Source of the DNA: Laetmonice hystrix
Lineage: Eukaryota
DNA: 64,000 nucleotides
Reading direction: 5' to 3'
Assembly (NCBI GenBank): GCA_965235115.1
Contig: OZ249437.1
Coordinates: 18,786,001 to 18,850,000, forward strand
Positions 1 to 64,000 of this stretch are shown here, in pieces (positions within the stretch are counted from its first letter, which is position 1; the number at the start of each line of letters is the position of its first letter). Below the pieces are notes generated by a model, which saw only the letters and a list, made by a program, of their open reading frames with translations, was not told where the DNA came from and searched no databases. The translations under genes and the position numbers were made by a program.

Positions 1-541
1 AAGGGTCTGGTGTGTTTTTGGAGAAGGAGGAGGAGGAAGATCTCCCTCCGTGAGGCAGGGGAGAGTCAAAGGAGAAGGGTCCGGTGTGTTTTTGGAGGAG
101 GAGGAGGAGGAGGACAATCTCCCTCCGTGAGGCAGCGGGGGTGGAGGAGAAGGGGTTTTTTTGGGGTGTGTTTTTGTCTGGTGTGTTTTTGAAGGAGGAG
201 GAGGAGGAGGAGGAGGAGGAGGAGGACCTCCCTCCGTGAGGCAGCGATGGCGGGGGGTGGAGGAGAAGGTTTTTTTTGGTGTGTTTTTGTCTGGTGTGTT
301 TTTGAAGGAGGAGGAGGAGGACCTCCCTCCGTGAGGCAGCGATGGCGGGGGGTGGAGGAGAAGGGTTTTCTTTGGTGTGTGTTTGTCTGGTGTGTTTTTG
401 AAGGAGGAGGAGGATCTCCCTCCGTCAGGCAGCGATGGCGGGGGGTGGAGGAGAAGGTTTTTTTTTGGTGTGTTTTATCTGGTGTGTTTTTGAAGGAGGA
501 GGAAGAGGAGGAGGAGGACCTCCCTCCGTGAGGCAGCGATG
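1..541. repeat. Purine-rich tandem repeat, about 6 units of about 80-110 bp with variable (GAG)n
   Basis: ctccctccgtgaggcag recurs about 6 times. Confidence 0.9.
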
Positions 542-2407
542 ACCGGGAGAGTCGGGGTGTGTACAAACATTTGCCTAGTGTCCGTGGTCTGAGTGGTGAA
601 TACATCACTGTCCTGACGTCCTCCGCTATGAACGACTACAGTCGGAGCCGATGATGAATGGACGGGGGCGGACAGCGCGGCCCTAGCCGTCCCCACCCAC
701 CCGGCCGGCCCCTCCAGTCCCTACCCCTGCCCGCCCGCCCGCTGGGGGTGGGTGGGTGGGGGAGGGTGAGCGACCGGCTGCCAAGTCAAGTATCGATCCC
801 CTATTGATGACGCAAGCAGTCCTGTAGCCGAGCTGGCAGTGACGAAGCTGATTTACTCCATCGTCGGATGCTGCATCAGAAGAGAGGCAGGGCCAGCAGG
901 TCCAGTCTGAATATTAGAACATATAAAGGCTGAATAAATCCGGTCCATGAGGAGAGGAGACCTACATGGGACATTATTTATGTGCTAAATTAGCTGTACA
1001 GATCCATAGCTTATATTAGGTTTGTATTTCTATATTGAATGTGCGTGTGAACAATAAACTCGGCATATTGATTCTGCTAGGGAATATATTTTTCCTTTCC
1101 AAACTTTTATTTACGATGAGGCAACATTTTGATGACGTCCACCGCCGCCCATAGCGTCAGGACGCCCACAAGTCGGGACCGCTAAACTTGGCTGTGAAAG
1201 CTTTGCTTTATTCCCACCGCCGTCGGGACGTAACATGGAATACAAATTGTGACAGTTTATGGTGGTATGACATGCAGGTTTTTAGTGGCTTTATAAAAGT
1301 TTGACATGAAATATCGGTGAAAAGGACATAGCCACCGATAACAGAAACACGGTGGGCCGTGAACACTATGGAGTTGAGAACAGAATGGTATCTAAAGGAT
1401 TACATCTCATCTTGAGCAGTAGTAACCTGTGGTTGTACAGACAGAGTGTACTTTATTAGATTTCGACTGGAGATTTAAAAAAAATCAACAAAACCTCAAG
1501 CATGTAAAGAGCGTTGCACATGAATAAGCTTTTGTCAAGTTTCTGTAAAAGGTATTTACACACTTGAATCAGTTTCCATGTAAGCGAGTTTATTCTGTAA
1601 TATTAACATTATGTTATAAGATTACAATTTTATACAGTGAAACTAGAACGAAGACCTATCCCTAAAAAAACTAAAAATATTTCATCATGTGGTCTGTGAG
1701 TACTAGTGCATGGTGCGTTGTTGTATAGATCTAGATGTCAATGAAGATACCTGTGTGAGAAATGTGTGCGAGTAGCGCTCCATGTTACATGGGTGGGAGG
1801 GGGGCAGGGGGTAGACAGGGATCGATTAGAGCCTTGCATCGAATGGATCCTGCCAGCGTATGGACAGGGAACCGATCGACCTGTTGGCCGCCGGTCCCTG
1901 TGCTCATATACCCACTCATCCCCCACTCATCCCCCACCCCCACCCCCACCCCCCACCCCCATCCCCACCCGTCAGTGCAGACGGTGACCGTACCGCACCC
2001 AGACTGTCAGGTCAGTGCCATGGATGATGGTGTCAATGTGACACTCGAGTGAAGACAGTGGACATCCCGGGATGTATTATTACGACGGTATTATTGGTCA
2101 CCACAGATCTAGATCTACAAAAACTTGAAACAGTTAGGAACAGTGTACTGGAGTGTGACTGGTAGTATCATGGTGTACGTGGTCGAGTTGGGATGTAAGC
2201 TGAGAGAGCATCACGCCAACATACGTTTTAACCTCATTAAGGTCCCTAGCTCGGGAGAAGAAATAAGAGAAAATCTGGTTGCTATATGAGGAATAAATGA
2301 GTCCCGACCCAGCTAAACTATTATAGCAAAGGTTATAATTTCGGTAATCAATGTCAATATACCATGTAATTATTTTCACCATCAAAGTTTGTGTGTTGAC
2401 TTTGCAG

Positions 2408-2526
2408 GACACAGCTGGTCAGGAAAGGTACCGAACAATAACTACAGCCTACTACAGAGGTGCTATGGGCTTCATACTCATGTATGACGTCACAAATGAA
2501 GAGTCCTTCAACGCTGTACAAGACTG
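2408..2526 (+). CDS. RAB3: Rab3 small GTPase, internal coding exon ([40 protein letters not shown])
   Basis: G3/switch II motif DTAGQE and the Rab3-type [19 protein letters not shown]. Acceptor tttgcag| and donor TG|gtatgt; 119 nt, phase 0 to 2. Confidence 0.97.
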
Positions 2527-3719
2527 GTATGTATTGAGATGGCAAGCTTCATTAGTGCCTCACTCATTATTTCTTTTAGTAGGACCCACATAAAAATCAT
2601 TTATTCCCAGAAGGAGCATGTTTCAGTACTGTTTGCTGTATTCGTACTGATGATAGCAGTTAAGTGAGCTGTGCATCAGATCGTGTCGGCTACCCAAGCG
2701 TAAAGTCGTGCTTTACATTTTTAACAGGCACCGTGGTGGAATGCTAATATAATTATCTCCTTTGAATATTATTGATTTCTGGAGGTAGGAAATGCGCCAT
2801 ACATATTCAAAGGCGAGGCGTCCTCCCCGCTTTTTGAAATGTGGAAAATATAGAACCTTTAGCACGGAATTGCCCCGTACTATATTCTTTGAAGGGCTGG
2901 CGAACAACAAGATTAAGGATTCCGAGACTAGCGACATGCAGAGACCTTTAGTAGTTGGCTGTGTGTCAAACGTCTGAATTTTGCACCCAGATGAACTTTG
3001 ACATTCGAACATAATCCCAGAAGTTTCAGGATGGCCTCGTACGCCAGTCAGACATCGTGTGGCCTGGGAATTTAATCTCTTGGACAAACAAAGACGACCT
3101 GCCTTTTTTTTTTGGGGGGGGGGGGGAGGAAGAGGGGAGGCATTCATGAAAAACTCGTGTGGCCTTATGTCTATACACCCATAACCCCAAGTCAGCCGCC
3201 ATTTAAATCTTCTCATGATTTTAAAGTTTTAAGTAGTGAAGATCTCTGTTAGGACCTTTGCCACAATATGAAGAGCATTTTTTCGCAAGGTCGTAAATAA
3301 CAAAACAGAAGGCCCCCAGTAACAACGCCCATGCCCCATGGGGTCGTGGACAAGGGGAGTCATGTCTGCTGCAGGTCGTTATAAATATTGTATGTACTCA
3401 ACAACGTGTTTGCTGTTCACGCTAATAATATTTAATGATATTCAAGGGACATTGTTAAAGTCCCTTCAGATCCGACCTTATGGTCGCGCTGGATCTCTTG
3501 AGAATGTCATACTCTTTAACTCTGAATGCAAGTGGAAACAGACCAGCTCGTCTTTATGTAAATTATAAAAACTCTCTTTTAATTTTAATTTTGAAATGCA
3601 TATATTTCTTCAACTAAAAAAAAAGGTAGGCCAATATTTCACTGACTTCCTCCCGCGTCATCCCCTGTTGCTCTCCTTGGTCCTACCTGATTGTCAGAAT
3701 TAGGTCAATATACAGTCAG

Positions 3720-4311
3720 CAGTGCGGTCTGCTGCAGGTCTGTTACTTCTGTTATTTCTGTAAGAAGTGCGGTCTGCTGCAGGTCTGTTACTTCTGTTAT
3801 TTCTGTAAGAAGTGCGGCCTGCTGCAGGTCTGTTACTTCTGTTATTTCTGTAAGAAGTGCGGCCTGCTGCAGGTCTGTTACTTCTGTTATTTCTGTAAGA
3901 AGTGCGGTCTGCTGCAGGTCTGTTACTTCTGTTATTTCTGTAAGAAGTGCGGTCTGCTGCAGGTCTGTTACTTCTGTTATTTCTGTAAGAAGTGCGGTCT
4001 GCTGCAGGTCTGTTACTTCTGTTATTTCTGTAAGAAGTGCGGTCTGCTGCAGGTCTGTTACTTCTGTTATTTCTGTAAGAAGTGCGGTCTGCTGCAGGTC
4101 TGTTACTTCTGTTATATTATGTAAGAAGTGCGGTCTGCTGCAGGTCTGTTACTTCTGTTATTTCTGTAAGAAGTGCGGTCTGCTGCAGGTCTGTTACTTC
4201 TGTTATATTATGTAAGAAGTGCGGTCTGCTGCAGGTCTGTTACTTCTGTTATTTCTGTAAGAAGTGCGGTCTGCTGCAGGTCTGTTACTTCTGTTATTTC
4301 TGTAAGAAGTA
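3720..4311. repeat. 45-bp minisatellite, about 13 copies
   Basis: gaagtgcggtctgctgcaggtctgttacttctgttatttctgtaa. Confidence 0.95.
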
Positions 4312-4705
4312 GGTGAGCATGTTTGTTTCTGTGGGGAGCAGACCAATTTCTGATCCCAGTGGGAGATTGGGTGTGGGAGTTGTATCTGCGGTGTATAGGC
4401 GGCCAGGTTACGGCCCAGGAGTTCCAACACTTGGCCCGTCAGAGTATAAGAAGGCGACCTCGCCCCCCCCCCCCCCTGGACTAATATTGCCTTCGATTCC
4501 ACATGAAATACGGCCTTTAATGCGCTGTTCAGTTTTTGTAAAGAGGTTGAAAATCTTACCCAAATATGGTAATGTTGTAATGTCAAACCGTAAGTGGCCA
4601 AGGAGATTGTGGGATGATTAATGAGTTACGGATGCTGATTAAAATGTGATGTCTGAAACTTGGGAGGTCGAATTCATTATGTGACTGGTGTCCTGACACA
4701 GAGCA

Positions 4706-5205
4706 GTTACATGAAAGGCTGGGTGGTTGCAATACTTGATAACGGTTGTATGAAAGGTCGAATGGTTGCAATACTTGACATTGGTTGTATGAAAGGCTGA
4801 GTGGTTGCAATACTTGACATTGGTTGTATGAAATGTTGAGTGGTTGCAATACTTGACATTGGTTGTATGAAAGGCCGAGTGGTTGCAATACTTGACATTG
4901 GTTGTATGAAAGGTTGAGTGGTTGCAATATTTGACATTGGTTGTATGAAAGGCCGAGTGGTTGCAATATTTGACATTGGTTGTATGAAAGGCTGAGTGGT
5001 TGCAATAATTGACATTGGTTGTATGAAAGGCTGAGTGGTTGCAATACTTGACATTGGTTGTATGAAAGGCTGGGTGGTTGCAATACTTGACATTGGTTGT
5101 ATGAAAGGCCGAGTGGTTGCAATACTTGACACCGGTTGTATGAATGGCCGGTTGGTTGCAATAATTGACATCGGTTGCATAAATGGGCGAGTGGCTGTAA
5201 TATTT
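4706..5205. repeat. 39-bp minisatellite, about 12 copies
   Basis: gagtggttgcaatacttgacattggttgtatgaaaggct variants. Confidence 0.95.
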
Positions 5206-5834
5206 GCCACTTAACACGGGAAAGTTTGATCCCAGCGCACAAAACTTAAATATTGCTTTTATAATGGAAGGAGTAATTTGCTTGATATGAATTTGTCTGT
5301 AGACTAATTTTGTACCTGACGACATCATTAGAAGCAGTTATTTGATGTTAGACGGTACCACTTACCTGGCTGATGAGACTGGCCCCTCAACTGTTAATAC
5401 ACTGACAGCAGTGGTTAGGTTGGACCAAAGAGAGGAACGCTGTATGCACTGATCCGGGAAAAGGAAATCGGCTTGTCACATTTTTGTAGTATTTATTCGA
5501 TAGTCCATGTCCCCTTTCGGAAAGCGATTAAAACATGATTGGAGTGTTAATGAAGAATTTATGCTCAATTTCCTCAAATCCAGATTGATCTCAAATGAGG
5601 ATTTTTTTTACTGATGTCTCTTTGAATGCTGCAGCACAAAGGCATGCACTTTTTAAACAATGTAATGAGGAAAATTTAAAGGTACAATTAAATACTAAAT
5701 ATACAGTAGATCAAATTGTCAACGGAAATCTGATTCAACCTACAATTTCCAACTATTATTCTCACATTACTCTGAATCAGAACCAGTGGAACTGTTTTCT
5801 CAAGTCTTGTAAGGTTATTGGCCCTGAAATCTTG

Positions 5835-6300
5835 ATGGGCCTGTCCATGAAAACAAGCTGGGTCTTGGTCAATGAGTGAATATCAAAGTCAGTAGAAATG
5901 TTGATAGGCCTGTCCATGAAAACAAGCTGGGTATTGGTCAATGAGTGAATATCAAAGTCAGTAGAAATGTTGATGGGCCTGTCCATGAAAACAAGCTGGG
6001 TCTTGGTCAATGAGTGAATATCAAAGTCAGTAGAAATGTTGATAGGCCTGTCCATGAAAACAAGCTGGGTATAATGGTCAATGAGTGAATATCAAAGTCA
6101 GTAGAAATGTTGATGGGCCCGTCCATGAAAACAAGGGTATTGGTCAATGAGTGAATATCAAAGTCAGTAGAAATGTTGATGGGCCTGTCCATGAAAACAA
6201 GGGTATTGGTCAATGAGTGAATATCAAAGTCAGTAGAAATGTTGATGGGCCTGTCCATGAAAACAAGCTGGGTATTGGTCAATGAGTGAATATCAAAGTC
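5835..6300. repeat. About 69-bp minisatellite, about 7 copies
   Basis: gggcctgtccatgaaaacaag...aaagtcagtagaaatgttgat. Confidence 0.95.
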
Positions 6301-6418
6301 TTGTGTGGTGTTCGAGGCAGTGAAGAGGTGTATTAGCCTGGTATGCTAACCTGCTTATTGTGTTCCATTGTTTGGTAAATAATATGTTATTTTGTTGTGT
6401 TTCCTTTCGTTTCTATAG

Positions 6419-6543
6419 GTGTACACAAATCAAGACATATTCCTGGGACAATGCCCAGGTGGTGTTAGTCGGTAACAAATGTGACCTAGAAGATGAGCGA
6501 GTGGTATCAACAGAGCGAGGCAAACAGCTTGCTGATCAACTCG
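6419..6543 (+). CDS. RAB3: Rab3 internal coding exon ([41 protein letters not shown])
   Basis: GNKCD (G4) motif and the Rab3-specific [12 protein letters not shown]. Acceptor ttctatag| and donor G|gtaagt; 125 nt, phase-compatible with both neighbouring exons. Confidence 0.97.
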
Positions 6544-7270
6544 GTAAGTCAATTATTTATTTCTTAAATTGACTTCATTCATAAACAAAGCGTTCGATAG
6601 AATTCAGTATACATAACATGTATTTGTTGAATGTGAAACTCTAGCATTTTTTGGGGAGTTCTGTATGTTCTTTCTCCCTGAATTATTTCTTGCAGTTTCA
6701 AGCCATGTCTAGTAGCTTCTAGTTTTTGACTAGAAAGAACTCGGCTAAGACTTTTTACCTAACAGTGTTGGATGAGTGCAGATAATATGTCGATTTTACT
6801 GTTTACATTAGACTATGGCAAAGCGTAATGCGTAGAGATATGAATAGTAGCCAGTCTATAGCTTGACGTCATGTGTACCATCTGGTAGCCCGTATGTAGA
6901 ATAGCTTGACACCATGTGGACCATTATGAATGGTACCCAGTACGTATGTTTAGCGTAGTCCAGGGCCTGATCATAATAAATTCAGATAATAGACGTATGA
7001 ATTGACTGCAGACTCTGCTCACAACGCATACATGTTTAACACACTGACCTACAACTTGCCTTTTTTGGCCTGAAGTCGGGTTATCAACCTACACAGCGTC
7101 CTTGGCAGTCCTCGCAGAGATGCGCCATGACCAAGTTGTCTGTGTTTGTGATATAAGAAAGTTGCCAGTCTGGCAGAGATGTACCTGAGGTGAATTTATT
7201 TATGTTCTCTGGCTACAGTCAACAAGCCATCTGTCAGTCAGCCCCTACATCTTTATCAGTAATAGCTTTA

Positions 7271-7432
7271 CAGGGGCAGATCCAGGATTTTGGTAAGGGG
7301 GGGGGGAGAATTTGCTTTCGAAGAGTTCAGCATGGTCAATTCAGAAAGTTCTATGGAGAAAAAAGAAAAATCGGTTTCCAACGGGGGAGGGATTAACCCC
7401 CCTAAACGACCAGCCCCCCGGATCCGCCACTG
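7271..7432. mobile_element. MITE-like element with CAGGGGC(A/G)GATCC terminal inverted repeats
   Basis: Left end caggggcagatccagg, right end cggatccgccactg, internal poly-G. TSD not clearly preserved. Confidence 0.7.
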
Positions 7433-7779
7433 CTTATTGACAGTTACGCAGCATCATTGAACTCTTTCTCCCATGACCTGAGGAAGAGTTTGATGTCTTG
7501 CGTATACAGGGAAACCAAGATGGCGACATAGGTGCACAGCCAGTATGGTGCTGAGGGTGGATTCAAGAATCCAGATAAACAGATAATATTTTGAGAGTTG
7601 GAACTGGTTATTTGAGAACGCAATAAGAGTACCAAATGTAAAGAATTTGTTTCCAATGTCTGCAGACATTGTGTACAAACCTATACAACCTGCTGGTAAT
7701 ATCGTTCACGTCCATAAAATCCAGCCAAGTGTGTTCATTAGTTTGTTGTGTGAAGTGGTCAGTCGGGGAGTAAGTGCCC

Positions 7780-8058
7780 AGACAAACACAATAATCCTGC
7801 GTCAGACACGGAGACACGGCGCCAGACAAACACAATAATCCCGTGTCAGACACGGAAACACGGCGCCCTCGTCAAGGACCAGGTCGATACGATTGGAGCT
7901 GTGATTGATTGTTGGTTTGAGGAGGCGACTGCCCAGACCTGGGCGCAGGTGTGGGCCCAGACCGTGCCCAGACCTGGGCGCAGGTGTGGGCCCAGACCGT
8001 GCCCAGACCTGGGCGCAGGTGTGAGCCCAGACCGTGCCCAGACCGTGCCCAGACCTGG
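7780..8058. repeat. About 40-bp duplication followed by a 35-bp repeat, about 3.5 copies
   Basis: ccagacaaacacaataatcc x2; cccagacctgggcgcaggtgtgggcccagaccgtg x3. Confidence 0.85.
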
Positions 8059-8276
8059 CGTGTCCACGTGGGAAAACAGACACACACCAGTTGGTACCTA
8101 CCCCTAACCGCGGTCCTTAGACCTCCCCAAAAATCTGACGGTGTGCTGAGCCCCCAACCTAAGCCCAAACCTACCTGTAACTTTGAGGGAATGATACTGT
8201 GAGAATAAATTAATAATCAGTGTGTGCATGGGCGCTGGGATCTCGCTGCCACATGTAGCACTTATAAATCCAGCTA

Positions 8277-9512
8277 TTTGTCCTCAATAATCGTGGGTCG
8301 GTAATAGATAGGGGACCATAGAGTAATAGGGGACCATAGAGTAATAGGGGACCATAGAGTAATAGGGGACCATAGTGATAGATAGGGGACCATAAAGTAA
8401 TAGATAGGGGACCATAGAGTGATAGATAGGGGACCATAGAGTAATAGATAGGGGACCATAGAGTGATAGATAGGGGACCATAGAGTGATAGATAGGGGGC
8501 CATAGAGTGGTAGATAGGGGACCATAGAGTGGTAGATATGGGACCATAGAGTGATAGATAGGGGGCCATAGAGTGGTAGATAGGGGACCATAGAGTGGTA
8601 GATATGGGACCATAGAGTGATAGATATGGGACCATAGAGTGATAGCTAGGGGACCATAGAGTGATAGCTAGGGGACCATAGAGTAATAGATAGGGGACCA
8701 TAGAGTAATAGGGGACCATAGAGTAATAGGGGACCATAGAGTAATAGGGGACCATAGTGATAGATAGGGGACCATAGAGTAATAGGGGACCATAGTGATA
8801 GATAGGGGACCATAAAGTAATAGATAGGGGACCATTTGTCCTCAATAATCGTGGGTCGGTAATAGATAGGGGACCATAGAGTAATAGGGGACCATAGTGA
8901 TAGATAGGGGACCATAAAGTAATAGATAATGGACCATAGAGTGATAGATAGGGACCATAGAGTAATAGATAGGGGACCATAGAGTGATAGCTAGGGGACC
9001 ATAGAGTAATAGATAGGGGGCCATAGAGTGGTAGATAGGGGACCATAGAGTGGTAGATATGGGACCATAGAGTGATAGATAGGGGGCCATAGAGTGGTAG
9101 ATAGGGGACCATAGAGTGGTAGATAGGGGACCATAGAGTGATAGATAGGGAACCATAGAGTGATAGCTAGGGGACCATAGAGTGATAGCTAGGGGACCAT
9201 AGAGTAATAGCTAGGGGACCATAGAGTAATAGATAGGGGACCATAGAGTAATAGCTAGGGGACCATAGAGTGATAGCTAGGGGACCATAGAGTGATAGAT
9301 AGGGGGCCATAGAGTGGTAGATAGGGGACCATAGAGTGGTAGATATGGGACCATAGAGTGATAGATAGGGGACCATAGAGTGATAGATAGGGGACCATAG
9401 AGTGATGGATAGAGGACCATAGAGTAATAGATGGGGGACCATAGAGTGGTAGATAGGGGACCATAGAGTGGTAGATAGGGGACCATAGAGTAATAGATAG
9501 GGGACCATAGAG
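8277..9512. repeat. 18/22-bp minisatellite (ggggaccatagagtgatagata) with an internal higher-order duplication
   Basis: More than 50 units. The unique tag atttgtcctcaataatcgtgggtcgg occurs at about 8277 and about 8834. Confidence 0.95.
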
Positions 9513-9639
9513 TAGTAGGACTGGTATGGTGATGGGAAGGGGTGATCTCTAACTGGAGTTGATTGCGGTCGGCAAACTGCAGGTACCATACAGTATTGTA
9601 ATGGCTGGTCGTTGGATTAGGGGTAGTTAGGATTACGAG

Positions 9640-11014
9640 GTACGGTGTTAGGAGACCCTGGCGTGAGATACGGTGTTGGGAGAGCCTGCCGTGAGATACG
9701 GTGTTGGGAGAGCCTGCCATGAGATACGGTGTTAGGAGACCCTGCAGTGGGGAGAGTAGTGGGGAGACTGAGAGCCTGCGGTGTTAAGAGAGCCTGCAGT
9801 GAGATGCGGTGTTGGGAGACCCTGCAGTGAGATGCGGTGTTGGGAGAGCCTGCAGCGAGATACGGTGTTGGGAGAGCCTGCCATCAGATACGGTGTTAGA
9901 AGAGCCTGCAGTGAGATGCGGTGTTGGGAGACCCTGCAGTGAGATGCGGTGTTGGGGGACCCTGCCGTGAGATGTGGTGTTGGCAGACCCTGCAGTGAGA
10001 TGCGGTGTTGGGAGACCCTGCAATGAGATGCGGTGTTGGGAGACCCTGACGTGAGATGCGGTGTTGGGAGGCCCTGCAGTGAGATGCGGTGTTGGGAGAG
10101 CCTGCCGTGAGATACGGTGTTGGGAGACCCTGCAGTGAGATGCGGTGTTGGGAGAGCCTGCCGTGAGATACGGTGTTGGGAGACCCTGCAATGAGATGCG
10201 GTGTTGGGAGACCCTGACGTGAGATGCGGTGTTGGGAGACCCTGCGCTGAGATGCGGTTTTGGGAGACCTTGCAGTGAGATGCGGTGTTGGGAGACCCTG
10301 ACGTGAGATACGGTGTTGGGAGAGCCTGCCGTGAGATGCGGTATGGGGAGAGCCTGCAGTGGGGAGAGCAGTGGGGAGAGCCTGCGGTGTTAGAAGAGCC
10401 TGCAGTGAGATGCGGTGTTGGGAAACCCTGCAGTGAGATGCGGTGTTGGGAGACCCTGCAGTGAGATACGGTGTTGGGAGAGCCTGCCGTGAGATGCGGT
10501 GTTGGGAGACCCTGCAGTGAGATGCGGTGTTGGGAGAGCCTGCCGTGAGATGCGGTGTTGGGAGAGCCTGCCGTGAGATGCGGTGTTGGGAGAGCCTGCA
10601 GTGAGATGCGGTGTTGGGAGAGCCTGCAGTGAGATGCGGTGTTGGGAGACCCTGACGTGAGATATGGTGTTGGGAGAGCCTGCCGTGAGATACGGTGTTG
10701 GGAGAGCCGGCCGTGAGATGCGGTGTTGGGAGAGCCTGCCGTGAGATACGGTGTTGGGAGAGCCTGCCGTGAGATGCGGTGTTGGGAGAGCCTGCCGTTA
10801 GATGCGGTGTTGGGAGAGCCTGCCTCGAGATATGGTGTTGGGAGAGCCTGCCGTGAGATGCGGTGTTAGGAGAGCCTGCCTCGAGATATGGTGTTGGGAG
10901 AGCCTGCCGTGAGATGCGGTGTTGGGAGAGCCTGCCGTTAGATGCGGTGTTGGGAGAGCCTGCCGTGAGATATGGTGTTGGGAGAGCCTGCCGTGAGATG
11001 CGGTGTTGGGAGAG
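9640..11014. repeat. 28-bp G-rich minisatellite, about 48 copies
   Basis: gtgagatgcggtgttgggagagcctgcc. Confidence 0.95.
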
Positions 11015-13850
11015 CCACCACCGACTTGCAGTGACCGATTGCAGCGGACTGGCAGTGCAAGAATGTTTCACTATGATATATCCAAACTATCCTCACTGAT
11101 CTCTTGGCATCGTCTCCCAGTGCCTGTCAGAATGCTCTAACATTATTCTTCATGATTAACTCAGGAAAATGTTTTACATGTCGCTTTCTCTTTGGCCGTC
11201 ATCTCTCAGACTAATCCCCTATCATCTCAGAGTGTGACGTGTTAGGATGCTCCGCCATTGATTTTTCATGCCCCACCATTTCTTTACAGATTTCTCTTCC
11301 CGTTTCTAGCTCTCCGATTGATCCACTTTTTCTCTCTCAGATTTTTCTTGCAATTTTTGTTCCGTATTTGTTGTTGTTTTATGTTTCTGTCAGATTATCT
11401 TATTTTTACATGTAAGCTTGCCCACCATCCCACCATTTCTCCCCATATTTTCCTCCATCAGCATCTTTCACACGGCGGCCTTATTCCAGTGTTTCTGTGT
11501 GTCCTGTCTCTCCAGTCCGTCCATCAGCACAGGTATGGACCTTAATTAGGTGGAGTGACTCCTTCAGAATAATAATGATTAAAAAAAACGGTTGTTGATC
11601 TCAGGTGGGACTGGGAAGCATGAGATTGACAAGTCTTGCTGTCGGTGATGAAGCTGATACTGGCGTTGCCATGGTAGCAGCAAGGAGCTGCACATCATTA
11701 CAACTATTCTACTCCCCAGGTGTGAGGCAGAAGTTCAACACCTGTAATTGTAAGGGAGCGTTTTCTTACCGAGCGAACAGATAAAGGAAGCAGATAGTAT
11801 CAGGTGGTAATCATCAGATTGAAGCTCTCGGTTACGAAAACTCGGTATATATCTGGACAAAAAACAAAAAAAAAACTGGTGTCTGGTAATTGTGTGGCCA
11901 CCTTGGCCCATGTACACCTAGGCGATCGTCCTTGCGATGGCCACATAATTTTTGATTTAATGTTGGAATTTCACTCTGTATTTTTTCCTGGATAGCTTTC
12001 CCTCTTTCTGGAAAAGGTTTCCATCCTTTAATCTCAAAATCACAGTACAATAATAAGTGATGTCAAAATGTTCTTTTCTCTAGGTTTCAGATACGGTTTT
12101 GTTTAACGTCTCTTCTTTCTCCTTAAAGATTCTGAACATTTGACAGCAATGAGAGTCGCCTTGGTGATCAGGGATTCTTATCTCCACCCTTGAATGGGAT
12201 CGGATAGCATTGCAGAGTTATCGCAGTGATACACATATATATATCTGTGTGGCACAAATGATTTCCAATACTACTTCAATCTCTGGCCTTCCCCAGTGCT
12301 CCACACCTGGGTGATGACAACTGTTGGTATGACCCAGGCGTGTCTGTGCGACAGGGCCCTTTGCTATCAGGGATTGCCTGCTGATGGTGGGTCTCCTGAA
12401 GTCGCACGTCATCCTATTATGGAGAACCCGTCAAGTTTGAGGGGTTTCTTCTCGCCCAGAATATGGCTGAAATACTGCCAACAGAGTGTGAACCTCGTAA
12501 CTCACTAGCCCCGTCACAGCAGGGAGATTAGGCAGCAGATGTCCTTTGTTCATCGAGCCCCCATTGTCACCATGGTTTACTTTTAAGACTTCAAGACTCA
12601 TTATTTGTTCTTGACTTGCAGAGTTTTCTTTATTGAATCAACACAACTGGCAAGAGTACTTGTCCATTATTAATAGGCATTTCCTGTGGAGAGTTATCTA
12701 AGTCCACATTGCAAAGTACGCCCTTGAAGTTTGATAGAATGGACGAGCTGAAGTTTGCAGACACTGACTGGCAATCCTTTCACTACCTATTCATGACGGT
12801 AACATGATGTTTATGGATTTCTTCCCAGGATTCCAGTCCTTTCTGGCATCAAGTCGCCACTAATCAGAAGGGTAGGATCACAGGAAGAATTGCACGGGAC
12901 AAGGATGCAATGCCTCACTGTCTGGGCCGCAGGGCCTGGTGGTGGACTAACGATGACTTGTCTCGGGAGGTCAACATCCATGACCTTGACATTAGAGACA
13001 TACACCGGCAGATGTCGCCAGCAGTTACTAGCTAATAACAGGGCCGATTTATCCCACGGAAGTCCTGGGCCCAGTATTTGAAAAATTCTCAACTTGAGTA
13101 AAGCTTACTTAAGTAAACTAACCGGCTTCTGATTGGCTGGTGGTGGCAATGCTACCAAGTGGGAACTCCCCATGCAGTTTGCCGAATTTATCACGTGTTG
13201 AGCTTCGCTTTACTCGGTCTTGGCGGTATTTTATTTTTTTACTAGATATGACAGTTGGTTTAGATCTACAATATTAAGACTCTGTTAAACACATAGTTTG
13301 GTTGTGATGTTGCGTGTTTACTCTATGTCACTGATTGATCGTGTTATAGGCTAGTGATCCTTTCTGATGGCAGTGGACAGATAACTGTCAGAAACCACTA
13401 CTGATCACTCATAGCGAGTGAGAGGTGACGTACTTATGGAATATGTATGTCTGGGGGCATGGAAGAATATGAATATATCATGAATATTATATATAAAAAA
13501 TGACGGATTTGTTTGGAGGGACGAGACACTTACCCCACGTGTCATGCTCCACGACAGTTTGGTGATGCTAGACTGTCAGAGCTTGGACAGTGGCGGTATG
13601 AACCATGTAATAATACCCAGCCAATCGTGCCGAGTCTTAGCAAGGGCAGACAACGACTTCCCTGGCCAAACACGCCACCAAATAACGTGCTTTGGGTACG
13701 GAGCTTTCAGGTTCAAAGGGTTTTGTGATTAGAGTCCTCCGTCCGGACTGAGGGTAGCAAGGTCTTCTGGCTTGGTCTTTCAGCTGCGCTATTTTATAGG
13801 CTGTTTGCTTTAATGTGTGTTAGGGTTCAGTCGTATAAATTGAATTCAAG

Positions 13851-16800
13851 CTCTCAGCTGTCAAGGTTTAGATGACCTTGGCCTGTTCTAAGGTTACGTC
13901 ATGACCTAGTGTTGGAGATCATTGACTGTCAGCTGTCAAGGTTTAGACGACCTTGGCCTGTTCTAGGGTTACGTCATGACCTAGTATTGGAGATCATTGA
14001 CTGTCAGCTCTCAAGGTTTAGACGACCTTGGCCTGTTCTAGGGTTACGTCATGACCTAGTGTAGGAGATCATTGACTGTCAGCTGTCAAGGTTTAGACGA
14101 CCTTGGCCTGTTTTAGGGTTACGTCATGACCTAGTGTTGGAGATCATTGACTGTCAGCTGTCAAGGTTTAGACGACCTTGGCCTGTTGTAGGGTTACGTC
14201 ATGACCTAGTGTAGATCATTGACTGTCAGCTGTCAAGGTTTAGACGACCTTGGCCTGTTCTAGGGTTACGTCATGACCTAGTGTAGGAGATCATTGACTG
14301 TCAGCTGTCAAGGTTTAGACGACCTTGGCCTGTTCTAGGGTTACGTCATGACCTAGTGTTGGAGATCATTGACTGTCAGCTGTCAAGGTTTAGACGACCT
14401 TGGCCTGTTGTAGGGTTACGTCATGACCTAGTGTAGATCATTGACTGTCAGCTGTCAAGGTTTAGACGACCTTGGCCTGTTCTAGGGTTACGTCATGAGC
14501 TAGTGTAGGAGATCATTGACTGTCAGCTCTCAAGGTTTAGACGACCTTGGCCTGTTCTAGGGTTACGTCATGACCTAGTGTTGGAGATCATTGACTGTCA
14601 GCTGTCAAGGTGTAGACGACCTTGGCCTGTTCTAGGGTTACGTCATGACCTAGTGTTGGAGATCATTGACTGTCAGCTGTCAAGGTTTAGACGACCATGG
14701 CCTGTTCTAGGGTTACGTCATGACCTAGTGTTGGAGATCAATGACTGTCAGCTGTCAAGGTTTAGACGACCTTGGCCTGTTCTAGGGTTACGTCATGACC
14801 TAGTGTAGGAGATCAATGACTGTCAGCTGTCAAGGTTTAGACGACCTTGGCCTGTTCTAGGGTTACGTCATGACCTAGTGTTGGAGATCATTGACTGTCA
14901 GCTGTCAAGGTTTAGACGATCTTGGCCTGTTCTAGGGTTACGTCATGACCTAGTGTTGGAGATCATTGACTGTCAGCTGTCAAGGTTTAGACGACCATGG
15001 CCTGTTCTAGGGTTACGTCATGACCTAGTGTTGGAGATCATTGACTGTCAGCTGTCAAGGTTTAGACGACCTTGGCCTGTTGTAGGGTTACGTCATGACC
15101 TAGTGTAGATCATTGACTGTCAGCTGTCAAGGTTTAGACGACCTTGGCCTGTTCTAGGGTTACGTCATGACCTAGTGTTGGAGATCATTGACTGTCAGCT
15201 GTCAAGGTTTAGACGACCTTGGCCTGTTCTAGGGTTACGTCATGACCTAGTGTTAGAGATCATTGACTGTCAGCTCTCAAGGTTTAGACGACCTTGGCCT
15301 GTTCTAGGGTTACGTCATGACCTAGTGTTGGAGATCATTGACTGTCAGCTGTCAAGGTTTAGACGACCTTGGCCTGTTCTAGGGTTACATCATGACCTAG
15401 TGTCGGAGATCATTGACTGTCAGCTGTCAAGGTTTAGACGGCTTGGCCTGTTCTAGGGTTACGTCATGACCTAGTGTAGATCATTGACTGTCAGCTGTCA
15501 AGGTTTAGACGACCTTGGCCTGTTCTAGGGTTACGTCATGACCTAGTGTAGGAGATCATTGACTGTCAGCTCTAAAGGTTTAGACGATCTTGGCCTGTTT
15601 TAGGGTTACGTCATGACCTAGTGTTGGAGATCATTGACTGTCAGCTGTCAAGGTTTAGACGACCTTGGCCTGTTCTAGGGTTACGTCATGACCTAGTGTT
15701 GGAGATCATTGACTGTCAGCTGTCAAGGTTTAGACGATCTTGGCCTGTTCTAGGGTTGCGTCATGACCTAGTGTTGGAGATCATTGACTGTCAGCTGTCA
15801 AGGTTTAGACGACCTTGGCCTGTTCTAGGGTTACGTCATGACCTAGTGTTGGAGATCATTGACTGTCAGCTGTCAAGGTTTAGACGACCTTGGCCTGTTG
15901 TAGGGTTACGTCATGACCTAGTGTAGATCATTGACTGTCAGCTGTCAAGGTTTAGACGACCTTGGCCTGTTCTAGGGTTACGTCATGACCTAGTGTTGGA
16001 GATCATTGACTGTCAGCTCTAAAGGTTTAGACGACCTTGGCCTGTTCTAGGGTTACGTCATGACCTAGTATCGGAGATCATTGACTGTCAGCTGTCAAGG
16101 TTTAGACGACCGTGGCCTGTTCTAGGGTTACGTCATGACCTAGTGTTAGAGATCATTGACTGTCAGCTCTCAAGGTTTAGACGACCTTGGCCTGTTCTAG
16201 GGTTACGTCATGACCTAGTGTTGGAGATCATTGACTGTCAGCTGTCAAGGTTTAGACGACCTTGGCCTGTTCTAGGGTTACATCATGACCTAGTGTCGGA
16301 GATCATTGACTGTCAGCTGTCAAGGTTTAGATGACCTTGGCCTGTTCTAGGGTTACGTCATGACCTAGTATCGGAGATCATTGACTGTCAGCTCTCAAGG
16401 TTTAGACGACCTTGGCCTGTTGTAGGGTTACGTCATGACCTAGTGTAGATCATTGACTGTCAGCTGTCAAGGTTTAGACGACCTTGGCCTGTTCTAGGGT
16501 TACGTCATGACCTAGTGTACGAGATCATTGACTGTCAGCTGTCAAGGTTTAGACGACCTTGGCCTGTTCTAGGGTTACGTCATGACCTAGTGTACGAGAT
16601 CATTGACTGTCAGCTGTCAAGGTTTAGACGACCTTGGCCTGTTCTAGGGTTACGTCATGACCTAGTGTACGAGATCATTGACTGTCAGCTGTCAAGGTTT
16701 AGACGACCTTGGCCTGTTCTAGGGTTACGTCATGACCTAGTGTACGAGATCATTGACTGTCAGCTGTCAAGGTTTAGACGACCTTGGCCTGTTCTAGGGT

Positions 16801-17020
16801 TACGTCATGACCTAGTGTTGGAGATCATTGACTGTCAGCACTCAAGGTTTAGACGACCTTGGCCTGTTCTAGGGTTACGTCATGACCTAGTGTACGAGAT
16901 CATTGACTGTAAGCTGTCAAGGTTTAGACGACCTTGGCCTGTTCTAGGGTTACGTCATGACCTAGTATCGGAGATCATTGACTGTCAGCTCTCAAGGTTT
17001 AGACGACCTTGGCCTGTTCC
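13851..17020. repeat. 75-bp minisatellite, about 42 copies (3.2 kb), with 72-bp deletion variants
   Basis: ttggagatcattgactgtcagctgtcaaggtttagacgaccttggcctgttctagggttacgtcatgacctagtg. Confidence 0.97.
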
Positions 17021-17311
17021 AGGGTGTTGTAAACAGACAGGAGCACCACAGAAGGGTTTTAGTTTCTTGTCATGCTGTCGTGACACTGGCAGCTAGGCAG
17101 GTACGAGTTTATTACTTAAACTACATTGGGCCAGCGTTCATGATCTACCGGTATACGACATGATAAGAGGCCGACTTGTTTACAGTATGGAGTATTTGGG
17201 ACTTATAAAAGATCTTTCTCAACAAGAGGATATGATGTCGTAAAAGATTACATGAGCGAGCGCCCGAGCTACACTGACCCAAAGATTCCATTTCAAGGTA
17301 AACAGGAGGGA

Positions 17312-17401
17312 GTTCCTCATCATGTCGTTAACTTGTCGTATCGTTAACTCCAATGTATTTTCAATGGGGATTTTACGACAGGATAACGATAGATGAGGAA
17401 C
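17312..17401. mobile_element. Short fold-back (MITE-like) palindrome
   Basis: gttcctcatcatgtcgttaacttgtcgta is an imperfect inverse of tacgacaggataacgatagatgaggaac. Confidence 0.5.
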
Positions 17402-17879
17402 GCACCCCAGAATCGTCAGAAAAGATCAAAACTGAGTGCAGAAAGCACCGTAATTGGAACTGGCTGGAGTTGATGTAGTAGCTACATTTATATCTGCTAA
17501 TGGTGACCGTAGACGCTGCCCGTTTTGTGTTTTTCGTTTGGTACAAGATGGCGTCATCCTTGATTTTGTAAAGTGGGGAGGAAAGAGGCAGTCAATGACA
17601 TACGACGTCCATTGTGAGGCCTTTTAATGGAAGAAACATGGTGCCATCATTAACGTCGCCAGGAAAAATATTCTGTTGAATTTGACAGCGATTTAAGAAT
17701 GGCAGTGCCGTTGGTGGCATGCAAAGATCATTGAATTGTCAGGAAAGACTCGTCAGTCGTCATTAACACAAGGGGTAGCATGACGATATTGGACATCCCA
17801 GCACCACTCCTGGGGGACAAAGGTACTCTTCCAAAATCAGATTACTTGTTATTGTATACGAATTTGAACCGGAAGAAAC

Positions 17880-18036
17880 GAGTAGTTGACAGAGAATAGG
17901 TCAAAGGACACTTGTCCCGTTGGGACCCAGGATAATAGGTCCCTTTTACTATTTAGTATTCTAACTCTGTTTTTGGCCCTGAAGATTGGCTTCGATGACG
18001 ACACAGAGTAAAACCACCATTACTCACTCACTCAAA
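17880..18036 (+). mobile_element. Possible SINE/LINE 3' end with terminal stem (actctgt/acagagt) and short (ACTC)n tail
   Basis: Stem-loop followed by ttactcactcactc. Family not identifiable. Confidence 0.3.
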
Positions 18037-18486
18037 ACACACTTGACGACAGGGAAGAAGTAGTAAAGAGATAGCATTGGGACGGCTGAGACCATGAGTA
18101 AAAGGACTCTAGTCAGAAGGTGGCCGGTAAACCTGCAACAATTTCTTGTTCATGCTACGCGGTTGGTTGTAAAAAGACCCAATGAAATGGACGTGGGAGT
18201 GGCGTGTGCGTGGGTTGGGCCGGTCCGGGTAAGGCAGGAAGGGGGTGGTGGTACAGAGCTTCTTACAGCTCGCTGTTACTGAGTGGGCGTCATGGTGTTG
18301 TTGTCGGCAAGAGAACTTGGTGACTTCAGAGTGAGTGCCCACCATCCATCCAGCCATCCATCCATCCATCATCCATCGGCCAGGTTTGGCTCGGGACTTG
18401 TAGTACACAGACTGTGGGGGTGTGGACAAATGAACTGCTTTGATGGTCGGCTCACACTTGTGTCTGCTACATTATGTCACCGGAGA

Positions 18487-18850
18487 TTAAATCAAGCCAA
18501 GGTGTGCCATGGTTACTTTGAGGGTTAGAGGGGATTCCAAACCTTACCCACATGGCTGGGTTTAAATCAAGCCAAGGTGTGCCATGGTTACTTTGAGGGT
18601 TAGAGGGGATTCCAAACCTTACCCTCATGGCTGGGTTTAAATCAAGCCAAGGTGTGCCATGGTTACTTTGAGGGTTAGAAGGGATTCCAAACCTTACCCA
18701 CATGGCTGGGTTTAAATCAAGCCAAGGTGTGCCATGGTTACTTTGAGGGTTAGAAGGGATTCCAAACCTTGCCCTCATGGCTGGGTTTAAATCAAGCCAA
18801 GGTGTGCCATGGTTACTTTGAGGGTTATACCTTATACCTCATGGCTGGGT
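18487..18850. repeat. 75-bp minisatellite, about 5 copies (unrelated to the array at 13851)
   Basis: ttaaatcaagccaaggtgtgccatggttactttgagggttag... Confidence 0.95.
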
Positions 18851-19620
18851 TCCAGCCGCCAGCCTCGTTTGGGATTGGATTTAGCAGGGTGGATTTCGGG
18901 AGGCCCTCGTTAATTTTTCTGAGATAACAGCTCAGATACAGCCAGAATAGACTGCAGACAGGATGTCGGAAGGTTTGTTGATCGTTATAAATTCATGATC
19001 CTCCCACAGGACAGACTACGTGTACCGGTACTGAACAGTAGAATTTCTCTGTTCTCACACACATTATTGGTGGAACTACTGGGTGTTATTGGTGCAGAGA
19101 GCACAAGGAATGACGAAAACCATATCAGAGAGTGTAGTATTTCACTCTCTGACCATATTTATTGGAGGTGGCTTATTGCCAGTATCGATGTTTGTGCATC
19201 CAGTGGGATCCGGAGGGTCTCAATCTGTAAACGTGATAGAATAAAACCTCTGTATTAGAAAGGAAATCAAGAACGATGTCATACTGTGGGCAAGAAAACT
19301 AAATGTGGTGGGCAAGTTTAAACCCGTGTACCTTGGGCAGGTGCAGCGTGAAGTAGTGAATGAGTTTAAACAGAAAAATGATAACAGTGCTCAGTGAACA
19401 TCTGAGGAGTATCTTACAAAGAGTAGAAACTAAAGCTATCAAGTTACACCTTCGTGCTGCGATCAGCCGTCTGAGTTCTCTGATATTCACGTCGCAGGAG
19501 GTCTCTGGTGGTCGTATCAGATTCAGGCAGTCTGCAGTAACAAAGGGGATGGATCATTAACAGTGAAACATTAAGGATATTGGAGCTCTCATATCTGACC
19601 AAAAAACACGGTTTGTTCCC

Positions 19621-21068
19621 TCTGAGCTTACGACATGAGATGTGTGAGTCTAAGGCCTGCTCAGTGTTGCTGACTCCCCCTGAGCTTACAACATGAGATG
19701 TGTGAGTCTAAGGCCTGCTCAGTGTTGCTGACTCCCTCTGAGCTTACAACATGAGATGTGTGAGTCTAAGACCTGCTCAGTGTTGCTGACTCCCTCTGAG
19801 CTTACAACATGAGATGTGTGAGTCTAAGGCCTGCTCAGTGTTGCTGACTCCCTCTGAGCTTACAACATGAGATGTGTGAGTCTAAGGCCTGCTCAGTGTT
19901 GCTGACTCCCTCCGAGCTTACAACATGAGATGTGTGAGTCTAAGGCCTGCTCAGTGTTGCTGACTCCCCCTGAGCTTACAACATGAGATGTGTGAGTCTA
20001 AGGCCTGCTCAGTGTTGCTGACTCCCTCTGAGCTTACAACATGAGATGTGTGAGTCTAAGGCCTGCTCAGTGTTGCTGACTCCCTCTGAGCTTACAACAT
20101 GAGATGTGTGAGTCTAAGGCCTTCTCAGTGTTGCTGACTCCCTCCGAGCTTACAACATGAGATGTGTGAGTCTAAGGCCTGCTCAGTGTTGCTGACTCCC
20201 TCCGAGCTTACAACATGAGATGTGTGAGTCTAAGGCCTGCTCAGTGTTGCTGACTCCCCCTGAGCTTACAACATGAGATGTGTGAGTCTAAGGCCTGCTC
20301 AGTGTTGCTGACTCCCCCTGAGCTTACAACATGAGATGTGTGAGTCTAAGGCCTGCTCAGTGTTGCTGACTCCCTCTGAGCTTACAACATGAGATGTGTG
20401 AGTCTAAGGCCTGCTCAGTGTTGCTGACTAACTCTGAGCTTACAACATGAGATGTGTGAGTCTAAGGCCTGCTCAGTGTTGCTGACTAACTCTGAGCTTA
20501 CAACATGAGATGTGTGAGTCTAAGGCCTGCTCAGTGTTGCTGACTCCCCCTGAGCTTACAACATGAGATGTGTGAGTCTAAGGCCTGTTCAGTGTTGCTG
20601 ACTAACTCTGAGCTTACAACATGAGATGTGTGAGTCTAAGGCCTGCTCAGTGTTGCTGACTAACTCTGAGCTTACGACATGAGATGTGTGAGTCTAAGGC
20701 CTGCTCAGTGTTGCTGACTCCCCCTGAGCTTACAACATGAGATGTGTGAGTCTAAGGCCTGCTCAGTGTTACTGACTCCCCCTGAGCTTACAACATGAGA
20801 TGTGTGAGTCTAAGGCCTGCTCAGTGTTGCTGACTCCCTCTGAGCTTACAACATGAGATGTGTGAGTCTAAGGCCTGCTCAGTGTTGCTGACTAACTCTG
20901 AGCTTACAACATGAGAAGTGTGAGTCGGAGGCCTGCTCAGTGTTGCTGACTCCCTCTGAGCTTACAACATGAGATGTGTGAGTCTAAGGCCTGCTTAGTG
21001 TTGCTGACTCCCTCTGAGCTTACAACATGAGATGTGTGAGTCTAAGGCCTGCTCAGTGTTGCTGACTT
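19621..21068. repeat. 58-bp minisatellite, about 25 copies
   Basis: tgagcttacaacatgagatgtgtgagtctaaggcctgctcagtgttgctgactccctc. Confidence 0.97.
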
Positions 21069-21582
21069 TGTAAATAATAGAACGGGTTCTTGGTGCAGAT
21101 AGTAAACTAGGAGGACTTTAAACCTTCCGTTAGACGAGGATGATTAGAAGACGCTACTTTAGCCTTTTGATGTGTCCAGGCTCGTACACGCAATGAAAAT
21201 CGTGAAAATTCACGAGATATCAAAGTGACAAAATCTAAGTCTGAAATTCCTAGAGAAATTGAAAAATCGTGCAAAAGTCATGTAACGGTCATGTAATGGT
21301 AAGCAATTTTTGAAATTAATTTTTGTTTACATTGCTTTTCAACCTGGAGACAACTTGGTGACCTTGGTGAGTTTCCAATGGTCCAGATCGATGTCATGGA
21401 AACGTGCTGGTAAAGTGGCCCGGTGACTCGAGGGCAACACGTTCAGATGGATGGCAACCTTTGATCAAACACCAATGTTGTAATGAACGGATACAAGGAC
21501 GTTTATTTTTAATAGATATAGCTGTGATGCAGTGATGAAGGTTGTATGCAGTATGAGGTTGGATCTGACGAGGCCATGATAA

Positions 21583-22215
21583 ACCATGCAGTGTAATATA
21601 CCATGCAGTGAGGCAGAATGCAGTGTAGTATACCATACAGTGAGGCAGAATGCAGTGTAGTATACCATGCAGTGAGGCAGAATGCAGTGTAGTATACCAT
21701 GCAGTGAGGCAGAATGCAGTGTAGAAGTATACCATGCAGTGAGGCAAAATGCAGTGTAGTATACCATGCAGTGAGGCAGAATGCAGTGTAGCATACCATG
21801 CAGTGAGGCAGAATGCAGTGTAGCATACCATGCAGTGAGGCAGAATGCAGTGTAGCATACCATGCAATGAGGCAGAATGCAGTGAAGAAGTCATGCAGTG
21901 AGGCAGAATGCAGTGTAGTATACCATGCAGTGAGGCAGAATGCAGTGTAGTATACCATGCAGTGAGGCAGAATGCAGTGTAATATACCATGCAGTGAGGC
22001 AGAATGCAGTGTAGCATACCATGCAGTGAGGCAGAATGCAGTGTAGCATACCATGCAGTGAGGCAGTGAATGCAGTGTAGCATACCATGCAGTGAGGCAG
22101 AATGCAGTGTAGCATACCATGCCAGGAGGCAGAATGCAGTGTAGCATACCATGCAGTGAGGCAGAATGCAGTGTAGCATACCATGCAGTGAGGCAGTGAA
22201 TGCAGTGAAGAAGTC
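21583..22215. repeat. 32-bp minisatellite, about 19 copies
   Basis: accatgcagtgaggcagaatgcagtgtagcat. Confidence 0.95.
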
Positions 22216-23704
22216 GTGCCTGTTTGAGGTGGACAAGGGTGACTCGGTATGAGAAGGTCACAAGGTTTAACGACTGACGTCATCAACGAGTCGGGATTCG
22301 TTGATGAATTATAATCCCTCCAAGGACACACAGACGGATAGAGATGCGGAAATTAAGCCTGGTTCTGCAGGATTCGGTGTTGATCGAGTGGGGGTGGGGG
22401 TGGTGGGGTGGGTGGGGTTCATTAACATTCAGCTATGGTTCCTTGGCTTACAGTATTGAAACGACATTGCACAAGGCTTTGCGTACACATGAAACCGTCT
22501 GCGACGTGACGATGTCAGGTAGCAGGTTTTACGAATCCCCTGGCTAAGAATAGCTAGAGTAGTTTTCTCTCTAAAGGCCTGATGTAACATATGAGGATCA
22601 ATAATAGCAGCCATTGAGTCCTTTGATACTGAGAATCGGTTCCTGCTATTCAAAATCTATTCGAGGAACCAGGCTTTAGTTAGAGTGAACAAGCTGGTAC
22701 ACAGCTGGTATATCCATTATACAAACAAAGTCGTGCCTTTTCCTGTTTGTCTGTATGAATGGTGATAATAGACTTGCTAGTAATAGATAACTATTTGCAC
22801 TCTGACCTAATGCCGACCCGCATATCAATTACCCTAATGTTTTATCCTAATTCTCCACGGTTGCCCTGCCGACGGCAGTGGACGCTCTGTCTTATATCTG
22901 TAATATCACCAGGCGCCTTTAAAGTAGCAGTGTTTCCCGGCATTCCCGAGTTCTACGGCAATAATTGAGTATCCTGGTATTGGCAGCAGTCCATTTCTGG
23001 TGGATGTTATTAGTCTGGCTAATGGTACCCATGTTGAGGGCCTTCTATTAATGGCATGCACACTCGGTGTTGGCAGATGGCTATATTTAGCCTGCTGGTA
23101 GGTGCTGTTATGTGTCCAGAGGCATCCATCAAAGGCCAGGGGTAGGTAGGCAGGCAGTGGTGGTAATCCTGTGACACGGTGAGGGTGGCTGTCTGCTCCC
23201 CGCCCCCTCACCTTGAACTAGGCAGAATGACCCTTAGGTTGATCATTAGGGTAGCACTGCAGTACAAAATGTCCTTGAATGGAAACAACAGGACGTAACG
23301 GTTGGTAAAACATCAAACACACCTTCCAAACACACCCTCACCTCCGGACAATGTTTGAGTGGGCCGTCCATCAAGATCACACCCCATACGTTGTGGACCT
23401 GTACATGAGGTCTGTCAGGGGTGTGAGGTAACACTACAATAATGAGGCTCCCTTGATTATGTGCAGTCAGTCTGACACCTCGGGCTCGTTTAACTGAGAT
23501 TGTAGGAGCTCCTATATGGCCTTATAGCTCGTAAACAAGAAAGACACACGTACACATTTTGCTGTTATGATAGAGAAAATACGAGCTGGTAAAATATGAG
23601 TGTTTAGTGAAATGGTCCCCTGAATGATTGTGGCTATTGACTCTCTGGTTACCATGTATCACCACTTATTGACTCATTCGTTATCTGTATAAAATGATTC
23701 GGAC

Positions 23705-24500
23705 TGTTGACTTGTTCATTTCCGTGTATTTCAGGTTATTGACTCATTTGTTACATTACCTGATTCGGGCTGTTCACACTTGTTTGTTATGTTGTCAAGT
23801 TATTGACATGTTCGTTACTTTGTGTTGTCAGGTTATTGACGAGTTGTTCATTACTTTATGTGTTAAGTTATTGACATTTGCGTTACTTTATGCGTTGGTT
23901 ATTGACGTGTTCGTTACTTTGTGTCATCAGGTTATTGACTTGTTCGTTACTTTAGGTGTTGTAAGGTTATAGACATGTTTGTTACTTTATGTGTTAAGTT
24001 ATTGACATTTTCGTTACTTTAGGTGTTGTAAGGTTATAGACATGTTTGTTACTTTATGTGTTAAGGTATTGACATGTTCGTTACTTTATGTGTTGGTTAT
24101 TGACGTGTTCGTTACTTTGTGTCATCCGGTTATTGACTTGTTCGTACTTTATGCGGTGTAAGGTTATTGATATAGGCCTATGTTCATTACTTTGTGTTAA
24201 GTTATTGACATGTTCGTTACTTTATGTGTTGGTTATTGACGTGTTCGTTACTTTGTGTCATCCGGTTATTGACTTGTTCGTTACTTTATGTGGTGTAAGG
24301 TTATTGATATAGGCCTATGTTCATTACTTTATGTGTTAAGTTATTGACATGTTCATTACTTTATGTGTTAGCTTTTTGACACGTTCATTACTTTATGTGT
24401 TAGGTTATTGACATGTTCATTACTTTGTGTTAGTTTATTGACGTGTTTGTTACTTTATGTGTCATCAGGTTATTGACTTGTTCATTACTTTATGTGTTCC
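23705..24500. repeat. Degenerate about 30-bp T-rich minisatellite running into the RAB3 last-exon acceptor
   Basis: ttattgacatgttcgttactttatgtgtta variants, with an about 120-bp internal duplication. Confidence 0.9.
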
Positions 24501-24502
24501 AG

Positions 24503-24690
24503 GCCTAGAGTTCTTTGAAACCAGTGCAAAGGAGAACATCAACGTGAAGGCGGTGTTTGAACGTCTCGTGGACATCATCTGTGACAAGATGTCTGAGAGT
24601 CTAGACTCGGACCCTACAATCGTCAACAATCCCCAGACCAAGCGCCTGACGGAGAACCCCAACCCGCAAAACGCTGGCTGTCAGTGCTAA
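24503..24690 (+). CDS. RAB3: Rab3 last coding exon ([34 protein letters not shown]...NAGCQC*)
   Basis: ETSAK (G5) motif, C-terminal CxC prenylation motif and TAA stop. Acceptor gttccag| in phase 1, matching the upstream exon. Confidence 0.97.
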
Positions 24691-25737
24691 TCAGCCATGG
24701 GCCGCCTCGGTCGATGGTCAAACGGGACCCCGCCAACACCACCACACAGCCACCCGGGCACAGAGGACGCCGCCGGAGGTATAGCAGGGGTTCCCGTAAC
24801 TCACTCAACAGACTGACCATAGATGCTGTATGATGCTGCTTTTACTGTTTGAAACCATCAGTAATAACAAATCTGCCACAAGGATGAAGCATCAGCCAGC
24901 GTATGGAAGGCATGCTGTATGTTAGACAGCTGACCGATACTGTTTGGATATGGGGACAAAAAGAAGAAAAAATGTCAATATATGTTAAGGTATGTGGTTG
25001 GGTCTGCACCTGGAATATGTTTGCCGCTGACAAAAAGAAAAAAAGGAAGATGAGAAAAAAACGAAAGTGGAGAAAACACAACAGAATCTATCCTGCATCT
25101 GCCAAGCTGTTTCCCATGGAGAATGTAAACTCACTTAACAACCGTAAGCCATAGTTCTCACGTGTATCAACTGTTGATTGGCAAACTCGAATCCATTTCC
25201 CTGGTGTGTTGTTCTGTGTGTATAACACTTGATATGGGGGCTGACTCCAATCCTTGGTCACCAAGTCGGAACACCCTGGGAGTACTACCGTCAGTATAAG
25301 AAATGTTACTAGCAGTTAATCTACCCGTTACGTGTACCAGTATCATAGTTTGGTAACCACGCCTATATCCAGCTAGCCACCAGGATTGAATGAGAACGGA
25401 AGTCATTGAAGGACATTTCTGTCGGCCAGAGGTGACTACATCTGCTCTGTCTGGCTGGCGAGTAAAATAAACGTTCACAGGTTAACGAGTTACCACGATG
25501 CTTCCATGATCATCAGAATACAATCCATGTGGCACAAAGGAAAACATCGTGCGATTTACAAGACCAACAAAATTAGAGCCGACATTTTGAAGACCGTCTG
25601 GTGGTCGATATTTGTTTTCACTTTGTCTCCATTGTCGGAGGGGAGTACATTGACCATAGAAACCAGAGCGAAATGCACGCCAGCATACGTGATAGCTCAA
25701 TAAATAAACGTTGTAAGAAACTGGTCGCAGGAGAAGC

Positions 25738-25836
25738 TTGCAGATAAACCAGAGTTGGCAGATAAACCAGAGTTGGCAGATAAACCAGAGTTGGCAGATA
25801 AACCAGAGTTGGCAGATAAACCAGAGTTAGCAGATA
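25738..25836. repeat. 18-bp repeat, about 5.5 copies, in the probable RAB3 3' UTR region
   Basis: gcagataaaccagagttg. Confidence 0.9.
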
Positions 25837-28800
25837 GAAACACCAGTCCATCGTCAATGATTGTAAATTAGTTACACAAGGCCTGATATTATTATTACAC
25901 ACTGTGTGTTTTAAACCTCGAACAACCCCGACGTCTCGACACCAGACACCGACTTACATTCGGCCATTTTCACCGTGGGAAAACGTAGCCAGCCCCCTGA
26001 TTGCCAGGGACGCTAGGCTCCAGCGAGGAGGAGGTTTTTGATTTTTACCCCAGACGGGCATTTGCAGACGTTTGAGATCTCAGTAGGGATTGTCCATGTT
26101 TTAAGAGTGTCTGGAGCGATCTGCTGCCGTTACTATGGCTACAGGAGGAGGAGGAGGAGTTAGGCAGACACGTCCATCATGTCAGGCCCACCATCAGCAC
26201 TGCCTGCTGGAATATTCAATGTTAGAACGGTTAACTGTGAATTGCTGAGGTCAGAAACGATGATAACATCAAGCGGAAGGAAAGCGTGGGAAGATGAGGA
26301 CATGCGAAGGTTATAATCAGGAGATATGGTTGAGTTTGCGAAGGTTATAATCAGGAGATATGGTTGAGTTTGTGTAGGTGGACACGGTGGACATGATAAC
26401 AGGTAGTAACATTGAACGAGTCGGGTTAACTTGATGTTTACATTTTACATGTAAAGCTGTAATTGGTGAGACGTTTACATGTAGTATACCAGGTGGTCAG
26501 TGCGGCCTGTGCGCCCCTTCCCATGGATGATCTCATGGCGTTTGGCAGGACCCGCGCTGAGTGCGTAGATTTAATTTTTGGGCCGGACGCCATGATTAAC
26601 GTTATTTTGCCCCCTCCCTCCCCGAGATTGCGTCAGGACGGTGTTGGATGACATGTTAAACGTTGGTCGCCGGGCAAGTGTCGACTGTGGACAGCTTGCT
26701 GTTACCGCTAGACGACCTGCAGCCTGGGTCGAGTTGAAGTCCCGGTCGGCTCCCCTGGCAATGGGTGCTGTTGGCTGGACTAGCTGGAGCTAGTTACCAC
26801 AGCGTTCCGTCTCCAGGGCTAAGCTCCCCGAGTTATTGTTGATGTGTTGGGTTACTGTAGCATCAGGAAGCAATATTCTCACAGGAACACTTTAAACTAG
26901 CTAGATTAAGAATAAAAAGTTGGTGTTTTGTCCGTGAATGTGTGCGTATGTCTGTATGTTTGCCTTGCCGGACTTTGTAACTTAGCTATTATATATCTGT
27001 GTTGATACCTGAGGATGATGAAGTGATGTTATCTAAGGATGAAGATCTGCTAGTGTTTCATGCTCATTGTTGCGACACTTCAGTTTATTCCCAGTATATA
27101 GATACACATCTTCCCATGACATAAAACATGAGCGTCATGTTTCAGGAACAAAGTTCTTGTGTTGTTTTAACTTAATTCTTAAAAAAAAAATATTTGTAGG
27201 CAGAGCTAAAGAAAAAATCTCAAACTTACAGAACTTCAGTGAATTTTAGTGCGGTTGGGGGTAGCACGGGAAAGAAGTTGCCCTAAAAGATCTACTTGGT
27301 AAATGTCATGTTGATTGGGACTAGTGTGTAACTTACGAGTAGGTAGTAAAGTATTATATTGAGGTTTGGCCCTGATGTGCACATCCAGTTTTGGGCAGGG
27401 ACCGCTAGCATGTTCTTCATGACAAACACATTGAACACCTCAACAACCACAAGTCCTCTGTAGTGACCTGGCTACATCTTCAGACAGAGAGACAACTAGT
27501 ACACAACACCAACAAATCTCTGATGGTCAGTTCCTTCTGTCAGGTGGTGTTAGTTGGAACCTCTCTCCCTCTCCGTACTGCCTCCTTGTCCTGCTGGCCG
27601 ACTGTATGCATTGTTAGAGATCGCCATCGTACAGGTATCTGCCCCAGAGAAGGAGAAAGGGGGGAGGAAGGGGAGGAGAATAGGAGTACACTGCCATTGA
27701 CATCTTGAAATCATCATCGGGAGATTGACATCAATAGTCAGCACAGTCCTCCACAAGACATGTGACCAAGTAGCAGACGTTAGTCACATCAGCCTACATG
27801 TCAAATCCAATTGCTCAAACGTTTCTGATTGCATGGCTTCAGCTGTACAACCAGTTGCTTTATTGTCTACCATAGTCTGAAAATGAAAATCACAAAGAAA
27901 GCCGTGCTGGGCGTATTTTCCTTAGTGAATCTCGTTGTGTTGTCGAGGTGCTGACGGAATGGAGGATGGTTGTTGAGTGTGTTTGTCAGGTTGGTTCTGG
28001 TGGTCCAGGCATTGGTGGCAGTCAATCATAGTGTCATTTCAATCTAGATAATTATATTTTGTCTGCTACACGGAACTGATAGAATATTCATAAACCCCAC
28101 CACCCTGTTTTAAATTGCATTTGCTGAACATTCCGAATACTCTTATTGAAAATATATATATTGCAGGATAATATAATATTGATGTAATGCGGTGTAATTA
28201 TCTCGGTAATCAGTAATGTTGATCAATGAGTGTTTCTGATTACTGTGTACCGGTATGTATGACGATGTGGCAATTCAGTTGTATCTGGACCAAATATTAC
28301 ACAACAGTGACTAGAAAGAATTTATTTTTGTTACTTATTTTCTGTTTACTTGTTTCCCAATTCTCTCATGTTTATTGTTTCATAAACGAAATATTCCATG
28401 TTAATATTTTAAGTATATTTACATAATATATAATCAGATGAGCAGAACTTATGGAAGAGCTATCTAGTCTCAGATGCAGTTGACTGTGTTAACCATCTCT
28501 GCGAGTCTGTCGAGAACGACCAGCCCCCCACATGTTGATTCTTTTACAAGTACAATCGGAATAATCGGTAAATATATAATATATGATGATTATGAATGAT
28601 AATTCTACATTGTATAGTCTACTCCTTCGGATGTATACATACCAGTAATACTTGTACAGTAGAGGTTGCTATAGATACTCTGTGACTATTGTGTATATCT
28701 AGGTGAAACAGAGATAACTTAAAATGTCTAGATGCACAGCTTCATGGTTTAATGATGTTGGAAAGTTGTATATTGGCTCCAATGAAGGGGAATGATACAA

Positions 28801-29092
28801 GTCCCAATGCGAAGTGTACTTGGCTTGTTGTATTGAGAGTGCCCAGCGGGGAAGTACCCCTTCAGTAATGTATGAACCTGTAGACGGTAGCGTTCCAGTT
28901 GGGTCCCAAGACACGAGAGCAGGACGCAGGCAGTATGAGCCGTGAAGTGTAAAACCATTTCATGGCTGCAGTACCGCCGCGAAATGAGGACAATGTTTAG
29001 GAAAGAGTACTGTATGGCATCAGTAAAGGCACCATATGGCTGTTGTTACACGTATGTGAAAGGTCATGTATTTATGTTTCAGTGTAAATGAA

Positions 29093-29098
29093 AATAAA
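29093..29098 (+). promoter_or_regulatory. Candidate distal polyadenylation signal of RAB3 (proximal AATAAA pair at 25699-25708)
   Basis: AATAAA preceded by TGTA motifs at the end of a long AT-rich, UTR-like stretch. No transcript evidence. Confidence 0.4.
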
Positions 29099-30137
29099 AT
29101 GTTAAGAAGATGAATACTAGTATATTCCGATGGCGACAATTATGATTAAGGAGCCTGGAAGATATAGAAGGAATTGTTCCTGGCAGGCAGTATGCAGCTG
29201 GTGATGGTGTTGGTGTCTAACGCTGTAAATAAGACCAATAACCGCAGTCCAACCAAGGCTCCATGTGACAGGGTGAAACAAAAAAAAATACAAAACTGGC
29301 AAGTCCCGAACACAATGTCATGCAGTGAATAGCATACTTATATATAAAAACCAGAAGGACCATGTTGGTAAATAGCCCTGCAGCCTGCTGTAACTTTATG
29401 GCGAATTCGACAATTACCATAAGGTCTTGTCCCCACAGGCACTGTTAACGAGAACCCCAACCCAAGCGGACAGTGGGTGTTTTCTGTGCTAGAAGAAGTC
29501 TGGTTGTATATCCCAGCCGACGGTCGATGTCTGACCACCAAACTCGTGCAGTCGTGATGCATGTATACTGTTTCCCTGCCTGTAGCTGCCTCAAGTCAGT
29601 AGTCAATGTAGAACACTCGACCATCAACTTGTATGGATGAAATCAATAAAATCCAACATGGCAAACTACCTAGTCGTGGCTTCCCTCATAATCCCCGGCA
29701 AGCATCGCCTAGACGTTACTGGCAGCAGCAACCAAACTCGATTCGACCCGATCTCGGACGGTAGTCGGGGAGGGACCATGAATGTTGGCGGGCGATGATA
29801 ACAGAAAACAGACCGTTACTTTGAGTATCTTTGATTACCGGAATATGTTTGTGATGTTGACTGGGTTTCCGCGGGTAAATGGATTGGAAATGCTAGCGGT
29901 ACATGGCGATGGATGCGGCAGTGGTATCGGTAATACTGAACCTGAGGCAGCGATCTGGCTGCCATGACGCGACGTCGTGCGGTACGGGCGTCCGTCATAT
30001 TGGGGCTTGACCTTGTTTGACGACTGCTTAACTAGGTCATCCACGAGGGGGGCGACGGGGTCCATCTTTACACATGCACGGTTGGAGGAGAGTCCTTTAT
30101 CCGAGTCTGGTAAAGGTCATATTGAAACTCAAAATAC

Positions 30138-30518
30138 TGCTTGTCCTAGTTATAATTGACGGCAATCATTGGCCCAGAATTCAGATCATTTATAAATGGA
30201 CTGCTTGTCCTAGTTATAATTGACGGTATTCATTGGCCCAGAATTCAGATCATTTATAAATGGACTGCTTGTCCTAGTTATAATTGACGGCATTCATTGG
30301 CCCAGAATTCAGATCATTTATAAATGGACTGCTTGTCCTAGTTATAATTGACGGCATTCATTGGCCTAGAATTAAGATCATTTATAAATGGACTGCTTGT
30401 CCTAGTTATAATTGACGGCATTCATTGGCCCAGAATTAAGATCATTTATAAATGGACTGCTTGTCCTAGTTATAATTGACGGCATTCATTGGCCCAGAAT
30501 TAAGATCATTTATAAATG
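30138..30518. repeat. 64-bp minisatellite, about 6 copies
   Basis: ggactgcttgtcctagttataattgacggcattcattggcccagaattcagatcatttataaat. Confidence 0.95.
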
Positions 30519-31381
30519 GAGTGTCAGGATTGAAATATCCTCTTACGGACTCTTACATCCATGCGATCGTCGACAGAGGTTACACGTACACGAAATCTTT
30601 CGGTGCTGTACCAGGGATATAACCTTGTGAATACCAGTTCACGGACTCTGCCAGAGTAGGCCTATGGGTGCTTTTGAAGAAGAAAGGCTGCCGACTGCGC
30701 TGAGTGATACCCGGCGTCGACTGGTGGCTGCATGCCTGCAGTCAGCCCCCCCCCCCCGCCCAGCGCCGCCTAGTCTGACTATATTGATCTCAATATTCGG
30801 TGGTCGCTGCACCAGCTTTGATCAGCGGCTGGTTACCCGTACATAGCTTTAAGATTTACCATAATCTGGCCGTGCTGCGTGCATCCACCCTCCGTAAATC
30901 TGGCCATGAATTGTCAAATCCCGGCCGTTTCACGCCAGACTTGGAGGCCGGAATAACCGTCCAGCACTTGCAAGAGAAACCGTTTCTTCGTGTCGAATGG
31001 TTATGGCGTTTTCATTGAACGTAAATTGGTGGGAGTATGCCCCTCCCTACCCTTACCCCCTCCCTACCCATACCCCCTTCACCGCCACCCCTCAGATGTG
31101 GACAACCGTACGTCCTTGGACAATGCCCGTGTCATGAAGTGGGCTCCCATTATCTTTTATATCTTTCATAGATCATCGAAATGAAATTTCCGTTTGTTTA
31201 GAACATGGTCTGGTCTAGCGAGATAAGCCAAATAATTTAATTATCTACATCTGGTGCGTCGTTTAATGCTATTTATAGGTCTAGCTTCCATCGATACGTT
31301 TTCAATTATACACTGAACAAATATTGATCCTTTGTGGGGAATCGACAAGGGCTGCGTGCGGAGGTTGCACTCGTAAACTGA

Positions 31382-32335
31382 TTACTGTAAGCTCAGGTGG
31401 ATAGGTCACCTTGAAATGGTTTCACTTGATTTACTGTAAGCTCAGGTGGATAGGTCACCTTGAAATGGTTTCACTTGATTTACTGTAAGCTCAGGTGGAT
31501 AGGTCACCTTGAAACGGTTTCACTTGATTTACTGTAAGCTCAGGTGGATAGGTCACCTTGAAATGGTTTCACTTGATTTACTGTAAGCTCAGGTGGATAG
31601 GTCACCTTGAAATGGTTTACTTGATTTACTGTAAGCTCAGGTGGATAGGTCACCTTGAAATGGTTTCACTTGGTATACGTTCAGTGTCTTTATGAAGGTT
31701 TGGTATACGTTCAGTGTCTTTATGAAGGTTGGTATACGTTCAGTGTCTTTATGAAGGTTGGTATACGTTCAGTGTCTTTATGAGGGTTTGGTATACGTTC
31801 AGTGTCTTTATGAAGGTTTGGTATACGTTCAGTGTCTTTATGAAGGTTTGGTATACGTTCAGTGTCTTTATGAGGGGTTGGTATACGTTCAGTGTCTTTA
31901 TGAGGGTTTGGTATACGTTCAGGGTCTTTATGAGAGTTTGGTATACGTTCAGTGTCTTTATGAGGGTTTGGTATACGTTCAGTGTCTTTATGAGGGTTTG
32001 GTATACGTTCAGGGTCTTTATGAGGGTTTGGTATACGTTCAGTGTCTTTATGAGGGTTTGGTATACGTTCAGTGTCTTTATGATGGTTGGTATACGTTCA
32101 GTGTCTTTATGAAAGTTGGTATACGTTCAGTGTCTTTATGAGGGTTTGGTATACGTTCAGTGTCTTTATGAGGGTTTGGTATACGTTCAGTGTCTTTATG
32201 AAGATTGGTATACGTTCAGTGTCTTTATGAAAGTTGGTATACGTTCAGTGTCTTTATGAGGGTTTGGTATACGTTCAGTGTCTTTATGAGGGTTTGGTAT
32301 ACGCTCAGTGTCTTTATGAGGGTTTGGTATACGTC
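31382..32335. repeat. Two abutting arrays: 49-bp x about 6, then 29/30-bp x about 22
   Basis: ttactgtaagctcaggtggatagg...; tggtatacgttcagtgtctttatgagggtt. Confidence 0.95.
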
Positions 32336-33514
32336 TAACTGACAGAATGATCGTGGTGGTTGGTGTGAATCAATGACCATGAATATTTTACCCGACATTT
32401 CGGGCCGGCGCGGACTCGCTTTATGATTGCAGTGTTTGTTAAGGGGAGAAGCGACACGGAAGAGGCGGGACGAATGACAAGTTATTTTATAGAGGCTGGT
32501 GTAACCGCGGTTGACATGGCGTATAGGTTTCCAGAACATTTCTAGGGTTTCCCAAATGCCATTGAAAAGAAAAATGTCTCTTTCTCTTGTCTTTACTATT
32601 TAAACTGTCATCAACTGATCAAGGTGTTTACACAGTTAAAATCAATCGTATACGTCCTCCTGTAAATGTCTTTAGCTCGCAGTGTCACCGTTTCACTGTA
32701 TTCGTTTCGTACCGGGAGAAAAACGAGGAAACCCTTTCATCTAGCAATAAGATAATGCAACATTGAATAATGAAGAAAACAAAATTATCCAGATTTTCTC
32801 AAGAGAATTGAAACTGAAAGAAAGATTTGAAAACCTAAAAATTGTTGCGCTGATAAGAAGAAGAAAGAACCCAAGAATGCAAGCAGCTTTAGAATTGTTT
32901 CTGTGAATCAATTCAGTTCATTGAGTTTTCAGCGGTTTTATGAGACTAACTTGAGTGTTATATTGAAGTGCACCTGCCATCCTGGCTCAAATATGAATTT
33001 TACCATTTTAGACCCGCCACATAAATGAACTAATTAACCCAAAATATGGCTAATTAAGATTCACAATGTTCACCTTTCAAGTGGAATAATCTGAAAATAG
33101 TGTCGCTATTTTATGAATGTGTGTTACGAAGCGCTGGCCGCCTGCGATCTCTGCATAGGTTAACTCATTATCTCCTAACTATTACACATGCATACTTGGG
33201 TATAGGCAGATTATTTTCATCCTTATTATAGGATAGCTGACCTATTCTAGTGACCTTCCTGAGACCTTTAGTGGTCGTTAACATTCCAGTTTAAACCAAC
33301 AGCCTTTTGAGCTAACCTTCCGAATTTCAAAGGGAGAGCATCTATTATAGGTTTGCTCATTTGATTTAATTCCAAGCACTGCTTTCTTGATTTAAGTGAT
33401 GGGGTATTGTGGATATTGTTAGTAGTTTATGCGTGGAGACCTGACGAAGGTCTACATGTATGTTGATTATACCAATCCATCATAGAACCAATCGTACTGG
33501 TAAACGGAAACGGT

Positions 33515-34546
33515 AAACAGAATGGATTGAGTCTTACTGGGAGATAAATGGGACCAATCCAGAATGGATTGAGTCTTACTGGGAGATAAATGGGACCAAT
33601 CCAGAATGGATTCAGTCTTACTGGGAGATAAATGGGACCAATCCAGAATGGATTGAGTCTTACTGGGAGATAAATAGGACCAATCTAGAATGGATTGAGT
33701 CTTACTGGGAGATAAATGGGACCAATCCAGAATGGATTGAGTCTTACTGGAAGATAAATGGAACCAATCCAGAATGGATTCAGTCTTACTGGAAGATAAA
33801 TGGGACCAATCCAGAATGGATTGAGTCTGACTGGGAGATAAATAGGACCAATCCAGAATGGATTGAGTCTTACTGGGAGATAAATGGGACCAATCCAGAA
33901 TGGATTGAGTCTTACTGGAAGATAAATGGAACCAATCCAGAATGGATTGAGTCTTACTGGGAGATAAATAGGACCAATCCAGAATGGATTGAGTCTTACT
34001 GGGAGATAAATGGGACCAATCCAGAATGGATTGAGTCTTACTGGGAGATAAATGGGACCGATCCAGAATGGATTGGGTCTTACTGGGAGATAAATGGGAC
34101 CAATCCAGAATGGATTGAGTCTTACTGGGAGATAAATGGGACCAATCCAGAATGGATTGAGTTTTACTGGGAGATAAATGGGACCAAACCAGAATGGATT
34201 CAGTCTTACTGGGAGATAAATGGGACCAATCCAGAATGGATTGAGTCTTACTGGGAGATAAATGGGACCAATCCAGAATGGATTGAGTCTTACTGGGAGA
34301 TAAATGGGACCAATCCAGAATGGATTCAGTCTTACTGGGAGATAAATGGGACCAATCCAGAATGGATTGAGTCTTACTGGGAGATAAATGGGACCGATCC
34401 AGAATGGATTGAGTCTTCCTGGGAGATAAATGGGACCGATCCAGAATGGATTGAGTCTTACTGGGAGATAAATGGGACCAATCCAGAATGGATTGAGTCT
34501 TACTGGAAGATAAATGGGACCAATCCAGAATGGATTGAGTCTTACC
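33515..34546. repeat. 42-bp minisatellite, about 24 copies
   Basis: ccagaatggattgagtcttactgggagataaatgggaccaat; source of the 394-aa ORF. Confidence 0.97.
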
Positions 34547-35182
34547 CGGAGACGCTAGTTGTATATAACATGACGCCACATAAATGAAGAACCAAGTTCT
34601 GTGGTACGAGCCAAACATTGGACCTTTTGTCCCCCGCTGCAGAACTATCATTTTATATACTACTAATGGTATCGCTCCAGATTGGATATGGTGATGTGTG
34701 GGTACCAGTTGAGACTCATGGAATCAGTTTCACTGGTATGAAATAGAGCCTGAGTCTCCGATGGCATTAATAGAGGATCAAACCACACCATTAACGGAAT
34801 CATCTAATGTCAGTAACAGTCTTTAAATATTGGATTTTAAAGGTCAGAATTGGTTGTCTTTTCTCATTTCTTCCTCTTCTTTGATCCATAGAAACGCCGA
34901 TTTTAGCGATGAGTCAAACTGTACTTTAAGTCCAACACTAACAAAAGTTACGCTGCCGGTAAAGTTGTAATATAAATGATTTTAACAGCAACCTTTAAAC
35001 TGTTACGAGCAGAAAGATTTCAAGGTCTTGTCAGACTTAAAACAATAGATAGGCAGTTTGTAAGATGGCAGAGAATGAATACTCCTGTTTACTGCCTCAA
35101 TGATGATGCGGATTTATACTTTCCTTCCACAACTCTGCTGACGAGACAGGCATTTCATTGGTCGCCATTTCCATTCTCCATC

Positions 35183-35551
35183 ACCCTGCCGGTTCAAACC
35201 TCGTGCCGCCTGCCAGCGCTGTGGCAGAACCCTGCCGGTTCAAACCTCGTGCCGCCTGCCAGCGCTGTGGCAGAACCCTGCCGGTTCATACCTCGTGCCG
35301 CCTGCCAGTGCTGTGGCAGAACCCTGCCGGTTCATATCTCGTGCCGCCTGCCAGTGCTGTGGCAGAACCCTGCCGGTTCAAACCTCGTGCCGCCTGCCAG
35401 CGCTGTGGCAGAACCCTGCCGGTTCAAACCTCGTGCCGCCTGCCAGCGCTGTGGCAGAACCCTGCCGGTTCAAACCTCGTGCCGCCTGCCAGCGCTGTGG
35501 CAGAACCCTGCCGGTTCAAACCTCGTGCCGCCTGCCAGCGCTGTGGCAGAA
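35183..35551. repeat. 46-bp minisatellite, about 8 copies, each with a ctgcca/tggcag mini-hairpin
   Basis: ccctgccggttcaaacctcgtgccgcctgccagcgctgtggcagaa. Confidence 0.95.
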
Positions 35552-36145
35552 CGTTGTTATTCTGACAACTACGGCCAGTCTCCCAAGGGACCACACACAC
35601 ACATAGCAGCCAGCTTGCCAGCCTTTTCTGTGGCGTTATATAATTTGATGGTGGAAGGAAATTATGTCTTGTGGCATAACCATTACACCGTCAAGGAATA
35701 ACAAACAGGTTGACAGCTTATGGCGAGTAAAAGGCACACCAAGGAAGGGGACTATTTCATCTCCAGCTCATCAAATGTCCGTAACTCTATCTCTGTTAGG
35801 TCCAGTCCGTTCTGGAACATAAAAAATGCATAACCAGAAAACTGGGACCAATGCTGCTGATAAACTAGGCGTACAATGTCTCCAGCAGAAGGCGTTCCGA
35901 GAAAGATTAGCACGACACGTGGCTACCATGTTGAAATGAACGACAAAGAGAATTTATGGTCGGGAAAAAGCAGCACATACATACGGAGGTTTGGGGTCAA
36001 TATAGAGAGTTGTCAACCAGTGGTTGAAAGGCAGCAAGGTCATGGCATAGTTACAGGGACCGGGAAGCCATGTGGCTCCTCGGGTAGCGAGAATGTTCAG
36101 AAAGAGACCACAGCTAGCACAAGGCGAACTGTGAGGCGTATCTCT

Positions 36146-36415
36146 GGTGTTGGAGAGATGGCTGCCTGCTGCTCTGACTGGTGTTGGAGAGATGGCTGCC
36201 TGCTGCTCTGACTGGTGTTGGAGAGATGGCTGCCTGCTGCTCTGACTGGTGTTGGAGAGATGGCTGCCTGCTGCTCTGACTGGTGTTGGAGAGATGGCTG
36301 CCTGCTGCTCTGACTGGTGTTGGAGAGATGGCTGCCTGCTGCTCTGACTGGTGTTGGAGAGATGGCTGCCTGCTGCTCTGACTGGTGTTGGAGAGATGGC
36401 TGCTGCTCTGACTGC
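36146..36415. repeat. 34-bp minisatellite, about 8 copies
   Basis: tctgactggtgttggagagatggctgcctgctgc. Confidence 0.95.
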
Positions 36416-36923
36416 GCTGGAGAGAATCTTCCTGTCCTATTAATTATTATCTCAAAGGCAGGCATGCATGACACTGCTATCAATAGGCTTGGAAGCCCTG
36501 CATCGGCAGCAGCGCGTGCACCACCGGCAGTGGCGGCATCAGTACTACCTCCCCCACTGGCGCCACCACTGGCGCCACCACCACCGGCTGGCTGCTCCTG
36601 CTGAGGCTGCGGACGCCGGTGGCGGTGGTGGTGGTGGTGGCGATGCACGTGGCTGTGACAATTCAGCACCAGTGACGACGCCGTCCGTGCTCGTCCACGA
36701 CCAAGGGACACACACACATTGTAGGGATCCAGCACACTCAGAGTCCGCCGACCCCCCGCAACTAATGGCCATCACGGCCGGCACGGTCCTCAGGTACGGT
36801 GTCCTATAGCAGCATCCGTACGACAACCACCGCCTGCTAAAATACAGGCACCCTCATCAGGGGGGGATGGAAGCAACACGCATCACATCACAACAGTTGA
36901 CGCCGAAAGAAACTTGTTCTTCG

Positions 36924-37170
36924 CTGTGAATACAATTCATCGATAGGCAGTATCACTGAGGAAGACTGTGAATACAATTCATCGATAGGCAATATCACTG
37001 AGGAAGACTGTGAATACAATTCATCGATAGGCAGTATCACTGAGGAAGACTGTGAATACAATTCATCGATAGGCAATATCACTGAGGAAGACTGTAAACA
37101 CAAGTCATCGATAGGCAGTATCACTGAGGAAGACTGTAAACACAATTCATCGATAGGCAGTATCACTAAG
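36924..37170. repeat. 42-bp minisatellite, about 6 copies
   Basis: tgtgaatacaattcatcgataggcagtatcactgaggaagac. Confidence 0.95.
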
Positions 37171-37719
37171 GACGATCGTGATGTCATAAATTTGACTTCC
37201 GTGCCTGCACTCGTCCTATTACAGCTTCGTATACCGTCGTATGGTACTATAGATTCATATCACTGAGCTAAAACCTCAACACCGTTTCTTCACAATCTGA
37301 TGGGAAGCTTGTCTGATCCCCAAGATATCTTCTCCATCTCCAACAATTCCACATCTCCTATCGCATCTGTGCACAGCCGCATGTATTTTTATAACTTGGA
37401 ATGACCCCCTTTATATTTTTTTCTTTGAATAGCGGAATGCTCAACATTGAGGAAAAACTGATCAATTTCTTAAATAACATATAGGCCAGGAAGAGTTTAG
37501 ATGTAACTCATACAACTGACGATAGGGTGTAATCTCGAATAATATAAACCGTAATATAAATGTTTAGTCAGTCGAGGGATTTTGTAATCCTGGCGTATTT
37601 ATATCTTAAGAGCAGTGATGAGTCGTTGATATGAGCAATATTAGCGAGTCCGCACCCATTAAGTAGTCCACCAAGTGTTTGCCGCCAAGCAACCATTATC
37701 CACCACACAAATAAACTTT

Positions 37720-38845
37720 AAACACGTAGGGCTAGGGCCTACTAGCTGACTGGGCAGGCAGCTGCAGTGTGATGAGAGAGTTTAACACGTACTGGCTGAC
37801 TGGGCAGGCAGCTGCAGTGTGATGAGAGAATTTAAACTTTAAACACGTACTGGCTGACTGGGCAGGCAGCTGCAGTGTGATGAGAGAGTTTAACACGTAC
37901 TGGCTGACTGGGCAGGCAGCTGCAGTGTGATGAGAGAGTTTAACACGTACTGGCTGACTGGGCAGGCAGCTGCAGTGTGATGAGAGAATTTAAACTTTAA
38001 ACACGTACTGGCTGACTGGGCAGGCAGCTGCAGTGTGATGAGAGAGTTTAACACGTACTGGCTGACTGGGCAGGCAGCTGCAGTGTGATGAGAGAATTTA
38101 AACTTTAAACACGTACTGGCTGACTGGGCAGGCAGCTGCAGTGTGATGAGAGAGTTTAACACGTACTGGCTGACTGGGCAGGCAGCTGCAGTGTGATGAG
38201 AGAATTTAAACTTTAAACACGTACTGGCTGACTGGGCAGGCAGCTGCAGTGTGATGAGAGAGTTTAACACGTACTGGCTGACTGGGCAGGCAGCTGCAGT
38301 GTGATGAGAGAATTTAAACTTTAAACACGTACTGGCTGACTGGGCAGGCAGCTGCAGTGTGATGAGAGAGTTTAACACGTACTGGCTGACTGGGCAGGCA
38401 GCTGCAGTGTGATGAGAGAATTTAAACTTTAAACACGTACTGGCTGACTGGGCAGGCAGCTGCAGTGTGATGAGAGAGTTTAACACGTACTGGCTGACTG
38501 GGCAGGCAGCTGCAGTGTGATGAGAGAATTTAACACGTACTGGTTGACTGGGCAGGCAGCTGCAGTGTGATGAGAGAATTTAACACGTACTGGCTGACTG
38601 GGCAGGCAGCTGCAGTGTGATGAGAGAATTTAAACTTTAAACACGTACTGGCTGACTGGGCAGGCAGCTGCAGTGTGATGAGAGAGTTTAACACGTACTG
38701 GCTGACTGGGCAGGCAGCTGCAGTGTGATGAGAGAATTTAAACTTTAAACACGTACTGGCTGACTGGGCAGGCAGCTGCAGTGTGATGAGAGAATTTAAA
38801 CTTTAAACGCGTACTGGCTGACTAGGCAGGAAGCTGCAGTGTGAT
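37720..38845. repeat. Minisatellite with alternating 50/58-bp monomers (108-bp higher-order unit), about 20 monomers
   Basis: acacgtactggctgactgggcaggcagctgcagtgtgatgagaga + gttta or atttaaactttaa. Confidence 0.95.
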
Positions 38846-38885
38846 GAATGAATTTAATCTGAAGACATTACCCTCTCAATCCGTT

Positions 38886-39190
38886 GGAAACACCCCGGAC
38901 GCGATGCTACGCGATGCTACGCGATGCTACGCGATGCTACGCGATGCTACGCGATGCTACGCGATGCTACGCGATGCTACGCGATGCTACGCGATGCTAC
39001 GCGATGCTACGCGATGCTACGCGATGCGACGAGATGCGATTCGATGCGACGCGACGTGATTATGAAGAGCTCCTAATGGTTTTCAGCGAGTGTCAAGCTT
39101 CAAGTTGCTAGAGCTCAAGGTGTGTTCACACTCGCTGAAAACTATTAGGAGCTTTTCCTAATCGTATCGCATCGCGTCAGGTGTGTTCCC
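38886..39190. mobile_element. Fold-back MITE with long imperfect TIRs and a (GCGATGCTAC)12 expansion in the left arm
   Basis: Inner arms 39067-39093 and 39128-39153 are near-perfect inverses. Outer ends ggaaacacccc-ggacgcgatgc and gcatcgcgtc-aggtgtgttccc. Confidence 0.7.
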
Positions 39191-39314
39191 CGCTCTGCTT
39201 CATGATCAACTTGGATGTGGGTTGGTTGCATGTTCCCGATTCCGTGAACCCGAGCGGGACTGGGGCATTCACCAAGCTGCGTTGTAATGATGGGGGGGGG
39301 GGGGGGGGAGGGGC

Positions 39315-39493
39315 ATGTCGAGGCGGTCAGTCTTATTGATGGATAAAACCGGAATACCTGGTAAAAACCGACAACCTACGGCAGGGAACTGACAAACCTT
39401 CTCACATACGGCTCGATGGGGATTCGACCCCAGGGGAGTGAGGCCCTGTGGTTTGGAGGGGGAGCCTTGAACCACTGGGCCCCTGTGCCCCCC
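39315..39493 (-). mobile_element. tRNA-derived SINE (head plus conserved-looking central domain)
   Basis: On -: A-box-like GCCCAGTGGTT and B-box-like GGGTCGAATCCC, followed by gagaaggtttgtcag...ccaggtattccggttttatccatcaataagactgaccgcc. The latter resembles, from memory, the central domains of invertebrate SINEs. Confidence 0.7.
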
Positions 39494-39702
39494 TGGACAG
39501 ACTCTGGGATCGAGGTGTGAGCCTTAGACCACGTTCTAATTAAACCTAATTAAGAAGGTGGTCCCTCAGCGGGCCAGCTGTAGGTCTTACACCTGACGTA
39601 CTTCATTCACACGACCTTGGATTTCGTTTTAATTATCACGCTCTGACCCACTGGTGAGGAATGCAGGGAACGCTGGTTGTGTTGGAGTCAATGTTACCTT
39701 GG

Positions 39703-39840
39703 NNNNNNNNNNNNNNNNNNNNNNNNNNNNNNNNNNNNNNNNNNNNNNNNNNNNNNNNNNNNNNNNNNNNNNNNNNNNNNNNNNNNNNNNNNNNNNNNNN
39801 NNNNNNNNNNNNNNNNNNNNNNNNNNNNNNNNNNNNNNNN
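39703..39840. other. Assembly gap (138 N)
   Basis: Run of n characters. Confidence 1.
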
Positions 39841-39994
39841 TGGCGGGTCTGTTGCAGGGCACGCGGGTTAGCCGTGTGCATGCATAATTGACGGTGGAGG
39901 TCCCGGCTCATCCCTCGGTCGGTCCGTACACGTACCATAGAGCTGAGAACTTACCCGGCCAATCGCCGGTCGTACGGGCCACCGTCACCGGCCT

Positions 39995-40325
39995 CTCTCC
40001 CTGCCTCGCCTCTCTGTCTCTCTGTGTCTCTCCATTCTCTCTCTCCCTGCCTCGCCTCTCTGTCTCTCTCCATTCTCTCTCTCCCTGCCTCGCCTCTCTC
40101 TCTGTCTCTCGCTCTCTGTATCTCTCTGTCTCCATTCTCTCTCTCCCTGCCTCGCCTCTCTGTCTCTTTCTCTCGCTGTCTATCCCTTTCATTCTCGTTC
40201 CTGCCTTCTCTCTCTTTCTCTCGCTCTTTGCTCTCCCTGCCTCCCTTCACTCTCCCCCCTCTAGCTCTCTCTCTCTGTCTCTATCTCTCCCTCCCCCCTC
40301 CTCCCCCTCTCTCTGTCTCTCTCTC
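39995..40325. repeat. CT-rich low-complexity / degenerate tandem repeat
   Basis: ctctccctgcctcgcctctctgtctctctccatt variants. Confidence 0.9.
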
Positions 40326-40929
40326 CGGCATACATACATATATGTATAAATGTGGGTGGTTGGGTCAGTGGCCCTCACACAAACACCCCCACCCCCCACC
40401 CCTCCACACAGGTCATTCACACAACCATCTCAGCCAATCTATCACAACTATACCCGGTATCTTGAGAAAAACATGTCATATAATGAAGCTACTCGCGTTT
40501 ATTTGATCAGATTTACCGGGCTTGCATACAGGCAGAGTACCACTGTCCTCTGAAATACAGTCGTGAGGAAATACTGACTATGATGATAATATTTTTAATA
40601 ATTTCTCAGCGCATGATAAATTTTGCAGGTATAACATTTCACAAGATGAATTGGCGCGTGTTGAGTGCTATTGTAAGGTGAAATACAGTCTGTCATTGGC
40701 TGGAAGCTGACGTGTGTACACGTTGTGTGCACAGTGTGAGAGTGAAGTCGATGGAGTAGACACGTTCTGTGTGGAGGATGCTACTGGAGTAGTCCTCCTC
40801 CTCCTCCCTACCATCCATCAATATCCCTTCTCGTGTCCTCCTTATAATGGCTTCATATCCGTCACATGTCCTCTCCGTAATGGTCTCTTAGACAATACGG
40901 GCGTGTCTCATAACGGACCACATAATACC

Positions 40930-41142
40930 ACAGCTGACTATAAGGGACCGACTGTCAGTAGTGGACTGTCTCCCAGTCTTATATCCCATAACGGACGGCA
41001 TGAAGTAATACCACAGCTGACTAAGGGACCGACTGTCAGTAGTGGACTGTCTCCCAGTCTTATATCCCATAACGGACGGCATGAAGTAATACCACAGCTG
41101 ACTAAGGGACCGACTGTCAGTAGTGGACTGTCTCCCAGTCTT
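40930..41142. repeat. 81-bp repeat, about 2.6 copies
   Basis: ccacagctgactaagggaccgactgtcagtagtggactgtctcccagtctt... Confidence 0.9.
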
Positions 41143-41933
41143 ACGTCATGTCGTGTAGACGGTCATTACAATGCCAAGATATACATATTACCATTGCCCA
41201 GTCGTTTTTTTTTCAGATGTTTGATTTGCGTCTAGACAGTTAAAGGAGAAGTCTAAAATCACCTTGTGGAATGATTACTGTGAACTTAAACTCACCGATG
41301 ATATTCCTATTTCCTGTGCAATTTTTATAGTAAAGTTACATGGAATAGCGGTACACTGAATCAATCAAAGTTACTGATAACACTTGTTCAGTGCCCTGAT
41401 AAATACAAATAGAATATGTATGCAATCTTTGTAGTTCCCTCTCAAACTAGCAATTATTATTCATCAGAAAGAATACCGTTTTATATCGATCATCAAATCG
41501 AATTCTACAGAATGAAAAGTCCTTTTTATTATCGTCAGTTCATTACCTACACCAGTAATAAAGTCACATCTTTAAAATACTGCCCGACTACGACTTATAA
41601 ATCATTCAGCGGTAACAAATTTAGATTTGTTGAGGCAGAGTAGAAGATTGTAGCTCGCATGGACTGTCTACTAATGAAGGACATGTCTCATGCAGGAAGG
41701 AAGCCGTGGCAGACTTAGCTTGCGGGCACGAGAATACAATAGAGGTCGATGATTGGCCCGCTTCAGACATGAAGTGTTGGTGCTGGTTGGAATCCAAATG
41801 CTGATGAATGGGAGAAAGTCCTTTGACGGGGAGATGACCAACAGCCGCTAGCGCTGATCGAGCAGTTGACGAGGTCCTGGCGGGGCGGGGCGGGGCGGCA
41901 CAATGGGGTATGTGGTGTGGAACTTCATTCACT

Positions 41934-42049
41934 TCAAGCTCTACTAGACTGGCCCGCAGTCTCTAGCTGCACCCCAGGGCTGGCGCTCTCGGGACTTTGA
42001 CCTTCACTCGTCTGTCCAGACAAGGGGCTCTGACGCGAGCCGCCATCAA
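41934..42049 (-). CDS. Membrane protein last coding exon (VDGGSRQSPLSGQTSEGQSPESASPGVQLETAGQSSRA*)
   Basis: Long polypyrimidine tract plus tttcag| in phase 1; TGA stop; AATAAA on - at 41525-41530. Total CDS 2541 nt = 846 aa + stop. Confidence 0.75.
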
Positions 42050-42127
42050 CTGAAAGCAGAGAAGACGCAGAGAAGCCAATATTAGTCGGGTATGTAAACA
42101 AGGATGAAACCATACGGCAGATGACCG

Positions 42128-42325
42128 ATACGTCACACCGATACGTCACACTGGTACGCCACACAGATGCGTCACACCAATACGTCACACTGATACGTCA
42201 CACCGATACGTCAAACAGATACGTCACACCGATACGTCACACTGATACGTCACACCGATACGTCACATCAATATGTCACACTGATGCGTCACACTGATAC
42301 GTCACACAGATACGTCACAAAGATA
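42128..42325. repeat. 13-bp repeat (gatacgtcacacc), about 15 copies
   Basis: Visible in the last intron of the membrane-protein gene. Confidence 0.9.
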
Positions 42326-42698
42326 TGCCGTTATACTAACAGACAAAAGGCATTACCAGGATTAACCTCAGTGGCGGATTCAGGCTTATTCTTCGATGGG
42401 GGTGGGTGGGGCACAGCTGTGTGGCTCGACTGGCAAGAGTCAGCTCAATACTTTCAGTAGAACCCTACTGTCAGTTCTAACCAATGACGTGCCTTTACTA
42501 CAGAAATACAGCCCCATCCTGACAGCGGAGAGCTACTCCTAGCAATCAATAATCTGTACAGACTTCAAATATTACATTCTGAGCAATCAATAATCTGTAC
42601 AGACTTCAAATATTACATTCTGAGCAAACAAAGAAAGGAATGATGGAGTGCTACGGTTAATCACGTAGATGTGTGTGAGTCAACTTTAATGTTGCCAG

Positions 42699-43285
42699 AC
42701 CTGAATCCTACACAATCCCCTGACTTTGTGTCTGACTTTGTTTGGGACCTTGTTTGGTTTGCCGGTTGTACGAAGCCTGAATCCTACACGATCCCCTGAC
42801 TTTGTGTCTGACTTTGTGTGGGACCTTGTTTGGTTTGCCGGTCGTACGAAGCCTGAATCCTACACGATACTCTGACTTTGTGTCAGACCTTGTTTGGTTT
42901 GCCGGTTGTATGAAGCCTGTATCCTACATGACCCCCTGACTTTGTGTGGGACCTTGTTTGGTTTGCCGGCCGTACGAAGCCTGAATCCTACACGATACTC
43001 TGACTTTGTGTCAGACCTTGCTTGGTGTGCCGGTTGTATGAAGCAAGCCTGAATCCTACATGACCCCCTGACTTTGTGTGGGACCTTGTTTGGTTTGCCG
43101 GTCGTACGAAGCCTGAATCCTACATGACCCCCTGACTTTGTGTGGGACCTTGTTTGGTTTGCCGGTCGTACGAAGCCTGAATCCTACACGATACTCTGAC
43201 TTTGTGTCAGACCTTGCTTGGTGTGCCGGTTGTATGAAGCCTGAATCCTACATGACCCCATGACTTTGTGTCAGACCTTGTTTGT
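42699..43285. repeat. About 62-72-bp minisatellite, about 9 copies
   Basis: gcctgaatcctacacgat...gactttgtgtgggaccttgtttggtttgccggtcgtacgaa. Confidence 0.93.
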
Positions 43286-43836
43286 TTTTGGCAATCGTAT
43301 AACGACCACCTAAAACCCCCAAGCTAATACTGGGGTGGTCAATCAATATTCTGCGTGGGAGGTTATAGATCCGGTAATACAACAGATGGGCCCTGAATCA
43401 ACACTGATGTTAGAGCTAGTTCTGTACTTGGAAGTATAAGAACGTCAACATGCCCCTTCCCTTGAATCATGAAGACATGTGACCTTACACAAATCTGATC
43501 ACCTTTACAACTGTTTAACACATTTTAGTTCAAAGTCGTAATGGCTTGAACTTCGGTCCCAGTAAAAAAATCAATAAAAGTTGTTAGTGTTTGGTCAGTG
43601 TTTGCACGAGTATGTTACGAGAATAAATGAAAAATATCGTCTGCGATTTAATCCCCTTTCTTCTCAATGGAGAAAATTCAGTAGCTGCTGCTTCTACCTC
43701 GGGGCAGGATGCATGTGGCTGTGTGCACTCTACCCAGTTCATCAAATCCTTGATCCACTTCCTTGAGTACATGGAGATAATGAGTTAGAAAAAGACTAAT
43801 TCTCTCCCTCGCGTGATTTACACACCATTCACTCAC

Positions 43837-44210
43837 CCTCTCTCAAGGACGTGGCCGACGTCCTGGTTGCTCCTGGTCCGGGTAAATCTGGGCTGAGAAC
43901 TGCTGATCCTGAACGGATCAACGTTGGCATTGACCCCTCAGGTGTCCTTGACCCTTCAGGTGTCCTTGACCCTTCAGGTGTCCTTGACCCTTCAGGTGTC
44001 CTTGACCCCTCAGGTGTCCTTGACCCTTCAGGTGTCCGTGACCCTGCTGATGTCGCCCTCTGGTGAGGAGAGGACGCAGCCAACCGTTCGACAGTGCGTG
44101 GACTGGCTGCTGTGACGGCCAGTCTAGACAAACTCTGCCCTGACCCCGACCCGTCAAGAACAACCAGTCTCGTGGTCAGCTTTCTGGCACCATCCAGAGA
44201 AGACAGGCGA
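43837..44210 (-). CDS. Membrane protein coding exon 7, S/P-rich with six GSRTPE repeats
   Basis: ttttgcag| acceptor, G|gtgagt donor, 374 nt, phase 2-1, open frame. Confidence 0.8.
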
Positions 44211-44644
44211 CTGCAAAACAAAATCAGCATACCATGGTACCTGTACATGTATGTTTTGGGGCTAAAATTTAAGAACAGTAATGATTTCTAGAATGATGTC
44301 ATGGCATGTTTCAGACATGGTGTAGTATTTTTAAGGCCTAGTATGTCGTAGCACTGACTGGTATTTGATCATGGTGAATGACGTGGGATACAAGAGAAAG
44401 TCTTACAAAACCTGCCACTCATCGTGCAGGGAATACGTGTTAAAATAAATGTAAAAAAAGTGAAAACGGCAGAGAAGCTCCATACGAGGTAATCTCATTT
44501 AATTTCCATTTGAACTAGAAAGTGAGCCCAGCTAAATGAAGTGATGTCGGTATAATGGTGGAGAAAAAGGTTAAGTGCCCCTATAACAATAGCATTGTTC
44601 TGTTGATATAATTTTAAGAAATTCCCTCTTCCAGCTTCCCATGC

Positions 44645-45549
44645 AGAATTACTTATGAAGTACACTGTCAGTGGACTGACTCCTCCTCAACGGTTAAGTT
44701 CTAACTATAACTATCTGGTATGAAGTACACTGTCAGTGGACTGACTCCTCCTCAACGGTTCAGTTCTAACTATAACTATCTGGTATGAAGTACACTGTCA
44801 GTGGACTGACTCCTCCTCAACGGTTCAGTTCTAACTATAACTATCTGGTATGAAGTACACTGTCAGTGGACTGACCCCTCCTCAACGGTTCAGTTCTAAC
44901 TATAACTGTTATATCTGGTATGAAGTACACTGTCAGTGGACTGACTCCTCCTTAACGGTTCAGTTCTAACTATAACTGTTATATCTGGTATGAAGTACAC
45001 TGTCAGTGGACTGACTCCTCCTCAACGGTTCAGTTCTAACTATAACTGTTATATCTGGTATGAAGTACACTGTCAGTGGACTGACTCCTCCTTAACGGTT
45101 CAGTTCTAACTATAACTGTTATATCTGGTATGAAGTACACTGTCAGTGGACTGACTCCTCCTCAACGGTTCAGTTCTAACTATAACTGTTATATCTGGTA
45201 TGAAGTACACTGTCAGTGGACTGACTCCTCCTCAACGGTTCAGTTCTAACTATAACTGTTATATCTGGTATGAAGTACACTGTCAGTGGACTGACTCCTC
45301 CTCAACGGTTCAGTTCTAACTATAACTGTTATATCTGGTATGAAGTACACTGTCAGTGGACTGACTCCTCCTCAACGGTTCAGTTCTAACTATAACTGTT
45401 ATATCTGGTATGAAGTACACTGTCAGTGGACTGACTCCTCCTCAACGGTTCAGTTCTAACTATAACTGTTATATCTGGTATGAAGTACACTGTCAGTGGA
45501 CTGACTCCTCCTCAACGGTTCAGTTCTAACTATAACTGTTATATCTGGT
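44645..45549. repeat. 70-bp minisatellite, about 13 copies
   Basis: tatgaagtacactgtcagtggactgactcctcctcaacggttcagttctaactataactgttatatctgg. Confidence 0.97.
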
Positions 45550-46054
45550 AAATACTTGGCAACCATCACGGAGCCGTGATTTCCTAACGACATTTATAGC
45601 CACTGCTATTTGTTTGCTGGCCTATAGCTGCCAAGAAAAAGCAAAACCACTAATATATTTCTGGGGGTCTGCAACTGTGCATTATCTAAACTTACAGACA
45701 GTGCCAAATGGTGTCCTTGCCCTGAAAGGTATATTGTTTACGGACCTCGAAGTTTTGGGGCACCCCCAAACATGGTTATATGAGATGTCCAGTTGTTGTA
45801 TGGAGACAATATATGTCAGCTGAATGTCCTATTCTATTCGTAAAGTTTACCATGATAAAACAGCAGGAATAATATACAAACACCTGTTTACACATAAACT
45901 GCTGCGGTCTCATCCATCTCTCTGTATCGATTGCTACCTCTGATCGCATACAGCCGAGATGGGAGGCACACATAATGGTGGCCCTGGGTCACCTTTCCTT
46001 GAGAGCATGGGAGACTACTATAGTGTGTCTGGGAGGTGGTAGCGGTCTGATACA

Positions 46055-46330
46055 TGTAGCGGTCTGATACATGTAGCGGTCTGATACATGTAGTGGGTTG
46101 ATACACGTAGCGGGGTGATACACGTAGCGGGGTGATACATGTCCCGGCTGACACATGTCCCGGAATGATACACGTAGCGGGCTGATACATGTAGCGGACT
46201 GATACATGTAACGGGTTGATACATGTAACGGGTTGATACATGTAACGGGCTGATACATGGAACAGAATGATACACGTAGCGGGCTGATACATGGAGCGGG
46301 TTGATACATGTAGCGGGATGATACATGTAA
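46055..46330. repeat. Degenerate 17-bp repeat (gatacatgtagcgggct), about 16 copies
   Basis: Direct inspection. Confidence 0.9.
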
Positions 46331-47796
46331 CGAGATTTTGTTTAGATACTGGGACTGGGACCGGGACCGGGAATTTTTATTCCTACGCTAGCTCGGGATG
46401 AAAGCGGAGCTCAACCAATCAGCTGTCGAGCTGCCCTTTGTTTGTTGTTTGTTGTTTTCCTCAAATCTGTCAAAATGGGTTAGGGATAGGGATAGTTATA
46501 TTACAAATCTTGTAGAGTCCGGGTTAGAGGGGTTAGAGTACGAGTTTGGGGCGCGGAATAATGCTAAATACGAGACGTTACCATGGTGAATCTAAACGCG
46601 TGGTAGCACAATCTCCGTGGGGATCGACTAGTTATACAAAAACTCTCAGTGCCATTCATATTATGTGACATAAGAAAAGGCATCTTTGCGGCATTATATC
46701 CTGTTGCCATACTCGCGTTACTGCCACATGGGACCTATTTGTTTAGATTATCGATTTATATCATATTATAAACTAACATAACAACCTTTAGTTTAAGATT
46801 AAATCTGATTTTCAGTGAGGCAGTATTACCAAACATATTGCTACTCAACGTTTACATTACAGTTTCCGAGCGTGACAGCCAGTAATTGACATTTTGTACA
46901 GAGGGTTCCATCTCCGAGCTCTGCATAAATGTAGATCCATAGCAAAACAAGGACGCCACTGTTGTGTAGGTTAATAGTCTGGCAGTACACAGTATGCATA
47001 CAATACTGATATACCACTGTACTAGAGAAAAGGCCTACTAGGCAGACCGCAAAACGAAGCTGGCCGTGCATGTATTACATCCCTGATGTTATCTTAAAGT
47101 GGGGAATCTCCCTAGATCAAGACATATTTGAAACCTTCTATCTCAGAACCGCTTCACCGGAAGTACAGCTAAATGCCATCTTTTCGAATTCATGCTTGTC
47201 GTACATTTCTGATTGGTGTAAGACGCTGAGCTCCCCAAAACCATTGTGATAAATTTGTTAATTACTTCCCCTTCAAAATGATACATTTGTCTTATTTCCT
47301 CTGTATTTAGAGGCGATGGATCTGAGCAAGCTCAGGCTTGTGTCTATTCGGTTCGAGTCCCACTCCTGCCCAATGCTGCCAACTAGCTGGGTTATCTAAG
47401 TCGGGCCCGTATTCCCAAAGTAGAAGTATAGAGCCCTGTGGTGGAGATAGATTTGTTTGGCGCTGTGAATGGGAACTTGAATCCGTACATCGTGTTCGGT
47501 GGAGTATTTCAGAACACAACAGATGGTCTGACGTCACCTTGGACATATATACCACATATATACCGGTACCCTGTCCATGTATATGACTCTATTAGATCCC
47601 TGACCGCCTGGTGCAGTTTGAACGCTACCGATGGCTTATTGCCGCACATGTCGAATATGGAGTTTCGCCTTCGCAGAACACAAAAAGAACTTTAACCAAC
47701 TCCCATGCTGCCTAGCACATGACGTGCACTCATTAGACGATATGCCAGGAAACCTGACTTTGAAATATGAAACGGATGTGAGATAATGATATATAC

Positions 47797-47885
47797 CTGT
47801 GGCTGCGACTTCCCATGGGAACGCTATCAATGACGTGAGACAGGTCCATGGAAATGTTGTCCGTCAAGATATCCGTGACGTCATC
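47797..47885 (-). CDS. Membrane protein coding exon 6 (DDVTDILTDNISMDLSHVIDSVPMGSRSH)
   Basis: ctgtttcag| acceptor, AG|gtatat donor, 89 nt. Phase 0-2 exactly bridges exons 5 and 7. Confidence 0.8.
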
Positions 47886-48345
47886 CTGAAACAGACATAG
47901 AACCATCATTATCGGGATGCAGGACCTCATCTACCCGGCAGGCTTTCATCGCTGCCCTTTTGTGGTAAAAATAGTATCCGTCTTCAGAATAATATAAGTG
48001 TAACCAACACATAGTGTACAGTGGTGTCGCAAACTGCTCAAGGTTAGGGAGGGACAAGCTATAATAGTAGCTGCCTTGTTATCGTAACTATATGATTGTG
48101 CCATGTGTAAAATAAAATCAAATTTAAAATGAAGAAAAACAGTAAGCTTAACGGTAAGATGTCTAAGTGTAAAAAGAATTCTTTTGGGGCAGGTTCTAGC
48201 TGATACCCTTGCCCACATATCTAACATCAGGGGGCCGTACTCCCTGCCCCCCCCTCTTGTTTCAATACCCCTGTTGTAGATTCGGATGCATCCTTCAAAC
48301 CGGTGATCATCCACTGCGACATCAAGTGAGAGAAAAAAGATCTTT

Positions 48346-48556
48346 GTGAACGAGTTCTGTCAGTGGTGTTTATTATTGGGACGACCCACACCGAGTTGGT
48401 GGTCTCCTATCAGACGTGAGATGGTATCCTCGAGACGATACCAGCATTCTGTGAACGAATTCTGTCAGTGGTGTTTATTATTGGGACGACCCACACCGAG
48501 TTGGTGGTCTCCTATCAGACGTGAGATAGTATCCTCGAGACGATACCAGCATTCTA
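48346..48556. repeat. 105-bp tandem duplication
   Basis: gtgaacga(g/a)ttctgtcagtgg at 48346 and 48451. Confidence 0.95.
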
Positions 48557-51328
48557 CCTGTCATCTATCACTATAAAACCTCCGGTGAATAGATTCAACG
48601 CCTTCACCTGTAAATGTGCAGCTCACAGGGCGGGGGTCTGCTTCCATTTCAAGCTGCTTTATCTGCTCCGCGGATGGAGTCGACATCCATCCGGCAGTAA
48701 GTACTGCGATGTTCCGACCAGCAATGTACATTATGAGGACAATAACTTGGACCATGGAAGCGAGGAGATGATAATACTGGTTGGTTGTTTATGTTCACTG
48801 ACCCTCTGTGTCCAGCAAAAAAACATGTGAACCCCATTAGATATTTCTGAGGGTGATGAGTAATTTCTGAGGGCGAAGAGTAATTTCTGAGGGCGGGGAG
48901 TAATTTCTGAGGGTGAGGAGTCAAGCACCAATAGGTAGGTCCATATTCTGCAGGGGTGCCGTTACCAAACAAAGACACCCAAGGGAAATAAGGACATTTC
49001 AAACGAAAGGGATTGAAAGGTTGCACTGGTCTGACACTTGAGATGGTCAATTCAGACCAATAATGCCCGGCCAGGCCGTCCTTATACGACAATGATCACA
49101 CAGTCAGCAAAAAAAGTTACCTTATAACAGTAGCGGCCCACTTTCAACAAGTTCGACAAAACCGTGCCATCTAGGATTCAAAGGTCACGGATAGTAATGG
49201 GAAGCCCCTGGTAGAGTTTAGCTATTTTATGTATAGGCCTACTATAAAAACAAATGAATGATTTCGCCTTCCGTTTGAACAGCGCTGATTATACATTTAA
49301 CAGAATGATGACAAAGCGATTACATTCGCTGTTACAAATGGAATGAAATTGCGTAAAAAGGCCAAACGCAAATGTTGCTAGACCAGATTAAATTTGAAGC
49401 CATTGCCGGAAGTAAGTAATCGTATTATACGAACTGACTGTAACTTAGAAATATCATTACAACAAACGCGGCGTTCCATTACAGATCTTATTTCCAGGAT
49501 CTATTAATTCTCTATTTTTAATCTCTGCACCGTATCCTCCGCAGTTTAAGGAAGAATAGTAGCAGAACTTGTATCGTAACGCATCGGATTCGACCTGACA
49601 TACTTCAATTTCAATTCAAGCAGTGAGGACACATGTAAAAACAATATTACATGATGAAACTTTGAGAGAGGATCACGAATACAAGCACAGTTGTACTGTG
49701 TGAAGGAGAGGCGTAACGTCATTTGTTTGGTAACGAACGTACCACTGAGAAAAACAAACAGTTCCACTTTCTGTTACAACCCACGCGCCCAATATTGTGC
49801 TATACAAGCTGCTTTATCAGAACCCAAGTTAGGAACAGTTTTATGTGATCCATCAACTCACCATTCTAAATATACAGGAACATTAGAAGAGTATACCTCG
49901 ACCCTAACAGACATTGGGGTGGCCTGGCCCCGGCGTCGTGAACAGCATTGGCTCGGCGTATCGATTGTGGGCTACAAAAGTATTGATTTGTACCCCCTAG
50001 ACAAGCTCGACCTTGAACTTGTTCCGTTCCCATTCCGCGCTTGGCTGTGGTGCCACGGAGAAAACGCCGGAGGAGAAGGAGGAGTAGGAGTAGGAGGAGG
50101 GGAGGAAGGGGCGAGAGGAGGAGGAGGAAGATGGAGCCTGTAGTCCACACTGGACGCCTTCAAGGGCCTTCTACTCAACTGTAACTGGTACAGAATGTCG
50201 TTCACCGTCAAACGGAACCACTCACTAGTCTACGCCACATCACAAATGGATGGAACGTCTGCTAGCTGTGACGTATACCATCACAGAATCACGAAGTTGA
50301 CCTGAAGTCGGCCCTAAATAACACATTTCTAATGTAACACCATCACTGGGTTCTAATTCCTGGAGCCATACAGCGTCCATACACGCACACACCCTAACAC
50401 CTGACTATATAATACCCCCACCCACCCACGCACAGCATGACGTGCCTACATGTCACAGATCATGTAGTTAGTAAACGTGGGCGGGATATATATCGGCCAA
50501 TGTGTGTCTTGGAGGTTACCATGGGGACAACGTGGACAAACAATACGGACAATTCGTCCTGTAAGATTGTACAATTATAGCCTAATGCTCTCAGATTTCG
50601 GGGGAAACCAAGGAAGCTTCCCTACACGACAGGAACTCCACTCCGCTCGGGCCTGAAGGCATGGCGTGAGTCTAATACACGTGTACTGCGCCCGGGGCTT
50701 TTCCTTATTAACAACATCATTAACTTGTACAGAATGCAATGCGACGCGACTTGCTAATAACGATTTCGTTAAGTCTCTGATTTACGGTGAGGTAAGTTAT
50801 CAGCATGATCCGTGATTATCGACGACCTAATAGTTAAGACAGGTCGCACTTATCTCACAATGCCATTAATTGGAATGAAGCAATCGTTAGACTAGCAATA
50901 ATCAGATAGAGAAGAGGCCACCAGAAATATATGAATAGAAACCAGACTAATAATACTGGCCAAGAGTCCATCCGGATATACTGGATTATTGAAACCTTTC
51001 CGACCCGGTAATAGACCACGGTGCTGTCAACTTCAACCCATGTTTGTGTGCAGATGTGTTGGCTTCATCGTTTCTTTGTTACATTAACAGAACTAATCTT
51101 TTAGCATCCACTCCGGGGCTTCATCTGCCATGTCACAAGTACCCGGTACATTGTAACTGTGAAAACCTATGAAGAATTTTGAATAAATGAGTTTACCGTT
51201 AACTTTGACTGAGAATCTCCACGTGAGAGGATGTGTACCGTGATGAAGCCAGGTATCACTTACCCCTGCCAAGCCTCTGGTAATGAGAATTGTGGTGAAG
51301 CATTCCAGCTGTCCCCAACTATGATTTC

Positions 51329-52025
51329 TTTCTATGGTTTCCACCCAGAGTTTAACTTTAATCCCTGACTTACATGGTGGCTAAACTCTCGGAACACATG
51401 ACAGATTACCTGGAATGTGTTATTAGTGTAGTCAGACGACAGCGGGTGATTTCTATGGTTTCCACCCAGAGTTTAGTCCCTGACTTACATGGTAGCTAAA
51501 CTCTCGGAACACCTGCAGATTACCTGGAATGTGTTATTAGTGTAGGCAGACGACAGCGGGTGATTTCTATGGTTTCCACCCAGAGTTTAATCCCTGACTT
51601 ACATGGTAGCTAAACTCTCGGAACACCTGCAGATTACCTGGAATGTGTTATTAGTGTAGGCAGACGACAGCGGGTGATTTCTATGGTTTCCACCCAGAGT
51701 TTAATCCCTGACTTACATGGTAGCTAAACTCTCGGAACACGTGCAGATTACCTGGAATGTGTTATTAGTGTAGGCAGACGACAGCGGGTGATTTCTTTCT
51801 ATGGTTTCCACCCAGAGTTTAATCCCTGACTTACATGGTAGCTAAACTCTCGGAACACATGACAGATTACCTGGAATGTGTTATTAGTGTAGGCAGACGA
51901 CAGCGGGTGATTTCTATGGTTTCCACCCAGAGTATAATCCCTGACTTACATGGTAGCTAAACTCTCGGAACACCTGACAGATTACCTGGAATGTGTTATT
52001 AGTGTAGGCAGACGACAGCGGGTGA
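51329..52025. repeat. About 114-bp tandem repeat x6 containing an exon 3' end and splice donor
   Basis: On -, each unit = last 40 nt of exon 5 + CAG|gtaatc + about 74 nt of intron. Confidence 0.95.
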
Positions 52026-52155
52026 TGTCTGGTCCATTCCTCGACCTCCTCCAGTATAACGTCATTATCGAGTCCATCCAAGGTCAGAGCTGTCTGTGGG
52101 CGGTCGTCAGGTTTCTCTTCTAACTCAGGGTACATGTCCTCATAGTACCCGTCAT
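51986..52155 (-). CDS. Membrane protein coding exon 5 (DDGYYEDMYPELEEKPDDRPQTALTLDGLDNDVILEEVEEWTRHHPLSSAYTNNTFQ)
   Basis: gaccag| acceptor, CAG|gtaatc donor, 170 nt, phase 1-0. Confidence 0.85.
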
Positions 52156-52793
52156 CTGGTCAAACATTGATACTGCTTATTAAACTTTATATAGACAGCA
52201 TGACCCCCCCCCCACCTCTCCAACATATAACTACAGACCTACTGGCCAGGTATGTGTTTTTTTATCAAGGGTATATAGAAGGGCTCTTATAATAGTATCT
52301 CCTCGGGCATCAAGCTTAAACCTTTACACGTTTTTAGACAATTAGTAAAATTACAAAGCAGATTCAAGCAAACCACTGATTACCAAGGTTACTGGACCCA
52401 TTCACATTGCATAAGGTATCAACCTCTGGCACCTTTAATTACTAATAAACAAGCTTTGCTGGTGTTGCAGGACATTAGACGTTCTTCCTATGTGTGCCGA
52501 TGTATGTATGATGTATGTAGTCTATGTAATAATATATGAATATATTGCACGTACATATATTTAAATACTAGTACATGTTTTTGTACACAATGTACCGATA
52601 CCTGCATGGGTGTGTCAGAAGTAATTATTTCACTACACTTTATGCCACATAAGTAAATGCTTGAACACGTATGGTATTTATGTTTTCCAATATAAATATT
52701 CATCACATCATAAAGAGTGGTACAATACCTCTGGAGTAGAAAAACTTAATTATATCTAAAAATATTGTTTATTCCAATACTGTCTGAACTCAC

Positions 52794-52895
52794 CTGCTTC
52801 ATATTCCATGTTTTCACGTCCATAGACTTTCCTGACAGCAGGCATTGTCAAACGAGCTTTTTCTTTCTTATCCCGCCGGCCATTTAGGAATATTC
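52794..52895 (-). CDS. Membrane protein coding exon 4 (GIFLNGRRDKKEKARLTMPAVRKVYGRENMEYEA)
   Basis: ccattcag| acceptor, G|gtgagt donor, 102 nt, phase 1-1. Confidence 0.88.
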
Positions 52896-53390
52896 CTGAA
52901 TGGAGAGAAGACAGATAGCCCATTGTGCCAGTTTCCTATTCTCAGCAAGGATGAGACAGTTTAAGGATTTATAACAAAAGTAAAACAGGCTCTCCTTTTA
53001 TTTGTTAAAAAGATACCTTTTACATTACTCTAGCTGATAAGGATGTGCACAATCCTTGCCGGTATCTCTTTGCCTCAGCTGGTTATTAAAACAAAGAATG
53101 AAAAAAAAAAGATATTTTTTTCAAACATTTGTCTCAGACTTCTTATTATGCCTGATCACGTTTGAGATTAACATGTTTATTAATGCTTATATCTGGTGAA
53201 GAACATGACTTTCCATGCAATTCATCTTCCTGTAATTTATGTTATAATAAAGGAATTCATCCCTTTTGGATTAAAGAAAATACAGATTACCATATTGATG
53301 ATCTTTTTCTTTATTAAAGAAAACACGATTAATTCTGCGAAGCATTGGTGATATTTTTAATGAAAAAATATAAAAAAGAAGATATCCTAC

Positions 53391-53537
53391 CAAGGCAATA
53401 CATTTTCAGAAGAAGTCTGCGTTTGACTGGCGTCATAAGAATGAAGTCATATTCCCTTTGAGCCAGTCGGCGGACCATTCCTGGCATAATCTTCAATAAC
53501 TCTGCTGCTGTGTGGCGGATGGACTCCTTCACACTCT
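53391..53537 (-). CDS. Membrane protein coding exon 3 (ESVKESIRHTAAELLKIMPGMVRRLAQREYDFILMTPVKRRLLLKMYCL)
   Basis: atacag| acceptor, G|gtagga donor, 147 nt, phase 1-1. Confidence 0.9.
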
Positions 53538-53980
53538 CTGTATCATGGAAACAAAATGGTTAACTTAGTGTGTATACAAGATGCTGGGAAAGATTTTGTC
53601 CCTGGCATAGGCAATGGAAGATAAATATGCACATCGAGTTGGGGGGGGGGGGGGGAGACCAAAACCAACGCTTTTAAAACATAAAATGAGAGTCACTTTG
53701 GAAAGGACAATGAAAGTTTTGTATATAGGTCTCCATTGATGAAAATGATCCTTGCTATCAAGTTTCATTGTGGGAAACTCTCTGAGAAAATATTTCTGAA
53801 GAACACAGAATGGCATTTTCCCAATGCTTACAGAAGTGAACTGCGGGGTTTTATTTACGGTTACGTAAGCGCAGCACTATCATTGCGAGACTGCTATATC
53901 CTTCATGGTTGCATCAGAGAGTGTGGTTGCATATCTCCATGAAATTTGGGCATAAGAAATGTTAATCTGTCACTCTTCCT

Positions 53981-54265
53981 ACAGGCCAAACCTAATCCTA
54001 AAACCTCCAGTCCCGGTCTCCAACCCTCCAAACCTAATCCTAAAACAGGTCAAACCTAATCCTAAAACCTCCAGTCCCAGTCTCCAACCCTCCAAACCTA
54101 ATCCTAAAACAGGCCAAACCTAATCCTAAAACCTCCAGTCCCAGTCCAACCCTCCAAACCTAATCCTAATCCTAAAACCTCCAGTCCCGGTCTCCAACCC
54201 TCCAAACCTAATCCTAAAACAGGCCAAACCTAATCCTAAAACCTCCAGTCCCGGTCTCCGACCCT
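53981..54265. repeat. About 65-bp C/A-rich repeat, about 4 copies (aaacctaatcctaaa)
   Basis: Direct inspection. Confidence 0.9.
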
Positions 54266-54503
54266 CCTTATCAACACCCAAATAAACAGACTGTCACAGC
54301 TACAGCAAGCCCCCCATACAACAGAGACCTCTAGCGGTAAGCAGTACTGACCACCCTGCCACCTGACGGGCATCTGCAGAACTGATGCCATCAGTGGCTT
54401 TTTGCACAGCACTTAAGAAAAAACGAGGTTTGGCGCTAGACAGTAGCTTAGGCTACCAATGGAAAAAAAATATTCTAAGCTGTGTACAGTGATGATTACC
54501 TAC

Positions 54504-54689
54504 CTGCAAACAGTGACTTAGGAGCGATTTGTGAGTGAGCCTCCACGAGTTCATCAAATACATCCCACAGGGTGTCATGTATTGGGTCATGTAGATGTTC
54601 TGCTTCTCGACAATAGGCGTTAACAACGTGGATTTGGCGGCACAGCTCATGGGCAGGGGCAAACATCGGTGGCATGGAAAGAGACTTTT
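54504..54689 (-). CDS. Membrane protein coding exon 2 (EKSLSMPPMFAPAHELCRQIHVVNAYCREAEHLHDPIHDTLWDVFDELVEAHSQIAPKSLFA)
   Basis: tttttcag| acceptor, G|gtaggt donor, 186 nt, phase 1-1, open and protein-like. The supplied ORF track shows a different frame here. Confidence 0.9.
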
Positions 54690-54866
54690 CTGAAAAATAA
54701 GGACAAGAAAAGGCATAAAGTCATGAACAGCTAGTAGGTCTTATAGACCTGGGTAAAATTCTTCAAACAATTAGACCATTATATGGTAGTGTGTGACATT
54801 TTAAAACGTACAGAAAGGGATATGTTTATGTAATTTTGTCCCCATGATATCATATCCATGACGTAC

Positions 54867-56223
54867 CAATGAGGGTCCGTGACTGAATGATGGCTCGGAC
54901 ATATTTCCTTGTCGACGGAGTCAGTTTACTGAGGCCTTCCGATGTCATCGAAGGCCACAGTGGATGAACGATCTTCTGACAGCATTCACACTGTCTGATG
55001 ACGAGGTAGATGACAAACGTTAGAGCTCCACAGATCCACGTACAGTTGATGATGAGGAGCACACTATTCATGTAGGTCGGAGTCAACCAAATAGATGCCA
55101 AGGTGAATGAAGTGAAAGATGTTCTCAATGAGCCTAACAAACAGTTCAGAACAAGGCAAAGGTAGCTGAATATGATGAAGATATTGAACGAAGTGACTCG
55201 GTACGGCCGAATGATGACGAAAGTTATTAAAAGCACCAGAAAAATGCAGTTAATGACCAGGGCTCCTATGAATATGTGGTTGAACGTCACAGCAACCACA
55301 GCCAAAATGAAGAAGGAGAAAATGAAATGAAGAGCACGGAAATGGCACCCATGCTTTTTGAAGGAAGCAAATATGTGGAAACCGCCCACAACGTACTGGA
55401 TGTCCAAGTTCTGTACATATTCTGTCTCTTTAAGTTGTAGATATCCCTCGTGTCGGTCTGAGGTCATATCCAGCATCTCAGCTTTTGTTCGTATTATCAT
55501 CCATGCTGGTAGCAAGCCGTAAAGACAAACGACACCAGCAATAGCAGGGACGATGTAGGCCCAGTAAATGTTATCAGTGTAACACTTCACGTCATTATGT
55601 ACGTCCATCACACCCGTGTCTGTGCAGTGGAACAGGCGAGCTACAACCACCCCGAGCGGCAGACAAACAACTTGGGCTATCACTAAATATACCCTCTGTA
55701 AATGGGCAATTCTCACCATCATAAACGGGTGTTTCTGATACGTTATCACGAGGTAAGCAATAACAAAGGCTGAGAGAGCCAAGAAAACAAAGACAGCCCA
55801 GAAAAGTAATATGTGCCAATAGTTGATGGGTACATCACTGCTTGGGGTGAAATGACCCTGCACCTCCTTGTAGCTGCCGTTTTGTTGTACTTTGGCAAAT
55901 TCCCAAACATCTAGATTGAACAGGAAGATGAAGCTGGAGCTTTTTACCCATTTTGTTGGGAATGGCCAACGTAAAGCGAGCTGCTGGACAATGGCAAACA
56001 ACTGAATGACGTGCAGGAGGAGCAAGAGGGTGTCGTTCAGAATGAGTGATGTCCCACGTTTTTTATGGTCTGCAAATAAAACTTTATCATCATCCCTGGC
56101 TTCCTCTATATCCTCATCGTCTGTTTCCATGGCAATGGTGACTGGTAGTCTGTCGTCTGAGGACGCCATCTGCTGCGATCCAGGCAGCAATGGGTAGGAC
56201 TCGGCTGTATCAGGGCTGGACAT
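54867..56223 (-). CDS. Uncharacterised multi-pass membrane protein, first coding exon (about 8 TM helices)
   Basis: 452-codon open, non-repetitive frame from ATG (ccaacATG) with about 8 hydrophobic 20-25-aa segments. Acceptor ttctccag| at 56261; donor G|gtacgt at 54866. Confidence 0.92.
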
Positions 56224-57096
56224 GTTGGTTCAGGACAATTCCCAGTTAGTCATCGTCTAGCTGGAGAAAAAAAATATCAACAATATGTTAGATCTCTCTA
56301 CATGTTCTTTCTACAAAGGGTACTCTTTAGGCTATTAAGTCAAGACAAACATCCCCATTTAAATTTGGTACTCCTGGGCACAATAGACAGACTAATAGTA
56401 AAATACATGTTCATGTGTCTGTGTAGCTTTAATTTAGGACGTATTTCTGAAATAATATTTATTAGGCCTAATGGTAAATAAAAATTATTATAACTATTAT
56501 AACTATAACTATTAATGGTAAATAAAAAATTATTATAACTATTACCTAATGGTAAATAAAAAAATTATTATAATTTTAATGCCGGTAAATAAAAGATTAT
56601 TAAAACTAAAATTAAATAATCACTAAAAATTTAAAGAACTGAAAATATTTTACTGAATTTCTTCACTAAAACCCAAGTTCCAAAATCCAAATGTATTCAT
56701 GAAATACACCTACCTGATAATAAAATATGAGTTCACAATATTTAACTATTTTAAGTTAGTCTTGAATGTTCCACTTCCTCGTCAAGTTGTTAATCCCGTT
56801 TCACAACACTTCGAGTTTCGATCCGGTAACGCCGTATAACGACTAACGCCAGTAACGGTAAATCGGTTCTCCAAGCTTAGCACGTTTACTCACACTCAAA
56901 ATCAAATTTATCAGTAAACTTATATATCCATACTGCTATAAATAGACCTTTACTTTAGTTCTATCTTTGTTACTCCTTTGCTTATTTACTAACCTAAAAG
57001 TTCAACTTGTTCCCCGCCATTTACACATAACGGTACAGATAACGGTACAAACCAAAACAAACACGCACCTGTTCACGGACAGCCATGTTGTTTGTG

Positions 57097-57119
57097 TGAC
57101 GTCACGTTGCTACGGTGAT
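57097..57119. promoter_or_regulatory. Perfect CRE (TGACGTCA) adjacent to an RFX X-box-like site (GTTGCTACGGTGAT); candidate promoter of the membrane-protein gene
   Basis: Motifs at 57097-57104 and 57106-57119, directly upstream (on -) of a short candidate first exon ending in CAG|gtgcgt at 57069. Confidence 0.55.
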
Positions 57120-57198
57120 AGAGCGACCTTTCACCCCAGGATGGCCACGTGGCTTTGTTTACATGCAGCGGGCGCGGACGAAGTCCGTCTGGGGCCTT

Positions 57199-57362
57199 GG
57201 GCCGGTGTCCTACTAATCTGTTGTTACTTCACCGTACACACTTTCTCCACTCGAGTCTTGGGCCGGTGTTAGCCTACTAATCTGTTGTTACTTCACCGTA
57301 CACACTTTCTCCACTCGAGTCTTGGGCCGGTGTTAGCCTACTAATCTGTTGTTGCTTCACCA
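57199..57362. repeat. About 63-bp repeat, about 2.5 copies, just upstream of the candidate promoter
   Basis: ggccggtgttagcctactaatctgttgttacttcaccgtacacactttctccactcgagtcttg. Confidence 0.85.
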
Positions 57363-57754
57363 TACACAACAGTCGCCAAAAACCCTACCCCAGGCCCGTA
57401 CGACACTTTTCAAAAAGGGGGGGGGGGGGGGGGGGGGGGATGGCCATGCTACCCTGCCACAAAACTTGTTCTCTTAGCATTGGCCTTGTTTTTAAACGAC
57501 AATCTGGCGACATAAGATGTCTATGGCTAAAGCACGAAAGCACGCGCCATTAACGGGTGCAGAACAAAGAGGGGTTCCGTCTTTGTCCCAGACTCGTTGA
57601 TGGGTACATTGTTTGGACGTGTGGGGGTGGTCAGGTTTTTTTTTCGTTAAAACCGTCATGAAGATTCAAAAGGGAATGTCTATGGGTGACACGAGCTTTT
57701 CAAGCCAAGGGGCAAGCAATTGCGAGCATTGGGAGGGGGAGGGGAGGGGGATTT

Positions 57755-58031
57755 CAGGGGCGGATCCAGGATTTTGCAAGGGGGGGTTCGAGTTTCGTTT
57801 CATTTTCTAATAGTCCCCATCATGCGAGCGCCGAAGGCGCGAACCTTCGAGCGGGGGGTCTGGGCCGTCCCCCAGAAGAAATTGAAAATTAAAGTGCCAA
57901 ATACGCGTTTTCCTGGCATCTGGGAACAAAATCAAAGGCATACGGGCATTAGGCACTCTATTTATATTTTTTATATTTTTTGAGTTGGGGGGGGGGGGGG
58001 GTCGTACGAACCCCCCCTGGATCCGCCCCTG
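57755..58031. mobile_element. MITE with perfect 15-bp TIRs (CAGGGGCGGATCCAG) and a 6-bp TSD (GGATTT)
   Basis: TIRs at 57755-57769 and 58017-58031; GGATTT on both flanks (57749-57754, 58032-58037). Confidence 0.85.
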
Positions 58032-58376
58032 GGATTTTGGTTAGCGATTTGTCTATTTTCTTGGGGACCGAGTGTGGCCACATGTGTAGCACCCTCAAAT
58101 GTAAAAATTCCCTCACATTTAGCGGAATTTTTACATTTCAGGGTGCTACACACGTGCCCCCTAAGACTCCCCGGGGATGTGCCTGATCAGAAACCAAATT
58201 TTAAGTGTATTGTATTTTGTCTACCTATTGGGCCCCCGTACCCTTCAGAACATATAAGTAAAGGTAACACTCTCTATTTACACATAATTTATTGGCTTTG
58301 CCTTCATGATGAACATACAGGAAATTCACTATTAAAACATAAACTGTTATGCGGGTATTACTTTGTCTACTGAACA

Positions 58377-58544
58377 TCATCTCTTTCCCTTGCGTTTTGA
58401 CTTCTTCCCTTTCTGTATGATCTCTTCAGATGGTGGCATATCAACACGTAGAGCATGTCCGGTCTTTTTTAGATGATCAAATAACTTGGATCGTGATGAG
58501 AACGTGCTTCCACACGTATTACAACTCGATTGAATTCCTTGAGT
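58377..58544 (-). CDS. DNAJC21: DNAJC21 last exon with C-terminal C2H2 finger ([23 protein letters not shown])
   Basis: CxxC...F.SR.KLF.HL..TGH; TGA stop; AATAAA on - at 58288-58293. Confidence 0.96.
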
Positions 58545-58685
58545 CTGCAAGAGAAAAGAAAGACAGTTATATTTGCAATTTGGCAAGTGCTGGGCTTGGT
58601 ATGAAAATTCTACCTTCCTCATCAACTTTCATGACATGCTTATCTAAAGGGAGTTACGTTACAAGAGTTCACTGTTTCTACTTAC

Positions 58686-58785
58686 TTCCTGTTGCATTTT
58701 TGTTTTGATTTTCTTGGATTGTTTGGTGGTTGTCTCTGGCTCAGTGGAGGCGTGGTTTTCACAGGCTGGCTCAGATGTAGACGAC
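58686..58785 (-). CDS. DNAJC21: DNAJC21 exon (SSTSEPACENHASTEPETTTKQSKKIKTKMQQE)
   Basis: atcag| ... GAA|gtaagt; phase 2-0. Confidence 0.85.
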
Positions 58786-58968
58786 CTGATACACGGTGTG
58801 GATTTCATGAGTGGAGAGTTTAATGATCATGTATGGAGGTGTGCTGGGTCCACATTTATATGAACAGAATATTGTGCATATTGATGCGATATATAACTAC
58901 CCTCATGTCATATAGTCATTAAAAATAAAAAAAAAATAAAATAAAATGCCCTGACTAAGCCAACTAAC

Positions 58969-59138
58969 CCTTGATCTGGTGGCGTGGCTGATGCTGATGT
59001 CTCGTCCACATTGTTTAATTCACCCTGAACATCTGGCTCGGTATGTTCAATGACTCCATCTTCAGCCTCCACATCCACGGATTTTTCCGCTGCACAACTT
59101 GTATCTGCCTCTGAAGATGTCCCATTTGAGTCAACTAT
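58969..59138 (-). CDS. DNAJC21: DNAJC21 acidic low-complexity exon (IVDSNGTSSEAD...TPPDQG)
   Basis: atttcag| ... GG|gttagt; phase 0-2. Confidence 0.85.
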
Positions 59139-59431
59139 CTGAAATAGGGTCAAATATAGTCCTCAGCATGTAAATATACTACCAACAGATAACCTAGCCT
59201 TCTGACAGGAAGATAGCGTCAAACTTTTGGAAAAAAAAAGTCAATTCAGTGGTTCGATTATGTTGAAATAACTATAATTATGTCCTTCTATTGAGCAATT
59301 TTTCAACTACTGAACATAATTGACACACTTTTAAACTGACACAAGTATAAACAATATAAGGCTACATGACCAGCTCATGAAATCAGAATGCCTGCTAATA
59401 ATTCCATGAATGTACCCAATGATTTACTCAC

Positions 59432-59483
59432 CTTGGTATCTGTACTTCCTCCCTCATCTGTCCTCAATGAACCACATTCTGTC
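59432..59483 (-). CDS. DNAJC21: DNAJC21 exon (TECGSLRTDEGGSTDTK)
   Basis: atacag| ... AAG|gtgagt; phase 2-0 is the only open frame. Confidence 0.8.
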
Positions 59484-59624
59484 CTGTATATAAGTAGTCA
59501 TTATAATATTAGTGAAAATAACACAAACTGCAACAGCTACATAGGCATGCCTGGAATCCAAAACTATTATATGAATAAATTTAAAATTTTCTAAATTGAC
59601 AGTTTACTTTTGCTAGCAACTGAC

Positions 59625-59689
59625 CTATTTTGTCCTTTGATATTTAAAGACTGAATTTCCTCAAGCAGCGCTTCATCTTCCTTGGTATC
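59625..59689 (-). CDS. DNAJC21: DNAJC21 exon (DTKEDEALLEEIQSLNIKGQN)
   Basis: gttttcag| ... AG|gtcagt; phase 0-2. Confidence 0.85.
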
Positions 59690-59914
59690 CTGAAAACAAA
59701 CCATCCGAGTGAGTATAGTATTACAGGATATACACTGGCCATTTAACATATACCATCACTAAGTACCTAAGTCATCAACAACTCTAAGATGTTGACAATT
59801 CTTTAGAAAACACATAATGTTTTCCAGCTTTTCAATATTTCAGGGGGATCTGAACGACATGGTCATTTGACACAATTACACAATCAGAAAATTACTTGCC
59901 ACAATTTTACATAC

Positions 59915-59966
59915 CTCTATTAACTTCTGCTGCTGCCTCCGTTTTTTCTTCTGTTTTTTTGATAAC
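59915..59966 (-). CDS. DNAJC21: DNAJC21 basic exon (LSKKQKKKRRQQQKLIE)
   Basis: KLSKKQKK motif; phase 2-0. Confidence 0.9.
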
Positions 59967-60184
59967 CTTGAGTAAGATTATAATGGAGTATTAATTTCAT
60001 AATGTTCAGCAAATCCAAATCCATCATTTCCCAGTAATCTACACCAATTTTACAGGTTGTGGTATATACAGCCATGCGAGTGCCGACAGCAAAAATCAGA
60101 ACTGTCCCTTTGGTATGGAGGGAGCCTAAGCCTAGACTTGAGTAAAAAAAACTGGTTTTCCGAGGACATTATTTTTTGACTTAC

Positions 60185-60349
60185 TTTGTTTTGGGACCAG
60201 TGTCCTCCTCATCCCTGTCCTCCTCTTCATTGTCCTGACTGGTGGCAGTCAATCCAAGACCTGCCAAGATCTCCTCCTCCTCTGCCAGCTCAGCCTTCAG
60301 GCGAGCAACGTTATCTCGGTGTTTCTTGGAACCCTCGTGGTTGGCAAAT
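60185..60349 (-). CDS. DNAJC21: DNAJC21 exon, second half of zinc finger 1 plus acidic stretch (FANHEGSKKHRDNV...)
   Basis: NHExSKKH completes the finger; phase 2-2. Confidence 0.95.
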
Positions 60350-60516
60350 CTGCCATGGATGAGAAACAAGGATGGCATGACTCCTGCGGGGAGCATATGT
60401 GACCAGCATTCACCTCCTAAGGGGAGCATGTGTGACCTAACAGCCTCCCCTCCCGATCCTGACTGAGGAGTTATCAAGGTGCCCCTTGCTAGAAGATGCA
60501 TGACCCAAGAACTTAC

Positions 60517-60622
60517 TGTTTTTCTGATCTGAAGGCTCGATTACAGGCAACACAAAAGAGATCATCGTAAAGTTGTTCCGTGTCATCCTCCGGCGTGTCC
60601 TCCCTGCCATCCTCGTCAGATC
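60517..60622 (-). CDS. DNAJC21: DNAJC21 exon, first half of zinc finger 1 (DDLFCVACNRAFRSEKQ)
   Basis: CxxC of a C2H2 finger; phase 1-2; donor |gtaagt. Confidence 0.95.
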
Positions 60623-60857
60623 CTACCAAGGTCACAAACAGGTTGTCAATAAATCAAGAACTACAGTGTGTACACACCACAACATGTTTGATATTAGCAA
60701 ATACCACTGCGAGTTTATCACAACTTTCCCTATGTGCAAACTCTTTCTTGATAGGCAGAAGGTTTTTAACATCCTAAATAGATAAAAAGAAAACCCACCA
60801 AAAAGTCAAAATATTTTCTTCATCTCTAAAATATTAACTATGTACCAGTAAACTCAC

Positions 60858-60973
60858 CTGAGAGATTCTCTTCGTCTCCAAACTGTGCTGCTAGGTTTGC
60901 CTCGAGAGCCTGTAAGTCCGACTCCATGGCTGCAGAGGCAGACCAGCTGGCCTCTTTATAATTCTCCAGCTCT
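60858..60973 (-). CDS. DNAJC21: DNAJC21 exon (ELENYKEASWSASAAMESDLQALEANLAAQFGDEENLS)
   Basis: tttttag| ... G|gtgagt; phase 2-1. Confidence 0.9.
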
Positions 60974-61238
60974 CTAAAAATGGTATTATCAGGCTACCTT
61001 GAGACACACACAATGACAACATTCCAAGTTTGCCCAACTTATGTGAATTGTCACATTGTAAATTTATCTTTATTTTATTCTCATTAACTTTTAACCTCAA
61101 TTCACTGGTTCTTAAAAGTTTGTTTGGGCTTCATTGACCTTAAAGATTTCTGTTTATAAAAGATATAATCAATTAAAAATTATAGCATAACACTTGTGGC
61201 TCTCTTCTAATGTAAGATTCCATTCATGTTTTACATAC

Positions 61239-61318
61239 TTCATCCTTTCCTTCTGAGCTCTAAGTTTTCTTTCTGCAGCTTTCGCAGCCCCCTGAATGGC
61301 TCTTTCTTCCAACCGTTT
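61239..61318 (-). CDS. DNAJC21: DNAJC21 coiled-coil exon (KRLEERAIQGAAKAAERKLRAQKERM)
   Basis: ctccag| ... AA|gtatgt; phase 0-2. Confidence 0.9.
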
Positions 61319-61496
61319 CTGGAGAATGCAAGTTTAGCTTGTATGAGGTAAAATGCATAAACTATCCTGACAGTGCCAATAGTTTCCAAAGTCATGTTAA
61401 ATGTCCTGGAAAAATTGAATTATTAAAATTGTCTATTCTATCAGTCTTGCATGGTGCCTTGCATGGATACAGATGATGTTAAAATTCCACTGTTAC

Positions 61497-61547
61497 CTTC
61501 TGAGCCTGAACACGCTTGTCTCTCTTCCTCACAAACGCCACTAATGC
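61497..61547 (-). CDS. DNAJC21: DNAJC21 exon (ALVAFVRKRDKRVQAQK)
   Basis: LVAF.RKRDKRVQA motif; 51 nt, canonical splice sites. Confidence 0.95.
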
Positions 61548-61938
61548 CTGATAAATCAAATATATTTGGGGTTTAGTGTCTTAGTTCTGACAATCAGTTA
61601 TCACATGCTAGACTACGTTACAAAAATAGAAATCTCATCTTACAAATACATATAAACATATTCAGGTTGTTTGACAGGTTGATTGCATATAAAATACATT
61701 AAGGTTTGACCGTTATGAAAAAAGCATTTAAATATTGTACGGAGATCCTACTATTACTGGAGGTGCCTTTACTGAAATGGTTGAAAACAAGGGCATTCCA
61801 CTTGGATACTGACTGTAAAAGGCAAATATATTATATATTATGTAAAAATATCATGAATAGCAAACATTGTTAATTTTTGTCACAGACTATAACATGAAAT
61901 GTGTGATATTCGTGGCTTTTAGTCTGGAATCTTCTTAC

Positions 61939-62112
61939 CCGAACTTCATCATTGCGTTCTTTTCGTGCTTTATCACGGAGCTTTTTGTTTTCCTTTTCCA
62001 TGGCTCTGCGTACAGCACGATTTGGGGCCTCACGTGTGTCGTATTTCTCCATCCAAACATACGATTTTTTGGTACAGTAACTGTCCCAGTATGCATAGAA
62101 AGAATGTACAAC
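61939..62112 (-). CDS. DNAJC21: DNAJC21 exon ([58 protein letters not shown])
   Basis: Hallmark FYAYW...YDTR...[16 protein letters not shown]; 174 nt, phase 0-0. Confidence 0.97.
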
Positions 62113-62453
62113 CTAAGAAAGAAAGTCAATCCACACAAATTAGACACATCAGTCTCATTTCAGGGGAAATTATGTGTATAGAAATGGTCTGTCTGCACTG
62201 CTTACCTGAAGCATTTGGTGCAATTACTGGCCTCAGAATAAATCAATATCTAAGAATAAAAGTTGTCAAAATAACGTTACTCCTCATGCCCCAAGCAATC
62301 TTTCTCTTTAAATTTATCAGTTTATTATCTGGTACTGACAACGAAAAGCTGATTCTGCACTAAGAATGATAGCACTGCGACATTACCATTTGTTTCAACA
62401 ATTCTTTTAACGTGTTAATTCTTTTATAACAAAAATTTTACAATGCAACATAC

Positions 62454-62579
62454 TTCATCGTAATCACTTTGTGAGTTTCCAAAAGGCATTGCTTCCTCAT
62501 CACTGTCATTGTCATCATGGAAGTCCAAATCTTCCTGTGCAATTGTCTCAAATACTTTACTGTAAACACAGTAAAATCC
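62454..62579 (-). CDS. DNAJC21: DNAJC21 exon (GFYCVYSKVFETIAQEDLDF...PFGNSQSDYDE)
   Basis: GFY.VY..VF and FG.SQSDY motifs; 126 nt, phase 0-0. Confidence 0.95.
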
Positions 62580-63376
62580 CTGAAAATGAAAGTTCAATGT
62601 AAAGTTATATGAAACTGGTTACAAGCTTATGAAATGTAAAGCTGAGTAAAATGATATCCTATTCAAAGGAGCCCCAACATTTGCAGGCCCTACTTTATTT
62701 TATCAAGGACATACAACTTTTACTGCCTCTATTACATAAATTTCGACATTCTCAACCACCTCACTGCTACAGCCTTCAGAAACAACGACCATCAAAGCTA
62801 TGAGGAACATGTGACCTCTAAACGACCGTGACCTCACACCACACAGAATAACAAAGCACATATTGAGGCACAGACTGACAGCATTAACTGGTCACGTTGC
62901 CAGCATGTAGTCCTTAAGGTTATCAAACTGTACCCACCGACTGGCACCTCAGTTTATATAACCACTACGAGGTAATCAAGGTATATTCCAGCCTCATACA
63001 TTGAAATGAGCATTTTGTTATTAGTTACAGATTGTATAACACTGTTTTCATTACCATAAAAATACACACTTTTAACAAGCTCTAGGTTATATATCAATGA
63101 ACACTGGATGATTTGCAAGCCATATTGATTACGATCTATCAGTTCACAGCATGGTTAATACATCGATGTCTGTAACTCGTCAGGAAGTGGCTTCAAACTT
63201 AGGAACCTAATTCTACCTCTTAAAATTAGATTGAACTCCATATTTCATTTATTGATTGTGTACATCAACCAGACTACATTGCCTTTATCAAGTATTTGTA
63301 TACATAACAGCATCTGCAACAGTTTCTTGCTCTCTGCAATCAGGGGATAACTACAAAAGGGTGGACCTGTACTTAC

Positions 63377-63471
63377 ATTTTCATCATCACCAAATCCTGA
63401 ATAGCATGAGGTATTGAAGTATTCAAACACATTCAAACTTTTGTCATCATAGTGTTCTCCATGTCCCATAC
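63377..63471 (-). CDS. DNAJC21: DNAJC21 exon (GMGHGEHYDDKSLNVFEYFNTSCYSGFGDDEN)
   Basis: Resembles the post-J-domain segment of DNAJC21 (YF..TCYSG.GDDE). cttacag| acceptor, |gtaagt donor. Confidence 0.93.
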
Positions 63472-63877
63472 CTGTAAGATAACACACAAGTTACGGTACA
63501 TGAGATTATGTATACATGAAAACACATTCAAACTTTTGTCATCATAGTGTTCTCCATGTCCCATACCTGTAAGATAACACACAAGTTACGGTACATGAGA
63601 TGATGTATACATTCAAACTTTTGTCATCATAGCGTTCTCCATGTCCCATACCTGTAAGATAACACACAAGTTACGGTACATGAGATTATGTATACATGAA
63701 AACACATTCAAACTTTTGTCATCATAGTGTTCTCCATGTCCCATACCTGTAACATAACACACAAGTTACGCTACATGAGATGATGTATACATTCAAACTT
63801 TTGTCATCATAGTGTTCTCCATGTCCCATACCTGTAAGATAACACACAAGTTACATGTTATGAGATTATGTATTACA
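63429..63877. repeat. Alternating 95/85-bp tandem repeat containing the DNAJC21 splice acceptor and exon start, 5 copies
   Basis: catgtcccatacctgtaa at spacings of 95, 85, 95 and 85 bp. Confidence 0.95.
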
Positions 63878-64000
63878 TGAAAACTTTTGGAAAACGTAGA
63901 ATTTGGCAGGGCAAAATTAATGAAGCTAAACAAAGATCCAAGGTGTTTGAAGATTTTTAGATAGCCAGTAAAACTCTAAATGAACATCCTGGCTCCATGT

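What the first reader, a model, noticed from the sequence alone, without database searches (positions are those of the whole stretch)
41934..56223. Orphan 846-aa multi-pass membrane protein with a non-repetitive cytosolic domain: candidate novel ciliary or endolysosomal channel-like family
Eight phase-consistent exons give about 8 TM helices, with a luminal Cys pair (FHC...VKCY) and an RPY motif after TM6. A roughly 200-aa helical domain follows (PPMFAPAHEL...NAYCREAE..HDPIHDTLWD...RRLAQREYDF...KRRLLLKMY), then a disordered tail (seen). The TM layout reminds me of the TRP-like/PKD2-Flc membrane domain of fungi and of related protist membrane proteins, but here it lacks a large ectodomain (inference, not a database hit). 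I recognise no named gene. Together with the X-box/CRE promoter and the N-terminal sorting motif, this is the best candidate in the window for an undescribed system.
Basis: partly seen in the sequence, partly recalled or inferred. Interest (0 to 1): 0.7.

Follow-up and report, generated by a model that had tools for sequence, protein, structure and literature searches.

The report
Unnamed animal relative of fungal Flc/Pkd2 proteins
This is a real, expressed gene for an eight-helix membrane protein from an old, unstudied family found in marine invertebrates and flagellated protists; it is distantly related to the fungal Flc/Pkd2 "TRP-like" calcium-handling proteins and has a fold that no one has solved.

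Summary
The gene is real. A transcript-like contig in public run X4 joins exons 1 to 5 exactly at the predicted GT-AG borders and runs on into exon 6. Exons 7 and 8, and so the 846-aa length, are not verified.

Exon 1 folds with high confidence (pLDDT 88, pTM 0.86) into eight transmembrane helices. Exons 2 to 4 encode a five-helix cytosolic domain.

No Pfam family and no solved structure matches. The protein is not lineage-restricted. Single-copy orthologues, all named "uncharacterized", occur in annelids, molluscs, a nemertean, a bryozoan, echinoderms, a hemichordate and amphioxus. More distant members occur in a choanoflagellate, a jakobid, a malawimonad, oomycetes, Rhodelphis and Ancoracysta.

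The top 12 fold matches among reviewed proteins are Flc1-3, YOR365C, S. pombe Pkd2/Trp1322/Trp663, and Dictyostelium SadA and TmcB/C. Twelve of 112 relatives give sub-threshold PF06011 hits. It is not a canonical TRP or polycystin channel.

The ciliary reading is unsupported, because the X-box is no better than chance. Channel activity is inferred only.

The parts
54867..56223 (-). Coding exon 1 (residues 1-452). It holds the disordered cytosolic N-terminus, all eight TM helices and the PLWPSM exit motif.
   Evidence: ORF. Donor at 54867 joined to 54689 in the X4 transcript contig. AF2 pLDDT 88.4.
56185..56202 (-). N-terminal acidic dileucine-type motif E-S-Y-P-L-L (residues 8-13).
   Evidence: A PL[LIMV] motif lies in the first 45 residues of most family N-termini. 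37 of 61 also fit [DE]xxxL[LIMV]. Its role as an adaptor-binding sorting signal is inferred from the known [DE]XXXL[LI] rule.
54991..56043 (-). Eight-helix membrane domain (residues 61-411). TM1 61-83, TM2 135-163, TM3 166-197, TM4 218-249, TM5 295-312, TM6 317-338, TM7 344-369, TM8 382-411.
   Evidence: AF2 model med9f579b20fd; coordinates. Fold matches to Flc/Pkd2/SadA proteins.
55582..55632 (-). Outer (luminal or extracellular) beta hairpin between TM3 and TM4, bracketed by C200 and C214 (FHC...VKC).
   Evidence: Both cysteines are at least 90% conserved in 62 sequences. Strands are seen in the model. The disulfide itself is inferred.
55417..55458 (-). Conserved cytosolic helix DRHEGYLQLKETEY (residues 256-269) between TM4 and TM5.
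   Evidence: H258, E259, K265, E266 and E268 are at least 90% conserved. Helix 255-270 in the model.
55198..55209 (-). RPYR turn after TM6 (residues 339-342).
   Evidence: R342 is invariant in alignment A1. The same Arg is invariant in A3 and A5.
54504..54689 (-). Exon 2: first part of the conserved cytosolic C-terminal domain.
   Evidence: Both borders are joined in the X4 contig. 72.6% identical to amphioxus and brittle-star orthologues by tblastn.
53391..53537 (-). Exon 3: second part of the C-terminal domain (RRLAQREYDF...KRRLLLKMY).
   Evidence: Joints in the X4 contig. 67-71% identity in tblastn to the annelid, bryozoan, amphioxus and brittle-star orthologues.
52794..52895 (-). Exon 4: end of the last long helix and a basic linker.
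   Evidence: Joints in the X4 contig. Weak tblastn matches.
51986..52155 (-). Exon 5: acidic, disordered tail. Its 3' end and donor lie in the first unit of a 114-bp x 6 tandem array (51329-52030).
   Evidence: Joint at 52155 and loose end at 51985 in the X4 contig. Tandem array.
47797..47885 (-). Exon 6 (DDVTDILTDN...), tail.
   Evidence: The 30-nt continuation of the X4 contig maps uniquely to 47855-47884. The acceptor AG lies at 47886-47887. The donor at 47796 is predicted only.
41934..44210 (-). One phase-consistent version is 44210-43837 plus 42049-41934, and it includes an 18-bp x 6 repeat encoding (SRTPEG)n.
   Evidence: Enumeration of open, phase-consistent chains only. Repeat. No transcript or homology support.

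Best explanation
The locus encodes the single-copy orthologue of an ancient, unnamed eukaryotic membrane-protein family.

Shown:
- The architecture is a short disordered cytosolic N-terminus with a conserved acidic-dileucine-type motif, then eight TM helices.
- The outer face carries a conserved Trp/Pro-rich loop and a Cys-bracketed hairpin.
- Next comes a five-helix cytosolic domain, the most conserved part among animals. A disordered tail follows.
- The membrane domain is a remote relative of the PF06011 'TRP-like' module. That module is found in fungal Flc1-3, Pkd2 and TrpR and in Dictyostelium SadA and Tmc. This protein lacks their signal peptide and lipid-binding ectodomain and has one helix fewer.
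- It does not have the six-helix fold of true TRP or polycystin channels.

Inferred:
- By analogy with Pkd2, Flc and TrpR, the protein most likely mediates or controls Ca2+/cation flux across the plasma membrane or an endomembrane. I put this at about 0.3-0.35.
- It is probably sorted by adaptor complexes through the N-terminal motif.
- It is probably regulated, or coupled to partners, through the C-terminal domain.
For: Gene and expression:
- Transcript joints in run X4.
- Single copy in the 627-Mb genome.

Family:
- 195 representative clusters at E<=1e-3.
- Every named member is 'uncharacterized': Capitella, Patella, Watersipora, Branchiostoma and Amphiura; Tubulanus, Haliotis, Ptychodera, Dreissena, Potamilus, Gefionella and Rhodelphis; sea urchins and Batillaria; Salpingoeca, Nothophytophthora, Andalucia and Ancoracysta.
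- The named animal sequences group by taxon in a tree of the family (deuterostomes, molluscs, annelid-related), as expected for vertical descent.

Fold:
- pLDDT 88.4, pTM 0.86. The full-length orthologue gives pLDDT 84.6, pTM 0.79.

Link to PF06011:
- The top 12 AFDB Swiss-Prot matches are all Flc/Pkd2/Trp663/Trp1322/YOR365C/SadA/Tmc-type proteins. Probability is 1.00 and E is 4e-4 to 2e-2. Rank 13 falls to E 0.35.
- AFDB clusters list 'TRP C-terminal domain' proteins at E 1e-6 and TM 0.5.
- Atlas structural neighbours include PF06011 clusters.
- PF06011 is the only recurring Pfam family among weak hits: 8 of 50 distant members, best E 5.5e-5, and 4 of 62 close members. The hits fall on the same C-terminal helices of the profile.
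- The protein-language-model search also finds a PF06011 cluster at 0.91.

C-terminal domain:
- Found next to the TM domain in nearly all full-length members, protists included.
- 61-64% identical to deuterostome orthologues, against 32-38% for the TM domain.

Calcium link:
- Reconstituted S. pombe Pkd2 passes Ca2+ on membrane stretch (PMC9727806).
- TrpR is a Golgi protein affecting Ca2+ (PMC8618638).
- Cryptococcus neoformans Flc1 controls Ca2+ homeostasis (PMC9600462).
- The Rhodelphis member carries C-terminal EF-hands.
- One structurally neighbouring Atlas cluster has EF-hand members.
Against: - The window protein itself gives no Pfam hit. PF06011 found nothing in a six-frame scan of this genome.
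- All PF06011 hits in relatives lie below the curated cut-off of 28.5 bits.
- Fold similarity to Swiss-Prot members is moderate (TM 0.38-0.46, rmsd 8-20 A) and rests on predicted models on both sides.
- I could not run a profile-profile comparison, because no PF06011 sequences could be fetched.
- No member of this family, and no structure of any PF06011 protein, has been solved. Whether even the fungal proteins are pore-forming is still described as 'putative'.
- Some superfamily members (SadA) are adhesion or receptor proteins, and Flc proteins were first described as flavin carriers.
- There is no localisation or physiology data for any member of this family.
Confidence: 0.6

Rival explanations
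1. The protein is a non-conducting receptor or scaffold. The eight-helix module senses a membrane or luminal cue, and the conserved cytosolic domain recruits effectors. This would resemble Dictyostelium SadA (adhesion) and the many protist proteins that fuse this module to ligand-binding ectodomains.
For: - SadA and TmcB/C are among the top fold matches.
- AFDB-cluster and Atlas neighbours carry ephrin-receptor-like, FN3, laminin-EGF, solute-binding or beta-helix ectodomains, and TIR_2 domains.
- The cytosolic domain is the most conserved part in animals, as expected for a protein-interaction surface.
Against: - This family has no ectodomain to bind a ligand.
- The characterised fungal relatives give Ca2+ phenotypes (PMC9727806, PMC8618638, PMC9600462).
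- Conserved polar residues sit inside helices: Q74 is invariant and N347 at least 90% conserved.
Confidence: 0.22
2. The protein is a small-molecule carrier of endomembranes, in the sense of the yeast 'flavin carrier' annotation of Flc1-3.
For: Flc1, Flc2 and Flc3 are among the best fold matches. They carry that name in Swiss-Prot.
Against: - No fold match to any solved transporter above noise.
- No internal repeat or inverted-repeat architecture was detected by the fold searches.
- The flavin-carrier role is itself indirect (my own knowledge of the literature, not tested here).
Confidence: 0.1
3. The protein is a ciliary membrane channel under RFX/FoxJ1 control.
For: - All lineages found to carry the family build flagella or cilia.
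- A CRE palindrome (57097-57104) and an X-box-like site (57106-57119) lie about 0.9 kb upstream of the ATG.
Against: - The X-box has one mismatch, and such sites are at chance frequency: 9 seen, 6.3 +/- 2.7 expected.
- No vertebrate, insect or nematode was seen among the named members, although these animals are ciliated.
- There is no expression or localisation evidence.
Confidence: 0.06
4. The protein is a divergent member of the canonical TRP/polycystin (six-helix, tetrameric) channel superfamily.
For: Only the historical name 'TRP' of PF06011, and noise-level TRPM3/TRPA1 rows (E 0.3-1.5, TM about 0.1).
Against: - Hundreds of TRP structures are in the PDB, yet Foldseek gives no match at E<=0.001 for either model.
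- VIA-align gives a best Z of 9.2 over 110 residues, within the helical-bundle noise range.
- No Ion_trans or PKD_channel Pfam hit.
- Eight helices, not six, and no pore loop.
Confidence: 0.02

Closest known systems
Fungal TRP-like proteins of Pfam PF06011: S. cerevisiae Flc1/Flc2/Flc3/YOR365C, S. pombe Pkd2/Trp1322/Trp663, A. nidulans TrpR, C. neoformans Flc1
   Same: The multi-helix membrane module is shared. Foldseek aligns residues 135-451 (TM2-TM8) to their last seven helices with probability 1.0. Relatives of the window protein give sub-threshold PF06011 hits on profile positions about 195-411 of 426. Both have a cytosolic C-terminal tail.
   Different: - No signal peptide and no ML-like/TRP_N lipid-binding ectodomain.
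- Eight rather than the nine predicted helices (10.1101/2022.08.11.503631).
- A highly conserved five-helix cytosolic domain, where Pkd2 has a mostly disordered, dispensable tail.
- Below Pfam's threshold.
- Found in animals and flagellated protists rather than fungi.
Dictyostelium SadA, TmcB/TmcC and DDB_G0281931; protist 'TRP C-terminal domain' receptors
   Same: The same membrane module, matched over almost its whole length: query 38-419 for SadA and 56-451 for DDB_G0281931; TM about 0.5 for the protist cluster representatives.
   Different: Those proteins carry large extracellular domains (EGF, LRR, ephrin-receptor-like, FN3, solute-binding). This family has none.
Animal polycystin-2/TRPP and other true TRP channels
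   Same: Only the shared name, and a proposed link to Ca2+.
   Different: The fold differs. There is no match to any solved TRP channel. There is no six-helix voltage-sensor-like plus pore layout.

Membership tests
Unnamed eukaryotic family (e.g. Capitella CAPTEDRAFT_219939, S. purpuratus LOC576785, B. belcheri LOC109480348) | End-to-end sequence similarity of the membrane domain | tested here: met
   E from 1e-206 to 1e-48 with 81-99% query coverage in all but one of the 26 hits (the 345-aa fragment P0021 covers 73%). 46 cluster representatives at E<=1e-30.
Unnamed eukaryotic family (e.g. Capitella CAPTEDRAFT_219939, S. purpuratus LOC576785, B. belcheri LOC109480348) | Conserved cytosolic C-terminal helical domain directly after TM8 | tested here: met
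   Exons 2-3 are 61-73% identical to orthologues from five phyla by tblastn, apart from one distant unnamed member (P0026) at 47% over exon 3. Jackhmmer finds the domain in nearly all full-length members.
Unnamed eukaryotic family (e.g. Capitella CAPTEDRAFT_219939, S. purpuratus LOC576785, B. belcheri LOC109480348) | Signature residues (Q74, D105, P189, C200/C214, H258-E259, R342, W423-P424) | tested here: met
   All are present in the window protein. One exception is the near-invariant His at position 220, which is Tyr here.
Unnamed eukaryotic family (e.g. Capitella CAPTEDRAFT_219939, S. purpuratus LOC576785, B. belcheri LOC109480348) | Orthology (single copy, position in the family tree) | tested here: met
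   One locus in the genome. It nests within the clade that also holds the annelid Capitella in an otherwise taxon-congruent animal subtree (FastTree, midpoint root, supports not printed).
Pfam PF06011 'TRP' (Flc/Pkd2 TRP-like) | Score above the curated Pfam cut-off (28.5 bits) | tested here: not met
   No hit for the window protein. Best relative is 22.6 bits, E 5.5e-5. The six-frame genome scan is empty.
Pfam PF06011 'TRP' (Flc/Pkd2 TRP-like) | Shared fold of the membrane module | tested here: met
   The top 12 Swiss-Prot model matches are all of this group, with probability 1.00. 'TRP C-terminal domain' clusters match at TM 0.5. Both sides are predictions.
Pfam PF06011 'TRP' (Flc/Pkd2 TRP-like) | Signal peptide plus ML-like/TRP_N ectodomain (PF14558/PF02221) before the membrane module | tested here: not met
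   Sixty disordered residues precede TM1. There is no Pfam hit.
Pfam PF06011 'TRP' (Flc/Pkd2 TRP-like) | Nine transmembrane helices | tested here: not met
   The model has eight helices. Nine are reported for Pkd2, Trp663 and Trp1322 (10.1101/2022.08.11.503631).
Pfam PF06011 'TRP' (Flc/Pkd2 TRP-like) | Ca2+ permeability or an effect on Ca2+ homeostasis | not testable with these tools
   Needs reconstitution or genetics. It is known only for fungal members (PMC9727806, PMC8618638, PMC9600462).
Canonical TRP/polycystin channels | Six-helix subunit with pore loop; similarity to solved TRP structures or to the Ion_trans/PKD_channel Pfam families | tested here: not met
   The best TRP row has E 0.31 and TM 0.10.
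RFX-regulated ciliary genes | Consensus X-box near the promoter, more than chance | tested here: inconclusive
   A one-mismatch site lies at 57106-57119. The window holds 9 such sites against 6.3 expected. The transcription start is unknown.

The most novel reading that the evidence does not exclude
This family is an ectodomain-less branch of the Flc/Pkd2/SadA superfamily that dates back to early eukaryotes and is kept in marine invertebrates but apparently lost in vertebrates. Its members would form a previously unrecognised class of stretch- or osmotically-gated Ca2+-permeable channel. They would have a fold absent from the PDB and a dedicated cytosolic gating or assembly domain.
Probability: 0.2. 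Interest if true: 0.8.

Novelty: new variant of a known kind. Interest (0 to 1): 0.55.

Why it matters
The PF06011 'TRP-like' proteins have been studied almost only in fungi and Dictyostelium. Their structure and pore are unknown, and I found no described animal member.

This locus shows that animals keep a streamlined relative. It has a very strongly conserved cytosolic domain: about 62% identity between a lophotrochozoan and deuterostomes. Neither domain has a Pfam model.

The family offers a compact target of about 600 ordered residues for solving the superfamily's fold. It is also a candidate Ca2+/osmotic-response component in sea urchins, annelids, molluscs and cnidarians, where genetics and single-cell atlases exist. 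Finally, it is a case of an ancient eukaryotic membrane protein that appears to be missing from vertebrates.

Tried and rejected
- Sequence search of the PDB with exon 1, with the TM profile and with the C-domain profile gave nothing meaningful.
- Foldseek against the PDB with both models, and VIA-align against 48,161 chains, gave only helical-bundle noise: best E 0.31 to 0.36 and best Z 9.2 over 110 residues.
- Two profile searches of the 5.8-billion-protein index (A2, A5) were meant to bridge to annotated PF06011 proteins. They returned only the query's own clusters, because the word index was saturated. As a result no hhalign against true PF06011 sequences could be made.
- The Atlas search of the C-terminal domain alone gave no usable relative.
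- The homodimer prediction of residues 36-452 returned 'no answer' (score 0.00, folded without an alignment). This is evidence neither for nor against oligomerisation.
- The run search found no run recorded as RNA. X4 nevertheless behaved as a transcript assembly.
- Literature searches for the accession names of orthologues and for InterPro/PANTHER identifiers found nothing.
- I did not fold or search the window's own spliced full-length protein, because it has no reference. The annelid orthologue P0013:45-660 was used instead.

Full report
**1. The gene is real and its first six exons are verified**

The minus strand holds a 457-aa open frame at 56223-54850. Five orthologue-supported segments follow it (tblastn). 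With canonical GT-AG sites they are:

| Exon | Coordinates |
|---|---|
| 1 | 56223-54867 |
| 2 | 54689-54504 |
| 3 | 53537-53391 |
| 4 | 52895-52794 |
| 5 | 52155-51986 |

Together they give 1962 nt, or 654 aa, in frame.

No public run is recorded as RNA. One of the four holders, X4, covers only exonic bins. It has a 982-nt contig whose four joints coincide with these borders. Each skipped part reads CT..AC on the plus strand, which is GT..AG on the minus strand. The same contig runs 168 nt beyond 51986. The 30 letters shown map uniquely to 47855-47884. That fixes exon 6 at 47885-47797 behind an AG acceptor.

Exons 7 and 8 are not supported by anything but open frames. Seven phase-consistent chains give 846 aa. 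One is 44210-43837 plus 42049-41934, and it contains an 18-bp x 6 repeat encoding (SRTPEG)n. An acceptor 38 nt before the ATG suggests an untranslated 5' exon. The gene is single-copy in the 627-Mb assembly.

**2. Anatomy**

With a 62-sequence alignment, exon 1 folds at pLDDT 88.4 and pTM 0.86. Its layout is:

- Residues 1-35 are disordered.
- There are eight long helices: 61-83, 135-163, 166-197, 218-249, 295-312, 317-338, 344-369 and 382-411.
- Short helices sit in the 84-134 loop (RWPFP...FNLDVWEF).
- A small beta hairpin at 198-217 is bracketed by C200 and C214.
- A cytosolic helix at 255-270 carries DRHEGYLQLKETEY.
- An RPYR turn follows TM6.

Basic residues flank TM1 on the N-terminal side (HKKRG) and fill the TM4-5 and TM6-7 loops. 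An NGS sequon and the cysteine pair sit in the opposite loops (read from the spliced translation printed).

Invariant or nearly invariant positions are Q74, D105, P189, C200, C214, H258, E259, K265, E266, E268, R342, N347, W423 and P424.

The full-length annelid orthologue (P0013:45-660, 63-sequence alignment) folds at pLDDT 84.6 and pTM 0.79. It adds five cytosolic helices after TM8, then a tail with pLDDT below 50.

In the window protein this C-domain (residues about 456-590, exons 2-4) is 61-64% identical to amphioxus, brittle-star, sea-urchin and annelid orthologues. The membrane domain is only 32-44% identical. Jackhmmer finds the C-domain next to the membrane domain in nearly all full-length members, protists included.

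The N-terminus carries E-S-Y-P-L-L. A PL[LIMV] motif is present near the start of most family members, usually with an acidic residue four positions before it. This fits the known [DE]XXXL[LI] adaptor-binding signal; that reading is inference.

**3. Relatives**

There is no Pfam hit for any exon or for full-length orthologues and no PDB sequence hit. The family itself is broad, with 195 representative clusters at E<=1e-3.

Named members are all 'uncharacterized' or 'hypothetical'. They come from:

- Capitella, Watersipora, Patella, Branchiostoma and Amphiura.
- Tubulanus, Haliotis, Ptychodera, Potamilus and Dreissena.
- Lytechinus, Strongylocentrotus and Batillaria.
- More distantly, Gefionella and Rhodelphis.
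- Salpingoeca, Nothophytophthora, Andalucia and Ancoracysta.

Atlas clusters add Cnidaria and Oomycota. A FastTree of 108 membrane domains groups the named animal sequences by taxon (deuterostomes, molluscs, annelid-related). The window sits in the clade that also holds the annelid Capitella, and the protists lie outside the animals. No support values were printed and the root is a midpoint root.

I saw no vertebrate, insect or nematode among the named hits. This is absence of evidence from capped lists, not a survey.

**4. Link to the fungal TRP-like proteins**

Three lines agree.

(a) Fold. Against AlphaFold models of reviewed proteins, ranks 1-12 are the following, all with probability 1.00 and E from 4e-4 to 2e-2:

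- DDB_G0281931, Flc2, S. pombe Pkd2, Flc1
- SPCC1322.03, SadA, YOR365C, Flc3
- SPCC663.14c, TmcC, C. neoformans Flc1, TmcB

Rank 13 drops to E 0.35. Among AFDB fold clusters the orthologue scores TM 0.85. Three further unnamed proteins score TM 0.64-0.74; from their accession prefixes I believe these are stramenopile proteins, but the organism column is blank. 'TRP C-terminal domain' proteins and many ectodomain-bearing proteins then score about 0.5. The Atlas gives the same picture.

(b) Sequence. PF06011 is the only Pfam family that recurs among weak hits. It appears in 8 of 50 distant members, best E 5.5e-5, which remains below 0.01 after correcting for 112 proteins. It also appears in 4 of 62 close members. 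The hits always fall on the last helices of the profile.

(c) Language-model features place a PF06011 cluster at 0.91.

Against membership in the narrow sense:

- Every hit is below the 28.5-bit cut-off.
- The window protein and its genome give none.
- The ML-like ectodomain is missing.
- There are eight helices, not nine (10.1101/2022.08.11.503631).

I could not run a profile-profile comparison, because PF06011 sequences could not be fetched. I therefore file it as a distinct family within the same superfamily.

**5. It is not a true TRP or polycystin channel**

Neither model matches any solved structure. Foldseek's best E is 0.31 to 0.36 with TM about 0.1 to 0.15. VIA-align's best Z is 9.2 on 110 residues, which the tool's own note places in the noise range for helical proteins. 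The fold of this superfamily is therefore unsolved.

**6. Mechanism**

What is known of relatives:

- Pkd2 reconstituted in vesicles lets Ca2+ through on hypo-osmotic stretch, and mutants blunt Ca2+ spikes (PMC9727806).
- TrpR is a Golgi or endomembrane protein affecting Ca2+ transients (PMC8618638).
- C. neoformans Flc1 controls Ca2+ homeostasis (PMC9600462).
- Within this family, the Rhodelphis member ends in an EF-hand pair. A structurally neighbouring Atlas cluster also has EF-hand members.

I therefore favour a Ca2+/cation-conducting or flux-controlling role at the plasma membrane or an endomembrane. Adaptor-mediated sorting would act through the N-terminal motif, and regulation through the C-domain. 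All of this is inference; I put it at about one in three.

A non-conducting receptor or scaffold role (SadA-like) is the main rival. A carrier role is a weaker one. A homodimer prediction gave no verdict.

**7. The ciliary idea**

A CRE palindrome (57097-57104) and an X-box-like site (57106-57119, one mismatch) exist. One-mismatch X-boxes are at chance frequency in this window, with 9 seen and 6.3 +/- 2.7 expected. The only perfect match lies elsewhere, at 26129.

All carrier lineages are flagellated, which is compatible with the idea but weak. The apparent absence from vertebrates argues against a core ciliary role.

**8. Verdict**

It is wrong on 'orphan' and unsupported on 'ciliary'.

The finding is a new variant of a known kind: an unstudied, ancient, ectodomain-less family of the Flc/Pkd2/SadA superfamily, with a new conserved cytosolic domain.

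Noticed in passing
window 51329-52030: A 114-bp unit is repeated 6 times (95% matches). It copies the last codons of exon 5 together with its GT donor, leaving six look-alike donors in a row. The X4 transcript contig uses the first one (51986).
   Followed up: partly
It lies in an open frame on the gene's strand.
   Followed up: no
window 44654-45550: A 70-bp x 13 satellite (98% matches) lies inside the presumed intron 6. Further arrays lie at 42124-42325 (13/52 bp), 42807-43288 (64/196 bp), 46039-46329 (17 bp) and 53981-54256 (22-110 bp, in intron 2).
   Followed up: no
window 56260-57120: A polypyrimidine-AG acceptor ends at 56261, 38 nt before the ATG. A possible donor (CAG|GTGCGT) at 57069 lies just downstream of the CRE/X-box-like module. 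Together they suggest an untranslated first exon. If spliced this way, an upstream ATG at 57086 would open a 10-codon uORF. None of this is verified by transcripts.
   Followed up: partly
P0148 (Rhodelphis marinus, 1123 aa) and P0098 (Nothophytophthora, 1009 aa): Distant family members carry extra domains. P0148 has an EF-hand pair at residues 1049-1112. A kinesin motor domain (E 1e-77) occurs in one distant member, probably the oomycete P0098, judging by the 1009-aa 'Kinesin motor domain' row. The latter may be a gene-model fusion. Several protist members also hit Drc1-Sld2 in their tails.
   Followed up: partly
Read-laying table 3, window 50400-56300: The three genomic runs of the same sample (X1-X3) differ from the window at dozens of positions and at several small indels. 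These are mostly intronic, as expected for heterozygosity or another individual.
   Followed up: no
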